Part shown: in pieces, positions 1 through 64,000 of the stretch
Position numbering within the stretch: the first letter of the stretch is position 1
Layout of the letters: each line of letters starts with the position of its first letter
NCBI GenBank assembly: GCA_965249065.1
Contig: CBDFLG010000002.1
Location: 2,169,960 to 2,233,959, forward strand
DNA length: 64,000 nucleotides
Source of the DNA: Dehalococcoidia bacterium
GTDB lineage: Bacteria > Chloroflexota > Dehalococcoidia > Lucifugimonadales > UBA3495
Direction: 5' to 3'
Notes under the pieces: model-generated
What the model saw: the letters and a program-made list of their open reading frames with translations, nothing else
What the model was told of the DNA's origin: nothing
Databases searched by the model: none
Translations under genes and position numbers: made by a program

Positions 1-493
1 CAACTCCGGTGTCCAGGGAGCTTTCGTCAGCCAGGACAGGCACCGACGAACCCAAACCTTTCTCACCGGCAATCTCCCGCAACTCGACATATTCTTTAAT
101 CCCCTCGAACCCAAATTGAGGGTCGAGTTCGCGCATTCCGACAATTCCTTTGACCAGAGCGAGGCTGGAGGCCATCCATAGCAGACTAGGCAGCTTGTCC
201 GGCTCCACGCTTTCCAGGCTTTCCAGTGCGCCGGGGAACTGACAGGCATCTTCATACCGTGGGATGCTGCCTCTGAGGAAGCCGTAAAGTAGAACCAGAT
301 TCATATAGCCTTCCTGGAAGGCATGGCCCATCTTGCTTACTGTGGTCTGCAACCCCGTATACCGGCGGATGCTGGACACAGAAAAGTATGCCGAGAAGTC
401 CAAGGTCGTCGCCGAAAGATACTTGGCGAAGCAGGCAATCTTCACAGGCGCGCCCGGCTCGTCCAGGGCATACCGCATTTTTATCTTGACCAT
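1..493 (-). CDS. hypothetical protein, runs off the window edge
   Basis: Manually translated open frame from ATG at 493 (MVKIKMRYALDEPGAPVKIACF...) with no stop to position 1; not RecR-like. Confidence 0.55.
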   Translation of the reverse strand, partial: MVKIKMRYALDEPGAPVKIACFAKYLSATTLDFSAYFSVSSIRRYTGLQTTVSKMGHAFQEGYMNLVLLYGFLRGSIPRYEDACQFPGALESLESVEPDKLPSLLWMASSLALVKGIVGMRELDPQFGFEGIKEYVELREIAGEKGLGSSVPVLADESSLDTGV

Positions 494-538
494 TTCAACC
501 ACGCCCGAGCTGCTTGGGTGATGAGACAACCGCCGCCC

Positions 539-838
539 CTACGTCAGCCCTGGAATGTTCATGCCTCCGGTGATGACGCTCATCTTGCTGGCGGCCAGCT
601 CCTGGGCTTTGATGACGGCGTCATTGAAAGCGGCGGCCATCATGTCTTGAAGCAACTCCACGTCCTCAGCCGCTTCCGGTTCGATGGTGACCGATTCAAC
701 TGCCTGCTTGCCGGTCATCACGACCTTAACGGCGCCACCGCCGGCAGTGCCGGTGACGGTCAAGGTTTCCAGTTCGTCCTGAATCTTCTGTAGCTGGGCC
801 AGTTGCTTCTGGGCCTGCCGCATCATGTTGCGGTTCAT
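539..838 (-). CDS. ybaB: YbaB/EbfC nucleoid-associated protein
   Basis: GTAGGGAVKVVMTGKQ and LQDMMAAAFNDA motifs; overlaps dnaX stop. Confidence 0.95.
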   Translation of the reverse strand: MNRNMMRQAQKQLAQLQKIQDELETLTVTGTAGGGAVKVVMTGKQAVESVTIEPEAAEDVELLQDMMAAAFNDAVIKAQELAASKMSVITGGMNIPGLT

Positions 839-2505
839 TCTTCCACCTCTTGCTCCTGGAGGATTCGCGCGCCCATCCCTAGGGCGGCGCGGACCAGCGG
901 GCTCTGCTGGGCCGTCTTGTTAGCGCTTCCGTTGGCCTGCTGTCCGTTGGCCAAGATCAGCCGGTAGTCGCATCCCTCGCCGAAGGAGCTGACCAGCGCG
1001 TCGGCCATGCGTTTGCGGGAGGCGGGGTCTTCCAGCTCCTCCTCCATACGCTCCAAATTGGCTTTGTTGGTGAAGGGCAGCACCAGTGTTTGGCCGTCCA
1101 GCGAGATGCTGTTGACCTTGCAGTCCCGGAGCAACGCCCCCATATTGTACTTCTTGCCCTTGTGCCTCGAAAGCGATTTCACTGTGTTGTTCCACTGCAC
1201 CCACAGCCCGCTGGAATCGCCGGCCGTGTCACTGCTGGCCGCTGCCGCCTGTTGCGGCGCGGCGGCTTGAGTTCCGGCGGGGGCCGGAGCCGGGCGTTCC
1301 CGGGCCGCCGGGCGCGGCTCGCGCGGAGGAGGTGCGGCCCGCGGCGGCTGCGGTTCGGGCGCCCTGCGCGCCGGAGCGGGAGCCGAGGCTGGGGCCGCCG
1401 GCGGAGCTTGGGACACGGGGGCCGGAGCCGCCGATTCCTCGCACATCTCCACCACCGCCAGCTCCAGCGGCAGCGTTGAGGGCGCATCGTAGCGCATATT
1501 GACCGCTCCCCAGATCTTCAGCGCGTGAACGATCCGCCACGGAGGTTGCTGGCCCACCATTTCCTTCAACTGCGCCCGCACGTGGTCGGGCAGGTCCACA
1601 GCGTCCTCCGAACCCCATTGCAGGTGCATAAACCCGCGCAGCAGATCGGAGGTCTGCCGGTGCAACTGACGCAGGTCGCTGCCTTCCCATGCCGCCCGGT
1701 TCACCGCCGAGAGCGCTGCCGTGGTGTTGCTCAACAGCAGATACTTGACCAGTTCCAAGGCTGTCTCATCGCTGCCCATGCCCAGCAGTTGTTCCACCTG
1801 CGGCCCGGTTACGCCGTCGGGACAGGAAACGACAAGCTGCTCCAGCAGGTTCTCAGCGTCGCGCAGGCTGCCGGCGGCGTAGCGGGCGATCATTCGCAAA
1901 GCGGACGGCTCCACCGCCACTCCCTCGGCCTCGGCAATTTCCGACAGTCGCCCGTACACCGTTTCCGACGGGATGCGCCGGAAATCCAGCCGCTGGCACC
2001 GGGAGATAATGGTGGGCAGGATGCGGTGAGCTTCGGTGGTGCAGAGTACGAAAATGACGTGCGCCGGCGGCTCTTCCAGCGTCTTCAGGAAGGCGTTGGA
2101 GGCGGCATCAGTGAGCATATGGGCTTCGTCTATGATGTAGACCTTGCGGCGGCCCTGCACCGGCGCGAAGTTCACCTTGTCGCGTATGTCGCGTATCTCG
2201 TCAATGCCCCGGTTGCTGGCCGCGTCCAGTTCGATGATGTCCATGAAGCGGCCTTCGTTGATGGACTGGCAGACAGCGCAGGCGTTGCAGGGGTCGCCGT
2301 CCTGCAAGTCGAGACAGTTGGCGGCCTTGGCGATGATGCGGGCCGTGGTGGTCTTGCCGCAGCCGCGCGGCCCGCAGAACAGATAGGAATGGGAAATACG
2401 CCCCTGCCGCACCGACTGGCGCAGGGTGGTGGACACGTGTTCCTGCCCGGCAAGTTCGCCGAAGCTGGAGGGACGCCACTTGCGATAGTAGACTTGCGAG
2501 GTCAT
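835..2505 (-). CDS. dnaX: DNA polymerase III subunit gamma/tau
   Basis: YRKWRP, GPRGCGKTT Walker A, Cys cluster, DEAHML, SRC motif. Confidence 0.97.
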   Translation of the reverse strand: MTSQVYYRKWRPSSFGELAGQEHVSTTLRQSVRQGRISHSYLFCGPRGCGKTTTARIIAKAANCLDLQDGDPCNACAVCQSINEGRFMDIIELDAASNRGIDEIRDIRDKVNFAPVQGRRKVYIIDEAHMLTDAASNAFLKTLEEPPAHVIFVLCTTEAHRILPTIISRCQRLDFRRIPSETVYGRLSEIAEAEGVAVEPSALRMIARYAAGSLRDAENLLEQLVVSCPDGVTGPQVEQLLGMGSDETALELVKYLLLSNTTAALSAVNRAAWEGSDLRQLHRQTSDLLRGFMHLQWGSEDAVDLPDHVRAQLKEMVGQQPPWRIVHALKIWGAVNMRYDAPSTLPLELAVVEMCEESAAPAPVSQAPPAAPASAPAPARRAPEPQPPRAAPPPREPRPAARERPAPAPAGTQAAAPQQAAAASSDTAGDSSGLWVQWNNTVKSLSRHKGKKYNMGALLRDCKVNSISLDGQTLVLPFTNKANLERMEEELEDPASRKRMADALVSSFGEGCDYRLILANGQQANGSANKTAQQSPLVRAALGMGARILQEQEVEE

Positions 2506-3074
2506 GGCAGCGGAGACTCCGTTAACTGCAACGACTTGAGCGCCTTGCGTTCCCGCGCCTGCATCAGCGCGGTTTCTTCTGGCTCCACATGGTCGTAGCC
2601 CACCAGATGCAGCGCGCCGTGGACGATGAGGTGGGCCAGCTCTCGCATGGGGCTGACTCCATGCTCCCCAGCCTGCCGTTGCGCCTGGGGCCAGGAAACG
2701 ATGATTTCTCCCAACGGTTGCGGCGCATCCGGCGGCAGGACGAACCCGCCCCCACCCGGCTCTTGTGCCGGCCCCTCGCCGTCGCCCTCCCAGTGCCCTG
2801 GGTGGTCGGCGGAAAACGAGAGCACATCGGTCGTCTCGTCCAGCCCCCGGTACTCTGCGTTAAGGGCGCGGACCGTTTCGTCGCCGGTGATGAGCAGACT
2901 GACCTCGGCGCTCCCCGGCACATCCGCCGCGGACAGCGCGGCCCGGGCCACGTCTTCCAGCCACCTGGCGTCGATCTCGCCGTCGAAAGGCTCATCTACG
3001 GAGACCAGAGCTTGCAGTCCGGGCAGTTCGTCCAAAGAATGAAACTCAAGGAGCGGTTTAAGGTAACGAGGCAT
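2502..3074 (-). CDS. ybeY: rRNA maturation endoribonuclease YbeY (start uncertain)
   Basis: LNAEYRG..TTDVLSF and HGALHLVGYDH metal motif. Confidence 0.93.
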   Translation of the reverse strand: MPRYLKPLLEFHSLDELPGLQALVSVDEPFDGEIDARWLEDVARAALSAADVPGSAEVSLLITGDETVRALNAEYRGLDETTDVLSFSADHPGHWEGDGEGPAQEPGGGGFVLPPDAPQPLGEIIVSWPQAQRQAGEHGVSPMRELAHLIVHGALHLVGYDHVEPEETALMQARERKALKSLQLTESPLP

Positions 3075-3209
3075 CCCGCACGAAGGCGAGACACCTCTAT
3101 CATACATCCAAACTGCGCGGCCATACCAGCAACCAGCGCGGGCATACAGGCTAAAAAGAACAAGAAAGCGGCTGCTGGAGCGTGCTTGGGGGTTGTGGCG
3201 TCGCTTGAT

Positions 3210-3812
3210 TTAACCGCCGTCGTCCGCGGGGCGGCGGCGGTGACGGAACACGTCCGCCAGCGGAATGGCCAAACCGGGAAGCAACGGCGTGGTCAGCGTG
3301 TCGGCCGCGGTCAATACGGCCCGCTGGACGTACTCGCCGTTTTGCAGTTCCAGGAGCGTGGCGGTGTCGTTCAGGGGGTCGAAAATCCAGTATTCAGGAA
3401 CGCCGGCTTCGGCATATAGTTGCCGCTTGCGCACCAAATCGCGATTGCGGTCAGAGGAAAGGATTTCGACCACGATGTCGGGTGCGCCTTCAACCATGCG
3501 GTTACCGGACACAGCCTCGCTTCCCCGGAGAACAATGGACAAGTCGGGCGCCAGCAGGGTGCGGCGTTCAAGGGACAGGGCGACAATAAAGTCAGCCAAT
3601 AATTCGGCCGGTGGCTCGGTGAAGCTGTCAAGGTAGTCGTCTATATGCCTATACAGTCTGAACTGCCAAAAAGTGTGCACTTTCCTAGGGCGCGGCATTA
3701 TGTACAACTCTCCTTCATCCAGCTCCATCTTCCGCTTGTCCCAGGTGTCGGGTAGCTCCATGAACTCTTCGACGTTCAGCCGCATGCCGGAGCGTGGTTT
3801 CAGCATTGTCAT
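3210..3812 (-). CDS. Uma2/DUF820 family PD-(D/E)XK endonuclease
   Basis: ELDEGELY, APDLS, APDIVVEILS, KRQLYAEAGVPEYWIFDP, TTPLLPG. Confidence 0.9.
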   Translation of the reverse strand: MTMLKPRSGMRLNVEEFMELPDTWDKRKMELDEGELYIMPRPRKVHTFWQFRLYRHIDDYLDSFTEPPAELLADFIVALSLERRTLLAPDLSIVLRGSEAVSGNRMVEGAPDIVVEILSSDRNRDLVRKRQLYAEAGVPEYWIFDPLNDTATLLELQNGEYVQRAVLTAADTLTTPLLPGLAIPLADVFRHRRRPADDGG

Positions 3813-3938
3813 AATCAATACCCTCCGCTGTGTCGCCATTATAAGACTGCCTGCCCGGTGGCGCCTTTCTGACGGCGTCATTTTCCGGCTCTATTGTCTT
3901 TGGTATCATTGCCTATCCATTTGATACGGGAGAAAATC

Positions 3939-4955
3939 ATGCGCGGAGTTACATTCCGGGGAAACCGGGAGGCGGAGATACAGGAGTTTCCTGAGCCCCA
4001 TGCTGGGCCGGGCGAGGCGGTGCTGCGGATTCGCGCCTCCGGGCTGTGCGGCACCGACCTGCACCGCTACCGCGACGCCGAGCCGACCGAGATGATTACC
4101 GGCCACGAGCCTTGCGGCGTCATCGAGGAACTGGGGGCAGGTGCGCCTCCGGGTCTGAAACTGGGCGACCGGGTGATGTGCCACCATTATGAGGGCTGCG
4201 GCGTCTGCGAAATCTGCTCGATGGGTTACGAGCAACTATGCCCCCACGGCCACGTCACCTTTGGCGGCGGCACCGGACACGGAGCCAACGCCGACTATAT
4301 GATTGCCCCTTCACGCTCGCTGGTGCATCTGCCCGACGAGCTTTCTTTCGAGGAAGGCGCAGCTATTTCCTGCGGCACCGGCACCGCCTGGAACGGGCTG
4401 AGCAAGATGGACGTTTCGGGCAAGGACATCGTGGCGGTGTTCGGTCAGGGGCCGGTGGGACTCAGCGGAACGCTGTCGGCCAAGGCGATGGGCGCCCGCG
4501 TGATTGCCGTTGACGTTGTTGACGAACGGCTGCGGCTGGCGCGGGAACTGGGAGCCGACTACACGGTCAACGCCGCCAGTTCCGACCCGGTGCAGGCCAT
4601 CCGCGACCTTACCGGCGGCCAGGGCGCGACGGCGTCGCTGGAAACGTCGGGCAACCCCACGGCGCGGCAACAGACGCTATCCTGCCTGCGCCCCTTCGCC
4701 CGCGCCTGCTACGTCGGCGTCGGCGGCCCGGCGGAAATAGACTTCAACCGCGACGTGATTTTCAAGGTGCTGACCATCTTCGGCTCGTGGACCTTCAGCA
4801 AGGCGGAACTGATAGAAATCGCCCGCTTCTTCGTGGACACCAAAGCGCCGCTGGACCGGCTGATAACTCACCGTTACGGCCTCGACCAAGCTATTGAAGC
4901 CTTCCAGACCTTCGACGGCGCGACCACCGGCAAGTGCGTGTTCGTCTTCGACTAA
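3939..4955 (+). CDS. Zn-dependent medium-chain alcohol dehydrogenase
   Basis: CGTDLH, GHE, CxxCxxC structural Zn, GQGPVG. Confidence 0.92.
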   Translation: MRGVTFRGNREAEIQEFPEPHAGPGEAVLRIRASGLCGTDLHRYRDAEPTEMITGHEPCGVIEELGAGAPPGLKLGDRVMCHHYEGCGVCEICSMGYEQLCPHGHVTFGGGTGHGANADYMIAPSRSLVHLPDELSFEEGAAISCGTGTAWNGLSKMDVSGKDIVAVFGQGPVGLSGTLSAKAMGARVIAVDVVDERLRLARELGADYTVNAASSDPVQAIRDLTGGQGATASLETSGNPTARQQTLSCLRPFARACYVGVGGPAEIDFNRDVIFKVLTIFGSWTFSKAELIEIARFFVDTKAPLDRLITHRYGLDQAIEAFQTFDGATTGKCVFVFD

Positions 4956-4965
4956 ACGGGAATTG

Positions 4966-5006
4966 AACGCAGAGGACGCCGGGATTTTTCTGGTTTCCTC
5001 TGCGTT
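4966..5006. terminator. hairpin between convergent genes
   Basis: AACGCAGAGG...CCTCTGCGTT inverted repeat. Confidence 0.55.
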
Positions 5007-5467
5007 TAACCGGCCTTCCATATCTGCCGGTGAAACTGCTCGTCTCGGAGTTGCGAGAACACGACGCTCTCGATTGCGATCGCGAAGCAGTGGAACTCCG
5101 GCTCTTCCGGTCGAAGGCCGATGGCAGCGTACACGGCGTCGCCGAACCGCTGCCGTTCGTCAAGGCCGGTAACTTCGACGGCGCGCCCGTAGACCTTGAA
5201 CTCGCCTTCGGTGCCTTCGCGGTCGGACACCGTGCTGTGAACCACGCAGCGCGGATCGCGCAGCAGGTCCAGCGCCTTGCGCGACCGCCACATCATGCCC
5301 AGATACAACTGTCCGTCCACGATAAACGGCTCCACCGGCGAGATGCGCGGCCAGCCGTCCCTCCGCAGCGTCCCCACCAGCGCCAGCCCCGTCCGCGCGA
5401 ACATTGCCACGCCCAGCGCCGCCAACTCAGGCTCAGCCGACCCAAATTGCCGCCATGTTACGCTCAT
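5006..5467 (-). CDS. pyridoxamine 5'-phosphate oxidase-like (split-barrel flavin/F420) protein
   Basis: GTLRRDGWPRISPV, SRKALDLLRDPRC. Confidence 0.85.
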   Translation of the reverse strand: MSVTWRQFGSAEPELAALGVAMFARTGLALVGTLRRDGWPRISPVEPFIVDGQLYLGMMWRSRKALDLLRDPRCVVHSTVSDREGTEGEFKVYGRAVEVTGLDERQRFGDAVYAAIGLRPEEPEFHCFAIAIESVVFSQLRDEQFHRQIWKAG

Positions 5468-5544
5468 TTTGACAGGACTCCCGGCAGGACATTGACCATT
5501 GAGGTGTCCAATAATTTCAGATATGATTTAGCTACGGAGAACAG

Positions 5545-6717
5545 TTGGACATTGACCATGATAGTGTCCAGTTTAAGAGGTGGATTTTGCCTAGCTGGGA
5601 AGTGAATTTCGACTTGACTCTACGGGTTGGAAACCCGCGAATCATAGAGGATGTTGCTAAGATTCACGCTCTTGCCAGCGTGATTAGAGGCATCCCGATT
5701 CCACCGTCGGTCCAAGCGCGCTTGGACCGGCTCAACATCCTCCGGGCAGTTCGCGGCACTACCGGCATCGAAGGCACGGAGCTTTCGGAAGAAGAAGTTG
5801 GCCTGGTAATGGACTCTCCGCCGGATAGCCCGGCGTTGGGTCCTGGGCGTGAGCGCGAAGAGCAAGAAACCAGAAACGCGAATAAACTGATGGGATACGT
5901 AGCCGAGTATATCCGGAGCAACTCGGATGCCCAAATTTCGGAACCGCTGATGTTGGAGTTCCACCGTATTCTGACTGAAGGAATCAATTACCAGCATAAC
6001 GAGCCGGGCCTCTATCGCAACCATTCGGTAACAGTGGGTACCTATCGTCCGCCTCCGACCGGAGAAGAAGTCAGGCGGTTGATGGCCGAATTCGTTCGCT
6101 GGTTCAACACTGGGTTGCCAACGCACTGGGACCCGGTGCTGCGGGCGATAGTAGCCCATTTCTATGTGGTCAGCATACACCCCTTTGGCGATGGCAACGG
6201 TCGCACCTCGAGGGCAGTGGAGAGTTTCCTGCTTTACAAAGCTGGGGTAAATGTCCGGGGTTATTACTCCCTCGCCAACTATTACTACCAAAACCGCCCT
6301 GAATACATAGACAGTCTGAACCTGGTCCAGATTCAAAGTAAGACTGACCTGACTCCGTTCGTTGCCTTTGCCCTTACGGGACTGGTTCAGGAGCTAGAGG
6401 CGGTTCATGCGGAAGTGCTGGCAGAGGTCAGGATACTTGCATTCCGTGACCATGCCCGCCGGACTCTAGCAGATGCCGAGAAATTGGGGACGCCGGCGGG
6501 CGAAAGGCAACTGCGGTTACTGACCGACTTAGCCGGCGAGCCGATCTCGCTGAAAGAGCTTCGCTCTGGCGGTCATCCGCTGTCGCGCCTTTACCGGAAC
6601 GTCACTACCCGGACGCTGACGCGCGATATAAATGCTCTCAAACAACAGAATCTCATAATCGTAGTGGGGGATGAGGTACGCGCGAATCTGGAGTTGATGA
6701 CCCGGTTCACCGCTTGA
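5545..6717 (+). CDS. Fic family protein with probable C-terminal winged HTH
   Basis: HPFGDGNGRTSR catalytic motif; TTGIEG inhibitory motif N-terminal to it. Confidence 0.9.
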   Translation: MDIDHDSVQFKRWILPSWEVNFDLTLRVGNPRIIEDVAKIHALASVIRGIPIPPSVQARLDRLNILRAVRGTTGIEGTELSEEEVGLVMDSPPDSPALGPGREREEQETRNANKLMGYVAEYIRSNSDAQISEPLMLEFHRILTEGINYQHNEPGLYRNHSVTVGTYRPPPTGEEVRRLMAEFVRWFNTGLPTHWDPVLRAIVAHFYVVSIHPFGDGNGRTSRAVESFLLYKAGVNVRGYYSLANYYYQNRPEYIDSLNLVQIQSKTDLTPFVAFALTGLVQELEAVHAEVLAEVRILAFRDHARRTLADAEKLGTPAGERQLRLLTDLAGEPISLKELRSGGHPLSRLYRNVTTRTLTRDINALKQQNLIIVVGDEVRANLELMTRFTA

Positions 6718-6749
6718 CGGAGTTTCTTTCGGCTCCGCGTTGGCAAACT

Positions 6750-6781
6750 AAAACCCCGCGACGTTTTCGCTGCGGGGTTTT
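6750..6781. terminator. bidirectional intrinsic terminator
   Basis: AAAACCCCGC...GCGGGGTTTT between fic and the tRNA 3' end. Confidence 0.8.
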
Positions 6782-6797
6782 GTGCGTATCGAGAGGT

Positions 6798-6875
6798 TGG
6801 TACCCCGGAGGGGCTTCGATCCCCTGATCTCCACCTTGAAAGGGTGGCATCCTAACCGGGCTAGACGACCGGGGC
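6798..6875 (-). tRNA. tRNA-Glu(TTC)
   Basis: Cloverleaf: acceptor GCCCCGG/CCGGGGT, anticodon arm CCACC-CTTTCAA-GGTGG, T-stem AGGGG/CCCCT, encoded CCA. Confidence 0.93.
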
Positions 6876-6916
6876 ACACTGTACTCCAGCAGTCTAGCAT
6901 ACGTTGCCGCCGGGCG

Positions 6917-7948
6917 CTACGGGTAGACCGCCAGTTCTTCCAGCGAGGTGTCTTCGGGGAAGCCGGACATCAGGTTCATGTTCTGCACCGCTTGTCCCGC
7001 CGCGCCCTTGACCAGGTTGTCCAAGCAGCTGATGACGATGAGGCGTCCGGTGCGGCGGTCTATGACCGGGTGCAGCAGGCACATATTGTTGCCCAGGGTC
7101 TGCTTGGTCTGGGGTGGAGCGGACGCAACCCGCACGAAGGGATGGCCGGCGTAGTAGTCGCGGTACACGTCAACCAACCGTTGCTGGCCCTCGTCGCCGG
7201 TCCACTCGCCCGGGTTCGTCAGAGGGGCGTAGCAGGAGCTCAGGATGCCCCGCGTCATCGGAATCAGGTGCACCTGGAAAGTCACCCTAACCGGCTCATC
7301 GGCCAGCGGGTTCAGCTCTTGGGTAATCTCCGGCAGGTGGCGATGCCCGCCCAAGGCATAGGCGAAGACGTTTTCGTTGACCTCGGAGAAATGGTTGGTC
7401 ATCACTAGGCTGCGGCCGCCGCCGGACACTCCTGACTTGCTGTCTACGATGATGTCGGGGCTGATTATGCCTGCGGACACCGCCGGGGCCAGGCCCAGGA
7501 TGGCGCTGGTGGGGTAGCAGCCAGGGTTGGCTACCAGCCGGGCTGTGCGGATTTCGTCCCGGTGCAGCTCGGTCAGCCCGTAGACTGCCTCTTCCAGCAG
7601 CGAAGGCTTCTGATGCGCCACGCCGTACCACTCTTCGTATTCGTCGGCCTGTTTGAGCCGGAAATCGGCGCTGATGTCCACCACCTTGACGCCCTGCTCC
7701 AGCACCGGGATGCAGGCTTCCGCGCTGGCCTTGTGGGGCAGGGCCGAAAACACTAGGTCGAGGCTGCCGCTGAGTTCCGGCTCGATGGTCAGCCCGAGGC
7801 TGTCCAAGTGGGGGAACACTTCGCCGAGCTGCTGCCCGGCGGCGCTCCTGCCGGTGACCGACGCGATTTCAACCTCGGGATGGCGGCGGAGGATACGGGC
7901 CAGTTCGGAGCCGGAGTATCCCGTAATGTTGATGATTCCTACCTTCAC
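6917..7948 (-). CDS. argC: N-acetyl-gamma-glutamyl-phosphate reductase
   Basis: SADFRL, ANPGCYPT, DNLVKGAAGQAVQNMN. Confidence 0.97.
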   Translation of the reverse strand: MKVGIINITGYSGSELARILRRHPEVEIASVTGRSAAGQQLGEVFPHLDSLGLTIEPELSGSLDLVFSALPHKASAEACIPVLEQGVKVVDISADFRLKQADEYEEWYGVAHQKPSLLEEAVYGLTELHRDEIRTARLVANPGCYPTSAILGLAPAVSAGIISPDIIVDSKSGVSGGGRSLVMTNHFSEVNENVFAYALGGHRHLPEITQELNPLADEPVRVTFQVHLIPMTRGILSSCYAPLTNPGEWTGDEGQQRLVDVYRDYYAGHPFVRVASAPPQTKQTLGNNMCLLHPVIDRRTGRLIVISCLDNLVKGAAGQAVQNMNLMSGFPEDTSLEELAVYP

Positions 7949-8035
7949 TTTCCTGGCCCTCCTTAGTCGCTGGCCTGACTGATTAGATGTTTTTTCATTT
8001 TCACTGTGCCGCTTTTGCCCAGCCGTTATCCCAGC

Positions 8036-8845
8036 TCACCCCGGGCTGGTGGAAGCAAGAGGCACGTGAGGGAGCGGGCCGGGGCCGCTCCGGGCGGTTT
8101 TGGACGGGCGGGCCGCTTTTGCTGCGTCATCCGTCCCGGCGGCTTTCGCCGTAAATTGCTTGCGCGACGGGCATAGTCCGCTTACGACGCACTCGCCGCA
8201 GAGGGGCCGCTGCGCCTTGCAGACCCGCCGTCCATGGTTGATGAAGGCCACGTGGAAGTTGAACACTTCATCGGGCGGCACTTTGGCTTCCATAATTTCG
8301 TGGGCTTTGTCGGCGCTGGTCTTCGAGTCTATGGCGCGGAGCCGCTGGCATACCCGAAAAATGTGGGTGTCAATCGCCATTGCCGGCATACCCAAGGAGA
8401 AGTTCAGGACGATGCCCGCCGACTTGGGGCCGATGCCCGGCAGTTGCCGCAGCCACGCTTTGGCCTCGTCCAGCGGCATCTCCCGCAGAAAGGACAGGTC
8501 AAGCGAGCCGCTATTGAGTTCCAGCACCTTGTCCAGCACTTCCTTGATGCGCGGGGCCTTTACTTTAGCCAGTCCGCCGGGCGCGATGGCCTCTTCGATG
8601 GATGCCACGTCGGCCCGCGCTACCGCTTCCAGTGTACCGAACCGCTCCATCAGCCGGGCGTAGGCGCGGCTGGAGTTGATGTCCGACGTATGCTGCGAAA
8701 GGACAGTGAACACCATCTCGTCGGCTGGGGCCAGCCGTCGCTCTGACTCGAAAGGCCCATACTCCCGCGCCATCAACTCAACGGCCTGGGCAATGCGGGC
8801 CGGCGACATCGTTGGGCTGCGGCGCTTTACTTGCTTCTCCGCCAT
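8036..8845 (-). CDS. nth: endonuclease III (HhH-GPD, 4Fe-4S)
   Basis: VLSQHTSD, LPGIGPKSA, IDTHIFR, Cx6Cx2Cx5C. Confidence 0.88.
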   Translation of the reverse strand: MAEKQVKRRSPTMSPARIAQAVELMAREYGPFESERRLAPADEMVFTVLSQHTSDINSSRAYARLMERFGTLEAVARADVASIEEAIAPGGLAKVKAPRIKEVLDKVLELNSGSLDLSFLREMPLDEAKAWLRQLPGIGPKSAGIVLNFSLGMPAMAIDTHIFRVCQRLRAIDSKTSADKAHEIMEAKVPPDEVFNFHVAFINHGRRVCKAQRPLCGECVVSGLCPSRKQFTAKAAGTDDAAKAARPSKTARSGPGPLPHVPLASTSPG

Positions 8846-9239
8846 AGCGCAGATTCTAGCACTGGCGGAATAGCTGCTTCAAGGTTCGGCAGGAATGCGG
8901 CAGGGACATGGTTTCAGCTCCGGCGCGTTTTGGATGGGCTTGGGTGAGGCCGGAAATTTTCACTTTCCCGGTCATTTCCGGTCATTTCCGGCCGTCCGGG
9001 GCCGTCGGAGCGCGGTGGTGGGGGCTGGAAGCGGCCGGACTGGTTACGGCTTGCGGGCAAAGCACATCACGCTGCCTCAGTGGCTGGCTGGATTTGGGCC
9101 GGGGTTTGGTCTTGGCGGGGGTTCCCGATCGGTACATAAATAATGCTACTGGGGTGTGCCAGGGGTTGGCAAGGGGGAAGTGTCAGGAAAAGCGGTGGGG
9201 GGCAACGCAGAGAGGGCGGAGGAGGCGCAGAAGGGGATG

Positions 9240-9275
9240 CCCTCACCCTATGCCCTCCCCCGGAGGGAGAGGGAA
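9240..9275. repeat. REP-like CCCTCTCCC/GGGAGAGGG hairpin repeat
   Basis: One of six related intergenic copies in the window. Confidence 0.65.
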
Positions 9276-9305
9276 CTGTATCTGAGAACCGACAGGCCCT
9301 GCGTT

Positions 9306-10322
9306 TCAGAACAGGTGGCAGGACACGGTGTGGCCGGGGGATACTTCCTTCACCTGCGGGTCTTCGACGCTGCAATGGTCCATGACGAAGGGGCAGCGGG
9401 TATGGAAGTGGCAGCCTGTCGGCGGGTTCAGGGGTGACGGCACTTCGCCGATCAGTATCATCTCTTCTTGCAGCGTGTCGGGATGAGAGGGTAGGGCTGC
9501 CGACATTAACGCTTTGGTGTAGGGGTGGGACGGGTTGTTGAACAGGTCTTTCACCGGCGACAACTCAACGATGCGCCCCAAGTACATCACCGCCACCCAG
9601 GTGCACATATAGCGCACCGTTGCCAAGTGGTGGGCGATGAGCATATAGCTGACATTGTATTCCGCTTGCAGGTCTTTCAGCAGGTTCATTATCTGGGCGC
9701 GGATGGACACGTCCAAGGCCGAAACCGGCTCGTCCAGCACGATTACCTTGGGGTTGAGCGACAGGGCGCGAGCGATGGCTAGGCGCTGGCGCTGTCCGCC
9801 GGAAAACTCGTGGGGGTACAGGTTGGCGTGGTAGGCGCTCAGGCCCACGTCGCCCAGCAGTTTCATCACCCGCTCCTGAATCTCGGAGCGGCTGATGTCC
9901 CAGTTGATGACCATTGGCTCGGCGATGAGGTCGCGCACCCGCATCCGCGGGTTGAGCGAACTCCACGGGTCTTGAAACACCGCCTGCACCGAGCGGCGGT
10001 ATTCCCGTCTCGCTTCCGGGCCGGCGCTGTGGATGTCCTGCCCATCGAAACGAATGGAGCCTTCGGTCGGCTCTTCCAGCATCAGCATCATCTTGGCGGT
10101 GGTGCTCTTGCCGCAGCCCGACTCGCCGACGATGCCCAGCGTTTCGCCGGGGTGAAGCTCGAAGGACACGCCGTCCACCGCCTTGATGTGGCCGGTGGTC
10201 TTGCTGATGAGCAGGCCCTTGGTGACCGGGAAGTGCTTTTTCAGCCCGACGGCTTCCAGCAGCGCGCCGCCTCTGCCGACGGAGGGGTTGGCCCCGATGG
10301 TGGTCTCGTTTACAGTCGTCAT
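9306..10322 (-). CDS. oppF: oligopeptide/dipeptide ABC transporter ATP-binding protein (OppF-like)
   Basis: GESGCGKST, FSGGQRQR, DEPVSALD, HPYT; start MTTVNE overlaps oppD stop. Confidence 0.9.
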   Translation of the reverse strand: MTTVNETTIGANPSVGRGGALLEAVGLKKHFPVTKGLLISKTTGHIKAVDGVSFELHPGETLGIVGESGCGKSTTAKMMLMLEEPTEGSIRFDGQDIHSAGPEARREYRRSVQAVFQDPWSSLNPRMRVRDLIAEPMVINWDISRSEIQERVMKLLGDVGLSAYHANLYPHEFSGGQRQRLAIARALSLNPKVIVLDEPVSALDVSIRAQIMNLLKDLQAEYNVSYMLIAHHLATVRYMCTWVAVMYLGRIVELSPVKDLFNNPSHPYTKALMSAALPSHPDTLQEEMILIGEVPSPLNPPTGCHFHTRCPFVMDHCSVEDPQVKEVSPGHTVSCHLF

Positions 10323-11308
10323 GCTAACCGCCAGCACGAAGCGTTGTGGCCTTCGCTCACCGTTACCCGAGTGGGATATTCCTCGCGGCACCGATCCATC
10401 ACGTACTGGCAGCGGTCGGCGAAGGGGCAGCCGGGGGGCAGGTCGTGCAGCGTGGGCGGCTGGCCTTCGATGGAATACAGCCGTTCCACGTCTTCCTCCA
10501 TACTGGGCACCGAGGCCAGCAGGGCCTCGGTGTAGGGGTGCGACGGGCGGTTGAAGATGTCGCGGACGCTGCCCTGCTCCACGATGCGCCCGGCGTACAT
10601 CACCGCAACGCGGTCGCACATCTTGGCGACGATGCCGAAGTCGTGGGTGATGAAAATCAGGCCAACGTTGGAGTCCTGCTGCAACTCTTTCAGCAGGGCC
10701 AGGTATTGGGCCTGAATGGTGACGTCCAGAGAGGTGGTCGGCTCGTCGGCGATAAGCACCTGCGGTTGGCAGGATATGCCGATGGCTCCCACCACCCGTT
10801 GCCTCATGCCGCCGCTCATCTGGTGCGGGTAGTCGCGCATCCGCGACTCGGCGGCAGGGATGTTCACCCTCCGCAGCACTGAGAGGGCCTGCTCCATGAC
10901 CGAGCGTCTCGGTATGTTCTGGTGGATCCTGATGGCTTCCGAAACCTGGTTGCCGATGGTAAACACTGGGTTGAGCGAGGTCATCGGGTCCTGGATGATG
11001 AGGGCGATTTTGCGGCCTCTGACCTTGTTCATCTCGCTGTCGGAGAGTTGCAACAAGTCTTCGCCGTCCAGCGTAATTGTGCCGGAGACGATGCGGCCCG
11101 GCGGCATGGGGATGAGCCGCATCAGCGAGAGCATGGTCACCGACTTGCCGGAACCGGACTCGCCGACGATGCCCAGCGTTTCCCCCCGGCGCAGGTGGAA
11201 GCTGATGCCGTCCACCGCCTTGACCGTGCCCCACCGGGTCTGGAAGTGAGTCCGCAGGTCGTCCACCTGCAGGACCACGTCTTGTTCAGTTGCTACTTCG
11301 GTAGTCAT
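10319..11308 (-). CDS. oppD: oligopeptide/dipeptide ABC transporter ATP-binding protein (OppD-like)
   Basis: [24 protein letters not shown]. Confidence 0.9.
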
Positions 11309-11342
11309 GACGTCTATTGAACCCCTGTTTCGTGCGGGTAGT

Positions 11343-12410
11343 CTACTCTATCTGGCGCAGCCGCGGGTCCAGTTTGTCGCGCAGCCAGTCGCCGAAGAGG
11401 TTGAGCGACATCACGGTGAGCACGATGGCGACGCCGGGGAAGGTGGAAATCCACCAGGAGCCGTTGGAGAAACCGCCGGCCAGATGGTCCCGCCCGTCGG
11501 CCACCATGACGCCCCAGGCGGGCGTGGGCGGCGGCACACCGGCGCCGAGGAAGCTGAGGGTAGACTCCAGCAGAATCACGATGCCCACCTGGAGGGTCGC
11601 CACTACGATCAGCGTGTTTATCGTCCCCGGAAAGATGTGGATGAGCAGAATCCGGGGGGTGGAAGCCCCGGCTACTTTGGCCAGCGCCACGAAATCCATA
11701 TTCTTCAGTTGCAGCACCTCGCCCCGCAACTGGCGGGCGAAACGCGGCCAGATGAATATGGTCAGCACCGCCACGATGATGCTCAGTGAGGCCCCGCCCA
11801 GGGTGGTCACCAAGACCAGAGCTATCAGGACGAGGGGGATGGCCAGCAGGATGTCCACGAAGCGCATTACCGCCTCATCCACTATCCCGCCGTACCAGCC
11901 GGCGACGAGTCCCAGCAGCACGCCGATGGAGCCGCCGACGCCCAGGGTCACACCCGCTGCTATCAGGGAGATGCGCGCCCCGTAGATGATGCGGGAAAGT
12001 ATGTCGCGCCCCAGCCCATCGGTGCCAAGCAGGAATTTGGAGCTGCCGCTGGCGCGAAGCACTTTTTCAACCGCAATGCTGTCGCCTATCTCAACGTTGG
12101 GGTTTACTTCTTGGGCGTCTGCCAAGGATATCTCGGCGTCGCGCCCGGGCAATACCCGCTGAACTACCACATAGGTAGCGGATTCGGTTTTGGCCTCATA
12201 CCAGAAGGGCGGCAGTTTCCGCTCAGTGAGCGACTGAAAGTTCGGGTCGTGGGGCGCTATCAACGGAGCGGCAATGCCAGAAAACAGCACCAGCGCAAGC
12301 AGAAACACGGGGATGATAGGCCAGCGCCGGAAGATGCGATAAGCCCCGGTCAGCCAGGCTCCTAGGCCTTTTGAAGGTTTGTCGAGAACCCCGGTTACTT
12401 CAGCCGCCAT
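11343..12410 (-). CDS. oppC: peptide ABC transporter permease (OppC-like)
   Basis: LGTDGLGRDILSRIIYGARISL, LSFLGAGVPPPTPAWG. Confidence 0.9.
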   Translation of the reverse strand: MAAEVTGVLDKPSKGLGAWLTGAYRIFRRWPIIPVFLLALVLFSGIAAPLIAPHDPNFQSLTERKLPPFWYEAKTESATYVVVQRVLPGRDAEISLADAQEVNPNVEIGDSIAVEKVLRASGSSKFLLGTDGLGRDILSRIIYGARISLIAAGVTLGVGGSIGVLLGLVAGWYGGIVDEAVMRFVDILLAIPLVLIALVLVTTLGGASLSIIVAVLTIFIWPRFARQLRGEVLQLKNMDFVALAKVAGASTPRILLIHIFPGTINTLIVVATLQVGIVILLESTLSFLGAGVPPPTPAWGVMVADGRDHLAGGFSNGSWWISTFPGVAIVLTVMSLNLFGDWLRDKLDPRLRQIE

Positions 12411-12430
12411 GATGCGCTTTCCTCACCTGC

Positions 12431-13348
12431 CTATGCGTACCGGATACGGGGGTCTATGTAGGCGTAAAGCACGTCCACCGAGAATGCGGCAAGAACGTAG
12501 AGCAGAGTGAAGACAATCACAACGCCCTGGAGCAGCGGGTAGTCGAAGGCAAACAGCGCGTCGATCGCCAGCTTGCCCAGTCCGGGCCAAGCGAACACTG
12601 TCTCCACCACCAGGGAGCCGGTTACCAGCGCTCCAAGGGTAACGCCGGCGAAGGTCAGCGGCGGTATCAGGGCGTTGCGAAAGGCGTGACGCACCACGAC
12701 GCCCCAGTATGGCACTCCCTTGGCCCGGGCCAACTTGATGTATTCCGAGTCCAGAACGTCCAGCATCGCTGAGCGCACCAGCCGCAGGTTGGCCGCGGCG
12801 TAATACCAGCCTAGGGTAATAGCCGGCAGAATAATGCTGTTCCAGTCGTCCCGTCCGTATGGCGGGAATAGTTCCCAAGACACGGCGAAGAAGATAATCA
12901 ACATGATGCCCAGCCAGAAAGGCGGCGCCGACTGGCCCAACATTGCGACCATCTTACCCACTTGGTCAATCAGGCTGCCTCGCTTAATGGAGGACAGTAT
13001 GCCCAGCGGAATGCCCACCAGCAGAGAGAGGACGAAGGCGGTCAGCCCCAAGAAGAGGGTGGCGGGCAACCGCTCCAGGATCACGTCCGTTACGGGACGC
13101 CCCTCCTTGACCGACTGGCCGAAGTCCCCCCTGACAGCGTTGCCCAGGAATATGACGTATTGCTGGTAGTAGGGCTCGTTCAGCCCCAGCACCTCGCCCA
13201 TCCGCTCCCAGTCTTCGTCGGTGGAATAGTCGTCGAGCATGATATGGCGCGGGTCGCCCGAAGCACGGCTCATTATGAAAATAATGAGCGAGACCGCGAG
13301 AATGGTGACGATGGACAGCGCCAGCCTACGGACCAGATATTTCTGCAT
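12431..13348 (-). CDS. oppB: peptide ABC transporter permease (OppB-like)
   Basis: GDFGQS, ARAKG, VETVFAWPGLG. Confidence 0.9.
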   Translation of the reverse strand: MQKYLVRRLALSIVTILAVSLIIFIMSRASGDPRHIMLDDYSTDEDWERMGEVLGLNEPYYQQYVIFLGNAVRGDFGQSVKEGRPVTDVILERLPATLFLGLTAFVLSLLVGIPLGILSSIKRGSLIDQVGKMVAMLGQSAPPFWLGIMLIIFFAVSWELFPPYGRDDWNSIILPAITLGWYYAAANLRLVRSAMLDVLDSEYIKLARAKGVPYWGVVVRHAFRNALIPPLTFAGVTLGALVTGSLVVETVFAWPGLGKLAIDALFAFDYPLLQGVVIVFTLLYVLAAFSVDVLYAYIDPRIRYA

Positions 13349-13569
13349 AGCGTACTAAACCGCAGCCGGGGACAGGTAAAGATCGAGTTTTCTGCGAGGA
13401 TAAATTTAGTGAAATTGTACTAGATATGTTGTGTTATGTCGCTATGGATTGCCTGCCTGCTGCCAAGCAGGCGCTCGCTGGACATTACCGGCCCGCCGGA
13501 TCGCGCTGAGACTTGAACTGCGCGACCCGCCGGGCCTGCCGTATTCATTGATGGGTCCGGTATGCCTAG

Positions 13570-15522
13570 TTACGGTGCTCGGTGCTTGATGTACTCGAAG
13601 CCGGAGGGCGACCGTACTTCGCTGAAGCCTAGGGGCGTCCATTCGGGGTCGAGGCGTTTGCCGACAGGCCAGATGCCGTCGTGAGCATAGATCCCGAAGG
13701 ACATGACGTTGTCATACATCCAGCCGTAGACCTTGCGCTCCTTCTCGGATACTAGGTTCGGGTTGGTTTCGCCCAGCAGATCGGTGATGTTTTCCTCCAT
13801 CCACGGGTGTTCCGTGCCGTAGCTGTAGGTGGAATTCTTCACGTAGTTGGAGGCGCCGATGGCCGGGGTGAGGCGCTGGCTGACGGTGTGGCAGGTCGCG
13901 CCCTGGTACTTGCGGGTAATCAGCTCCGGGCGGATGGTTGCGTACGGGACCCGCTGGAGGTTGACCTCGATGCCGACGGCCTCCCAATAGCCGGACACAG
14001 CTTCGCAGGCTTCCACCTCGGCGGGTGCGCCGCGAATGGCAGGGGTCAGGGTGATGGAGAAGCTGTTGCCGGGGCCATAGCCGGCCTCAGCCAGTAGCTG
14101 CTTCGCCATTTCCGGGTCGTATTCGTGAGTCCAGCGAGGGTCGGCCTTGGCCTCGTGGCCCATCCAGTCCCTCAGGTACAGGGGCTGACCGAAGCCGGAG
14201 AGCAGCGTGTCCACTATCTCCTGCCGGTTGACGGCGATGGCCATGGCCTTCTTGACCTTGACTGCATTCAGCCATTCTTCCGATGTGGGGTCTTCGTTGC
14301 ATGACACCCAAGCGTTGTTGCAGTCCAGGTGTTCGTAGGGGTTGCCATCCTTGTCCACTCCGTAGGTCTGGCCGTAGATGTTCAGCCCGGCCTGGCCGGC
14401 GTAGGGCCAAGCTACGATTTCCGTGCCTTCCACGGCCTTAACGGCGTCCAGGGAGTCGAAGGCCATTTCCATGATGTCCAGGGTGCCGGACTGGAAACCG
14501 GCGACGCGAGTGGCCTCTTCGGGAATGGACCACAAATTCAGGGTGGCGAAGTATGGGGTCTGACGCCAGTGGTCTTCCACAGCCGCAAAGCGCCAGACTC
14601 GCCCGCTGTCGTGGGACTCTATTTCCCAAGGCCCGGTGGCGGCGATGTCCTTGCTGGCCTCTTTGGCGCCTTCTGCGTATTCCGGCGTCGAAGTGTCGTC
14701 CATGCTGCCGCCGGCCGCCTCCACCTTCTCTTGGGTCTGCTTCATGCTGACGATGGTGGTGCTGGTGCCGCCCAGATGGCGCATGAACTCGAAGACCTGT
14801 TGTTGCAACCATGACCTGCCGGCGTCTATTTCGACGGTGTAGTTATCGATGATGGTCTGGGAGCCGCCTTTTTTACCCACCCAAAAATCGCCGATGATGC
14901 CGGCCCTAGCGAGGAGGGATCCCTCATAGTATTCTTTGTAGTTCCAGAGGATGTCCTCGACAGTCATGTTGCCGTAGCCCTTGTGGAACTCCACATCATC
15001 CCGAATCCTCCAGGTCCAGATTCGGGAGTCTTCCGAAATGTCCCACTCGGCGGCCAGCAGCGGCCCAGGCGAGAGGTCCTGCTGGATGGTAACCATGGAC
15101 TCGCCGAAAGTGACGGCGGAGTATTGGACGCGCGGACTGGAAATGAACCGGGGATGGCCCTCAAAGATGCCGGTCTCTTTCACGCCGTAGTTCAATTCGC
15201 CTTCCGGTTTGTGGGTTGTTTCCACAACTCTGGTTGGCGCGGGGCGCGGCGTGGAGGTCGGCGCAACCGTGGGCTGCGCGGGCCTATCTGTTGGCGCTGG
15301 CGCCCCCGGCTGGCTGGTGGGCGCTGGCGCCCCCGGCTGGCTGGTGGGCGTCGGCTCATCCGTCGCTACCTGAGGGGCTGTGGCCTGCGCCGCTGCCGGC
15401 GCCGTTGTCGCGGTTGGCGGCGCCTCTGTAGCCGACGAGCCGCAAGCCACTATCAGCGCTAGGGCCGAGAGCATCAGGATAGGAAACCAGAATCTGGAGA
15501 AAATCTTTCTTGGGCTAAACAC
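13570..15522 (-). CDS. oppA: peptide ABC transporter substrate-binding lipoprotein (OppA-like)
   Basis: Lipobox IVAC, Pro/Thr linker with duplicated PTSQPGAPA, family-5 SBP motifs (ATGPW, YDPEMAKQLLAEAGY). Confidence 0.88.
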   Translation of the reverse strand: MFSPRKIFSRFWFPILMLSALALIVACGSSATEAPPTATTAPAAAQATAPQVATDEPTPTSQPGAPAPTSQPGAPAPTDRPAQPTVAPTSTPRPAPTRVVETTHKPEGELNYGVKETGIFEGHPRFISSPRVQYSAVTFGESMVTIQQDLSPGPLLAAEWDISEDSRIWTWRIRDDVEFHKGYGNMTVEDILWNYKEYYEGSLLARAGIIGDFWVGKKGGSQTIIDNYTVEIDAGRSWLQQQVFEFMRHLGGTSTTIVSMKQTQEKVEAAGGSMDDTSTPEYAEGAKEASKDIAATGPWEIESHDSGRVWRFAAVEDHWRQTPYFATLNLWSIPEEATRVAGFQSGTLDIMEMAFDSLDAVKAVEGTEIVAWPYAGQAGLNIYGQTYGVDKDGNPYEHLDCNNAWVSCNEDPTSEEWLNAVKVKKAMAIAVNRQEIVDTLLSGFGQPLYLRDWMGHEAKADPRWTHEYDPEMAKQLLAEAGYGPGNSFSITLTPAIRGAPAEVEACEAVSGYWEAVGIEVNLQRVPYATIRPELITRKYQGATCHTVSQRLTPAIGASNYVKNSTYSYGTEHPWMEENITDLLGETNPNLVSEKERKVYGWMYDNVMSFGIYAHDGIWPVGKRLDPEWTPLGFSEVRSPSGFEYIKHRAP

Positions 15523-15899
15523 TACCGCTCCTTATTGGGCCGTGGGCTATTGAAACTTTGGCCTGGGATATATCCGCCTTTGGCCCGGAACAACCGGCCT
15601 TAAGCGTGAAGGGCCGCACGGATTATATGTATGCCACTACTTTTGTCAAGAACTTTCGCCGCCGGGCTATTCTAATTCAGGACAACGAAAATGCGCAATA
15701 TCGAACCGATTAGTAGCTACAATGCGTTCGCTGCGTGAGCGCTTCAATTCAACATTCGCTGGAAAACTCACCAAAATAGATGCCCAAATGCTACTGTCCG
15801 GGCGTCCCAGTGAGATGACGGGCGAAAGTAGCCGGCCAACCCGTCAACGGTGGGCTGATGCTGAGCAGAGAAGCCGCGGCTTGCGGGAATGCGCGGGCG

Positions 15900-16760
15900 T
15901 TACCGTTCTCCGCGCAGGAATCGTTCCACGTCGCGCACGAGGTCTTCCGGATCGAGACTGGCATTGGTGAGCGCGTTCTCGTCGTATTGCCCCTCCAGCT
16001 TGGTGACGTAGGAGCCGATTTGGTCGTCGGCCTGGACGGCGCGGGCTACCTCGTCGTCGAACTTGGCGGCGGCCGAACGCAATTCCTCCAACTCCAAGGG
16101 AAGCCGCAAGAGGCGGGTGAGGACCTGCAGCAGGGAATAGGCCACCCGGTAGTTGGGAGCCGCCTGCAGGTAGTGAGGAGTGTGTCCCCAGATGGACGAA
16201 TATCCCAAGCCCTGTTTGACGCAGGCGTCCATCACCGACGAGCTGATGCCGGTAGGCCCCTGGTAGTTGGAGGAACGAATTTCGCGCCCCTCGAGAAACT
16301 CCGACAGGTCGGGCCGGGTCGCCGTGCCGCTGAGCTTGACCGGGCGGGTGTGGGGAACGGCGTCCAACAACGCGCCGACGTGGATGACGGTCTCCACTCC
16401 CTGCTCGTGGGCCAGCCGGGCAACGCCTTGGGAGTAGGAGCGCCAGCGCAGGTTGGGCTCGATCCCGGTGAATACCATGATGCCGTCGCCGGTCTCGGTA
16501 TTGTCCAAGTGGAAGAACTCGTTGGCCGGCCAATAAATGTGGCGTTTTCCGTCGCGGGTGCGCGTCGTCGTGGGGCGGGTCTGGGAGAAGTCGTAGAATT
16601 CTTCCGGATCGAACTCGGCGAACTTGCGCGCCTTGAGCTTGCGCTTGAGGAATTTCACCGCGCTGGTCGCGCCCTCGGCGGCGTCGGCCCAGCCGCTAAA
16701 CGCGATCAGCAGCGTACTCAGCTTCCGGTCCGGTAGATGGTCAACGGAAAGAAAGTCCAT
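15900..16760 (-). CDS. PAC2 family (proteasome assembly chaperone-like) protein
   Basis: AFSGWADA, FYDFSQTRP, EPNLRW, GALLDAVPHTRP, PHY. Confidence 0.88.
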   Translation of the reverse strand: MDFLSVDHLPDRKLSTLLIAFSGWADAAEGATSAVKFLKRKLKARKFAEFDPEEFYDFSQTRPTTTRTRDGKRHIYWPANEFFHLDNTETGDGIMVFTGIEPNLRWRSYSQGVARLAHEQGVETVIHVGALLDAVPHTRPVKLSGTATRPDLSEFLEGREIRSSNYQGPTGISSSVMDACVKQGLGYSSIWGHTPHYLQAAPNYRVAYSLLQVLTRLLRLPLELEELRSAAAKFDDEVARAVQADDQIGSYVTKLEGQYDENALTNASLDPEDLVRDVERFLRGER

Positions 16761-16837
16761 CGTGCTCCCGCGCTGGTTAGACTGCCTGAATTAGTCTATC
16801 ACAGGCGGCCAAAGGTTTGTTTTGATGCGAGTCGCCG

Positions 16838-17101
16838 TCACCGCTGCCAGATGCGGACGATTGTCAGGCTGCCGTCAGTTTCTTCGGTGTAATAGAGCCA
16901 GAAATCATCGTCTTGATAGGCCCAAATCCTGAGACCATCCGCGTTCGCCATCCCGATATCAAGGCGTCTGGGCAGCCTGCCCAAAGGAGAAGCAGCCAAC
17001 ACAACAATCAACCCGCGCGCTTCCCGTTCGACATCCGGGGGCATTGCGTCCAGGTTCTCCCATGCTTCTCTGAGTAGGGATGCTCTATTTTCTGGCATCA
17101 T
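16838..17101 (-). CDS. putative RelE/ParE-like toxin
   Basis: 87 aa; C-terminal FWLYY...LTIVRIW pattern; overlaps the upstream small acidic gene. Confidence 0.5.
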   Translation of the reverse strand: MMPENRASLLREAWENLDAMPPDVEREARGLIVVLAASPLGRLPRRLDIGMANADGLRIWAYQDDDFWLYYTEETDGSLTIVRIWQR

Positions 17102-17300
17102 TTTTGGTAAGGCCACGCTCTGTCATATACTGTTCCAGCGAGATTACCCGGCCGTTTGCAGCGTCGTCTATGCCCCGGCGTATTCCCGCCAGAATTTCCT
17201 CCACCACCTCTGGGCTGTATTCCTCTCTGAGCCGCCGGATTCCTTCTGGTTCCTGGTCTGCGGTCTGCTCAGTTTTCGTAGCGTCATTGGGAAGGGTCAT
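17085..17300 (-). CDS. putative type II antitoxin
   Basis: 71 aa acidic; GIRRGIDDAANGRVIS typical of RelE/ParE partners. Confidence 0.55.
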   Translation of the reverse strand: MTLPNDATKTEQTADQEPEGIRRLREEYSPEVVEEILAGIRRGIDDAANGRVISLEQYMTERGLTKNDARK

Positions 17301-17363
17301 TCAATTCACCTCGCCGGACAAATCTGGTGCCTTTGAGTCTAGCACACGCTTATGCCTCCGGCG

Positions 17364-18497
17364 TCACTCTGCGGCGAAGCGGCCTAGGCGGAACAGCGCC
17401 AGGTCGTGGGCGGTTTCACCGAACATCGCTAGGTCGGCCATAATTTCGCCGATGACGCTGGCGAACTTGAAGCCGTGGCCGGAGAACCCGGAGGCCAGCG
17501 ACACCTGCGGATAGTCGGGGTGAAGGTCGATGATGAAATGCCCGTCGGGGGAGTTGGTGAACATACAGGTCTTGAGCGAGAGGGCGGGGCCGGCCGCCGC
17601 CGGAAAGTAACGCTCGATGAAGTTTCGCAGCACCGCTTCGTCTTCCGGGTAAACGTCGCGGTCCAGCAGGTCGGGGTCTACGGTCTGGTGCAGGTGGTGG
17701 GAGCGGCCCACCTTGAAGCCCGGCACACCATAGGCTGGGAATCCGTAGAAACGCCCTTCCTCAACGTAGAGTCCGAAAACGGGGAAGGTGTCGGTGCGGA
17801 AAAGCTCTGGCCTTTCCGGCTGGAACCAGCCCAGCACCTGCCGCTCGGCCACGGCGTACCGGGCCAGCGCCGGCGCGATCTTGGCGGCCCAGGGCCCTGC
17901 CGACACCACCAGCCGGGCCGCCCGGTAGCTGCCTCTGCTGGTGCGCACGACGACACCCTCGCCCGACGGCTCCCAGTCCAGAACACGCTCGCGCCCATGC
18001 ACTTCGGCGCCGGCCTCCAGCGCGGCGTTGACGTGGTTGACGATGCAACGCTCCGGCAGCAGAAAGCCCCCGTCCGCCTGGTAAACGGCGGCGATGTCGT
18101 GGTCAAAGTGGTAGCCAGGGAAGCGGCGGCTGGTCTCCGGCCCGGTCAGCACTTCATAAGGGATGTGATGCTCTTGGCAAGCCGCCACCGCGCCCTGAAA
18201 GTATTCGCTCTCGGCGTGGCCGGCGCGAATGGAGCCGGTGGTCACCAGGAGCCTCTCCCGCGAGGCGTTCTCCAACTGGTGCCATAACTCGTAGGCGCGG
18301 CGCACCAGCGGCACATACGAGGGATGCTCCTGAAGCGTGTAGCGAATCATGCGGGAATAACCGTGGGACGAGCCCATCTCGTGGGGCACGTCGAACTGCT
18401 CCAGCCCCAGAGCGCGCCAGCCGCGCCGCGCCAAGTGGTACAGCGCGGCACTGCCCATGCCGCCCACGCCGATGACTATGGCATCGTATTCGTTCAT
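17364..18497 (-). CDS. solA: N-methyl-L-tryptophan oxidase / monomeric sarcosine oxidase
   Basis: GVGGMG, GSSHGYSR, CMFTNSPD, FSGHGFKF. Confidence 0.9.
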   Translation of the reverse strand: MNEYDAIVIGVGGMGSAALYHLARRGWRALGLEQFDVPHEMGSSHGYSRMIRYTLQEHPSYVPLVRRAYELWHQLENASRERLLVTTGSIRAGHAESEYFQGAVAACQEHHIPYEVLTGPETSRRFPGYHFDHDIAAVYQADGGFLLPERCIVNHVNAALEAGAEVHGRERVLDWEPSGEGVVVRTSRGSYRAARLVVSAGPWAAKIAPALARYAVAERQVLGWFQPERPELFRTDTFPVFGLYVEEGRFYGFPAYGVPGFKVGRSHHLHQTVDPDLLDRDVYPEDEAVLRNFIERYFPAAAGPALSLKTCMFTNSPDGHFIIDLHPDYPQVSLASGFSGHGFKFASVIGEIMADLAMFGETAHDLALFRLGRFAAE

Positions 18498-18520
18498 AAC
18501 TCCCGTTCCGCCGTAAAAAT

Positions 18521-18556
18521 TTCCCTCTCCCTTGAGGGAGAGGGACAGGGCGAGCG
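18521..18556. repeat. REP-like hairpin repeat
   Basis: TTCCCTCTCCCTTGAGGGAGAGGG. Confidence 0.7.
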
Positions 18557-18592
18557 TAGTGTGTCTGTAAGGCGTCGCCTTATCTCAATGTC

Positions 18593-19498
18593 CTATCCTC
18601 GGGGGATGCCCGTGCCGGGGGTGGTCATCCGCAGGGAGTAGACCGAAGTGCGGGCGGTGAATAGCATGGTGCGGTTGCCGTCGCCGCCCCAGGCGCAGTT
18701 TGCCGGAATTTCCGGCAGGCGGATGATGCCCAGGCTGCTGCCGTCGGCACCGAAGACCCAGCATCCTTCTGGGCCTGTGCAGTAGACGCGGCCCTCGGCG
18801 TCAACTTTCATTCCGTCGGGAACGCCGTCCTCCACGGAGTGCATATTGGCGAAGATGCGGTTGTTGCTCAAGGAGCCGTCGGCGGCTACGTCGAAGGCGC
18901 GAATGAACTGATGCTCACAGACCTCGCCGCGTTCCTTCTCGGCGATGCAGCCGTCGTCCTGGCGGGTGATGGCGACGTACAGCACGCTTTCGTCGGGCGA
19001 GAAGGCGATGCCGTTGGGGTACTCGGTGTCGCGGGTGGCGATGGCGTGCGTTCCGTCGGGGGCGACGCGGTGCACGCCGCTGAATTCCAGTTCCCGCTCC
19101 TCGGCGGTGAGGCGACCGCTGGGGTCGGTGAAATACAGCGACCCGTCGGAGCGGGCCGCGACGTCGTTGGGCCGGTTGATGCGATGCCCGTCAACGTGGG
19201 TGGCGATGGCGGTATAGGAGCCGTCGGCATTGCGCCGGGAAAGCTGCCGGTTGTCGCCCTCGCACAGAATCAGGTTGCCCGCGAGGTCGAAGGTCAAACC
19301 GTTGGAGCCGCCGCTGTTGTCGCGGAAGACCTCGGTCTGTCCGTCCGGCGTCATCCGGTGCACCAGCGAGGCGCGAATGTCCACGAACAGCCAGTATCCG
19401 TCGGGGTGCCACAGCGGCCCCTCGGTGAACCCGAAGCCGGTGGCAAGCTGCTGCGCTTCCGCGCCCGATTCTACGATCCCGGGTAGCAAGTCCGCCAT
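18593..19498 (-). CDS. SMP-30/gluconolactonase/LRE family protein
   Basis: FTEGPLW, NRPND, PNGIAFSPDE, PDGMKVD. Confidence 0.92.
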   Translation of the reverse strand: MADLLPGIVESGAEAQQLATGFGFTEGPLWHPDGYWLFVDIRASLVHRMTPDGQTEVFRDNSGGSNGLTFDLAGNLILCEGDNRQLSRRNADGSYTAIATHVDGHRINRPNDVAARSDGSLYFTDPSGRLTAEERELEFSGVHRVAPDGTHAIATRDTEYPNGIAFSPDESVLYVAITRQDDGCIAEKERGEVCEHQFIRAFDVAADGSLSNNRIFANMHSVEDGVPDGMKVDAEGRVYCTGPEGCWVFGADGSSLGIIRLPEIPANCAWGGDGNRTMLFTARTSVYSLRMTTPGTGIPRG

Positions 19499-19579
19499 GA
19501 CAACCTCCGGTTCATTTGAGTGTGGAGTGCGCCCTCTCCTGCGAGGGTTGCGAGGGTGAGGCAATTGAGCGAAAGCGTC

Positions 19580-20485
19580 CTATAGGTGAGCCAGGTACTG
19601 CTCCTCGAAGTCCATGCCTGCCAGGTCGCTGAAGGCTTGCATCAGCCGCCGCGTTACCGGACCGGGGGGCCTGCCATCCCCGATGGCCGTGCCGTTAACG
19701 GCGGAGACGGGGCAGATGCACAGGCTGGTGGAGGTGAGAAAAGCCTCGTCGGCGGTGTAGGCGTCGAAGAGGTCCAGGTCGCGCTCTCCGGTTTCCAGCC
19801 CCAGACCTTCCGAGAGGCCCAGCACCGTCCGGCGGGTGATGCCCTCCAGCACGTACTGGCCCTTGGGAGTTGCCACCATGCCGTCCTTGACCAAGAATAT
19901 GTTGGAGCCGCGACCTTCGGTCAGGTTGCCGGCTTCGTCCAGCAGCACAGCCCAGGAGCCGGGATCGGTTCCTTGGGCTTCCAGGTCTCCCAGCACCAGG
20001 TTCAGGTAGTTGTGGGTCTTGGCCCGCGGGCTCATGAAGCGGGGCGGCACGCGAGGCACCGAGGGCGTGGTTACCCGGGCCCCGTCACGGTAGAGCGGCG
20101 CCCGCGCTGTGAAGGGGATGGCATGGGTTTCGATGAGCACCGTTGGCGTCCCATCGCTTGGCCCGCCTTCTACGCCTCGGGTAACCCGCTGCATCACCCA
20201 CATATCCTGACCGGGCGGCAGAAGCGGGTAGTTGTGCTCGACTACCCGGCGTGACCAATCTTCCATTTCGTCCATGCTGATGCCGGGGTCAATGCGGACG
20301 TATCGCAGTGAGTCGTAGAGCCGCCGCACGTGCTCGGTCAGCTTGAAAGGAACGCCGGAGAAGGTTCGGGCGGCGTCAAACACGGCGTCGCCGTAGATAA
20401 ACCCCCGGTCGCGGATCGGAATACCCGCCCGCGACTCCGGCACAAGCTCCCCGTTGAGGAAAACGATGGGTTCGCTCTGAGCCAT
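19580..20485 (-). CDS. class IV aminotransferase (branched-chain/D-amino acid/PabC-like)
   Basis: DRGFIYGDAVF, KTHNY, EGRGSNIF, LEGITR. Confidence 0.9.
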   Translation of the reverse strand: MAQSEPIVFLNGELVPESRAGIPIRDRGFIYGDAVFDAARTFSGVPFKLTEHVRRLYDSLRYVRIDPGISMDEMEDWSRRVVEHNYPLLPPGQDMWVMQRVTRGVEGGPSDGTPTVLIETHAIPFTARAPLYRDGARVTTPSVPRVPPRFMSPRAKTHNYLNLVLGDLEAQGTDPGSWAVLLDEAGNLTEGRGSNIFLVKDGMVATPKGQYVLEGITRRTVLGLSEGLGLETGERDLDLFDAYTADEAFLTSTSLCICPVSAVNGTAIGDGRPPGPVTRRLMQAFSDLAGMDFEEQYLAHL

Positions 20486-20622
20486 AAAGCCCTCCCGCCC
20501 CCAAGGGCAAAGGTGATGGTGCCGCCAAATGATACCAGCAAGCCACCGGCCCTGCCAGCGCAGGGCGGAAAAGCCGATGGTCTTTCAATCACTCTCAATC
20601 ACTCTGCGCCCGCGCCAAGGGA

Positions 20623-20672
20623 GCCCCCACCCTAACCCTCCCCCGTTCGAACTCATGAAGAGGGCGAGGGAA
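20623..20672. repeat. REP-like hairpin repeat (long-loop variant)
   Basis: CCCCCACCCTAACCCTCCCCC...GGGCGAGGG. Confidence 0.55.
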
Positions 20673-20699
20673 TAACTGAAAGACCTTGGGAAAAAGCGG

Positions 20700-20727
20700 A
20701 TGGCCGGAAGCTGCTGCCTCCGGCCAT
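20700..20727. terminator. intrinsic terminator-like hairpin
   Basis: ATGGCCGGA...TCCGGCCAT downstream of the 20754 gene. Confidence 0.6.
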
Positions 20728-20753
20728 TTCTGGGGTTCGCTGTTAGGGTTGAG

Positions 20754-22730
20754 CTAGTTGGCGATTATCGGGACTTCCAGGGTGCCAAGCTCTTCCACGT
20801 CGCCGGGGTGAGTTACCGCGCCGTCCAACTCGTCGACGCCGTATCCGATGGCGGTCAGTTCCAAGTTCAGGGTGTCTCCGGACAGCAACACGACATCGCC
20901 GGCCACAGAGACGGTTATCACCCGCCACTCCCACGTCTCCCCTGGGTCGAGTCTGCGGTCGCCGTTTAAGTCGCCGCCGACGTATTCCATGGAGTCGCGG
21001 GTCAGCGGCTCGCGGGCCAGCGGCACGAGGCCGTTGGACAGGAGCTCCACCCGGACATCTCGGAGCGGGGAGTCGCCATCGTTGGTTTCGGTTACGGTCA
21101 GGGTCTGCACCACCAGCCGCAGCACCACGGTGTTATGCTCGCTCAGGCCGATGGCGGTGCTGGGATCCAGAATGTCAACGGTAACCGGCTCGGAGTCGGC
21201 CCTCTCTTCGCTGTCGTCTCTGGCGGTGGCGGTGACGTTGAAGACGAAATCCGTTTTTGTGCCGAGATTGCCGGTGGAGCACTGGGCGCTTATGGATTCG
21301 CCCGCATCAAGCTGCCCCAAGTTGCTTAGGTTGCGGTCGCAGTTTTGCGCCTCGGGGTACCCAACACTGCTAGCCACCGACAGGTTGAACAGCGTTGAGT
21401 CGCCGTTGTTGTACACGGCAATGGCGAGGGGCGCCGCTTGGCCTTTGCGAACCGTCGGCAACCCCCGGACCGTCTCCGCTCCCGAGGTGGCTACGATGGC
21501 CAACCCTGGGGCGATGACCTGGACATCAGCGGAAGCGGACGCTGCGGGCAGAGGTTCTGCGGTTCCCGGCAACGTGCCTGAGACAGTGGCCGTAACTGTG
21601 CTCCTCCCCAAGGGCAGGATGGCGCTGCAGGAGTAAGGAGACGCCTCCCCGTCCGCGGCCACCGAGCCAAATTCGCGGCCGCACTCTGGGACGTCGAAGC
21701 TGCCGCCGTCCCCGTCTACTCTTACAACGGTGACGTTGACGTCGTTCAGGGCCGTGACCGACGGGGTGGTGACAGTGATGTTAAAGGCGGCGTCAGTCCC
21801 GGTGCGGACAACCTGCGCTGCGGGATTGATGGTGATGCCGACGGCCACTTCTCCGAAAACGACTTCGGAGGTGTCGGAATTCGTGGCCTCTATTTCCACA
21901 GGTACGCCGCTAGAGTCCTTGGCCGTCGCCTTGGCGGTCACTATCGCTTCGTTGGTCAAGGACGAATCCGGGATCACCCCGCAGATATAAGGCGCCGTTG
22001 ACTCGCCGACGCCCAGGATTGCGATAGTTGTATTGCAGTCCGGAGCCAGCGCGTCGGTGACGGTGATGTCGGACAACTCGAAACCGCCGGTGTTGGTTAC
22101 GGTGATTTCAAAGAGTGCCTCTTGGCCTTGGTAAACCGTCTGGGTGTCGGCGCCGGGGTTCCCGGCGGGCGTCACCTCTATCACGATGGAAGGCGGAGTC
22201 ATGCGAACCAGCTTGGACTGGGACGCTGCGGCCTCCTCGCCTCCCACTGGGCTGAAGGTGGTGCCGCCGGAATAGTCGACCCGGGCGCTCAGTTCCACGT
22301 TGCCGGAAGCATTCTGGACGCCGTCGTTCTGGTTGACGGTGTACGCGACCCGGGGGGCCGTGTATACCGAGCCGACCTGGATGGTGGGGATGACGTCGGT
22401 ATCATCGGTGCCGGCGAGGGGCACCTGCTCGCCATTGGGCAAAGTAACCGCCAGGACGCCGCCGGTGTAGTTACAGGCGATCTCCCCTACGGGCAGTTCC
22501 GGGATGGACAGGTTGACCGTGTAGCCGATGATGTCGCCGTGGGAGACCACGGCCACCGAGCGGCCGGACCCGTTGGTGATGCTGATGGATATGCCGACGG
22601 CGGAGGTGTCGCAGTCCACCGGCTCTTGACCGGAGGCGAAAGGGCTGCTAACTATGATCACCCCAAGCCCCACGGCTACTACCGCCAGCAGGATGAACAG
22701 CGGGACAGCGTTGCGTTGAATCAAGCTCAT
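20754..22730 (-). CDS. secreted Ig-like repeat (DUF11/DUF7507-type) protein
   Basis: Signal peptide; repeated ITVTNTG/VYNNGD/ETNDGD-type beta-sandwich motifs with Cys pairs. Confidence 0.75.
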   Translation of the reverse strand: MSLIQRNAVPLFILLAVVAVGLGVIIVSSPFASGQEPVDCDTSAVGISISITNGSGRSVAVVSHGDIIGYTVNLSIPELPVGEIACNYTGGVLAVTLPNGEQVPLAGTDDTDVIPTIQVGSVYTAPRVAYTVNQNDGVQNASGNVELSARVDYSGGTTFSPVGGEEAAASQSKLVRMTPPSIVIEVTPAGNPGADTQTVYQGQEALFEITVTNTGGFELSDITVTDALAPDCNTTIAILGVGESTAPYICGVIPDSSLTNEAIVTAKATAKDSSGVPVEIEATNSDTSEVVFGEVAVGITINPAAQVVRTGTDAAFNITVTTPSVTALNDVNVTVVRVDGDGGSFDVPECGREFGSVAADGEASPYSCSAILPLGRSTVTATVSGTLPGTAEPLPAASASADVQVIAPGLAIVATSGAETVRGLPTVRKGQAAPLAIAVYNNGDSTLFNLSVASSVGYPEAQNCDRNLSNLGQLDAGESISAQCSTGNLGTKTDFVFNVTATARDDSEERADSEPVTVDILDPSTAIGLSEHNTVVLRLVVQTLTVTETNDGDSPLRDVRVELLSNGLVPLAREPLTRDSMEYVGGDLNGDRRLDPGETWEWRVITVSVAGDVVLLSGDTLNLELTAIGYGVDELDGAVTHPGDVEELGTLEVPIIAN

Positions 22731-23093
22731 CGGTATGGCTCCAAAAAAGATGTGGTCTCCATTAAGTCCGGTGCACTCCCTACCAGCCTCGGGCTACCCT
22801 AACCAGCCTCGGGCTATTGGGACGTAAATCCGTGATCCGGGTCTTGCCGGGTCGCTCGCAGCCTAGGGTTCAGACAGGTCTTCAGAACATCGGCAATATC
22901 ATACATAACACCAGTCCGGTAATTCAACACTTTAATGTCTGAAAATCCAGTCCATTTCAGACTGTCTGCCGGACTTTCCCTCGCCCGAAGCCCCTCCAAT
23001 TTGTTGTGCGGGCGGTATTCAATCACAGAGTTTGGGTAAGGTCAAGCCACTCACTGCGCTTTGCGCGGTTGCAGCGTAAACGCGACGGCAACA

Positions 23094-23126
23094 CAAAGGC
23101 CGGAGGGGAGGGATCTCCGGCCTTTG
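23094..23126. terminator. 12-bp perfect hairpin
   Basis: CAAAGGCCGGAG-9nt-CTCCGGCCTTTG. Confidence 0.75.
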
Positions 23127-23295
23127 CAAAGATTGATTCAGACTTATGGCAACAATACCACCCGCAGAGGCGAAAAGCTACCGTCCTACCTTAAAAAGGT
23201 CAGGAAATCACCGGCCTCTTAAGTATTGCCGTTGTACCGCTGGCGCATCTGAAGCGCTCGCCCCGTCAACTCCGGGCAGCTAACGCAGGGGCTGG

Positions 23296-23532
23296 CTATG
23301 CGAGAGCTTTGGCTAGTTCTTCGGCCTCCGCCTTGCTGAGGATTCGGAACACCGACAGGCTGGGGTCTTCCTTCGCCACGCCTCTGGCGGCCGGCCGGCC
23401 ATTCTTCATGGTGACCAACTCAATCTGGTCCATCTCCACCTTTTTGCGCAGCTTGGTGCAATAGGCAGTCAGGACGGGCATGGCCGCTTCCGGCGCATCA
23501 GCTTTCTTGGCCTGGGACTTCCGTGGAGGCAT
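23296..23532 (-). CDS. DUF5679-like small basic protein
   Basis: AYCTKLRKKVEM...VTMKNGRPAARG...FRI matches the DUF5679 pattern as recalled; GAGG RBS. Confidence 0.7.
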   Translation of the reverse strand: MPPRKSQAKKADAPEAAMPVLTAYCTKLRKKVEMDQIELVTMKNGRPAARGVAKEDPSLSVFRILSKAEAEELAKALA

Positions 23533-23834
23533 ATCCTCACCTCTTTAACCTGCATCGGGAATGTTTGAGCAGCTCCTTAACCCGCAGCGTCTAAATATTG
23601 TAGGCACGGCCTATTTACCTGTCAATATGATGTAGGCGTGAAATTACGCCAAAGCTGAAGCCGTTTTTCGCGCAAAGTTGGCGATTGCAACGGCGTGTAA
23701 CTCCAAATGAAGCCGATTTGGGACTTCCCGCTCCGGGCTTGCCGTTCCATTCCCCGAGTCCCGCCCGATTCTTCCGGCGCGCGTGCTAAAATAGCGCAGG
23801 GCTTGGGAACACACTCTAAATTCCGAAGAGAGCG

Positions 23835-24440
23835 ATGGGTAAACTCTTTATTGTCCGCCACGGTGAGACTATTTGGAACCACGAGGGCCGCATCCAGGGT
23901 CATACCGATGTCGGGCTCTCGGAGCGGGGCATGGAGCAGGCCGGGCTGCTGGCGCAACGGCTGAAAACCGTGCGGTTTGACGCGGCCTATGCCAGCGATC
24001 TTTGCCGGGCCTCCGACACCGCTTCCGCCATACTGGAAGGGCGCGATGTTCCGGTCTTCCCCACACCACGCTTGCGCGAGTACCACAAGGGCGCGTTCGA
24101 GGGCATGACCGAGGCTGAACTCCGGTCTCGCTACCCCTCTGAATATCCCGGCTATGTCGCCAAAGACCTCGATTACGCCCCAAAGGGCGGCGAGTCCACC
24201 CGCGGCGTGAGCGCCCGGATGACTGCTATTATCAACGAAATCAAGGAGCGCCATCTGGACGACACCGTGCTGGTGGTCGGCCATGGCGGTTCGCTGCGCG
24301 CGGCCATGATGGCGCTGCTGGGAATGTCTCTGGACGCCAACTGGCGCTTCGTTTTTGGCAACTGCACCCTCACCATCGTGGACACGTACCACGACAACGC
24401 CGTTCTGCGGCTGTTCAACGACGCCTCGCACCTGTGCTGA
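23835..24440 (+). CDS. histidine phosphatase (CobC/GpmB-like)
   Basis: RHGET, SDLCRA, LRE, GGES, VGHGG. Confidence 0.9.
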   Translation: MGKLFIVRHGETIWNHEGRIQGHTDVGLSERGMEQAGLLAQRLKTVRFDAAYASDLCRASDTASAILEGRDVPVFPTPRLREYHKGAFEGMTEAELRSRYPSEYPGYVAKDLDYAPKGGESTRGVSARMTAIINEIKERHLDDTVLVVGHGGSLRAAMMALLGMSLDANWRFVFGNCTLTIVDTYHDNAVLRLFNDASHLC

Positions 24441-24511
24441 ATGTTCCAGTGCGGCGCAGGCAATAATGAGGTTCTGACGCCCGCCGTTTAATCGCAACCG
24501 GAGAGTGATTC

Positions 24512-25462
24512 TTGAGTGCCGGTCACGACTCTTCTCACGACCCTTCTGGCAATGCGGAATCAACGGCGGCCTCTGCCGCCATCGGCTCGGCGACGGCGCG
24601 CGCGCCGGGCGTCTGCGGCGTTCTGGCCCAGGGCGCCATCGGCGAGATGCACTTCTCGGTGACCTGTCCCGTAGACTTCTTCTCCCGTGTCAGGGTGGAG
24701 GTGAGCGGCGACGGCCCCGGCGTAGTCGCCACGGAGGGCTGCGAGAAGACCGTCGCCGCGGTGCGCCGGACGCTGGCCCATCTGCGGCGGGCCAAGGTGC
24801 GCGCAGCCGTGAGCGTCAGCAGCCCCATACCGCGAGGCAGGGGCCTCGGCAGCAGCAGCGCCGACCTGTCCGCCGCCATAGCAGCCACCGCTCTGGCTCT
24901 TGGCGAGGAACTCTGCCCTGAAACCATCGCGCAAATTGCCCTCTCCATCGAACCCACCGGCGGCGTGATGATGCCCGGTCTGGCGCTGTTCGATCACCGC
25001 GCCGGGCTGGTGCGGGAGAGCCTCGGCTCGCCGCCGCCCATGGAAATCGTGGCATTGGACTTCGGCGGTTCTTCCCGGTCCGGGTTTTTCAACCTGTCGG
25101 ACCGGCCTCAGCGATGGCGCGAGGTCAACGGCGAGACCGCCGAGGCGCTCAACCTGATCCGGCGGGGAGTGGCCGAGAGAAGCGCGGCGCTGGTGGGCCA
25201 GGGCGCGACTATCGCCTCCGAGGCAGGCAGCCGGGTTTCCCCTCGCCCCCGTCTGGAGGAGGTTGCCGAGTTTGCCCGCGAGGTCGGAGCGGTCGGCGTC
25301 AACGGCGGCTACGGCGAGGGCGTGACCGGCGTGCTGCTTGACGCCACCCAGCGGCGCGGCAAGTCCACCTACCTCAAGGCCAAGCAAGCCTTCCCTGACG
25401 CAGAAACGGTCTATCACTTCCGAATGCTGGGCGGTGGCATCCAAATTGTCGCCGCGAAGTAA
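24512..25462 (+). CDS. GHMP kinase, PduX (L-threonine kinase)-like, divergent
   Basis: PGVCGxLAQG...VTCPV, IPRGRGLGSSSAD, IEPT. Confidence 0.75.
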   Translation: MSAGHDSSHDPSGNAESTAASAAIGSATARAPGVCGVLAQGAIGEMHFSVTCPVDFFSRVRVEVSGDGPGVVATEGCEKTVAAVRRTLAHLRRAKVRAAVSVSSPIPRGRGLGSSSADLSAAIAATALALGEELCPETIAQIALSIEPTGGVMMPGLALFDHRAGLVRESLGSPPPMEIVALDFGGSSRSGFFNLSDRPQRWREVNGETAEALNLIRRGVAERSAALVGQGATIASEAGSRVSPRPRLEEVAEFAREVGAVGVNGGYGEGVTGVLLDATQRRGKSTYLKAKQAFPDAETVYHFRMLGGGIQIVAAK

Positions 25463-25530
25463 GAATAGCCACAGAAATACTCGGTGCTCTCTGCGTATTC
25501 TGTGGTGAATTAAAGAAGGATGGCGAAACG

Positions 25531-26601
25531 ATGGCGGAGTATAACCTGGCAGTGATTCCCGGCGACGGCGTGGGGCCGGAGGTTATCGCCGAGGGACGCA
25601 AGACGCTGGAGGCGCTGGCTTCCTCGGGCGGCCCGGCCTTCCGGTTCACCGAATTTCCTTGGGGCAGCGCCTACTACCGTGAGACGGGGCGCCTGATGCC
25701 GGAAGACGGGCTGGAACTGCTGTCCGGTTTCGACGCCATCCTGTTCGGCGCGGTGGGCGACCCGGACATTCCCGACCATATCACGCTACACGGGCTGTTG
25801 CTGCCCATGCGCCGAGGCTTCGACCAGGGCGTATGCGTGCGTCCGGCCTATCTCTACCCCGGCGTTACCTCGCCCCTGTCCGGCAAACAGCCCGGCGACA
25901 TTGATATGGTCATCTTCCGTGAGAACACTGAGGGCGAATACGCCCCCGTGGGCGGACGCCTCAACGCCGGCACGCCCCACGAGACGGTCATCCAGAGCAA
26001 CGTCTTCACCCGCCGCGGCACCGAGCGCATCATCCGCGCCGCCTTCGAGCATTGCGTCCGCCGCAACAAGCGCAACAAAGTGACGTCGGTAACCAAGTCC
26101 AACGCCCAGTCCTTCGGCATGGTCTTCTGGGATGAGGTCTTCGAAGATGTGGCCTCCGAGTACCCGCAGGTGGAAACCGAGTCGCTGCTGGTGGACCGGG
26201 CCTGCATGGACTTTGTGCGCTGGCCCGAGGACTTCGACGTGGTGGTAGCCTCCAACCTGTTCGGCGACATCTTGTCGGACATCGCGGCGGTGGTGTCGGG
26301 CAGCATGGGCTTGGCCCCCAGCGCCAACATCAACCCCGACAAGCTGCACCCGTCGCTGTTCGAGCCGGTGCATGGCGCGGCCTTCGACATTATGGGCAAG
26401 GGCATAGCCAACCCATTGGCCACCGTATCCGCCGTGGCGATGATGCTGGACCACCTCGGCGAGGCCGAAGCCGCCGCCCGCGTGGACGCCGCCGTAGCCC
26501 GCTGCCTCGAAGAGCGCCACGTCGTGACCGCCGACCTAGGCGGCAACGCCAGCACATCGCAGATGGGCGACGAGGCGGCCCGCCTGGTGCGCGAGGGGTA
26601 G
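25531..26601 (+). CDS. tartrate/3-isopropylmalate dehydrogenase family
   Basis: PGDGVGPEV, RENTEGEY, TKSNA, NLFGDILSD, EPVHG. Confidence 0.92.
   Translation: MAEYNLAVIPGDGVGPEVIAEGRKTLEALASSGGPAFRFTEFPWGSAYYRETGRLMPEDGLELLSGFDAILFGAVGDPDIPDHITLHGLLLPMRRGFDQGVCVRPAYLYPGVTSPLSGKQPGDIDMVIFRENTEGEYAPVGGRLNAGTPHETVIQSNVFTRRGTERIIRAAFEHCVRRNKRNKVTSVTKSNAQSFGMVFWDEVFEDVASEYPQVETESLLVDRACMDFVRWPEDFDVVVASNLFGDILSDIAAVVSGSMGLAPSANINPDKLHPSLFEPVHGAAFDIMGKGIANPLATVSAVAMMLDHLGEAEAAARVDAAVARCLEERHVVTADLGGNASTSQMGDEAARLVREG
26497..26601 (+). repeat. direct repeat copy 1 (3' end of dehydrogenase gene)
   Basis: ~100 bp closely matching 27463-27564. Confidence 0.9.
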
Positions 26602-26648
26602 GAGACAGGTATAGCTGACCCCATTCTTGCTGGGTCAAGGAAAGAAGT

Positions 26649-27008
26649 ATGATTTTCGACCTCGAAGCCATACCCCTCAATATTCCCGAGGGCGCGCCTT
26701 TGTACCGGGATGAGCGCGGCACCGTCCGGGTGCTAAACAGCCGCGTTCTGTTGGATATAGTTATAGGCGCGTTCACTCTGGGATACAGTGCCGAAGAGGT
26801 TTCGAGCCAGTACCCGACGGCCAGCGCCGCCGCTTTGGAAAGAGTACTTGCCTATTACAAAGACCGCAAAAGCGAAGTTGATGAGTACCTCAGGATTCGC
26901 CGTGAACGGGCAGACAAAATCAGGGCGCACATAGAGTCCCAACCTGAATACGTCGCATGGCTAAAACGGATGAGGGAACGGGCACTGGAAAAAGGTTCGG
27001 TCAAGTGA
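26649..27008 (+). CDS. DUF433 antitoxin
   Basis: GTVRVLNSRVLLD...GYSAEEVSSQYP...LAYY. Confidence 0.88.
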   Translation: MIFDLEAIPLNIPEGAPLYRDERGTVRVLNSRVLLDIVIGAFTLGYSAEEVSSQYPTASAAALERVLAYYKDRKSEVDEYLRIRRERADKIRAHIESQPEYVAWLKRMRERALEKGSVK

Positions 27009-27358
27009 CTCGCTTTCTGGCCGACGAAAATTTCAACTTCGACATCATCGAAGGTTTGTTGAGGCGAGACCCTGACATAGACCTCATCCGCGCCCAAGAT
27101 GTCAATTTGGCTCAAACCCCGGACCCGATAGTGCTGGAGCGGGCAGCGGAGATGGGCCGGGTGTTGTTGACACACGACTATGATGATATGCCTTTCTACA
27201 TTGACGAAAGACTCCGTGCCGGTCTTCCAATGCCGGGTGTGGCGCAAGTTCCTTGGAATATGCCGCTTGGCCCGGCCATTGATGACCTCCTGCTCCTAAT
27301 TGGATGCAGCCTGGAATACGAATGGGAGAACCAAGTGCGCTACCTGCCGCTTCGGTGA
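27005..27358 (+). CDS. DUF5615 PIN-like toxin
   Basis: RFLADENF, DPIVLERA, GRVLLTHD; GTGA overlap with DUF433. Confidence 0.88.
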   Translation: MTRFLADENFNFDIIEGLLRRDPDIDLIRAQDVNLAQTPDPIVLERAAEMGRVLLTHDYDDMPFYIDERLRAGLPMPGVAQVPWNMPLGPAIDDLLLLIGCSLEYEWENQVRYLPLR

Positions 27359-27462
27359 GGCACCTGCCACAGGCCGATTATCTTCCCCCGCCCCAGCGCC
27401 GTTGCCGGATGACCAATCAGTGGCGCTGCTTTAGGCACCTGCAAATCCTCACGCTCCCTAAC

Positions 27463-27564
27463 GCCCGCTGCCTCGAAGAGCGCCGAGTGCTGACCGCCGA
27501 TCTAGGCGGCAACGCCAGCACATCGCAGATGGGCGACGAGGCGGCGCGGCTGGTGCGCGAGTAG
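27463..27564 (+). repeat. direct repeat copy 2 (orphan dehydrogenase 3' end)
   Basis: Encodes ARCLEERRVLTADLGGNASTSQMGDEAARLVRE*. Confidence 0.9.
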
Positions 27565-27603
27565 TGGCCCGTTTGTCCAGGTAGGCAACAGAGCAAAGCT
27601 CGA

Positions 27604-27828
27604 CTATTCTATCTTTATTTCGGAGATATATTCGACTTCGATATTTTTACCGCAACTGTGGCAGTAAAGTGCCAGTATCCCCATGTCGGTGGATTCGGAG
27701 CGTAGATGAATCAGCTTGTCGCCCTCAGCGAGGAAAACTGGGTATGTGTCTAAACCCCCCATAACTTCGTCTGAGCCACAATGGCGGCAGGCATACTTAG
27801 GTAACGCCGAGTTGTCGTCGCAGGTCAT
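27604..27828 (-). CDS. small CxxC...CxxC zinc-ribbon protein
   Basis: CRHC and CHSC; GGGAG RBS 5 nt before ATG. Confidence 0.65.
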   Translation of the reverse strand: MTCDDNSALPKYACRHCGSDEVMGGLDTYPVFLAEGDKLIHLRSESTDMGILALYCHSCGKNIEVEYISEIKIE

Positions 27829-27862
27829 CTTATCTCCCAATCTTGGCATCGAATCGATTTAA

Positions 27863-27898
27863 GATCGGGATCGTTGATCAATCGGCCTGTTTTGTCAA
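27863..27898 (-). promoter_or_regulatory. sigma70-like promoter with three GATC sites over -10/+1
   Basis: TTGACA (27898-27893), 17 bp, AACGAT; GATC at 27876, 27869 and 27863. Confidence 0.55.
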
Positions 27899-27954
27899 GT
27901 CATCGAAGGGCCGATTTGAGCACAAATTGAGAATGACCAATTAGCCTGGCAACC

Positions 27955-28785
27955 CTAGTTCATTGTCCGGCGGTAGAAACCCTTCCCGAGGAACTCTACC
28001 AAGCCCAGGTCTCGCAGAATCTGTAACTGCTGACGCAACTTGGGGCGCACGTTTTGATTCCTCGGGTATTCCCTAGCCGCCATTGGACTACATACCGCAA
28101 GCAAGTCTGAGATTTGAAATCCACTGTCCGGCATTGCCAGCACTCCCTGAAGAGTAAGTCGTGTCCATCCCTTGAATCCTTCAACTAGCGCGGCATCGTC
28201 AGAGATTGAAAAATGCGCTTCGATTGCTGGCGCATTGTCCTCAGAATAATAATGGGACCCCGGTGCAAAAGGATGAACTGGTAAAGTAACTTTAATGGCC
28301 TCTACCGAAGCCCTTATAGCCTCAAGTTCTTCAAGTTTCACTTCGGCGGGATGGCGCCTCGACCCAAATCCCTTCAGCAGCGTTGTGGCCAATTGGTTTG
28401 CCAATTTTTCGTCTTGTGTGGCAAGTCCGCATTCCAAATTGCGATACATACCGGATACAGTGGCATTTGCGGATGTGACCAAAGCGGCATCATCGAAGAT
28501 GTACATTTTGGCATGAAGATTCCCTAAGGTCTTAATCGTGACGCCATCTGCCGCAAGGTCACAGAGAGAGTCAAGACTAGAGGCCCCCAAGGCAAAATCG
28601 CGCAGGTCAGTTCTAGTTATTAAGATGCGGGATACATCCTTGGAAACTCGGTTGGTCAGACCAAATATCCCACTGTTTACGTACGGACTCCCGATAAGCA
28701 TTCGAGACCTGCAAGCCGGTGCGAATTTGGCCAGCCAGTCGAATGTAGGCGTTGTAACTATTTGCAAGCCGTCATTAAACGCCAT
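27955..28785 (-). CDS. PLD(HKD) nuclease fused to DpnI-type winged-helix domain; putative m6A-dependent restriction endonuclease
   Basis: HAKMYIFD..VTSAN HKD motif; C-terminal YPRNQNVRPKLRQQLQILRDLGLVEFLGKGFYR like the DpnI C-terminal domain. Confidence 0.85.
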   Translation of the reverse strand: MAFNDGLQIVTTPTFDWLAKFAPACRSRMLIGSPYVNSGIFGLTNRVSKDVSRILITRTDLRDFALGASSLDSLCDLAADGVTIKTLGNLHAKMYIFDDAALVTSANATVSGMYRNLECGLATQDEKLANQLATTLLKGFGSRRHPAEVKLEELEAIRASVEAIKVTLPVHPFAPGSHYYSEDNAPAIEAHFSISDDAALVEGFKGWTRLTLQGVLAMPDSGFQISDLLAVCSPMAAREYPRNQNVRPKLRQQLQILRDLGLVEFLGKGFYRRTMN

Positions 28786-29005
28786 CGCTGCGGTCCCACT
28801 CGCCCTTGTTGACACTTACGCGCTTTCCCGCTACGCAAGTCACGCCGTCGTTGGATAGCAGATAAGGAGGGTCTGTCCAGATGCAATCTACGCTGTCCGG
28901 CGGCAGCGAGGCCATCACGGACAGGGCTTCCCCGCGATACAACGTGGATTGTCCGTCAACTGACTGCCAGACCACCTGCTCATTCGAAACGTTGCCGGGT
29001 GTCAT
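28775..29005 (-). pseudogene. truncated beta-class N6-adenine DNA methyltransferase (DpnB-like N-terminus)
   Basis: DCIWTDPPYLLSNDG...VSVNKGEWD then stop; target-recognition and SAM-binding regions absent. Confidence 0.82.
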
Positions 29006-29376
29006 CAAGCTAACCCCTCTGGTTTCAGGTTTCTGTTACGATAACGAACGTAGGCAGCTGAGTTGATTTCGTCAATCGCGGCCTGCCCTATCTTTCCGCT
29101 TTTCAGCCACTCAACGGCGTCTTTTACGATGATGCTCTCAAAGTATGCCAATTCTTCCTGCAAGCGGTCGCCCGGTTCAGCTCCGCGAATTGCCCGGTCT
29201 ACGGCATCATACAGAATACAGGTTTGCACTTCATCAAGTTCGCTTAGGCGATAAAATCCGCCTGTCGGCATATCTAGCCCGGACTGGTGGCCTAGCATCT
29301 CAATGACCGCCATCGCCACCGACTGCCGGGACGGATAAAGCAATACGGGTTGCCACTCTTGGTAAGGGTCAGCCAT
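29005..29376 (-). CDS. hypothetical protein coupled to the methyltransferase
   Basis: 123 aa; GGAG RBS; TGATG overlap with MTase start. Confidence 0.6.
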   Translation of the reverse strand: MADPYQEWQPVLLYPSRQSVAMAVIEMLGHQSGLDMPTGGFYRLSELDEVQTCILYDAVDRAIRGAEPGDRLQEELAYFESIIVKDAVEWLKSGKIGQAAIDEINSAAYVRYRNRNLKPEGLA

Positions 29377-29478
29377 TTCGGACTCTCCGGCTCGATTTGG
29401 CTGAGTATTACAGATCCCTTAACCGTTTCACAATGGCCTACTGTCAGCAGTTCAAGCCATCTGGGCCATACGCTTCCT

Positions 29479-29534
29479 GGCGAGCGGCGAGCGGCGAGCG
29501 GCGAGCGGCGAGCGGCGAGCGGCGAGCGGCGAGC
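29479..29534. repeat. heptamer tandem repeat (GGCGAGC)x8
   Basis: Perfect 8 copies counted. Confidence 0.95.
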
Positions 29535-29539
29535 GTAGC

Positions 29540-29924
29540 TTACCAGCCGAAGCGGTACCAATCCTGTTGCTGCCGTTGCCACTCCCACATCTGATTATCC
29601 AGGCTTTGCCTCTCAGATACGAATTGTGAACCAGATTTGCCCACACATCCGGGGAAACTTGGCCCCAAGGAGCCAGAATGCCCGCATGACGCTGGTCAAG
29701 AATTCCCCAAGCATTAAGGGCCGTCCAAAATTGATGCAATTCTCCGAAATCCCGGCGGTTATAAGTAACCAGTATTCGATCGGTTCTTGCCGCAATCAGT
29801 AGATGCTCTGGGTCAGACGCTGAGTGATTTCCCCAATCGTAGGCGTGAACCGCGTCATGGGAATGTCTCGTGAGAATATCCCTCACCTCACAGAGATATT
29901 CTCATCCAAGTAGAAGCGTGGCAT
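29540..29924 (-). pseudogene. DUF5615 PIN toxin with two single-base frameshifts
   Basis: MPRFYLDENIS / DRILVTYNRRDF / HAGIL in different frames. Confidence 0.78.
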
Positions 29925-30145
29925 CAATTGGCTATCTCATATAGCTTCCGCTCGATTTCTTCGGGGTTGTCCCTGTAGAAGGCCAGCGCCGCTTCCAGTT
30001 CCTCGAGAGTAAGCCACCCGGAATAGGACTTCAGAACCTTGTTCCTGTCTTTCTCGTAGGCGAAGTAGATGTTTATCACCGACCAAACCGGCATTCCCAT
30101 GCGCCGCATGATAGTCTTCCCGCGCACTCGGCGAGGATTTTCACC
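29924..30145 (-). pseudogene. DUF433 antitoxin, 5' end lost at the IS630 boundary
   Basis: GMPVWSVI...LTLEELEAALAFYRDNPEEIE. Confidence 0.75.
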
Positions 30146-31167
30146 TAAACCAAAGCCAAGGTGGGAAGTGCATTTGCCGTGCGCTGAGAATGGGTGTGGA
30201 GGACTAGCAAAAGGCTTTGGGCCCTTGATTGCAGGACGGTCCGGCAGCGCCGTTTCACCTCCTCCTTACGGCTGGCCAGCTCGGCAAGGAAATTGTTGAC
30301 CTTTTCCTGCACCAGGGCCTTGGTTCCCAAGCACAGGTTACCGGTGGCCTCCTCCCATTCCACATCGCCCATCTCCAAGCATACCGCCGAGTAGTAGCTG
30401 GCCTTCTCGCCACGGCGCGGGCTGGTCGAGTCCACCAAGGTCGGCTCTCCCTTCAGCACCCACTTGCCCCGCAGTTCGGCGTCCGCACGGAAGTGGGCCT
30501 CGTCGGCGAAGAATACCTTCGCTCCAGTACGCCGCGCCTCGTCCGAAAGGGTGGCGTATTCCACTACGAACGACTCCCGCTTCCTCTCGTCAGCTTTGAC
30601 CAGACGCTTCTTGGGACGCTTCAGCGCATATCCCAGCCGATGCAGCCAGCCGATGCAGATAGTTTAGGCAACTACTGCGGCTCAGGCCGATGCCGAAGCG
30701 TCCCGAGACATACTCATGGACCACTTCCAGTTCCAGTTGGCCATCTCGATGCCCGGCTCGGCGGGCAACTCCTGCGCCGCCGCCTTCAGTTCCCCCTGCT
30801 GCGCCTCGCCGAGGGCGGGGGGGACCCTCCGGACTGCTCGAAAATCAATGCCGCCGGACCGCCCTCGCCGAAGGCGGCAGCCCATCTGCCTATGGTGTGG
30901 GGATCCCGTCCCATAGCCTCTGCCGTAGCCGCGGCCGTCCAACTTTGGGCTAGCAGCCAGAGGGCGTGCCATCTTTCCCTCTCCCGGGGCGTGGGAGCCA
31001 GAATCATCCGCCTGTACAAATCCCTGGCATCCATTTCCCATTGTTCGAGGAACCGCTCCATTTCCCTCACACCCATCACCATCCCCTCTCTCACTACAGA
31101 ACAGGCTAACACAGTCTTCCACAACTCTACCCCATCCGCCTGCGCGTTTCACCTTGGCTTTGGTTTA
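30146..31167 (-). mobile_element. IS630-family element, decayed and internally deleted
   Basis: TIR TAAACCAAAGCCAAGGTG at both ends, each in a CTA/TAG context; HTH (RERERWHALWLL) and FFADEAHF DDE fragments. Confidence 0.85.
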
Positions 31168-32347
31168 GTATGAGTTTATCCGGCAGCTCATCAACTGCCT
31201 GGAGCGCTATGGCCAAAAGGTTCAGCGCAGCGTTCTCGTTCCGGTCGTGGCGTACGCCGCACCCTGGACAGGTCCAGTACAATTCCCGGTCCAGTTCGGC
31301 GTTGTGGCAGCCGCAAGCGGAACAGAGCTTGCTCGATGCGTAGAACCGGCCGGCCGGCACGATGATGGTTCCGTACCAGGGTCCCTTGTAGCGGATCTTC
31401 AGCAGCAGGCCCCCGATGGCGGCGTCCCGGATGGACCGGGCCTGATGCCGCAGCCGGTCCATGTTGGCCACGTTCAGGGTCTCAATGCAGAGGACGGCGA
31501 ACTTCTTGATCAGGTGGCAGCTGAGCTGATGGTGGGCGTTCTGCCGGAGGTTCACGATGTGCCGGTAAGCGGTGTTGACGCGCCTTTGTGCTTCGTGCCA
31601 GCCTCGGGAGCCGGGGGTGCGCCGGGCTGATGCCCGTTGGCAACGGGCCAGTTTAGACAGGTATAGGTAGAGAGCCTTGGGGTTCTCGTAGTGCACCAGC
31701 GCGCTGTCCACCGCCAGGGGGTTCTGGCCCACGTCCGCCGCGCCGAAGACGTGGGTCTTGTCCCCGGCAATGGCGGGCGGCTTCCAGTAATTCACGCTGG
31801 CGTACCATTCTCCGTTCTGTTTCTTGATCCTGACCTCGTAGGGGATTCCCTCCGGGAGTTCCCGTTTGAGTTTCACCGAGCCCAGACGGGGCAGCTTGAT
31901 CCGGTGATGTCCGTCGTACTTGACTGGGTCCACACCGGAGGCGGCGAGGAAGAATCCGGTGCCGTTGCGGTTTTTCTTCTTGAGGCGAGGCTTGCGGGCC
32001 TTGAGCTCGGGATTGCGCCAGTTCTCATAGGCGCGGCGGAAGTCTAGGCAGGCTCCCTGCGCCACGAACTTGCTCACCTCGGCAGCGTATTGCATCCCGA
32101 ACTTGGGCTGGCGCTTCAGCAGGTTGAAGGTCTTTTCCAATTCCATAGGGCTGGGCCATAGTCCGGCACCGTGGGCGCGGGCCAGCCGGTGGGTGGCGAC
32201 CATCTGGTTGAAGACGGAGCGGGCGATGCCGATGCTGCGGGCGGCGTAGCGTTCCTGCTTGGCCGTGAGGTCGACCGGAGCCACTATGCCAGCCTTGAGC
32301 CAGCCCTCGGGGCAGCTGGTTTTCTGGTACTTGCGCTTTTTGACCAT
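31127..32347 (-). CDS. tnpB: IS607-associated TnpB; C-terminus read into IS630
   Basis: RuvC-I ADVG, RuvC-II IETLNV, SSKLCSACG...CPGCG Zn finger, HDRNENAALN. Confidence 0.9.
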   Translation of the reverse strand: MVKKRKYQKTSCPEGWLKAGIVAPVDLTAKQERYAARSIGIARSVFNQMVATHRLARAHGAGLWPSPMELEKTFNLLKRQPKFGMQYAAEVSKFVAQGACLDFRRAYENWRNPELKARKPRLKKKNRNGTGFFLAASGVDPVKYDGHHRIKLPRLGSVKLKRELPEGIPYEVRIKKQNGEWYASVNYWKPPAIAGDKTHVFGAADVGQNPLAVDSALVHYENPKALYLYLSKLARCQRASARRTPGSRGWHEAQRRVNTAYRHIVNLRQNAHHQLSCHLIKKFAVLCIETLNVANMDRLRHQARSIRDAAIGGLLLKIRYKGPWYGTIIVPAGRFYASSKLCSACGCHNAELDRELYWTCPGCGVRHDRNENAALNLLAIALQAVDELPDKLILNQSQGETRRRMG

Positions 32348-32975
32348 AGTGTCTATTCCCGTATTGCGGCGAGGGCTTTCTTGGCCCGGTTGGCCGCGCT
32401 TCGCCGTCCGTAGAGACAGGCACAGAAGCAGGTCAGTATCTCCGTCATATCCCGGACCATATCGTCATTGATTTCTTTGTCTTCAACAATCAGGAGTCCA
32501 CCGCCACGGGCCTGCAGCATGGCTGCCACCATGCCGGTGCCGAATCTGGCCAGCCGGTCCCGGTGCTCAACCAAGATTGTCCCCACCTTGGGATCGGCCA
32601 GCAGGCGGAGCAGTTTGGGCCTCCGGCCGTTCAGGCCGCTGGCGACTTCTGACACTACCCGGTCCAATGTGATGCCGTTCTGTCCGGCATGGGCCCACAG
32701 ACGGTTGGCCTGTGGTTGCAACTGCGCTTTTTGGTCGTGGCTGGACACCCTGGCGTATCGCACGGTCAGCAAAGCTGGCTCTGCATCAGGCAGTATGATA
32801 TACCAGATACGTCCCACCTTCTCGACCTGGAGGTTGGGGGGCAACCGGTCCTCGTTGAGCATTCTCCAAGTGGATTGTGGATCGAGGCCGTACTGACGGC
32901 CCCAGTCGGTCAACCTGATGCGTCTGCCTATAATCATGAGTAAAAGTATAAAAACTATTAAGCGAGGGTGTGACA
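31168..32975 (-). mobile_element. IS607 element, right end lost
   Basis: tnpA-tnpB tandem; left boundary approximate. Confidence 0.75.
32353..32937 (-). CDS. tnpA: IS607 serine-recombinase transposase
   Basis: N-terminal HTH, YARVSSHDQK, EVASGLNGRRP, VEHRDRLARFG, LYGRRSA. Confidence 0.92.
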   Translation of the reverse strand: MIIGRRIRLTDWGRQYGLDPQSTWRMLNEDRLPPNLQVEKVGRIWYIILPDAEPALLTVRYARVSSHDQKAQLQPQANRLWAHAGQNGITLDRVVSEVASGLNGRRPKLLRLLADPKVGTILVEHRDRLARFGTGMVAAMLQARGGGLLIVEDKEINDDMVRDMTEILTCFCACLYGRRSAANRAKKALAAIRE

Positions 32976-32977
32976 AA

Positions 32978-33034
32978 TTCCCTCTCCCTCCGGGGGAGGG
33001 TTAGAGCCTGCCCTCGCGAAAGCGGGGGTGGGGC
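32978..33034. repeat. REP-like repeat with nested 22-bp hairpin insert
   Basis: Matches the 43118 copy except for inserted AGCCTGCCCTCGCGAAAGCGGG. Confidence 0.7.
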
Positions 33035-33334
33035 CGTCCCTCTGTGTTGGCAGGAATAAGGAATGCCGCCCCAACCTCCCCCGGGCCCATTCCACAGCGT
33101 TTTCGAAGTTGATCGTTCCACAAGAGGACGGATTACTTCACCAAGCTCGATGAAAATGACGGGGTTTTCCGTTTTCTGCGGTCAAAGGTTTATATTCGGT
33201 GCAAATTCTTGGTGGTATACTTTGGAAGTTGTCAGACGCTTGGTTCCATTCTTGAATGGCAGTCAGACCAAGTCGAAGAGAATGGAATTTGGCCGTGCCG
33301 TGACAGAGTTGAGTCACTCGAAGGGAGGTAAAAA

Positions 33335-33776
33335 ATGAGTACTCTGGAATGGTGGCCGGGATAATCGGCTCGGTGATTGCCCTTTTGCTTGGCATATACC
33401 TGGTTGCGGTCGGCGTCTTTGTCTTGAACGAGGCTGGCGATCCAGATGATTATGCCGTACTTTTCGATATGAATTCATACGAGGGTGTAGAAAGTGTTGT
33501 ATATGGCGGCAAAAGATGATAGCGACCGGGGTCATTGCCACAATAGCGGCTATCGCCGGGATTGTGGGGGCCTCGCTGGCTAATAGCCAAAACTTGGCGT
33601 CGTGGATTATCTTGCTCATAACGTCCGTCTTTGCCCTCCTCATCTTTATCCTTACCATCAGTTTTTGGTCAGAGGCCTATGCACTTTATCTTCTCTTCCT
33701 CTTGGCGACTATTATGATAGTGGCCGCAACCGTTTTGGTCTTCGTGGGCGGTTACATGGGACGTGGCGCTGCATGA
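33335..33776 (+). pseudogene. four-helix membrane protein (DUF4064-like), frameshifted
   Basis: GGAGG RBS; hydrophobic segments GIIGSVIALLLG... continue into 33516-33776 after an A-run shift. Confidence 0.55.
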
Positions 33777-33824
33777 TGTTGCCGCGCCTACGCCCTTACC
33801 CTGCCGCTCAGCGCCTTATAAGAG

Positions 33825-33850
33825 TTCCCTCTCCCTCCAGGGGGAGGGAG
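33825..33850. repeat. REP-like hairpin repeat
   Basis: TTCCCTCTCCCTCCAGGGGGAGGG. Confidence 0.6.
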
Positions 33851-34122
33851 AACTAAACGACCCTGGCCTTTCCGCGCCTCTACCGCTACTCCAAGCTGAT
33901 CGGAAATTCCAGTCTGGCGAAGTCGTCCCGGTTGACGTCGGTCTTCAGCGTAACTATCGCTTCCCCGGTGAGTATTTCCGCCAGTGTCAACAAGTCGCTG
34001 GCGTTGACGGCCTGCTAGGTCAGGGGCGCTGCAGCCGCCAATGAAGATGATAAACTGGCGTCATAGAGAACCGTCCCGGCGAATTTCCGAAGTCGCGTTG
34101 CAGAAACGCCGAAGGAGGCTTT

Positions 34123-35337
34123 ATGTCAACTCAAGTCCCGGAAATCAAAAACATGAAGCTCATCTCCCACGTCGATTTGAACGGGCACAACAATGTGGGC
34201 GAGGGAGTGGACCTGCACCAGACGGCCAGCGGGCGGCGCATCTTCTACATGGCCCACGAGAGCGCGCCCAAGGATTTCACCAGCGTCGACGTCACCGACT
34301 TGGCCAACCCCTGGGTGGCCGCCCAGACCGACCTGGACTACAACCACCTGCGCTCCAACTCGCTGTCCATTGTCGGAGACGCCATGCTGGTGGCCTACCA
34401 GTCGCGGGAGCACGGGCAGCCGGGCGCTGGCATGGGCGTCTACGACATCAGCAACCCGGAGGCCCCCAAACGCATCGCCTTTTACGACGCCCAGGGGCCG
34501 GGGTCGCGCGGTTGTCACTGCCTGTGGTGGGTTGACGGCCACTATGCACACCTGGCCACGGGTACGCCCGATTCCCGTCCCACCGATCCGAAGGACGACC
34601 AGTTCTACGTGATAATGGACGTGAAGGACCCGTCGAACCCCCGCGAGGCCGGTCGCTGGTGGCTGCCCGGCACCCAGGAAGGGGACGGCGCCCCGCCGCC
34701 GGCCCGGCATCCCCAGTTCGACGTCGGCCACAGCGTCCACAACACCAATGTCTACCCCAACCGCCCCGACCGGGCCTACTGCGGCTGGAAAGACTCGGGC
34801 GTCATCACGCTGGACATCTCCGACGTGTCCCGCCCGTCGGTGGCCGGACAACTGAATTACGCCCCACCGTTCCCAGGGTTCACCCACACTGTGCTGCCGC
34901 TGTTCAGCCGCGACCTGCTGGTGGTGACGCAGGAGGCCACCATGCTGGGGGGAGCGGACTACCCCAAGCTGGTGTGGCTGATGGACAACCGGTTGGAGAG
35001 CAACCCGGTAATAATCAGCACGCTGCCCATGGCCGACACCGACGACTTCTTCAACCGTCCCGGACGCTACGGGGCGCACAACATCCACGAAAACCGCCCG
35101 GGCCCCCTGTCCCTGCAATCGGACACCTTGGTGTACGCCACCTTTTTCAACGGGGGCATCCGGGTGTTCGACACCACCAATCCCTTCCGGCCCGAAGAGG
35201 TCGCCTACTTCGTGCCCCGGATACCCGACGGGGCTGACGCCAACGGCATCAACGATGTGCACGTGGACGAAAACGGCATCGTGTACGTGGTAGACCGGCT
35301 GCAGGGCGGACTGTACATCCTGGAACTGAACATTTAA
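34123..35337 (+). CDS. LVIVD-repeat beta-propeller protein
   Basis: Repeated (V/Y)DISNPxxP motifs; HNIHENRP, FFNGGIRVFD. Confidence 0.85.
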   Translation: MSTQVPEIKNMKLISHVDLNGHNNVGEGVDLHQTASGRRIFYMAHESAPKDFTSVDVTDLANPWVAAQTDLDYNHLRSNSLSIVGDAMLVAYQSREHGQPGAGMGVYDISNPEAPKRIAFYDAQGPGSRGCHCLWWVDGHYAHLATGTPDSRPTDPKDDQFYVIMDVKDPSNPREAGRWWLPGTQEGDGAPPPARHPQFDVGHSVHNTNVYPNRPDRAYCGWKDSGVITLDISDVSRPSVAGQLNYAPPFPGFTHTVLPLFSRDLLVVTQEATMLGGADYPKLVWLMDNRLESNPVIISTLPMADTDDFFNRPGRYGAHNIHENRPGPLSLQSDTLVYATFFNGGIRVFDTTNPFRPEEVAYFVPRIPDGADANGINDVHVDENGIVYVVDRLQGGLYILELNI

Positions 35338-35372
35338 CCGGGACGCCGTCAGATACTTGCAACGGGGACGTC

Positions 35373-36975
35373 ATGGCAACTTCCACGGCCAAAGCCGAAA
35401 CGGTCATCAGGAACGCTAATATCATCACCATGGACCCCAACCGGCCCCGCGCGCAAGCCGTTGCCATGAGCAACGGCCGCTTCATCGGCCTAGGCCGCAA
35501 CGAGGGCGTGGAGACGTTCATAGGCCCAAACGTGAAGGTGATGGACCTTGCGGGCAGTACGTGCTCCCCGGGTTCATCGACGCCCACATTCACGTATTGA
35601 ACAGCGGCATCCGCCACGCCATGGCCGCCGACTGCGACCTGCCCTCCATCACCGCCATCCAGACGGCCCTCCGGGAAAGGGTGGAGACCACCGCCCCGGG
35701 CCAGTGGGTGCAGGGCTTCAAGTTCGACGATACCAAGACTGCGGAGAACCGCTTCCTGTTCCGCGAAGACTTGGACGCGGTGAGCGCGTTCCATCCCATC
35801 ATGGTGGCCCACCGCGCGGGACACGTCTACTACCTCAACAGAGTGGCCCTCGAGGCCGCCGGGTTCACCAAGGACACCCCGGATCCTCCGGGCGGCCGAC
35901 TGGGGCCGGTACCCGGACACCGGGGAAGCTGAACGGGGTGGTCTACGAGCGGGCCATCGAGCACGTGCGCTTCGAACTCATCCCCTCGGACACGCCGGAG
36001 ACGCGGCGGGAAGGGCTGCGCACCATCTGCCGGATGCTGACCCGGGCCGGTCTCACCAGTGTCCACGACGCCAGGGTCGTCCGGGACGAGTTCGTCACGT
36101 ACCAAGAGGGGTGGGACGCCGGCGACCTGTCCCTCCGTGTGTACGCCCTGATGTATCACCCCCATTTCCCGTCGTTGCGGGAAGCGGGGCTGAAGACCGG
36201 CTTCGGCGACGAGATACTCCGCTTGGGAGGCATCAAGATGGTCGCCGATGGCGCCATCGCCGCGCGCACCGCCTACCTGTCGGAGCCTTATGCCGGCAGC
36301 GACTGCGACCACGGCATCCTGGCGATGACCGCCGAGGAAATCGAAGAGAACGTCATGGAGATGCACCGGGCCGGGTTCCAGGTGTGCATCCACGCCAACG
36401 GCGACCTGGCCGTTGACATGGTGCTGAACGCCTACGAGAAGGCGCAATCCGCCGACCCTCGTCCCAATCCCCGGCACCGGGTGGAGCACTGCACGCTGGT
36501 GAACCCGGATATTCTCGGCAAGATGCGTCGGCTGGGCACAATCGCCACTCCCTTTTGCACCTACGTCTACCACCACGGCGAGAAGATGCCCTTCTACGGG
36601 GAGGAACGCTTGCAGTGGATGTTCGCCCAGCGCTCATTCCTGGACTACGGTGTCGTTGGAACCGGGGCCACCGACTATCCCCCCGGCCCCTTCGAGCCGC
36701 TGCTGGGCATCCAGAGCTGCGTGACCCGCACCGACAGCCGGGGCAATGTGTGGGGCCCCAACCAGAAGGTGACCGTTGAGGAGGCACTGCGAATCTACAC
36801 CCGGCACAGCGCCTACGCTTCGTTTGAAGAGGGCCTCAAGGACTCCATCGAGGTGGGGAAGCTCGCCGACCTCGTGGCGCTGGGGGCAGACCCGGCGCAG
36901 GTGGACCCAATGACCATCAAGGACATCCAGGTGGAACAGACGATAGTCGGCGGCAAAACGGTGTACGAGGCCTAG
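35373..36975 (+). pseudogene. amidohydrolase 3 (YtcJ-like), frameshifted (possible sequencing error)
   Basis: PGFIDAHIH, KMVADG, IHANGD, HRVEH, GKLADLV across three frames; indels at G runs near 35559 and 35902-35925. Confidence 0.85.
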
Positions 36976-37069
36976 CCACCCGCAGACGGAGGCGCACGCA
37001 GAGAAAGAGGGAGCGGCCCGGCGGCCCTCTTTCTCTTCTTCAGGCTGAGTGGTTGACTACACTGCCAAC

Positions 37070-37966
37070 TCAGGCAGTATGTTTCTGGACGAATTGACCG
37101 CAGTGTTCGAGGGCTTGCCTGGCTTCGGGAAGGAAAGACGCGAAAGCCTGCCAGACGTGGGGCATGTCGTCCCATACTTCCAGCGTAACGTCCACGCCGG
37201 CTTCCTTGGCCCGGTCGGCTAACCGGAGCGAGTCGTCCAACAGGACCTCGGCGGTGCCCACCTGCACCAGCAACGGGGGCAACCCCCGCAGGTCGGCGTA
37301 ATAGGGAGATGCCAGGGGAGTGGTGCGGCTCCGGTCACCGAGGTAGGCCGCTGCCATGCCTTCGAGCATCTCCTTGTCGATGAGCGGGTCCACTTCCGCC
37401 TTGGTTGTGAAGGAGCCACCGGTGTGGGCCAGGTCGGTCCAGCCGGAATGGGATATTCCACCCGCTGGGAGAGGGTCGCCGAAGTACTTCAAGGCAACCA
37501 GCGTGGCCATAGTCAGACCGCCGCCGCACGAGTCCCCGCCTATGACGATGCGCCGGGGCGAGACTCCTTCCGCCAGCAGCCAGCGGTATGCCGCCACCGA
37601 GTCTTCGACCGCCGCCGGGAAGGGGTGTTCCGGGGCCAGCCGGTAATTGAGCCCCAGCACCCGGGCGCCGGACACCCGGGACAGGTAGGACAGCGGCGAC
37701 CGGTGGGTCCGCATTGAACCGATCATATAGCCCCCGCCGTGCAGATACATGACCACCCGGTCTTCAGCCACCCCGGGAGTGGAAATCCACTCGGCGGAGA
37801 CGCCTCCCGCCCCCACCTGCTCGAAAACAGCGTCTTCGGGCAGTTCGAATTGGCCCGTGAACTGTTCGTACCAGACCCGGAACTCCTCGACAGTGGTGAA
37901 GGCCTGGGTCTCCGCCTTTCCGGCCCGGAACATGGCGATTGCCCGGTCCAACTCTGGTGAGGCCAT
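37070..37966 (-). CDS. alpha/beta hydrolase (HSL-family esterase/lactone hydrolase)
   Basis: HGGGY, YRLAPEHPFP, GDSCGG, DMPHVW. Confidence 0.9.
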   Translation of the reverse strand: MASPELDRAIAMFRAGKAETQAFTTVEEFRVWYEQFTGQFELPEDAVFEQVGAGGVSAEWISTPGVAEDRVVMYLHGGGYMIGSMRTHRSPLSYLSRVSGARVLGLNYRLAPEHPFPAAVEDSVAAYRWLLAEGVSPRRIVIGGDSCGGGLTMATLVALKYFGDPLPAGGISHSGWTDLAHTGGSFTTKAEVDPLIDKEMLEGMAAAYLGDRSRTTPLASPYYADLRGLPPLLVQVGTAEVLLDDSLRLADRAKEAGVDVTLEVWDDMPHVWQAFASFLPEARQALEHCGQFVQKHTA

Positions 37967-37980
37967 GATCGAACCTCCAT

Positions 37981-38010
37981 GGAAGAATTTGGAAGAATTT
38001 GGAAGAATTT
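37981..38010. repeat. decamer tandem repeat (GGAAGAATTT)x3
   Basis: Seen directly upstream of the hydrolase RBS. Confidence 0.85.
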
Positions 38011-38040
38011 CGCCGTGGCCAGGGAGCCATTTTATCCCGT

Positions 38041-39066
38041 TTATCCGGGCAACTCCGTGATTGAAATCCAGCAGGGCCCGCTGCCCAACGGGACAGTATC
38101 CGCCAGGGTCAAAGCCCCTGAGTCTTGCGCTACCCGGAAGATGGCCATTTGGCCCGAGTCCTGGCCAGCGGAATAAATGTGCCGGTCGTGAGGCCCCAGG
38201 CATAGCGCGTTGGGCCTGGGTTCGGAGGCAACGATGCCATTGGAGGCCAATTCTCCGGTGGCGGTGTCCACCGTATAACAGGCGATGCTGTCATGGCCCC
38301 GGTTTGGCGCGTACAGGAATCTTCCCGACGCGGCGATCTGTATCTGGGAGCAGGTGTTCCTCTCGGCAAACCCTTCGGGGGGAAGGGTGGTGATGGTCTG
38401 AAAGAGCGACAGCGTGCCCGCCGTGGTGTCCAGACGGTAGCCGCTCACGCTGCACCCCTGCTCGTTGGAGAAATAGAGGACGTCCAAGGAGGGATGAAAA
38501 CAGAAGTGGCGGGGTCCCAAGAACTCTTCCAGCTCCACCTTGGACGGTGAGTTGGGGCTGATATGGCCCGTATCCTGGTCGAACTTGAACTGCCAAATCT
38601 CGTTGGGGCCGTTTCCTGCGATGTGGGGAACGAAAGCGTAGCTGTTGGTCGGGTCGGTCTGCATTGCGTGGGCCCCGGTCGCCGTTTCCAGCCATTCGAC
38701 GGGCGGCTCTCCCACCGACCCGTCATCCCCTATGGGGTGCACTCCCACGCGCGCGCCCTGGTAATAGGACGACAGCACGAACCTGCCCCTGCGGTCAGTG
38801 GACACGTAGACCGGCCACCCTTCCAGCGGCACCGCCCCTGTCTGCGTGAGGCCCCCGCCGGACTGGTCAATCCGGAAGCTGGTCAACTGCGGGGTGTCCC
38901 GGGTGCCGGCATACAGGTGATTGCGGTCGGGACTGATTGCCAGGGTGAACGGCCCGCCGGCAACCGCCACATCGTCCCGATGGGTGATTCCTCCGCTATC
39001 TGGGTCCACGTTGAAGACCGATATTTTGTTGTCCCCTTGCACGGCAACATACATATACCAAGGCAT
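38041..39066 (-). CDS. lactonase family (6-phosphogluconolactonase Pgl-like)
   Basis: GPRHFCFHP, SNE, NRGHDSIA, PRP. Confidence 0.88.
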   Translation of the reverse strand: MPWYMYVAVQGDNKISVFNVDPDSGGITHRDDVAVAGGPFTLAISPDRNHLYAGTRDTPQLTSFRIDQSGGGLTQTGAVPLEGWPVYVSTDRRGRFVLSSYYQGARVGVHPIGDDGSVGEPPVEWLETATGAHAMQTDPTNSYAFVPHIAGNGPNEIWQFKFDQDTGHISPNSPSKVELEEFLGPRHFCFHPSLDVLYFSNEQGCSVSGYRLDTTAGTLSLFQTITTLPPEGFAERNTCSQIQIAASGRFLYAPNRGHDSIACYTVDTATGELASNGIVASEPRPNALCLGPHDRHIYSAGQDSGQMAIFRVAQDSGALTLADTVPLGSGPCWISITELPG

Positions 39067-39076
39067 AGCTTCCTCC

Positions 39077-39889
39077 TTATCTGCTCAGCGAAGCGAGAAA
39101 CTTGCGTATTTGCTGGGCGCACCACTCCGGGTGGATGGCGTTGATGCCGTGGCCTAGGCCGGGATAGACCACCAACCTTGAGTCCGGCAACTGCTCGGCC
39201 ATAAACCGCTGTTGCTCCAGGGTCGAGGTGGGCGATTCCTCTCCCACCAAGAGGAGCGTAGGGGTTTCGACCTCCTTCAAATAGGGGCTGAAGTCCAGCG
39301 TATCGAGGTACCCCTGGAGGCTCCGTCCGATGGAGGAAGAAGTCCGGTCCATTTCGGAGATGTACCACTCTTTGAGTCCCTCCGGCGCAACCCGGGTGTC
39401 CAGCCGGTTGTCGATGGTGGCTGTGGACCAGGCTCCCACACTCTGGCTCAGGGCGGCGTCCCAGTCCCCTCCCCTGCCGGAACGCTCCCTGCGAGGCAAG
39501 CGGCAGGGAGTGTTGCACAGCACCAGCGCCCGGGTCCGCTGGGGGTATTTGTGGGCGAAATTCAGCCCGAGGATGCCTCCGAAAGATTCTCCCACATACA
39601 TCACTTCCTCTATCCCCAGATGATCCAGAATGATTCGCAGGTCTTCGACGAAGATATCCAGAGAAGGTTCGTATTGCTCCTCGGCGATGATGGACTCGCC
39701 CATTCCCCTCATGTCGGGACGCAGGATGCGGAATTCACGGGACAGCAGGGGTACCCAGTTGTACCAGAACTTGCCGCTCCGGGAGAACCCGTGCTGCAAC
39801 AGCATTGTCGGCGCGGACCGCCACGGGTCGGTGAAATCGTCGTCGAAATAGTGGAGTTCCACTCCGGGGCCGACGCCCAAAAAGGCCAT
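39077..39889 (-). CDS. alpha/beta hydrolase
   Basis: QHGF, DMRGMGES, GESFGG, GLGH. Confidence 0.88.
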   Translation of the reverse strand: MAFLGVGPGVELHYFDDDFTDPWRSAPTMLLQHGFSRSGKFWYNWVPLLSREFRILRPDMRGMGESIIAEEQYEPSLDIFVEDLRIILDHLGIEEVMYVGESFGGILGLNFAHKYPQRTRALVLCNTPCRLPRRERSGRGGDWDAALSQSVGAWSTATIDNRLDTRVAPEGLKEWYISEMDRTSSSIGRSLQGYLDTLDFSPYLKEVETPTLLLVGEESPTSTLEQQRFMAEQLPDSRLVVYPGLGHGINAIHPEWCAQQIRKFLASLSR

Positions 39890-39974
39890 GGCTGCGCCTC
39901 CAAAGCATTAGTGTCCCGTCTAAGGGGACAATAGGTTAAATCCTTCCGGCAGCACCGTAACCAAGACAGGTACG

Positions 39975-40427
39975 TCAGGTGGAAGGGCCGTAGCCGTGGA
40001 GCTGGGCCCACTTCAGGCCCTTGGAATCATGTGCTACTTCGACAGTTTCGCCTTTTGAGTCTCTCAACCCCAAGGGATGCTGCACCAATTCGATCATGTT
40101 CCCATCAGGGTCATGTATGTAGGTGGAGTGACCGCCGCTGTACCCTCGAACCGATGGCGGAGAATACGGGACTTCGAGCGCGTCGAGGTTGGCTATCATC
40201 TCGTCCCAGTCGTGGATCTCCAGCGCAAAATGCCCCGATGGATTGGGGTTTGGCGTATGAGTGCTGTGGATTTCCCCGCTCCCGATTCGCAACTGCAACT
40301 GCCGTTGGTTCAATTCCGGGCCACGGTCCAGAAATTCCGCGCCCAGGACTTTCTCAAACCACTCGCGGGTCCGCTCTTTATCGCTGATCTGGATATTGAT
40401 GTGCTGGATCATCGTAACTCTGGACAT
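39975..40427 (-). CDS. VOC/glyoxalase family protein
   Basis: IQHINI, HFALE, HDPDGNMIELV. Confidence 0.85.
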   Translation of the reverse strand: MSRVTMIQHINIQISDKERTREWFEKVLGAEFLDRGPELNQRQLQLRIGSGEIHSTHTPNPNPSGHFALEIHDWDEMIANLDALEVPYSPPSVRGYSGGHSTYIHDPDGNMIELVQHPLGLRDSKGETVEVAHDSKGLKWAQLHGYGPST

Positions 40428-40479
40428 CGCTTACCTCCTCTCGACCTCGTGTATTTTGTGTCCGCCTTGGCTTCGAACT

Positions 40480-41928
40480 CTAGACCCGGCGCAGCAGTTC
40501 CTCTTCCAGGCGGTCGGCGTCGAAGGCTTGGGCTGCCTCAGCGACCTGGGCGTCTACCTCCCGCACCATCCGATCGGCTTCCGTTTCTTCCAGGGCTTGG
40601 GGGAGTTCCTCTTCCCGCTCCCTGCGGCGCTGCACGTCGCGGGCATGCTCCACGAAGAGCCGGCGCATGGCCACCACGACCGAATCGGTCGACGACAGAT
40701 ACTCGGTAGAAGCATATTGAACGTACTTCTCGGCGTCGTAGTCCTGGTTTCGAAAGTTGAAGTTCAGCTCCCAATTCCGGTAAGGCCAGGTCAAGCCGCT
40801 CCATAACCTTCGGGCAATGCCGGGGCGTCTGGCGTACCGTTCCACGTTCAGGTACACCATTCGCGTGAGATTGGCTTCCACTGGCACTGCCCAGCGGGTG
40901 CTGCGGAAGAACTCGTTGTTGCCCCCGGTCCGGGACATTCCCGGAAGCCTGGTCCCGTTCCACTCGTTAACGTCGGGACTGTCAGCCTGCCTGGGTTGCA
41001 GCCGGCCGGGCATCTGGCCCCGTCGGCGGGCCCGCCAGTCATAGAACCAGGTCCATAGCAATCGCCACCGGTGAAGGGGCCAAACTCCGTCCACGCCGGG
41101 ATAGTACATCTGGTATGGGACCACGCCGTTCTCGTCTTCGTAGTACTTTTCCACGTGGGACTTGCCTTCGCCCGGACGGTAATGGACAGTCTTTTCCTTG
41201 ACCAGGGTCACCCGGTATCCCAAGGGAGTCCTGGGGCGGCCGCCCAGGCGGCTCTTCAGGATGCGCAGCGAATTGCGATGCACCATGAAGGCATTGTGGG
41301 CGTCCATGGTGTTCTCCAGCACCAGGACCCAGTTGCAGTCGAACATCGTGAAAGATGGCCGGAAGATGCTGTGCTGTTCAAACATTTCCGGCGGAATGTC
41401 CTCTTCGGGAGCAACCGGCTCGCCGTCTCCCATCCAGACGAACACCATCCCCTTGATGTTGACCGTAGGGAACTTGCGGGCCCGCATACCCGGAGCCCCG
41501 GCCATCTTGGAGTCGGGGCCCTCGGTAAGGAACGCCACGCATTCGCCTTCACCGTCAAAGGTGGCGCCGTGGTACGGGCAGGTCAGGAACCCTTTGAAAT
41601 AGCAGCGCCCCATCGACAGATAGACCGAGCGGTGCGGACACTGATCCAGGAGGGCCTGCACCTCTCCGTCCCTGTCGCGGAAGAAGACCAGGTCAGTGCC
41701 CAGCATCCGCAGCACCTCGGGCCGGTCCTTCTTGACGTCCTTGACCGGCAGGGCCGGGTACCAGTATTCCCGGTACCCGGTGGGGGGAATACGGCTGCGG
41801 CGGTCCTGGGGGTCGGCGGGTACTTCAAAAGGAGGAGGGCCGTCGGTGGCCTGGGTCCCCCGCCGCATATGCTTGTAGCCTCCGGGATAGCCGGATAACA
41901 GTCTCGGCAAAAGCTTTCCGAGCCCCAT
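40480..41928 (-). CDS. Rieske non-heme iron oxygenase alpha subunit
   Basis: EYWYP, CPHR...CPYHG, NWVLVLENTMD..H. Confidence 0.9.
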   Translation of the reverse strand: MGLGKLLPRLLSGYPGGYKHMRRGTQATDGPPPFEVPADPQDRRSRIPPTGYREYWYPALPVKDVKKDRPEVLRMLGTDLVFFRDRDGEVQALLDQCPHRSVYLSMGRCYFKGFLTCPYHGATFDGEGECVAFLTEGPDSKMAGAPGMRARKFPTVNIKGMVFVWMGDGEPVAPEEDIPPEMFEQHSIFRPSFTMFDCNWVLVLENTMDAHNAFMVHRNSLRILKSRLGGRPRTPLGYRVTLVKEKTVHYRPGEGKSHVEKYYEDENGVVPYQMYYPGVDGVWPLHRWRLLWTWFYDWRARRRGQMPGRLQPRQADSPDVNEWNGTRLPGMSRTGGNNEFFRSTRWAVPVEANLTRMVYLNVERYARRPGIARRLWSGLTWPYRNWELNFNFRNQDYDAEKYVQYASTEYLSSTDSVVVAMRRLFVEHARDVQRRREREEELPQALEETEADRMVREVDAQVAEAAQAFDADRLEEELLRRV

Positions 41929-41967
41929 CGGTCGTCTCCCTAAATGGTGTTCTTGCCGTTGCTGTCG

Positions 41968-42525
41968 CTAAATGGGCAGCGCTTCTTCGGTGCGGCCCTC
42001 CGGCAGCTCAACGCCGAAGGCGTTGACGTTGAAGGCCAGCATGGCGTAGCAACCCATCAGCGTTGCCAACTCGGTGGCGCCGTTGACCCCGAATTGCGCC
42101 ACCACCGCGTCGAATGATTCTTGGCTGACGCGACGGGTCCGGAAAAATTCGCGTCCGAAGTTGACTGCCGCCAGCTCGTCCTCTGCGAGATCAGGCAGTT
42201 CCTTCTTGTCCCGAAGGGCATCGACGATCCCGTCGCGCAGGCCCTCGCGCCGCGCCGGCGGTGCGTGGGCGTTCCAGATGAACTGGCAATCGTTCTCCCG
42301 GGCGGCCAGCAGCATCGCCAACTCCCGGATGCGGGGCGAAAGCGACGTCGCAGTGCGGAGATAGGCGGCCAGGCCGAGGGCGCGCTGGGCGGCCTCAGGG
42401 GCGTTGAGCATGACGGACCCGGGGCCAGTGGCCGGCACTTCCCCCCGGTCGGCCACGAAGGCATCGAAGGCTTCGCGCTCTCGTTCGGGCACGGATTCCC
42501 TGGTGACTGCGGGTGTTCTGGCCAT
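41968..42525 (-). CDS. carboxymuconolactone decarboxylase/AhpD-like protein
   Basis: LSPRIRELAMLLAARE..CQFIWNAH. Confidence 0.8.
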   Translation of the reverse strand: MARTPAVTRESVPEREREAFDAFVADRGEVPATGPGSVMLNAPEAAQRALGLAAYLRTATSLSPRIRELAMLLAARENDCQFIWNAHAPPARREGLRDGIVDALRDKKELPDLAEDELAAVNFGREFFRTRRVSQESFDAVVAQFGVNGATELATLMGCYAMLAFNVNAFGVELPEGRTEEALPI

Positions 42526-42857
42526 GCTTGCCTCCCTCATTGCGGATTCTATGAAGGTATTGTATTGCGCTAGTCAAACTTCGCCAGAACTACAGCGCAG
42601 CATATTCCAGAAACGCCGAGTGCCGGCAGCAGAAGGGACGAGATTGGTTGGGCCAACGCGAGACTGGGTATGGGCCGTGGGGCCGAAGGCCACCTAGCCG
42701 ACGGTCAAGGCGCTGACCTGAACTCCGAAAACCGGCCCAGGGTGAATGCTAGTCTCCGGGGATGTAAGGGTGCGTTGCCAGTGGGAATCAGGTCGGTTTC
42801 AGCATTTCGAACATCAGGTGTGCCATCGCCCACGAGCGGAAAATTCAAGACCCCGGC

Positions 42858-43059
42858 CAGTGGACATCGTCGCGTATGCGTGCTTCACCAGGATGGCACG
42901 CCGGAATGCTGGGGAGATGACAGCGCCGGCCAAGCCTCGCCTCCATCCGGTGAAAGGCTGGCGTCCATAGCTGCCGGACTCTTCCAGACCTGCGGCCTTC
43001 GTCAAGATGGGACTCCGGTGTGTTGGGGAGCCGGGTATTCGGCGTCTCCGCTTGGCTGA
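42858..43059 (+). pseudogene. RCC1/BLIP-II repeat protein fragment
   Basis: CVLHQDGTPECWG and CGLRQDGTPVCWG repeats; no start. Confidence 0.65.
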
Positions 43060-43117
43060 TTGCGCCCATTCAGCCCAAGGCAGACCGGAAAACCTCCCGG
43101 CGCAGGGCCTTGAAAAG

Positions 43118-43154
43118 TTCCCTCTCCCGCCGGGGGAGGGTTAGGGTGGGGGCG
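43118..43154. repeat. REP-like hairpin repeat
   Basis: TTCCCTCTCCCGCCGGGGGAGGGTTAGGGTGGGG. Confidence 0.7.
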
Positions 43155-43356
43155 TCCACCGGAGGGACGGCAGTCCGCTGACATGCAGAGCGCCGCCGTC
43201 GCGACAGTCCTCTGCGCCCTGCGAAGAGGAACCCCAAAGCCCCCTGGAAACAAGCCCAACACAGGTTGAGAGGAACAGGCGTCTGCTGTACTATCTCTCC
43301 AACACCCTGCCGCGCCAAGCGCGAAGGCGACAATCCAGCAACCAACTGGAGTCATC

Positions 43357-43796
43357 ATGCCCGGCGTCAGCCCCGTCCCGGACGGCTACACCGCCATCAC
43401 TCCCTACTTGATCGTCGAGAACGCCGCCGGATTCATCGACTTCCTCACCAAAGCCTTCGGAGCCGTCGAGCGCCTGCGAATGCCCATGCCCCAAGGCGGC
43501 ATCGGCCACGCCGAGGTTGAGTCGACGGCACCGCCCTGATGCTCGCCGACACCGCGCCCGGCTTCCCTGTAACCAGCGCCCTAATCCACCTGTACGTCCC
43601 CGACGTCGATACCGTCTACGCCCAGGCAATCAGCGCCTGCGCCACCTCAATAGCCGAGCCTACCGGCCAGTTCTACGGCGACCGCCTAGCCCGAGTCGCC
43701 GACCCTCACGGCAACCAATGGTCCATCTACACCCACATCGAAGACGTAGCCCCGGAGGAAATGATGCAGCGCCTCGCCGCCATGGGCGAGGGTTAG
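43357..43796 (+). pseudogene. VOC/PhnB-like protein with one frameshift
   Basis: PDGYTAITPYL...HAEV / HLYVPDVD...FYGDR..DPHGNQW; one base missing near 43521. Confidence 0.85.
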
Positions 43797-43929
43797 CCCA
43801 CACCCTCATTCCTTGCCATTCCCCGGCTCGCCTGGCTCCCAAGAGCTCCGGTGGCACCCGTCAATCCTCTGAACAAGTCCGTAGCGACGTGGCATGGTAA
43901 GGATGAACCAGCCTATTCCTGCGGGGGTG

Positions 43930-44528
43930 GAGCATCTCTCCTGGGCCGGCGTTCTTCCAGAGCGCGCTTTTCGGCGGCCTCGCGGGCTCTGCGCTCGGCC
44001 TCGCGGGCTCTGCGCTCCCTGGTAATCATTACGTAGTTTCGGGGGCGCTTTCTTCAGAGCCGTTCTGACGCGCTTCGAGCTCTTCGATACGGGCAAGCAA
44101 TCGCCTGCGCTCTTCTGCGGCCTCAGCTATCTTGACGTCCTTTTCGTCGGCCCTTTGCCGTTCTTGGTCGGCCCTCGCGCGTTCTTCAGAGCGCGTTTTT
44201 CGGCGGCCTCACGGGCTCTGCGTTCGGCCTCGCGGGCTTTGCGTTCCCTGGTAATCATTGCGTAACTCCAGAGGCCCCCTCCACCGCCGCCCACTACGGC
44301 GTGAGTGACCATTTTGTTCAGGGCGTCGATGTTGATGTACAGAGCAACCCGTCCCGGGTTGCAGCCGGTGGTTTGCGCCAGTTCCGGCGGGCAGGTAGTA
44401 CTCGTAAGATATCAAACTACCCAGGTCCCCGCAATTGCTATGAGAGCGAACAGAACCGGAAGGCGCAGTATTTCCCAGTAGTCGCGGAAGGTCAGCGGGC
44501 CGTCGTAGGGCGGAAAGGGTTCGGACAT
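43930..44528 (-). pseudogene. membrane-anchored coiled-coil protein with internal stop and duplicated segment
   Basis: MSEPFPPYDGP...WVV*YL...WSYAMITRERKAREAERRA; YxMITRERxAREAERRAREAAEKRAL occurs twice. Confidence 0.55.
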
Positions 44529-44571
44529 ATCGGCGTTACTCCAGGTTTTCGGGCGGCAGAGGACTTCCTTA

Positions 44572-45418
44572 GAGGGTGTGTGAAAAGCAATCAAGCTGGT
44601 TTGAGCCGCCGGAGCATCAGATGAATCATGGCAACTTGTATCCAAGCTTCACCGGTTTCCGTCAGAGCTTCGTAGTCTTTGCTCAGCCGTCGGCACCGGC
44701 CCAGCCAGGCCAGAGTGCGTTCCACCACCCATCTTCGGGGCAACACCTCAAAGCGGTGGCTCTCTCTGGGACGCCGGACAATCGCCAGGGTCCAGCCGGT
44801 AACGGCATGGACCCAGTCAACCAACTTTCCAGCATGGCCGCCATCGGCCCAGACCAAGCTCAGCCGGGGAAACCGGCCGGCCAACTTGTTGATAACCAGC
44901 TTGGCCCCGTCCCGGTCCTGGATATTGGCCGGATGCACCACCACTGCCAGCAGCAATCCCAGGGTGTCTACCACGATATGACGCTTGCGCCCCCACACTT
45001 TCTTGCCGGCGTCGTAGCCGCGAGGCCCCCTTTTCCCGTGGTCTTCACCGATTGGCTGTCAATAATGGCGGCGGCAGGACTGGTTTGCCGTCCCGCCGCC
45101 TCTTGGACCCTGGGCCGCAGGGCCTCGTGGATCTGTTCCCACACGCCGTCCTGCCGCCAGTGGCGAAAGTACCACCATACGGTCCCTCAGGGCGGGAGGT
45201 CATGGGGCAGCATACACTAGGAGCAACCGCTGCGCAGGACGTACAGGATGCCATTGATCACTTCCCGCAGTTCCACGGTGCGCGGATGCCCCCCAGGCTT
45301 GGCAGGAGGCAGCATTGGCGCCGACTCTTCCCATTGGGCGTCGGTCAGGTCGGTGGGATAAGGTTTTCTGCTCATGTCCCAGACTACCATAACTCCAACG
45401 GGCTTTTCACACACCCTC
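44572..45418 (-). mobile_element. IS5-family element, decayed transposase
   Basis: 17-bp TIR GAGGGTGTGTGAAAAGC with TA on both sides; YPTDLTDAQW, GRKRHIVVDTLG, RWVVERT; Trp-to-stop changes. Confidence 0.9.
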
Positions 45419-45880
45419 TAAGCGGATGCCACGGCCACCAGCAGTTGGTCGGGGACATCGGTTGCGTCCAGGAGTTCTTGAAGGCGGTCGTATTTCTCTT
45501 TGGTGAACCATTGAATGGCTATGCTGTGCCGTTCCTGTTCTTCCGTTGTGCGTTGCGTTGCCAGTTGCCTGATTTCTTGTCTCGCCTCTAGGTTGATGAA
45601 AGTGTCCATGACTTGGTTTACCTGTCGGAGGTGATCCTCGGTAAATCCTCACTCGCTGGACTCCATATATATCAGGTGTTCGTCAAAGTGGGTGTTGATG
45701 AGGGCATTGAGCCTGTAGCGGACTGCGTTGGCCGGGGTGAGTTCACCGTGTGTGTTTCCGTGCCGGCGCTGGAACCCATTGGCCCAAGGCAGGCCGGTCG
45801 AAGTTTCTAACGGCTTCATGCTTTATCTTTTTGCTGTTGCGTTTCATGGGCAGTGGCTCTCTCGCTTCGGTGTTGACCAT
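45419..45880 (-). pseudogene. hypothetical protein remnant
   Basis: Frame ...LIYMESSE*GFTEDHLRQVNQVMDTFINLE... with an in-frame TGA. Confidence 0.35.
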
Positions 45881-46336
45881 TATGCTTGTGTCACGTTGGT
45901 ATTTCCACGTGCTTGGCGGCGCGCCGGGGTAGTTGGTTCTGCAACCTCGTTGGTGAGGCGCGCGGCCGCCCCGCACCTGTCGGCGGCGCGGGCCGATCAG
46001 CTCAACCGGAAGGCGAGGCGCTCATGCTGCCCGCTGGGACTGCATGGGCAGACCGCGCGGGTGACCGCTCTTACACTACTTGACAGAACGTGAACCATGT
46101 GTTTTGGGTTACCGCAAATGTTATGGTCAACTAACCCTGATGCAAGCAGGACACAAGAACAGGCAGCCGCCGCTACTGCGAGGCAAAAGGAGGGCGTCCC
46201 GTAGGGGATGCAGGGCCAGTGCCCCGACCCAGCAATCTGATTGCATGGCTGGCACACACACAGACTCCTGACCCGTCTTCCGGGAGAAGAGGAGCGACAT
46301 GATGGCCACAAGCAATCACCACCCCCCGACCATCCC

Positions 46337-49300
46337 ATGCCTGAAGCTCCACCAAGGTGGAAGCCTCTCCTCACCCCGGCGCTCCTGATCGCTGTTTTGC
46401 TGGCGGCCCTGCTGACCGTCGGGCTCTGGACGCCTGACCTCGCCAGCGCCGAGGCCAACAACCCGCCGCTCATCGGCGGCGACCCCAGCGTGACGATAAC
46501 GGTGGCCGAGAACACCACCGGCAAGATCGGCGGCGCGTTCACCGCCACCGACAAGGATGCTGACGACACCATCACCTGGAGCGTGACCGGCTCAGCCGCC
46601 TTCACCATCAGCAGGGGCCAACTGTCGCTGGCCAGCGGCGCCACCCTCGACTATGAGACGCAGAGCGCCTACAGCCTCACGGTGACCGCCAGCGACGGCA
46701 ACGGCGGAACCGACAGCGTGGCCGTGAAAGTGGCGGTGACCGACGTGAAGGAGCCGCCCGCCGCTCCCCCTGCCCCGCCGCCCGCCGCCACGAACAACGC
46801 GCCGGTCATCGGCGCCCTGCCCACGGACTTGACCATCGCCGAGTACACCACCGGCAACGTGGGCAGCGCGTTCACCGCCACCGATGGGGATGGCGACGCC
46901 ATCTCTTGGGGCGTGGGCGGGACCGCTGGGCATAAGTTCAACATCAGCAGTGCTGGGCAGTTGTCGGTGGGGGTGGCCACAGGCTTCAGCTACGAGTGGG
47001 CGCCCACCCGCAGCCTCACGGTGACGGCCAGCGACGGGACGGATTCCGACAGCGTCGCCGTGACAGTGACGGTGACCGAAGTGGAGGAGCCGCCAGACCT
47101 TCCCAGCGCGAGCAGCGCTCACGACCCGCCGGTCATCGGCGGTGCCGACACCGCGACGATAACGGTGGCCGAGAACACCACCGGCAACATCGGCGGCGCG
47201 TTCAGCGCCACCGATCAGAATGGCGACACCATCACCTGGAGCGTGGGCGGGACCGACGACACCTCCTTCGACATCAGCGGGGGCCAACTGTCGCTGGCCA
47301 GCGGCGTCACCCTCGACTATGAGACCAAGACATCCTACTCCATCACGGTGATTGCCAGCGACGGCACGTCCAGCGATGACGACAGCGTCGCCGTGACGGT
47401 GACGGTGACCGACGACGACACCGAGGCACCCGGCAAACCCGATACGCCGACGGTGGCCGCTTGGTCCACCACCAAGCTGCGGGTGACGTGGACCGCGCCC
47501 GCCAACAGCGGCCCGGCCATCACCGACTACGACGTGCAGTACCGCGAGAAGAACACGACGCCGCTGGCGACATGGGCCAGCCATGACCACACCGGCATCG
47601 CCACCCTCCTCTCCACCATCACCGGCCTGACCACGGACACCGAATACGAAGTGCAGGTGCGGGCCACCAACGGCGAGGGCACCGGCGCCTGGTCGGACAG
47701 TGCGACGGAACGCCGGTCAACACTGCGCCGTTCATCGTTAGCCAAGGAAATGCTTTCTTTAACCCGGACCCGGAGTTCCCAGTCGTAGAGAACTACGCCC
47801 TTGCCACCACATACGCAGTCGTCGCAATGAAGGGTCTCGATACGGATGGGGATACGTTCACCCTAGCCCTGTCCGGCGCCAACGCCTCCTCCTTCAATAT
47901 GGTCCTCTCGTCATCCGGTAAGGTAGCCAGCGTGTTTGTCAACGAGACGACTGTTCTGGACTATGAATCGAGCAAGACCAAGTACTCGCTCACGATGACT
48001 GCAACGGACACAAACTCGGCCGCCGCGCGCACCCTCGACTTTTCCATCGTGGTAACCGATGAATTGGAGCCGCCCGCGGCCCCCGCAGCGCCGCAGGTCA
48101 CCACGACCACCAGCGCCGCCACCAGCATGAGCCTGAGCTGGAGCGCGCCGGACAACACCGGCCCGGCCATCAACGACTACGACGTGCAGTACCGCGAGAA
48201 GGACGCAAGCCCGGAGGCGACGTGGAGCAGCCTCACCCACATCGGCACAACCACCACCGCCAGCATCACCGGCCTGACCGACGCCACGACCTACGAGGTG
48301 CAGGTGCGGGCCAAGAACCCCGAGGGCACGGGGGCCTGGTCGGCCAGCGGTACGGGCACCCCCGGCACGGCCTCGGCCCCCCACGGCGCCGGTATTCGAC
48401 CCGGCAACGGTGAGCATTGACGTGTACGACGTCACCCCCGGCGGGGCCATATTCGGCGCGCCGGTGACGGTCACCGACGCCGACGCCGGCGACACGCTGA
48501 GCTACGCGCTGAGCGGCACGGACGCGTCGAAATTCACCATCGATTCAGCGACCGGCCAGCTCTCCCTTGCACGCCGATACGGTTCTGGACGCTGAGACCA
48601 CGGCTTTGTACTCCATCACCGTGACCGCCACCGACGATGACCCCTCACCGAAAACCGCGACGGCGACGGTGAACGTCCTGGGGACCTGCGGCGGCGTCTG
48701 GTGCGCCACGATGACGGCCGGCTTTTCGACCCCGGTGGTCGGGTACCAACCTCCTACCGATCTGCTCCCTGACGGTATCGGCTCGCTGTTGCCGAGCCCC
48801 GTCTTTGAATATGGCGGCACGACCTACACCGTGACGCGTCTCGGGCGGAGATCGAGTGAAGTTGGGGAACGGGGTACGCGGACCCTGGAGTTCCAGGTCA
48901 AGCCCAATAGCACGGCTACTGGGAGCTTTCCGGTCCTGGGGCTTCGGTACCACTACGCGGATTACGATGACAACCGGGACCTGGCATTTGTCAGCGCGTA
49001 CTCGCGGCAGGATGCCTTTGTTCCGTACGTATGGCGCTTCCATATCATTTGGGGATACGGCACGGAGGTGGGCACCGTCCATGAGGTGGAACTCATCGAG
49101 GGGCCGTTCATCGACGGCAAGACCTATGTCCAGTTGTGGGACCACTACGAGAACATAACGACCGTCCTGCACGATTTCCTGGCGTGATCCCCGACGACGA
49201 CACCCACACCTGGGGCGTGAGCGGAACGGATGCCGCGTTCTTCAAGATAGTCACCGACACGGCCAACGCGGCCAACGACGGCAAGCTGTACGTGGCCGAT

Positions 49301-51637
49301 GGAAAAACCCTGGACTATGAGTCCCAGATCGAATATCTGTTCAACGTCACCCTCACCGTCGACGGCACGGTCGTCGACCAGGGCCCAGTGCAGGTGAAGA
49401 TCCGGGACGTGAACGAGGCCCCCGGCGCGCCCGGCGCGCCGACAGTCAGCTCGTCCAGGAGCGCCCCCACCAGCCTGAGCGTGAGCTGGACCGCGCCGGC
49501 CATCAACACCGGCCCGCCCATCGACGGCTATAATGTGCAGTACCGCGTGACGGGCACAAACCAGCCGTGGACCGTCCAATCCCACACCGGCACCGGCACC
49601 ACCGGCACTACCGGCACTACCGGCACCATCATCGGCCTGACCAAGGGCACCACCTACGACGTGCAGGTGCGGGCTTGGAACGCCGAGGCCTCGGGCGACT
49701 GGTCCCCCAGCAGCACGGGCACCGCCGGCGACCCCAGCCCTGTGGCCTTCACCGACGGCGCCACCACGACCCGCACGGTGGCGGAGAACACCGGCCCCGG
49801 GCGGAACATCGGTAACCCAATCCTGGCCACCGGCGGCGCCGGCGCCCTGACCTACAGCGTGGGCGGCACGGACGGCGGGGACTTCGCCATCGTGGACTCC
49901 ACCGGGCAGTTGCGCACCAAGGCGGCCCTGGACTACGAGACGGGTCCCAGCCATACGGTGACGGTGAGCGCCAGCGACGGCGTGGACGCCGACGGCGCCG
50001 CCGACACCGCCGTGGATGACACCATTACGGTGACCGTCACCGTGACCGACGTGGAAGAGGAGGGTTCGATAAGCCTCAGTTCTACCACTTCCCGGGCGGG
50101 CACGGCGCTGACCGCCACCCTCACCGACCCCGACGGCGGCGTCACGGCCACGACCTGGCAGTGGAGCAGTTCGCCCGACTTGACGACCTGGACCGACATC
50201 AGCGGGGCCACGGATGCGTCGTACACGCCGGTCGCCGGCGACACGGGCAACTACCTGTGGGTCGATGCCTCCTACACCGACGCCCGCGGCTCCGGCAAGA
50301 CCGCCGCTAGGGTGACGGCCGGCGCCACCACCGACGCATCGAATCTTCTCCCACTGGAGCGTTTCTTCACCTTCGACCCCGAATTGCTGACAATCCCGGT
50401 GGAAGAGAGCGCGGGATTGCGGGTGACGAGCAACCCGAGTGCGGGCGCGCGTGACATCACCGTGACGTTCACCGCCGCAGACCCGTCGCTGATCACGATA
50501 ACGCCGTCGTCGGCGACCTGGACCATGGCGCAGTGGGGCGGCAGCGGCGTCGTGGAGACATTGACGGTCAAGGGCGAGGCCGCCGGGACCACCAACATCA
50601 TCATCTCTTCGGACAGCTCAGCGGGCGAGGACCACGACGGCTATGCGTCCTATTACATCCCCGTGACCTTGGATCCCTTCGGCCTCGTCGGCCACCCGTC
50701 GGGGTTCTACAGCTGCGCCACCCCGGCCTACGACTACGTCATCCAGCTGTGGTCGATGTCAGAGTTGCCGGCGCTCTTCAGGGTGGTGGCCGTGGACGCG
50801 ATAGCCAACGAGAACTGGAGCGCCGACAACCGGTACATGAACGATGTGCTGCAGCAACTGAACTCGGAGAACGATCGGCTGTATAGCGTCATCCGGCAGC
50901 GCAACTACGTCGAGCACTACGCCATCAACGCCATCAAGGCCTGGTCGTACTACTCAGTGAAGTTCGCCTACGATGCGGTGGCGGCGAGAGAAGCATACAT
51001 CAGCGCGAAGGCTGAAGTGGACGCGCTGTACGGCACCGGCCCCAGGAACGCCCTCACCATCGCTATCAACGCTGTAGTTGCGGACAAGGCCGAAGCCGAA
51101 TCCGCAGTAGCGTCTGGGAGTCTTCTGAATACGGATAAGGCGGCACAGCAGGCCATCGTTACTGCCCAGCAGGTCATCATCGATGATGTAACCTCTACGG
51201 CGGACCAGGTAACGGACGCGAAGGCCGCGAAATACGCCGCCCAGATCCTACTGGCGCCCGCCGAGACCGCAATCATGCGCATCGACGACCAGCTGGCTCG
51301 GCACAACGCCATAATCGCCGGCGCTGACGGCTGGAAGACCCAGCTGGAGACAGTCAAGACCGCGATTGACGCCGCCCTGGTCACGGCGAAGGCGGACGCG
51401 GCGACCGAATCTGCCAGCAGGAGGGTGCTGGCGGTGGAGCGGCTGGCCTTCCAACTGCGCTGGCACACTGACGTGGTCGACCCCCTGGCGCCGACCGCGG
51501 ACGAGCTGACGGCGCTAGCCACAGATGCGGAGGCAAGAGCCACAGCCATGGAAACGCAACTGCCCAAGACCCGCGCCGCAGGCGACTACACGGACTGGCA
51601 GCAGTTGCTGATAGAGGGGTCGCCCGACTGCCCCTAA
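46337..51637 (+). CDS. giant secreted cadherin/fibronectin-III adhesin-like protein (~1,760 aa), split by four single-base indels
   Basis: Signal peptide; repeated LDYET cadherin and YDVQYR/YEVQVRA Fn3 motifs; frames rejoin at ~47708, ~48381, ~48572 and ~49179. Confidence 0.85.
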
Positions 51638-51679
51638 CGGGCGGGCGTCCCCGCTCCCGCCGGGGAGCAAGGCTTTGAG

Positions 51680-51721
51680 AGCGCAGAGGCGGCAGGTCGT
51701 TGGGCCTGCCGCCTCTGCGCT
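51680..51721. terminator. long GC-rich hairpin after the adhesin
   Basis: AGCGCAGAGGCGGCAGG...CCTGCCGCCTCTGCGCT. Confidence 0.8.
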
Positions 51722-51793
51722 TTGACAGTGGGTAAATTGAATGGCTATCCCTACAGCGAGACCTCCCACCGGAAAGTTCGCAGTACAGTCTGC

Positions 51794-53204
51794 TTAGGCC
51801 CCACCAAACTTGACGGTAGACAGTACCGGGCTGTGCAGAGCTACCTCCTCGGCGTCCTTGCCGGGTATGGGGCTGTCGTCGGGCATGGGGATGGAGTAGC
51901 GGATGACGGCGCCGCCTGGGCTGATCATTATCTCCTTAACGAAGGACTCGATGAAGGCCCGCGACTCGGTAAGCTCGCTCTCCATCAGGAATCGGCTCAT
52001 GTCCTCTGCATAGGCCGTGATGGTCTTCACGTCGTCCAAGACCACCCGGCGCTCCGAGAGCAGCGCCCGCGCGTCGTCTGCCGCCGTCTCCAACCGCTCC
52101 TGCCGCTCCTTGTGCTCCCGGACGCGGGGGAGGATGTCGTTGATTTCTAGGTCGGTGCTCTCCACCGCGTGCCACAGGCGGTCCAGCCGGCGTCGCACCT
52201 CCGCCAGTTCCGACTCGACGGTTTCCAGCTTCTGCCGTTGCTCCCGGGCCACCCCGTCCATCTCCTCATCCACCAGCCGCACCAGGTCCCGGATGTTGCT
52301 CTCGGTCAGAATGTTGGAGCGAATCTGCTCAACGATCAGGCCCTCGAACCGCTTGGCGTTGAGCCTGGGGCAGTCACAGGCCCCGCTGCCCCGCTTCATC
52401 AGGGACTGGCAGACGTAATAGGCAAACCGGCCGCTCTTGGAGTCCTGGCCGGAGAGCGCCCGGTTGCACGTCTGGCACTTGACCAGCCCGCTGAGCAGGT
52501 AGGAGCTTCCGACGCGCCGGGGATGCACCTTCTTGGGGGCGCGGGACTCCATCAACTTGTTCACCCGCCGGAACTGGGCCTGGGAGACGATGGGGGGGAA
52601 GGCGTCCTCCACCCTTACCGGCGGGGTCTTGTCCTTGGCCCTGGTGCCCCAAACCAGGGCGCCAGTGTAAACCTCGTTCCGCAGGATGATATGCACCCCG
52701 TTCTTGGACCAGAGCTTGCCGGTGGGGTTGGCGATGCCCTCGGCGTTGAGGGTCCGGGTGATGTCCAGGATTCCCTTCCTCGCCTCGGCCATGCCGAAGA
52801 TGCGCTGCACCACGGGAGCGGTGGCTGGGTCGGGTTCCAGGGTGGGACGCTTCTTGGCCCCGTCCTGCACCATGAGCTTTTGTAGCCGTAGGGCACCCGG
52901 CTGGCCACCCAGAAGCCACGGGAGGCGGCCTCCCGCATCCCCCGGACAACCTCCCGGGCAAGATTTTCGCTGTAGAACTCGTCCAGACTCTCGATGATGG
53001 CCTCCATGAGCTTGCCTGTTGGGGAGTCGTCGGCGTGTTCGGTGATGGACACCACCCGGATGCCCTTGCGCCGGAGCATGGACTTGAATGCGACGGCGTG
53101 CTCCCGCTTGCGGGTGAAGCGGGAGAACTTCCAGACCAGGATTTCCTGAAAGGGGGCGTTGGTCTTGCCGGTCTCGTCCAGCATCCGGCGGAACTGGGGC
53201 CGCC
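51794..53204 (-). pseudogene. large serine recombinase (DsiB-like), N-terminally truncated, one frameshift
   Basis: RPQF, VWKFSRFTR, EFYSENL, PYGY, YLLSGLVKC, coiled coil, VLSTVKFGG; catalytic YxRxS region absent. Confidence 0.88.
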
Positions 53205-53317
53205 CAGATGCGGGCGCTCCGGGACTACGCCAAGGCCAACGGGTACACCCTGGCCCGTGAGTACGTGGACGAGGCCCAGAGGGCAAGGCCAACGCCCCTT
53301 TCCAAGTCATTCTGGTT
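53198..53317 (+). pseudogene. third serine-recombinase fragment
   Basis: AAQMRALRDYAKANGYTLAREYVDEA then GKANAPFQVILV. Confidence 0.75.
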
Positions 53318-53507
53318 CCCGAACACCAACACGATGCCAATAATCGGTAATTCCACCACGCACGGTCTGCCCGTCACACTCGACCGCTACCCAGGAACGA
53401 GCACCTTGACCAGTCCATGCCGACGCCTACCCGCGGTCACCATGTCATGGTGCCGCTGTACATAACCAACTACCGGACGGCAGAATAGATTGGGCACCTC
53501 ACGGACC

Positions 53508-53630
53508 CTAGTAGTCCAACAGCTTTGAACTGATGGCATTAACAGTTTACATCTTGACCGGCGGCAACATTGCCCAAGTATCGCCAAGCTATCCCGGCTA
53601 CCCCTCAATTCAAAGCTGTTGGACTACTAG
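53508..53630. mobile_element. MITE-like element
   Basis: 26-bp inverted repeat CTAGTAGTCCAACAGCTTTGAA(C/T)TGA with one mismatch. Confidence 0.75.
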
Positions 53631-53910
53631 TGGACTGCGGGGCCTCGTCGCCCAAGGCGTGGCAAGTCTCCACCTTGCAGTCGAGCAAACGCAACGGGTT
53701 CCGTTCCAGCCGCTCCCGGCAATCGGGGCAAAGTCGGTCGTGGTGGCCGGAATAGTAGTCGCGGAGCAGGGCGATGTAAGCGGGGCGGCACTCGGCGTCG
53801 CCGATGCTGTTGACCAAGAGATTGATCTCGGTGAGGCCCAGGCTGCGCATCAGCTCCCAAGCGACCTCGATCACCCGGCGTCCACCGACGGGTCGGCGGT
53901 GCCCCGATGC
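53631..53910 (-). pseudogene. hisS: internal fragment of histidyl-tRNA synthetase
   Basis: DPSVDA-VIE...NSIGDAECRPAY...RLERNPLRLLDCK. Confidence 0.82.
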
Positions 53911-53950
53911 GCTCTAAACACGATTTCGTCTACTCCGGGGAAATGAGTCT

Positions 53951-54700
53951 TTAGGCACCGTCTTCACCGGCAGAAGCTGAGAATTCTAGTGGTAAGTTGT
54001 CTAGGTCCAGTTCAGTTCGCGTTGTTTCCAAATTGCCTTTTTCTACGAGCAATATGGACATGCAAACTTGGGGGTAGCGCGTATCCGCCATCTCTGAGAC
54101 CTCATGGAAATAGCCGGTGCCTCTCAAAGCTCGAGGGCGGGGTTCCAGGTTCAATAAGCAACTGATCACTTGATCGGCGTCGCTGACAACATAGGGAACT
54201 ACCGCTTCCTGCTCCTGACCGTCGAATTGGATTCGATAGTGAGAGTCTTGGAGACCTTCTTGTCCTTCGATATTCTTTAACAGGCGCATATCCGCCAAAA
54301 CGAACCTGCTGGATACTCGGTACATTTCCTTCCATACTTCCTGGTAGCGAGGTTCGATAACCAGCACACTAGTGCAGTGAACCAAGTCGAAGGTCCCATC
54401 GGCGAAAGGAATTGTCACTCCATCGGCGACCTCAAATCGGGCTTCCTGATAGGTCTGGCGGGCAAGGTCGACAGCGGGCTTGGCTATATCGATTCCAGTA
54501 TAGTCGATTGTTGGTTCCAGGGTACGCATGATGTTGAAGAATCCGCCGGAGGCGCAGCCCACATCCAGCACTTTAATCCCCGGAAACAAAACTCTAGGCA
54601 AAAAAAACCGCTCCGATGGGTAAAGGTCGGTCACTTCTCGCCGATGTTTGGAGTAATATTCGATGGCGCTCGGCTGGGACCATGCCTTGGCACTTTCCAA
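53951..54700 (-). CDS. class I SAM-dependent methyltransferase
   Basis: VLDVGCASG, GIDI, IPFADGTFDLV. Confidence 0.9.
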   Translation of the reverse strand: MESAKAWSQPSAIEYYSKHRREVTDLYPSERFFLPRVLFPGIKVLDVGCASGGFFNIMRTLEPTIDYTGIDIAKPAVDLARQTYQEARFEVADGVTIPFADGTFDLVHCTSVLVIEPRYQEVWKEMYRVSSRFVLADMRLLKNIEGQEGLQDSHYRIQFDGQEQEAVVPYVVSDADQVISCLLNLEPRPRALRGTGYFHEVSEMADTRYPQVCMSILLVEKGNLETTRTELDLDNLPLEFSASAGEDGA

Positions 54701-54776
54701 AATGCACCTTCTTGTTCAAGAGTTAGTTGGCATTAAACGCCTGCCCGTTTCCGGCTGATGGGTGGCGAAAACAGCC

Positions 54777-55541
54777 TTATTTGCCGGGTTTTTCAGGATT
54801 CAGAGTCTCAGCAGCGAAAAGTTTTTCGGTTGCCCGGAGGTCTTCCAAAGTATCAATCTCCGCCCATTTATTCGGCGCGGCACAGAGAACGGCCAAACGG
54901 ATGGCGCCTTGAGAAATCAGGTCGGCGAAGACCGCCTCATAATATAGGTCATACCGTTGCTGCGCCACGTAGGAATCGAGGCGAGGAACTATCTTGTTCT
55001 GTAAGGTCTCTTGAGACAGTTTATAGATATTTACCGTTTTGTAAGCGGATGCGTAGTCGAAATCATCCCCTTGGTGCGCTTTGAGGACCATCCTGCTAGC
55101 CCACGGGCCATTGGCCTGGATAATCGTCCCATCCATGTAAGGCTGAAATTTTTCGACGATAGCAACGTTCTGCTCAGGAGTTTGAGCCAGTCTCTGCAAC
55201 AACTCGGGTTCGAAAACCAAGTCCCCTTCCAGCAAGAGGATCTGGTTATCCAGGTGTTGTCGGGCTAACCACAGGGAGTAGATGTTGTTGGTGCGGTCAT
55301 AAATATGATTTTGAACGTAGTGTATGTTCATGTCGCCATATCTGATTCCGTACTTCGCGGACACTAATTCCGAAAGATAGCCCACTACCAGGATTACGTC
55401 TCGGACACCTGCCGTCAACAATGCTTCCAGCTGATGCTCCAAAATGGGCTTGGAATTGACCGGGACCAGACATTTTGGAAAGGACATCGTAATGGGGCGC
55501 AATCGGGTGCCCATGCCCGCAGCAAGGATTACTGCCTTCAT
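54777..55541 (-). CDS. LicC-like phosphocholine cytidylyltransferase / NTP transferase
   Basis: ILAAGMGTRL, PKCL, TNNIYSLW, EGDL, WAEIDTLEDL. Confidence 0.85.
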   Translation of the reverse strand: MKAVILAAGMGTRLRPITMSFPKCLVPVNSKPILEHQLEALLTAGVRDVILVVGYLSELVSAKYGIRYGDMNIHYVQNHIYDRTNNIYSLWLARQHLDNQILLLEGDLVFEPELLQRLAQTPEQNVAIVEKFQPYMDGTIIQANGPWASRMVLKAHQGDDFDYASAYKTVNIYKLSQETLQNKIVPRLDSYVAQQRYDLYYEAVFADLISQGAIRLAVLCAAPNKWAEIDTLEDLRATEKLFAAETLNPEKPGK

Positions 55542-56653
55542 CCTCTACCTCCACTGGTGTAATCCGGATGTCCGAGAGATGATTCGGCTTTTAGTCCCTG
55601 TAGGGCAGCTACTAGAGCCGTATTGTCCGCTTGGGTGCGGGAAGCAATTCGTATGTAAGGGTCCTCCAGCCCCTCCTTTCCACTGCAATTGTTGACCAGA
55701 ATATTGTACTGCTCGAAAAGGGCTGAAGTTAATTCCTCTCCGGTTAGGCCGTAGAGAACCCGGCACAAGACGAAGTTGCCTTCGGTGGGGAAGGGGTAAA
55801 GGTAGGGCACTCCGCGGAGTTGTTGAAACAGCCGCTGGGTCGCTTCCCGCACCTTTAAGCACGAAACCGTGAACTCCTCTCGGTACTCTCCGTAATGGCG
55901 TAAGAAGAACTGGGCTAAAGAGTTGATGTTCCAGATGGGGAGGTCTTGTCGCAGCTGCTTGACGCGCTCACTATTCCCGGATACAGCATACCCCAAACGA
56001 AGCCCCGGAATTCCGTAATTCTTGGATAGGCTCTTCAACACGATCAAGTTCGGAAATTCAAATACTAAGTTTGATGCTGCTTGGTCCGATTCCGCGGTTA
56101 CGAACTCAATAAACGAGTCATCCACCAACACTAGGTCCAGGTCCCTGAGGTCTTCCAGCAAAAAGGCAAGGTCAGATTTGGAGATAAGGGACCCGGTGGG
56201 GTTGTTGGGCCGGATGAGTACAGCCGCATTGGCCCGCGTTTTTCTTACGTGCCGGACAAACGCTTCCGGGTCGAGTTTGAATTCGTCACGAAGGCGGAAG
56301 GGGCTGACTTTCCTGCCCAAGGTCTTGGCTCGGTTGGTAAACTCATTGAACGTAGGCGTAGGGATGGCTAGGTTCCGGACGAATCGATTGACCAAAATGT
56401 CTATCAATTCGCTGGCGCCGTTTCCGACCACCACCTCCTGCTCGGTTAATCCCAAAGGGCCCGCCAGTAATGATGATACATACCAGTTGGTCGACGGATA
56501 AGCCTTGACCAATTCAGTCAAGTGTGTACCCAGGTCCTCCAAGAGAGCCTCGGGAGGGAAAAAGGGGTTGCTCATGTAACAAAAGTCTTTGACTTCAAAG
56601 TCCCAAAATCCACCGTACAAGGAGGACAAATATTCTGCGGTCTGGTCGGGCAT
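55538..56653 (-). CDS. class I/II PLP enzyme (CobD/HisC-like)
   Basis: GNGASELI, PNNPTG, DDSFIEF, KSLSKNYGIPGLRLGY. Confidence 0.88.
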   Translation of the reverse strand: MPDQTAEYLSSLYGGFWDFEVKDFCYMSNPFFPPEALLEDLGTHLTELVKAYPSTNWYVSSLLAGPLGLTEQEVVVGNGASELIDILVNRFVRNLAIPTPTFNEFTNRAKTLGRKVSPFRLRDEFKLDPEAFVRHVRKTRANAAVLIRPNNPTGSLISKSDLAFLLEDLRDLDLVLVDDSFIEFVTAESDQAASNLVFEFPNLIVLKSLSKNYGIPGLRLGYAVSGNSERVKQLRQDLPIWNINSLAQFFLRHYGEYREEFTVSCLKVREATQRLFQQLRGVPYLYPFPTEGNFVLCRVLYGLTGEELTSALFEQYNILVNNCSGKEGLEDPYIRIASRTQADNTALVAALQGLKAESSLGHPDYTSGGRG

Positions 56654-56675
56654 GGATACCTCCTCCCTAGCGAGT

Positions 56676-57554
56676 TCACTCCGGCGATAAAACGCAGAGC
56701 CGTCCTGAAGCGGTTAATGGGTCTGGGTTATAGACGTAGCTTTCGCCTTTGGCCAGCTTCTCTTGGTAGAGCACTTCCTCGTGATCGCCGTATCTGATAA
56801 TCAAAGCGTACCAGTCACTACGAGGCAGACCAATAATCGCGTAGCCCTGCTCGTTAGTCCGGTAACTGCCTAGTCCGGTGGCCATGACTTCCGCGCCGGA
56901 TACTGGTCCGCCGACTTGGTCAAGAACCCGGACCCGGCTGTCGCCCGATTGCGGGATGGCTCGCACTGAGATCGGGCTTTCCGGGACCAATTCCAGGATA
57001 TCCTTCTCGTACCCGGTCCTCTTAGGAGTCATCCAATCGGCGCCATACTTGCGCCGCAGATATTCTTCCGGTGGATTCGGCACGAGGAACTTCTCGCCGA
57101 TGAAGTCGATTTCCTTCAGTTGAGTGACCAGTCCGACGGGGATTCGGATCCCAGGGTACTGAATTATGTTGTCGTCGACGATCCGATGGCAGATCCAGTC
57201 CGTCCTAATATTGGACTTCACCATCGCCACACTTATGTAGTCGTCGTTGGGTTCCACTTTGGCAAAATACCCGTTGTCCCTGAAGGCAGCCACAACGCGG
57301 TCTATTGAATTCTCGGTGAGCCCGTGAAGTCCGATGACGGAGCTTAAATCCAAGTCATCATCCCACGGAATGAATCCGTTGTCCCTAATTGCACCGAGAC
57401 ATGTCCCCTGACGAAGAAAGAAAACCACGCCCAATTGGTCCATGAACTGCTTTGCTTCCTTCAGCATCCTTGCGGCGGTGGCTGGGTCCATCGGCTGCAA
57501 AACCGAGTACGACCTCTCCAAGGCCGCCTCATCGGCCCCATTGCTCGGCGCCAT
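56676..57554 (-). CDS. LicD family phosphotransferase
   Basis: [21 protein letters not shown]; [14 protein letters not shown]. Confidence 0.88.
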
Positions 57555-57824
57555 ATTCCCTCCTTGTCCTGACTCAAGTTTGGAACATCCGACTCCTGCT
57601 TCAGTTAAAGCCCAGCTTGTTGGCACCGACGGAACCGGCCCCTGACGTTGACAAACAACCGGTCTAGCGATATTAAGCACCGGGTAGGCTACCCAAAACC
57701 GGGGGTTTTGTCAATGCAATTGCCCGCCGGATTGCGCCGACTAGCTTGGAAAGGTGGGCGGAGGAGCGGGGGGAAGCCGGGGGCATGGGCTTGTTGAGGG
57801 TGGACCTGGGCAGGGCAGAGCCGG

Positions 57825-59130
57825 TCCGTCGCCGCCCAGTTGCGGGCGCTCCGTGACTACGCCAAGAACAACGGCTACGCCGTGGCCCGAGAGTACGTGG
57901 ACGAGGCGGAGAGCGGCCGCATCGCTGACCGTCCCCAGTTCCACAAGATGATCGACGAGGGTGGGAAACCCACCGCCCCCTTCCAAGTCATCCTTGTCTG
58001 GAAGTTCAGCCGCTTCACCCGCAAGCGGGAGCGCGCCGTGGCCTTCAAGTCCATGCTGCGGCGCAAGGGCATCCGCGTGGTCTCCATCACCGAGCACGCC
58101 GACGACTCCCCCACCGGCAAGCTGATGGAGGCCATCATCGAGAGCGTGGACGAGTTCTATAGTGAAAATCTTGCGCAAGAGGTCGTGCGGGGGATGCGGG
58201 AGGCCGCCTCCCGCGGCTACTTCCTGGGTTCCAAGGCCCCCTTCGGCTACAACCGCGTCAAGGTCAGCGACGGTGTTAGGGAGCGCCCCACCCTGGAGGT
58301 GGACCCGGTGGCCGCCCCCATCGTCAAGGAAATCTTCGAGAGTTCCCGCCGGGGCAACGGCCTGAAGGAAATCTGCAAGGAGCTGAATCGCCGGGGCGTC
58401 ACCAACAGGGGCAAACGCTGGCAGAAGAACGTCGTCCACTACCTCTTGACTAACGAGGCTTACACCGGAACCGCCGTCTGGGGAGTGAAGAGCAAGGACG
58501 AGAAGGCGCAGGAGCCGGTGAGGGTTGAAGGGGCCTGGCCCGCCCTGGTGTCCCGTGAGACCTTCGATGCGGTGCAGCAGGGATTGCATGAACGGGCGCC
58601 GGCCAAGCAGCGGCCCGGACGGGTGGGCAGCCAGTACCTCCTGAGCGGCTTGCTACGGTGCGGGGTGTGCGGAAAGCCCTACTCGGGCCAGGGGGCCAAG
58701 AGCGGCCAGTTCGCCTACTACGTCTGCGGCAGCCTGTTCCGCGAGGGAGTGGGGGCCTGCACCGCCCGCTACCTGAACGCCCCCAGGGTGGAGGATTTCA
58801 TCATCGAGAAGGTCAGGGAGCGGATTCTCACCGAGGAGACCATCACCGAGCTGGGGACCCTGGTGGCCGAGGAGATCGATAACCTGGCCGGGGAGATCAA
58901 CGGCAGGCTGACGGCCATCAGCGCCGAGCTTGCCGATGTGGACAGCAGGTTGGAGAACCTCTACCAAGCATTGGAGACCAAGCAGTTGCCCATCGAGGCG
59001 CTGTCGCCCCGCATCCTGTCCCTGAAGGCCCGGCAGGACCAGCTCACGGCGGCGCGGGAGGAGGCCGAGGGCCGGCTGGAGCAGCGGCGGGCGGAGTTGC
59101 CCACGACGAAGGAGATCAAGGGGTACGCAG
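57825..59130 (+). pseudogene. large serine recombinase (DsiB-like), truncated at both ends
   Basis: SVAAQLRALRDYA...DEAESGR...YLLSGLLRC; lacks catalytic N-terminus; homology stops at KEIKGYA. Confidence 0.88.
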
Positions 59131-59231
59131 CGGCCTTCCCTCTGCACCGGGGCGAATGGGCGCTCCACGCCCGGCAGAGCGCCGCGACACCGGAGTCGTC
59201 GGCATTAACCGCCGTCCTCTATTTATCGTTA

Positions 59232-61347
59232 TCAATTTCCAATAGCATATTGTCTTTCCGGAGGAATATTTCTGACATTATTATGAACCTCCAACCAATA
59301 TCCTGTCATTTTTCCCTTAAAATCAATTGGATGGGTTTTCGGATCGTATGGTTCATCAATAAAGTGTGGAAGTAACAAAAAGGATTTTCCATACATCCTA
59401 CTTGATCTTTGGATAGATCGCTCCCAGTCATCTTCAGTTCCGCTACGATTTACAAAAAAATCTGGCAATAAGGAAAATGGATTTGAAGGTACGAGGTAAA
59501 GCTCTCCCATTGCGAGCAATCTACGTTCCATGAATACTTTTGAAATCTGAGGAACATGATCATCTCCACCTGGTATTTTTGCGTCTTTCGTTGTCATAAT
59601 AAACCCCCAAGACTCAGGATTGTATAACCTTTTCCCGGCAGAGATGTCGTCAACAATGTGCTGAACTCCTGTAATATATAAAAGAATTCTTTCTTCTGGA
59701 GGGAGTGATGGTGCTTCAAAGCCTAAACCTCCTCTGCCTGCGAACCTGAAAGGTGAATCACCCATGTCTTCTATAAGCCTTTGCTTTAGTGTATCAACAT
59801 CAAATCTTGATTTACTTAATGCTTGATTAATGCCATGCGTATTTGCTGCAAAGCTCCTGTTATAAACAGGAAGTGTTGATATCTCTTGTGACTTTGCCAT
59901 CATTTTATCCATCTCTGCTACAGCAGAACTTATGTAATAAGAATTCAACGACAAATAAAGAGGATTATCTTCCAAATTGTCTTTAGCCAAATCCCTGACT
60001 TTTTCTGCTAAGGGATGTTCTATCACGCTAAAATTTTTTAAGTGGTGTTCTCTTAAAGGATTAAATAATTTGTAGAACCCATATTCTTCTGGGCCTCCTC
60101 GTCTTGCAACTATATTAAGACTTATTAATTTATTCAGAGCTTCTGGGTTAAGTTGCCTAGCAGCCTCTATATCAATGTCTTTAATTTCGTCACCTATTTT
60201 TATGCTCCATTTTTCGTAGAATTCTATGGTAGGTTCATGCGACTCTAACATATCTATAGCTTTATGCACCATCTCTGCAAGTTCCTGCTGATCAAAATCT
60301 GAATAGTTAACTGCACCGAATCTAATATCACTGGATCTATTGAAGGTTACATAACCGTGAAAAGTTGTCTGGTGTGAATAATTATCGCGATACACTCCTT
60401 GCATATGCGGAGGAACTGGATCTAATCCGGATTTTGGAAGGCAAAAAATTGCATATACGTCAGCTGCTGCAAGCAAGGTTTCTATGGTTTTTTTAGTTGA
60501 TAATGCATGCGTCCTTCTATCTACATTAGATCCGTCCAGAAGAGTAATTTGTCCTGGGGTATTTAAGTATGCTTGAGCTACGCAAGCATCTAATGTGCTT
60601 ACGAATCCAGAAGGATCGTCAAATCCATTATTATCTGCACGGTGTTGTGATATAAGAGCTATATACTGATTGACTGCTTTGGAATCCAAACCAAGAAAAC
60701 CAGATGCAATTACGGTTCTTTTTGTTAATTCAAAATTTTGTATTGCGTGATTTGATAGCGTCTGAAATGAAGCAAAGTCTTCTGGAGGATTTTGGTAGTC
60801 CAAAAGCTTCCTGAGATGGTCGTTGAAGGATACGTCGCTCTGGACTGAGACAAATAGGCTGTCTATTCGGTCTTGCAGTGTTGGTTCCGGGGTCGAAGTC
60901 GGATCAGGGGACGCGGCGGTTGATGGGACTGCGGTCTTCACTGCAGCAACTGGCTCTGGGGTCGATAGCGCTGTTGCAACAGGGCGTGATGGAGGGGTTG
61001 GCGAAGGTGTCGGTGTCGGATCAGGGGACGCGGCGGTTGATGGGACTGCGGTCTTCACTGCAGCAACTGGCTCTGGGGTCGATAGCGCTGTTGCAACAGG
61101 GCGTGATGGAGGGGTTGGCGAAGGTGTCGGTGTCGGATCAGGGTGTAGCTGCTGCTGACGAAGCCGGAATATCCGTCGGGGCTATTGCAGACCTGGGTTC
61201 CGCGAGGGCCGACTGTTGAAACTCCGGAGTTGGTGTAAGCATTGCCGGCGCCGGGGATGGCTTTACCTCACATCCAATCAACGACAATGCCAGGGCCGAG
61301 AAAAGCGCGGCCAACAGGGAGGTGTGGAGAAAAGCTTGAGGCTTCAT
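59232..61347 (-). CDS. lipoprotein with Pro/Thr repeat linker and AT-rich unknown domain, one frameshift
   Basis: AGGAG RBS, lipobox LIGC; shift at the G run near 61143 joins the 608-aa ORF. Confidence 0.7.
60898..61143. repeat. 117-bp tandem repeat, ~2.1 copies
   Basis: Units start at 60898, 61015 and 61132. Confidence 0.9.
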
Positions 61348-61446
61348 GATTGGCTGCTCCTTATCCGGTTATGGCTGTCTGCAACCTTCCAGCGGAGCGG
61401 CCAAGATGCTCCATCTTCCCTCATAACCTTCCTCTGCCATTATACG

Positions 61447-62160
61447 CTATGCAAAATAGACGGTCATCACCCACCACCCTGCCACCGGCGGCGTGACCGG
61501 CACACCGGCGGCGTGGCGGGTGAGAACGGGGGCCGCATCATTGCAAGCTACGCCAGCGGCGACATCGCCCAAAGCGTGGACGTCTCGGCCCAGCCTGCGG
61601 GGTCGCCGTTTTCCTCCCGCCAGTACAGGACAGCCATGGGCGGCGGGTTCCGGAGCACCTCGGTCAGCCGGATGGTCACCGAGCCACTGGGAGCGGAGGA
61701 GGGCCCGCTGTAGGGCCAACGCGTCCAGCCGGGACCTCTCGGCCAAGCACGCGACGGCTTCCGGCTGCATCAGCGCCGCGGCGGTCGGCCTCCCGGCACA
61801 CCTTCCGCTCCGGCGGGTAGTCGGACTCCATGTCGCAGAAGGTCTCGTGGATGATCTCGTAGGTTTCGTGGAGCACCGTATAGGTGCTGCTCCCATCCCA
61901 CCAGCCCTGGCGGTAGTAGATGTCGTAGTGGCCCCTGGGCTGGCCGGTCTGGGCGCCCGTCAGCCCGTCCATCCCCGGTCCGACACCTCCCCGAACCCGG
62001 CCCGTCTCAGCACGACGCGCAGCTCGTTCAGTGTGGGACGGCCCGACAGGTTGAAGTAGCGCACGAAGCGGGCAGCCAGACGCTCTGGATTCAGGGTCTA
62101 GCTGGGGGAATCGTCGTCCAGCAGCCCGCGGCAGAAGTCGTCTCGCGAACTGTTAATCAT
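61447..62160 (-). pseudogene. ImmA/IrrE-like metallopeptidase, decayed
   Basis: VLHETYE, EADR..AALM; in-frame stop and shifts; overlaps repressor stop. Confidence 0.7.
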
Positions 62161-62588
62161 TCCAGCAGCCTCTTGTTGGTGAATCGCTCGTACATCTCGA
62201 CGATGAACCGCTTGGCGCTGATGGAGAGGGGGCCGTCGGGCCTGGTGCCCACGCGGAACTGGGGGTCGTCAAGCACGTAGCGGTAGGCCCGCTCCACCTC
62301 CAGGACCTCGTTGCTGTTTGGGTTCGGTGTGCCCGCGCGCCCGGCCCGCTTCATCAACTCCTGTTCATCCACGTTGTAGACGGCGGCCAGCTTGCCAATC
62401 ATGTTGGAGCCGGGCCTTCGGTCACCCCGCTCTATCTGGGAGAGATAGGAGGAGGAGACGCCGGTGCGCTTGGTCACGTCCCGCAGGCTCAGGTCTCCCC
62501 GCAGCCGCCGGAGCAGCAGCCCTATCTCCTCGTCGCCCTCGATCTCCTACCGGTCGTCGAGGTCCCGGCTGTCGTCAAGCTCGTCCAT
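62157..62588 (-). pseudogene. XRE-family repressor (ImmR-like) with early in-frame TAG
   Basis: LRRLRGDLSLRDVTKRTGVSSSYLSQIERG. Confidence 0.8.
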
Positions 62589-62859
62589 GATGCTCTCCCC
62601 TTGCCGCCGTAGATGCGGACAGTGCCGCGCACGGTGTACCTGCTACATCGCAGCTAACTTACAGCTATATAACGTGTTACATCGGAGCGAGCGATTGTCA
62701 ATGAATCCCTGTAAAGACCCTCGAAACGGCCTTTCGGCCATTGTTTCCGCTCGCTTGGTATTGGCACACTTACGCACACAGCACATTCTTTCGTATTTGT
62801 AGCCAAGTATACATCACCGACGCCTGCGAGGGCCACCCCTTCGCGGCGCGCCGGACTTC

Positions 62860-63087
62860 ATGAGAGAGACGGATCGCGTGAGTAGCAAGCGGAAGCAAAG
62901 GCTTACCCCAAAGCAGGAGCGGCAGCGCATCGAGGGCCTGCGGATACTGGCCCGCATCATCGCGCGCCACTACCTCGCCAATCCCCACCTGTACCGCAAC
63001 GGCGCAGCCGGGGACGGGTCTGCTCCCGCTGTCAACGGTCGCACGACCGCAGACGGGGAGACGGCCCGGAAGGAGGGCGAGGCGTGA
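62860..63087 (+). CDS. hypothetical protein of integrative element
   Basis: EGLRILARIIARHYL; first gene of the divergent operon; GTGA overlap. Confidence 0.55.
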   Translation: MRETDRVSSKRKQRLTPKQERQRIEGLRILARIIARHYLANPHLYRNGAAGDGSAPAVNGRTTADGETARKEGEA

Positions 63088-63327
63088 AGCGCAGGCAGCC
63101 CTCATCGCGGGTGAAGCTCAACCCCCACCGGGTGTGGGAGCTTCTGAACCGTCTCAACATGACCCAGAACGAGCTGGCGCGGCTGGTTGGCACCTCGTCG
63201 GGATACCTGTCCCAGCTCATGTCCGGGGACGCGCTGCCCCTCGGCGGATATGCGCAAGCGGCTCATGGAGGCGCTTGGCGTCACCCGCTTCGAGGACCTG
63301 TTCATCCTGGAGCAGGCCGATGTGTAG
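63084..63327 (+). pseudogene. Cro/XRE HTH protein with one extra G
   Basis: MTQNELARLVGTSSGYLSQLMSG / RCPSADMRKRLMEALG..FEDLF. Confidence 0.75.
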
Positions 63328-63619
63328 CGACGACCGCGCTCCGTCCACCCCCGTCTCCATACCGCCCGGCGTCGCCCTGATACCGGAGGACTTCTCCGAG
63401 CGGCTGACGGCGGTGAGAGACCTGCTCGACCTCAACTGGGAGGAGATGTCCGTGGGCCTGGGCGTGGACCCGCGCCAGCTTCTGCGCTGGCGCATCAAGG
63501 GCGGCGCACCCAACGGGGGAGCGATGCTGGCCCTGGTGCGGCTGGCGGTCCGGACGCCGGAGGGGTTGGGGCAACTGTTGGACGAAGACGTAATCGTGAT
63601 CTTCAAACCGAGGAGGTAG
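63320..63619 (+). CDS. HTH protein
   Basis: PEDFSERL...LNWEEMSVGLGVDPRQLLRWR...PNGGAMLAL. Confidence 0.65.
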   Translation: MCSDDRAPSTPVSIPPGVALIPEDFSERLTAVRDLLDLNWEEMSVGLGVDPRQLLRWRIKGGAPNGGAMLALVRLAVRTPEGLGQLLDEDVIVIFKPRR

Positions 63620-63642
63620 AAGCATGGCTATTGAACGTGAGT

Positions 63643-64000
63643 TAACGTGAATTATGGTTAAGCGACGGTTGGGAGCGCGGGAATATTCTCTCTGCTCAAG
63701 GATGGTTTCTTGGGCTGATGGCAATAGGCAATCAACCCGGAGACCAGGTTGACCAAGAAGTTGGCTGGGCTGCGGTGGCGGGTATGCTCAATCTGAGAGA
63801 TATTCTTCAGTTGGTCGTTAACCGATTCGATGACGGCCCGCTTACGAAGCAGGGCCCTGTCTTCCGGGGGCAAGGGGCGGGGTTTCATATTTCGCTTCAG
63901 CCTGGTAATCAACTGAATACCCCGCTCGAACAGTTGGGAGACCAGCTTTTGGGAGATATAGCCCCGGTCGCCAAACAACCGGCCCAATAGGCTCCGGGTC
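63643..64000 (-). mobile_element. IS982-family transposase, 3' part
   Basis: LFGDRGYISQ, KRAVIESVNDQLK, IEHTRHRS, LIAY..PKKPSL. Confidence 0.88.

Follow-up and report, generated by a model that had tools for sequence, protein, structure and literature searches.

Nuclease locus and its neighbourhood

The window analysed here (the whole 64,000-nucleotide stretch of Dehalococcoidia DNA) encodes, on its minus strand, a predicted restriction nuclease of the PLD-wH type followed by a gene for a small acidic protein, with a candidate promoter rich in GATC sites lying between the two. The features concerned are as follows; loci from other genomes are referred to below by L numbers.

27604..27828, minus strand: Zn-ribbon microprotein (CxxC..CxxC), 74 aa, acidic, with its ATG at 27828
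27834..27838, minus strand: Shine-Dalgarno-like GGGAG, 5 nt before the ATG at 27828
27863-27866, 27869-27872 and 27876-27879, minus strand: GATC sites, sequence as read
27863..27866, minus strand: the third of these GATCs, over the presumed transcription start, accessory and outside the core
27869..27879, minus strand: core GATCAACGATC, two GATCs 7 bp apart enclosing AACGAT
27870..27875, minus strand: presumed -10 hexamer AACGAT, separated from TTGACA by a 17-nt spacer
27893..27898, minus strand: -35 hexamer TTGACA, sequence as read, 6/6 match
27955..28785, minus strand: PLD-wH nuclease, 276 aa, probably starting at the second Met of a 286-aa ORF (27955-28815)
28775..29008, minus strand: remnant of a CcrM-like beta-class N6-adenine methylase, 77 aa, an N-terminal piece with the DPPY motif only
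29005..29376, minus strand: 123-aa ORF within an insertion, no family match in Pfam, NCBIfam or PADLOC

The start of the nuclease was placed by alignment of 28 homologues. The Pfam models PLDc_2 (7.6e-09), PLDc (1e-4) and DpnI_C (1.3e-15) matched the protein, as did the PADLOC model mREase_II ('methyl-directed type II'; 3.1e-10) over residues 215-283, and H101, A102 and K103 of the HxK motif (286-aa numbering) were invariant in 28 nuclease sequences. When a profile of 40 homologues was compared with solved structures, DpnI was the only protein matched, through its wH domain (4esj/4kyw; E 5.7e-10). According to the available text of PMC3424567, the two pockets in which DpnI holds the methyl groups of m6A are walled by E228, K229, R231, Q232 and Q235. 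These residues align with (E/P)-K-L-R-Q-Q-L-Q, a stretch conserved in the nuclease family, and the window nuclease keeps the equivalents of four of the five (K229, R231, Q232 and Q235), the E228 equivalent being Pro here and Glu in many relatives. The protein is predicted to be a Gm6ATC-dependent type IV restriction enzyme of the PLD-wH family, a domain fusion already published for Aba4572I and CbaI, the latter from a Chloroflexi bacterium (Helbrecht et al. 2024, PMC11037411). The main text of that paper reports that cleavage or toxicity of CbaI in E. coli depends on Dam methylation, that PLD-wH enzymes are toxic on overexpression, that some are toxic or inexpressible alone even in Dam- cells, and that a tandem pair of modified sites nearby gives the best cutting by related wH fusion enzymes; its authors propose tight control of expression that avoids conflict.

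Upstream of the nuclease, the first-pass annotation of this DNA had described a methyltransferase operon, a description that did not survive closer comparison. The methylase is a 77-aa N-terminal remnant that gave no Pfam match and weak NCBIfam CcrM matches, and, over the N-terminus, a full-length methylase of 284 aa that adjoins the nuclease in L026 and L028 shares 69% identity with it. The full-length enzyme matched the NCBIfam CcrM-like model at 1.9e-63, which is below the equivalog cut-off, and its best solved relative was CcrM (5.5e-53). The CcrM-like character of this full-length relative ruled out a 'dam-replacing' history, in which the adjacent methylase would have been a Dam supplanted by the nuclease. 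L009 and L030 likewise have shortened methylase copies ahead of the nuclease. The insertion that carries the 123-aa ORF sits between a DUF433/DUF5615 gene pair and the nuclease, and the ORF itself had a weak relative in L030 only (26% identity). Both the methylase piece and the 123-aa ORF are absent from the close relatives L061, L005, L006 and L013. Thus, the further GATC that had been pointed out at 29413-29416 is indeed there and is followed by TGTAAT, but it belongs to a genome-specific insertion and is not conserved.

The genome of the window contains three D12-class methylases, each beside a restriction gene, the neighbours being EcoRV-like (Pfam 5.3e-55), SacI-like and NotI-like nucleases; neither an orphan nor a GATC-type Dam was evident in this genome, with methylase specificities judged by inference. 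Since all three D12 methylases are paired and no orphan Dam is evident, the GATCs of the host are probably unmethylated in normal life. The analogy with IS10, pap and agn43 that had been offered for this promoter presupposes a resident Dam and fails in that form, as the host apparently has no GATC Dam, and any methylation sensed at the locus would be foreign. One other host of such a module, G405 (Group 2 below), encodes an orphan Dam-family methylase that is 52% identical to the EcoRV-paired enzyme of the window genome; this weighs against reading the hosts as free of GATC methylation but, as the enzyme may or may not act on GATC, decides nothing.

A candidate promoter with embedded GATC sites

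The promoter elements that had been annotated, namely TTGACA, a 17-bp spacer, AACGAT, three GATCs, GGGAG and the downstream CxxC gene, were all found at the positions given for them. The GATC triplet (27863-27879) lies 35 nt upstream of the 74-aa CxxC..CxxC gene and, relative to the presumed start, its sites occupy -16 to -13, -9 to -6 and -3 to +1, such that methylatable targets overlap the core promoter elements. The hexamer AACGAT matches TATAAT at three of six positions, A-11 and T-7 being present, which explains why a consensus promoter scan of 27300-29700 called 0 sites; an Rfam search of the same interval returned no match at E ≤ 1. The promoter and its transcription start are deduced from the anatomy of the sequence. 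The 11-mer core is a direct repeat rather than an inverted one, and control by a C-protein at a C-box was rejected on this ground and because the partner proteins gave no HTH family match.

GATC is otherwise scarce in this DNA. The window contains 120 GATCs compared to 274.7 ± 16.6 in 100 shuffles, and genome-wide (3,828,252 bases, ~6,275 GATCs in total) the observed/expected ratio of 0.42 is the lowest among the 16 palindromic tetramers. The triplet is the only one in the genome to span ≤ 13 bp and one of three that span ≤ 20 bp. As the Poisson expectation from the genome counts is ~1.4 such triplets per genome, the triplet by itself is unremarkable. It starts 76 bp past the nuclease gene, the only gene in the genome with a DpnI_C domain, and it is this position, together with conservation in relatives, that carries the weight of the argument rather than the clustering.

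Conservation was assessed in 81 loci, comprising the window and the best 80 of 173 nuclease relatives, with one genome per species and mostly Dehalococcoidia MAGs. The motif TTGACA-N13/14-GATCAACGATC, taken in the form TTGAC(A/T)-N13 or N14-GATCAA(C/T/A)GAT(C) within ~400 bp of the nuclease gene, lies beside the nuclease in 19 of these 81 loci. In every case it is followed, ~40-70 nt downstream, by the start of a small acidic ORF that has a ribosome-binding site, and the loci are grouped by gene order and by the protein encoded, here called the partner.

Group 1 (window, L061, L005, L006, L013): nuclease, motif, partner; the partner is the Zn ribbon
Group 2 (11 loci): motif, partner, nuclease; the partner is a 58-61-aa protein, pI ~4.05
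Group 3 (L037, L044, L045): motif directed away from the nuclease; the partner is a 164-195-aa acidic protein

The 11-mer is nearly invariant across the 19 loci, while the DNA around it, in the spacer, further upstream and in the 5' leader, varies freely. A -35 box stands at 13 or 14 nt in all 19 (as TTAAC in L012), the final C of the core has been lost in two loci (L012 and L044), and the sole variable base of the hexamer is the third (C/T/A), which is also the least constrained position in real -10 boxes. The proposal that a GATC cluster is conserved upstream of homologues of the Zn-ribbon gene was borne out: the -35 box and the two GATCs that flank the -10 are kept in all five loci of the Zn clade, to which the window nuclease belongs, and the same arrangement recurs in another 14 loci, where it stands upstream of small partner genes of other kinds. 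Only two of the three annotated GATCs share in this conservation. The third, over the presumed start, falls outside the invariant core, being present in 4/5 Group 1, 2/3 Group 3 and 0/11 Group 2 loci (it is missing in L005, in L044 and throughout Group 2), and four Group 2 loci bear an extra GATC upstream instead.

When the 81 nucleases were placed in a quick maximum-likelihood tree, motif-bearing loci fell into four separate clades (Zn clade, 5/5; G2a, 8/10; G2b, 3/3; G3, 3/3) that are interleaved with motif-less clades, and the window nuclease is 78% identical to that of L061 and 52-64% identical to the other motif-bearing nucleases compared. GATC pairs spaced by 7 bp numbered 18 within ± 300 bp of the nuclease genes (48.6 kb) vs 5 in the other 404 kb, and one of these five is the true motif of L023, at -391. 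From the distant rate, 0.6 pairs would be expected near the nuclease, corresponding to ~30-fold enrichment and a Poisson probability of 9e-21, a value that is overstated because the loci are related. That the cluster is a functionless accident would agree with the Poisson expectation for a single genome, but this explanation is barely credible in the face of 19 loci in four clades, diverged flanks, the local enrichment of pairs and the adjacency to the only DpnI_C gene.

The motif is also specific to its locus. Six GATCAANGAT sites occur in the genome of the window, and the one accompanied by TTGACA is that of the window locus; in five other host genomes, none of 21 further GATCAANGATC sites, most of which look coding, has TTGAC at 13-14 nt. 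Motif and -35 box together are therefore confined to the nuclease locus in 6/6 genomes examined. The nuclease genes of Group 1 are served by an ordinary promoter of their own, TTGACC-N17-TAGGTT/TAGATT, in which GATC is not conserved, which argues that the GATC-embedded -10 is a special feature and not the local promoter style. These observations bear on the view that the motif is an ordinary constitutive promoter of the partner gene, with an 11-mer kept for RNA polymerase or for an unrelated factor and an incidental likeness to GATC sites. The perfect -35, the canonical spacing and the restriction of variation to the third position of the hexamer, as in real -10 boxes, would all suit such a promoter. 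However, an unrelated factor should have more sites than the one per genome that was found, selection by polymerase alone favours TAnnnT (compare the neighbouring TAGGTT) rather than two GATCs, and GATC is otherwise depleted in the genome; we consider this view distinctly unlikely.

The element is not indispensable, as 62 of the 81 loci (window and best 80 of 173 relatives) are without it. These include the Zn-ribbon loci L008, L035, L058 and L059, in which the partner directly follows the nuclease with no motif, and in L010, L020 and L022 the Group 2 protein is accompanied by a decayed motif or none. Outside Dehalococcoidia there were only hints. An Ignavibacteriales MAG carries an identical 11-mer, GATCAATGATC, at a point 246 nt downstream of a PLD-wH gene, and there it has no TTGACA box. 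Among 399 scored Bacillota genomes, 11 had a DpnI_C gene (12 loci), and a close GATC pair was found in 1/12 of these loci, L113, at the TTGACA promoter of a stand-alone 87-aa wH gene; GATC tandems as a general trait near DpnI_C genes are unsupported by this sample. By sequence comparison, then, the element appears as a feature of one lineage of PLD-wH modules and not of all methyl-adenine readers.

Small acidic partner genes

The start of the Zn-ribbon gene was set by three homologues of 74-80 aa. Twelve aligned sequences share four invariant Cys and the motifs PKYAC and GDKLIHLRSE, and the pI is 4.7 for the window protein and 4.3-4.9 across the proteins. A HMMER search of 1.84 billion representatives yielded 78 relatives at E ≤ 1e-3, mostly of 55-80 aa. 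The protein had no family match in Pfam, NCBIfam or PADLOC, and the Pfam content of larger, fused relatives (P0148, P0186 and others) was uninformative. A sample of 400 genomes of the phylum yielded the protein from the window genome alone, and a metagenome scan added one locus, L086, a near-copy of L006. The AF2 model (pLDDT 77) had no PDB match in Foldseek at E ≤ 0.001, the top row being the MqsA N-domain at E 0.65; a wide VIA-align comparison gave an uninformative best Z of 3.6, and Atlas look-alikes fell into unnamed clusters only.

The Group 2 partner was modelled as a beta-alpha-beta fold with a pLDDT of 93 and gave no Foldseek match. One Atlas language-model look-alike cluster, 11% of whose members carry DpnD-PcfM (PF14207), had supplied a lead to that family, and this identity was rejected, since 0/13 proteins matched it in hmmscan at E ≤ 10. 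Neither the Zn ribbon nor the Group 2 partner had a tblastn match at E ≤ 1 in 50,697 phage records. A prediction of the complex between nuclease and Zn ribbon, with both entered as alignments, scored 0.00 and is uninformative either way.

Profile comparison, which covered the Zn-ribbon and Group 2 families only, found these two unrelated (probability 1.1%), and the partner families are called apparently unrelated on that basis. Seven loci, all without the motif, have a partner of a fourth family (88 aa). Nine of the 81 loci have the Zn ribbon downstream of the nuclease, and as these come from three nuclease clades, its pairing with the nuclease is kept even where the promoter is not. With three gene orders and three partner families associated with the motif, the constant companion of the motif is the nuclease and not any small protein.

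Two further explanations dispense with a promoter controlled by methylation. In the first, the two wH domains of the nuclease would weakly bind the unmethylated GATCs as an operator, and feedback on the partner gene or operon would cap the level of a dangerous enzyme. That the motif accompanies the nuclease rather than any one partner family is in keeping with such an operator, as is the Ignavibacteriales copy of the 11-mer that has no TTGACA box, and DpnI binding draws on sequence context besides methyl groups, according to the available text of PMC3424567. The same text also describes poor binding of unmethylated GATC by DpnI, and since the motif of Group 1 has the nuclease gene upstream of it, any feedback there would be indirect; we regard an operator of this kind as unlikely. 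In the second, the motif would act at the level of DNA, either as a site that the nuclease prefers to cut when methyl groups are present or as a junction for the exchange of partner cassettes. Four partner families and three gene orders converge here, and the preference of related wH fusions for tandem modified sites (PMC11037411, main text) would suit a cleavage site. On the other hand, the fixed distance to TTGACA and the downstream ribosome-binding site and ORF fit a promoter, no recombinase was linked in the loci inspected, and ~6,275 genomic GATCs make a special cleavage site needless. We consider a DNA-level role highly improbable.

Proposed working and comparison with known systems

It is reasonable to tie the promoter GATCs to the wH reader of the nuclease, since this domain is DpnI-like and retains most of the methyl-pocket residues. 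We infer that the cis-element makes expression of the partner gene depend on GATC methylation, on occupancy by the nuclease wH, or on both. The reading that we favour, with a confidence that falls a little short of even, is that this conserved, locus-specific promoter of the sigma-70 type is a cis-regulatory part of Dehalococcoidia PLD-wH modules and that the partner is off when the promoter is methylated or bound. The promoter would drive the small acidic partner gene of the module, here the 74-aa Zn ribbon, and we presume that the product of that gene modulates the nuclease. The weak -10 sits inside the pair of invariant GATCs, and GATC in its N6-methylated form would be the word read by the wH of the module. 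In a normal, Dam-less cell, the sites would be unmethylated and the promoter open. Were a phage or plasmid Dam to appear, the GATCs would become methylated, leaving a poorer -10 and creating high-affinity sites for the wH domains of the nuclease. PLD nucleases act as dimers, and an enzyme that brings two wH domains in this way would bind best to methylated tandem GATCs. Expression of the partner would then cease, as would that of the nuclease in those relatives that co-transcribe the two. Such a switch would work as an interlock, keeping the module silent wherever the cell is Dam-methylated, if the nuclease needs the partner as a cofactor, and as a trigger if the partner inhibits the nuclease.

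We favoured 'methylated or bound = off' because the sites cover the -10 and the start and because of the precedents of IS10 and IS50, in which Dam represses at GATCs that overlap the -10; the direction of the effect is a guess from these precedents and from the position of the sites. The opposite sign would have methylation help the promoter to open, or the wH recruit RNA polymerase, such that the partner (and, in Group 2, the nuclease) would be induced by a foreign Dam. A weak -10 (3/6) suits an activatable promoter, and the motif is the only visible promoter of the Group 2 nuclease. On the other side, sites over the -10 and start usually occlude polymerase, the Group 1 nuclease has an ordinary promoter of its own, and methylated DNA entering without a methylase would escape an enzyme that had not been induced. 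It would be sensible to keep an enzyme off until needed when its overexpression is toxic, as the main text of PMC11037411 describes for PLD-wH enzymes. Taken together, we judge induction by methylation to be unlikely.

Our favoured reading, repression of the partner by methylation or binding, also has points against it. The nuclease of Group 1 lies outside the promoter, and silencing there would act through the partner only; moreover, 62/81 loci have no motif and the promoter was not called by the consensus scan. As to the role of the partner, the inexpressibility of some enzymes alone and their toxicity in Dam- cells, as published in the main text of PMC11037411, fit a stabiliser or an inhibitor. 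In a broader and more speculative form, which we hold to be less likely than not, the promoter would let a methylation-dependent restriction module detect non-self methylation: the appearance of a Dam would flip expression of the partner, a small protein that would set the activity of the nuclease, and thereby work an interlock or a trigger. If this is true, the element would be the first sensor of modification acting in cis to be described for type IV restriction and the four small acidic families would be a new class of nuclease partners. The switch would also flip when the module moves into a Dam+ host, where the outcome would be either an interlock against self-destruction or a trigger that unleashes the enzyme.

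Type IV enzymes are usually treated as unregulated single genes, and the promoter suggests that some belong to regulated, multi-component modules. The four uncharacterised families of small acidic proteins are candidate modulators of the nuclease, and the DNA element of ~35 bp might serve as a natural Gm6ATC-responsive switch. The arrangement also offers an explanation for the toxicity of PLD-wH enzymes without Dam and for their failure to be expressed alone, both described in the main text of PMC11037411. What appears to be new here, judged from sequence, is the conserved GATC promoter that recurs beside PLD-wH nucleases, the nuclease family being already known. Searches at the level of titles and abstracts for type IV restriction together with a GATC promoter, wH and Dam found no such element, and in the non-subscription literature searched, use of the term 'PLD-wH' was confined to the paper of Helbrecht et al. 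and its preprint.

Promoter switches built on GATC are classic in Dam+ bacteria. The pIN promoter of IS10 and the transposase promoter of IS50 are Dam-sensitive and have a GATC in the -10 region, and the mom gene of phage Mu has three GATCs upstream. The element described here resembles these systems in that GATCs lie at or near the -10 and that clustered GATCs would gate a potentially harmful gene. It differs in that IS10, IS50 and Mu mom operate in Dam+ hosts, through hemimethylation after replication or a block to repressor binding, whereas the host of the window is seemingly Dam-less. The DpnI cassette of Streptococcus pneumoniae, in which dpnC (DpnI) is followed by the small gene dpnD, likewise combines a Gm6ATC-reading nuclease with a small accessory gene, and we know of no GATC promoter there.

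The closest relatives of the module are the published PLD-wH enzymes Aba4572I and CbaI, which have the same combination of PLD and DpnI-type wH domains, occur in Chloroflexota and usually have no cognate methylase (PMC11037411, main text). That text covers 27 PLD-wH proteins, compared to 434 relatives at E ≤ 1e-3 here, and notes 'hypothetical proteins' beside the enzymes; the words 'promoter' and 'operon' do not occur in it, and it has no description of the GATC promoter or of the small partner families. Among Type II systems, CfrBI, AhdI and LlaDII set their transcription through methylation of their own recognition sequence in a promoter, a form of control that is 'apparently rarely used' according to the available text of PMC12707154. 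The likeness to the locus described here is that the recognition word of the system lies inside a promoter of that system. Since no resident writer is evident in the window genome, we have not classed the promoter as methylation-controlled in the manner of CfrBI or of Dam switches, although with a foreign writer it may behave like one. In CfrBI, AhdI and LlaDII, as far as the text of PMC12707154 describes them, the cognate methylase that writes the mark is resident, and the target of cutting is unmethylated DNA; in the window system, by contrast, no writer is evident, the enzyme is predicted to read the methylated form, and the gene under control would be that of a small partner.

Methylase remnants beside PLD-wH genes

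A CcrM-like beta-class adenine methylase was a recurrent neighbour of the gene encoding PLD-wH (a phospholipase-D-type nuclease with a DpnI-type winged helix), occurring in the window and at loci L009, L026, L028 and L030. At L026 and L028 the methylase was full length and convergent with the PLD-wH gene; at L009, in the window and at L030 truncation had left 172, 77 and about 50 aa, respectively, immediately 5' of the nuclease. The same CcrM-like neighbour has decayed repeatedly beside PLD-wH genes.

Positions of CcrM-like methylase copies
Window, 28775–29008: truncated copy
L009, 2425–2943: truncated copy
L030, about 2818–2961: truncated copy
L026, 3751–4605: full-length copy

Repeats and possible mobile-element traces at the window locus

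The 3' end of a dehydrogenase gene (25531–26601) was present twice as a 99-nt direct repeat with 93% identity (26497–26595 and 27463–27561), enclosing a 966-bp DUF433/DUF5615 gene pair (26649–27358). The pair appears to have inserted into the 3' end of the dehydrogenase gene, duplicating its target. A second DUF5615 ORF (29452–29886, minus strand) carried at its end a separate, perfect 7-nt tandem repeat (GGCGAGC, 8.1 copies; 29479–29535). By eye, the minus-strand ORF 31127–32347 resembled a TnpB-type protein and the one at 32353–32976, also on the minus strand, a serine recombinase; fragments at 30145–31124 matched HTH_23 and, weakly, DDE_3. The features in 30145–32976 would represent remains of mobile elements adjoining the locus.

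Partner families and promoter-like elements at other loci

A fourth family of small acidic partners adjoined PLD-wH genes without the GATC promoter (a TTGACA-like -35 box and a core with two GATCs 7 bp apart). It was found at seven loci, namely L007 (3827–4090, 88 aa), L009, L038, L040, L049, L066 and L075. At Group 2 loci (L011–L032), which are ordered motif, acidic partner and nuclease, the 5' leader that separates the motif from the small ORF held two conserved short hairpin-like palindromes, of the GCGGCATCTTGCCGC and CTAGGCTTGAGCCTAG types.

In G810, a low-GC genome from another phylum, a promoter-like TTGACA site containing a pair of GATCs spaced by 11 bp (L113; G810:C5, around 1763–1777) lay upstream of the gene for a stand-alone 87-aa DpnI_C protein. 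In an Ignavibacteriales MAG, GATCAATGATC occurred 246 nt 3' of a PLD-wH gene (L060, 2761–2771, minus strand), preceded by a 57-aa acidic ORF and with the TTGACA box absent.

GATC frequency and other methylases in host genomes

GATC was the most depleted palindromic tetramer in the genome containing the window (G000), with 6,275 sites and an O/E of 0.42 under a second-order Markov model. Loci of the Zn-ribbon clade, to which the window belongs, were likewise poor in GATC (O/E 0.16–0.70), and Group 2 loci showed no depletion (O/E 0.86–1.59). The depletion could stem from a former GATC restriction system or from off-target PLD-wH activity. This genome also encoded three Type II-like pairs, in which D12 methylases adjoined EcoRV-like, SacI-like and NotI-like endonucleases.

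Positions of the Type II-like pairs (L002–L004)
G000:C2:1973626
G000:C1:206120
G000:C1:1145955

An orphan Dam-family methylase (L118, 1420–2433; 212 bits to TIGR00571), flanked by amidohydrolase and transporter genes, was found in G405, the host of L014, which also carries a Group 2 PLD-wH module. The G405 orphan methylase shared 52% identity with the G000 methylase that is paired with the EcoRV-like endonuclease.
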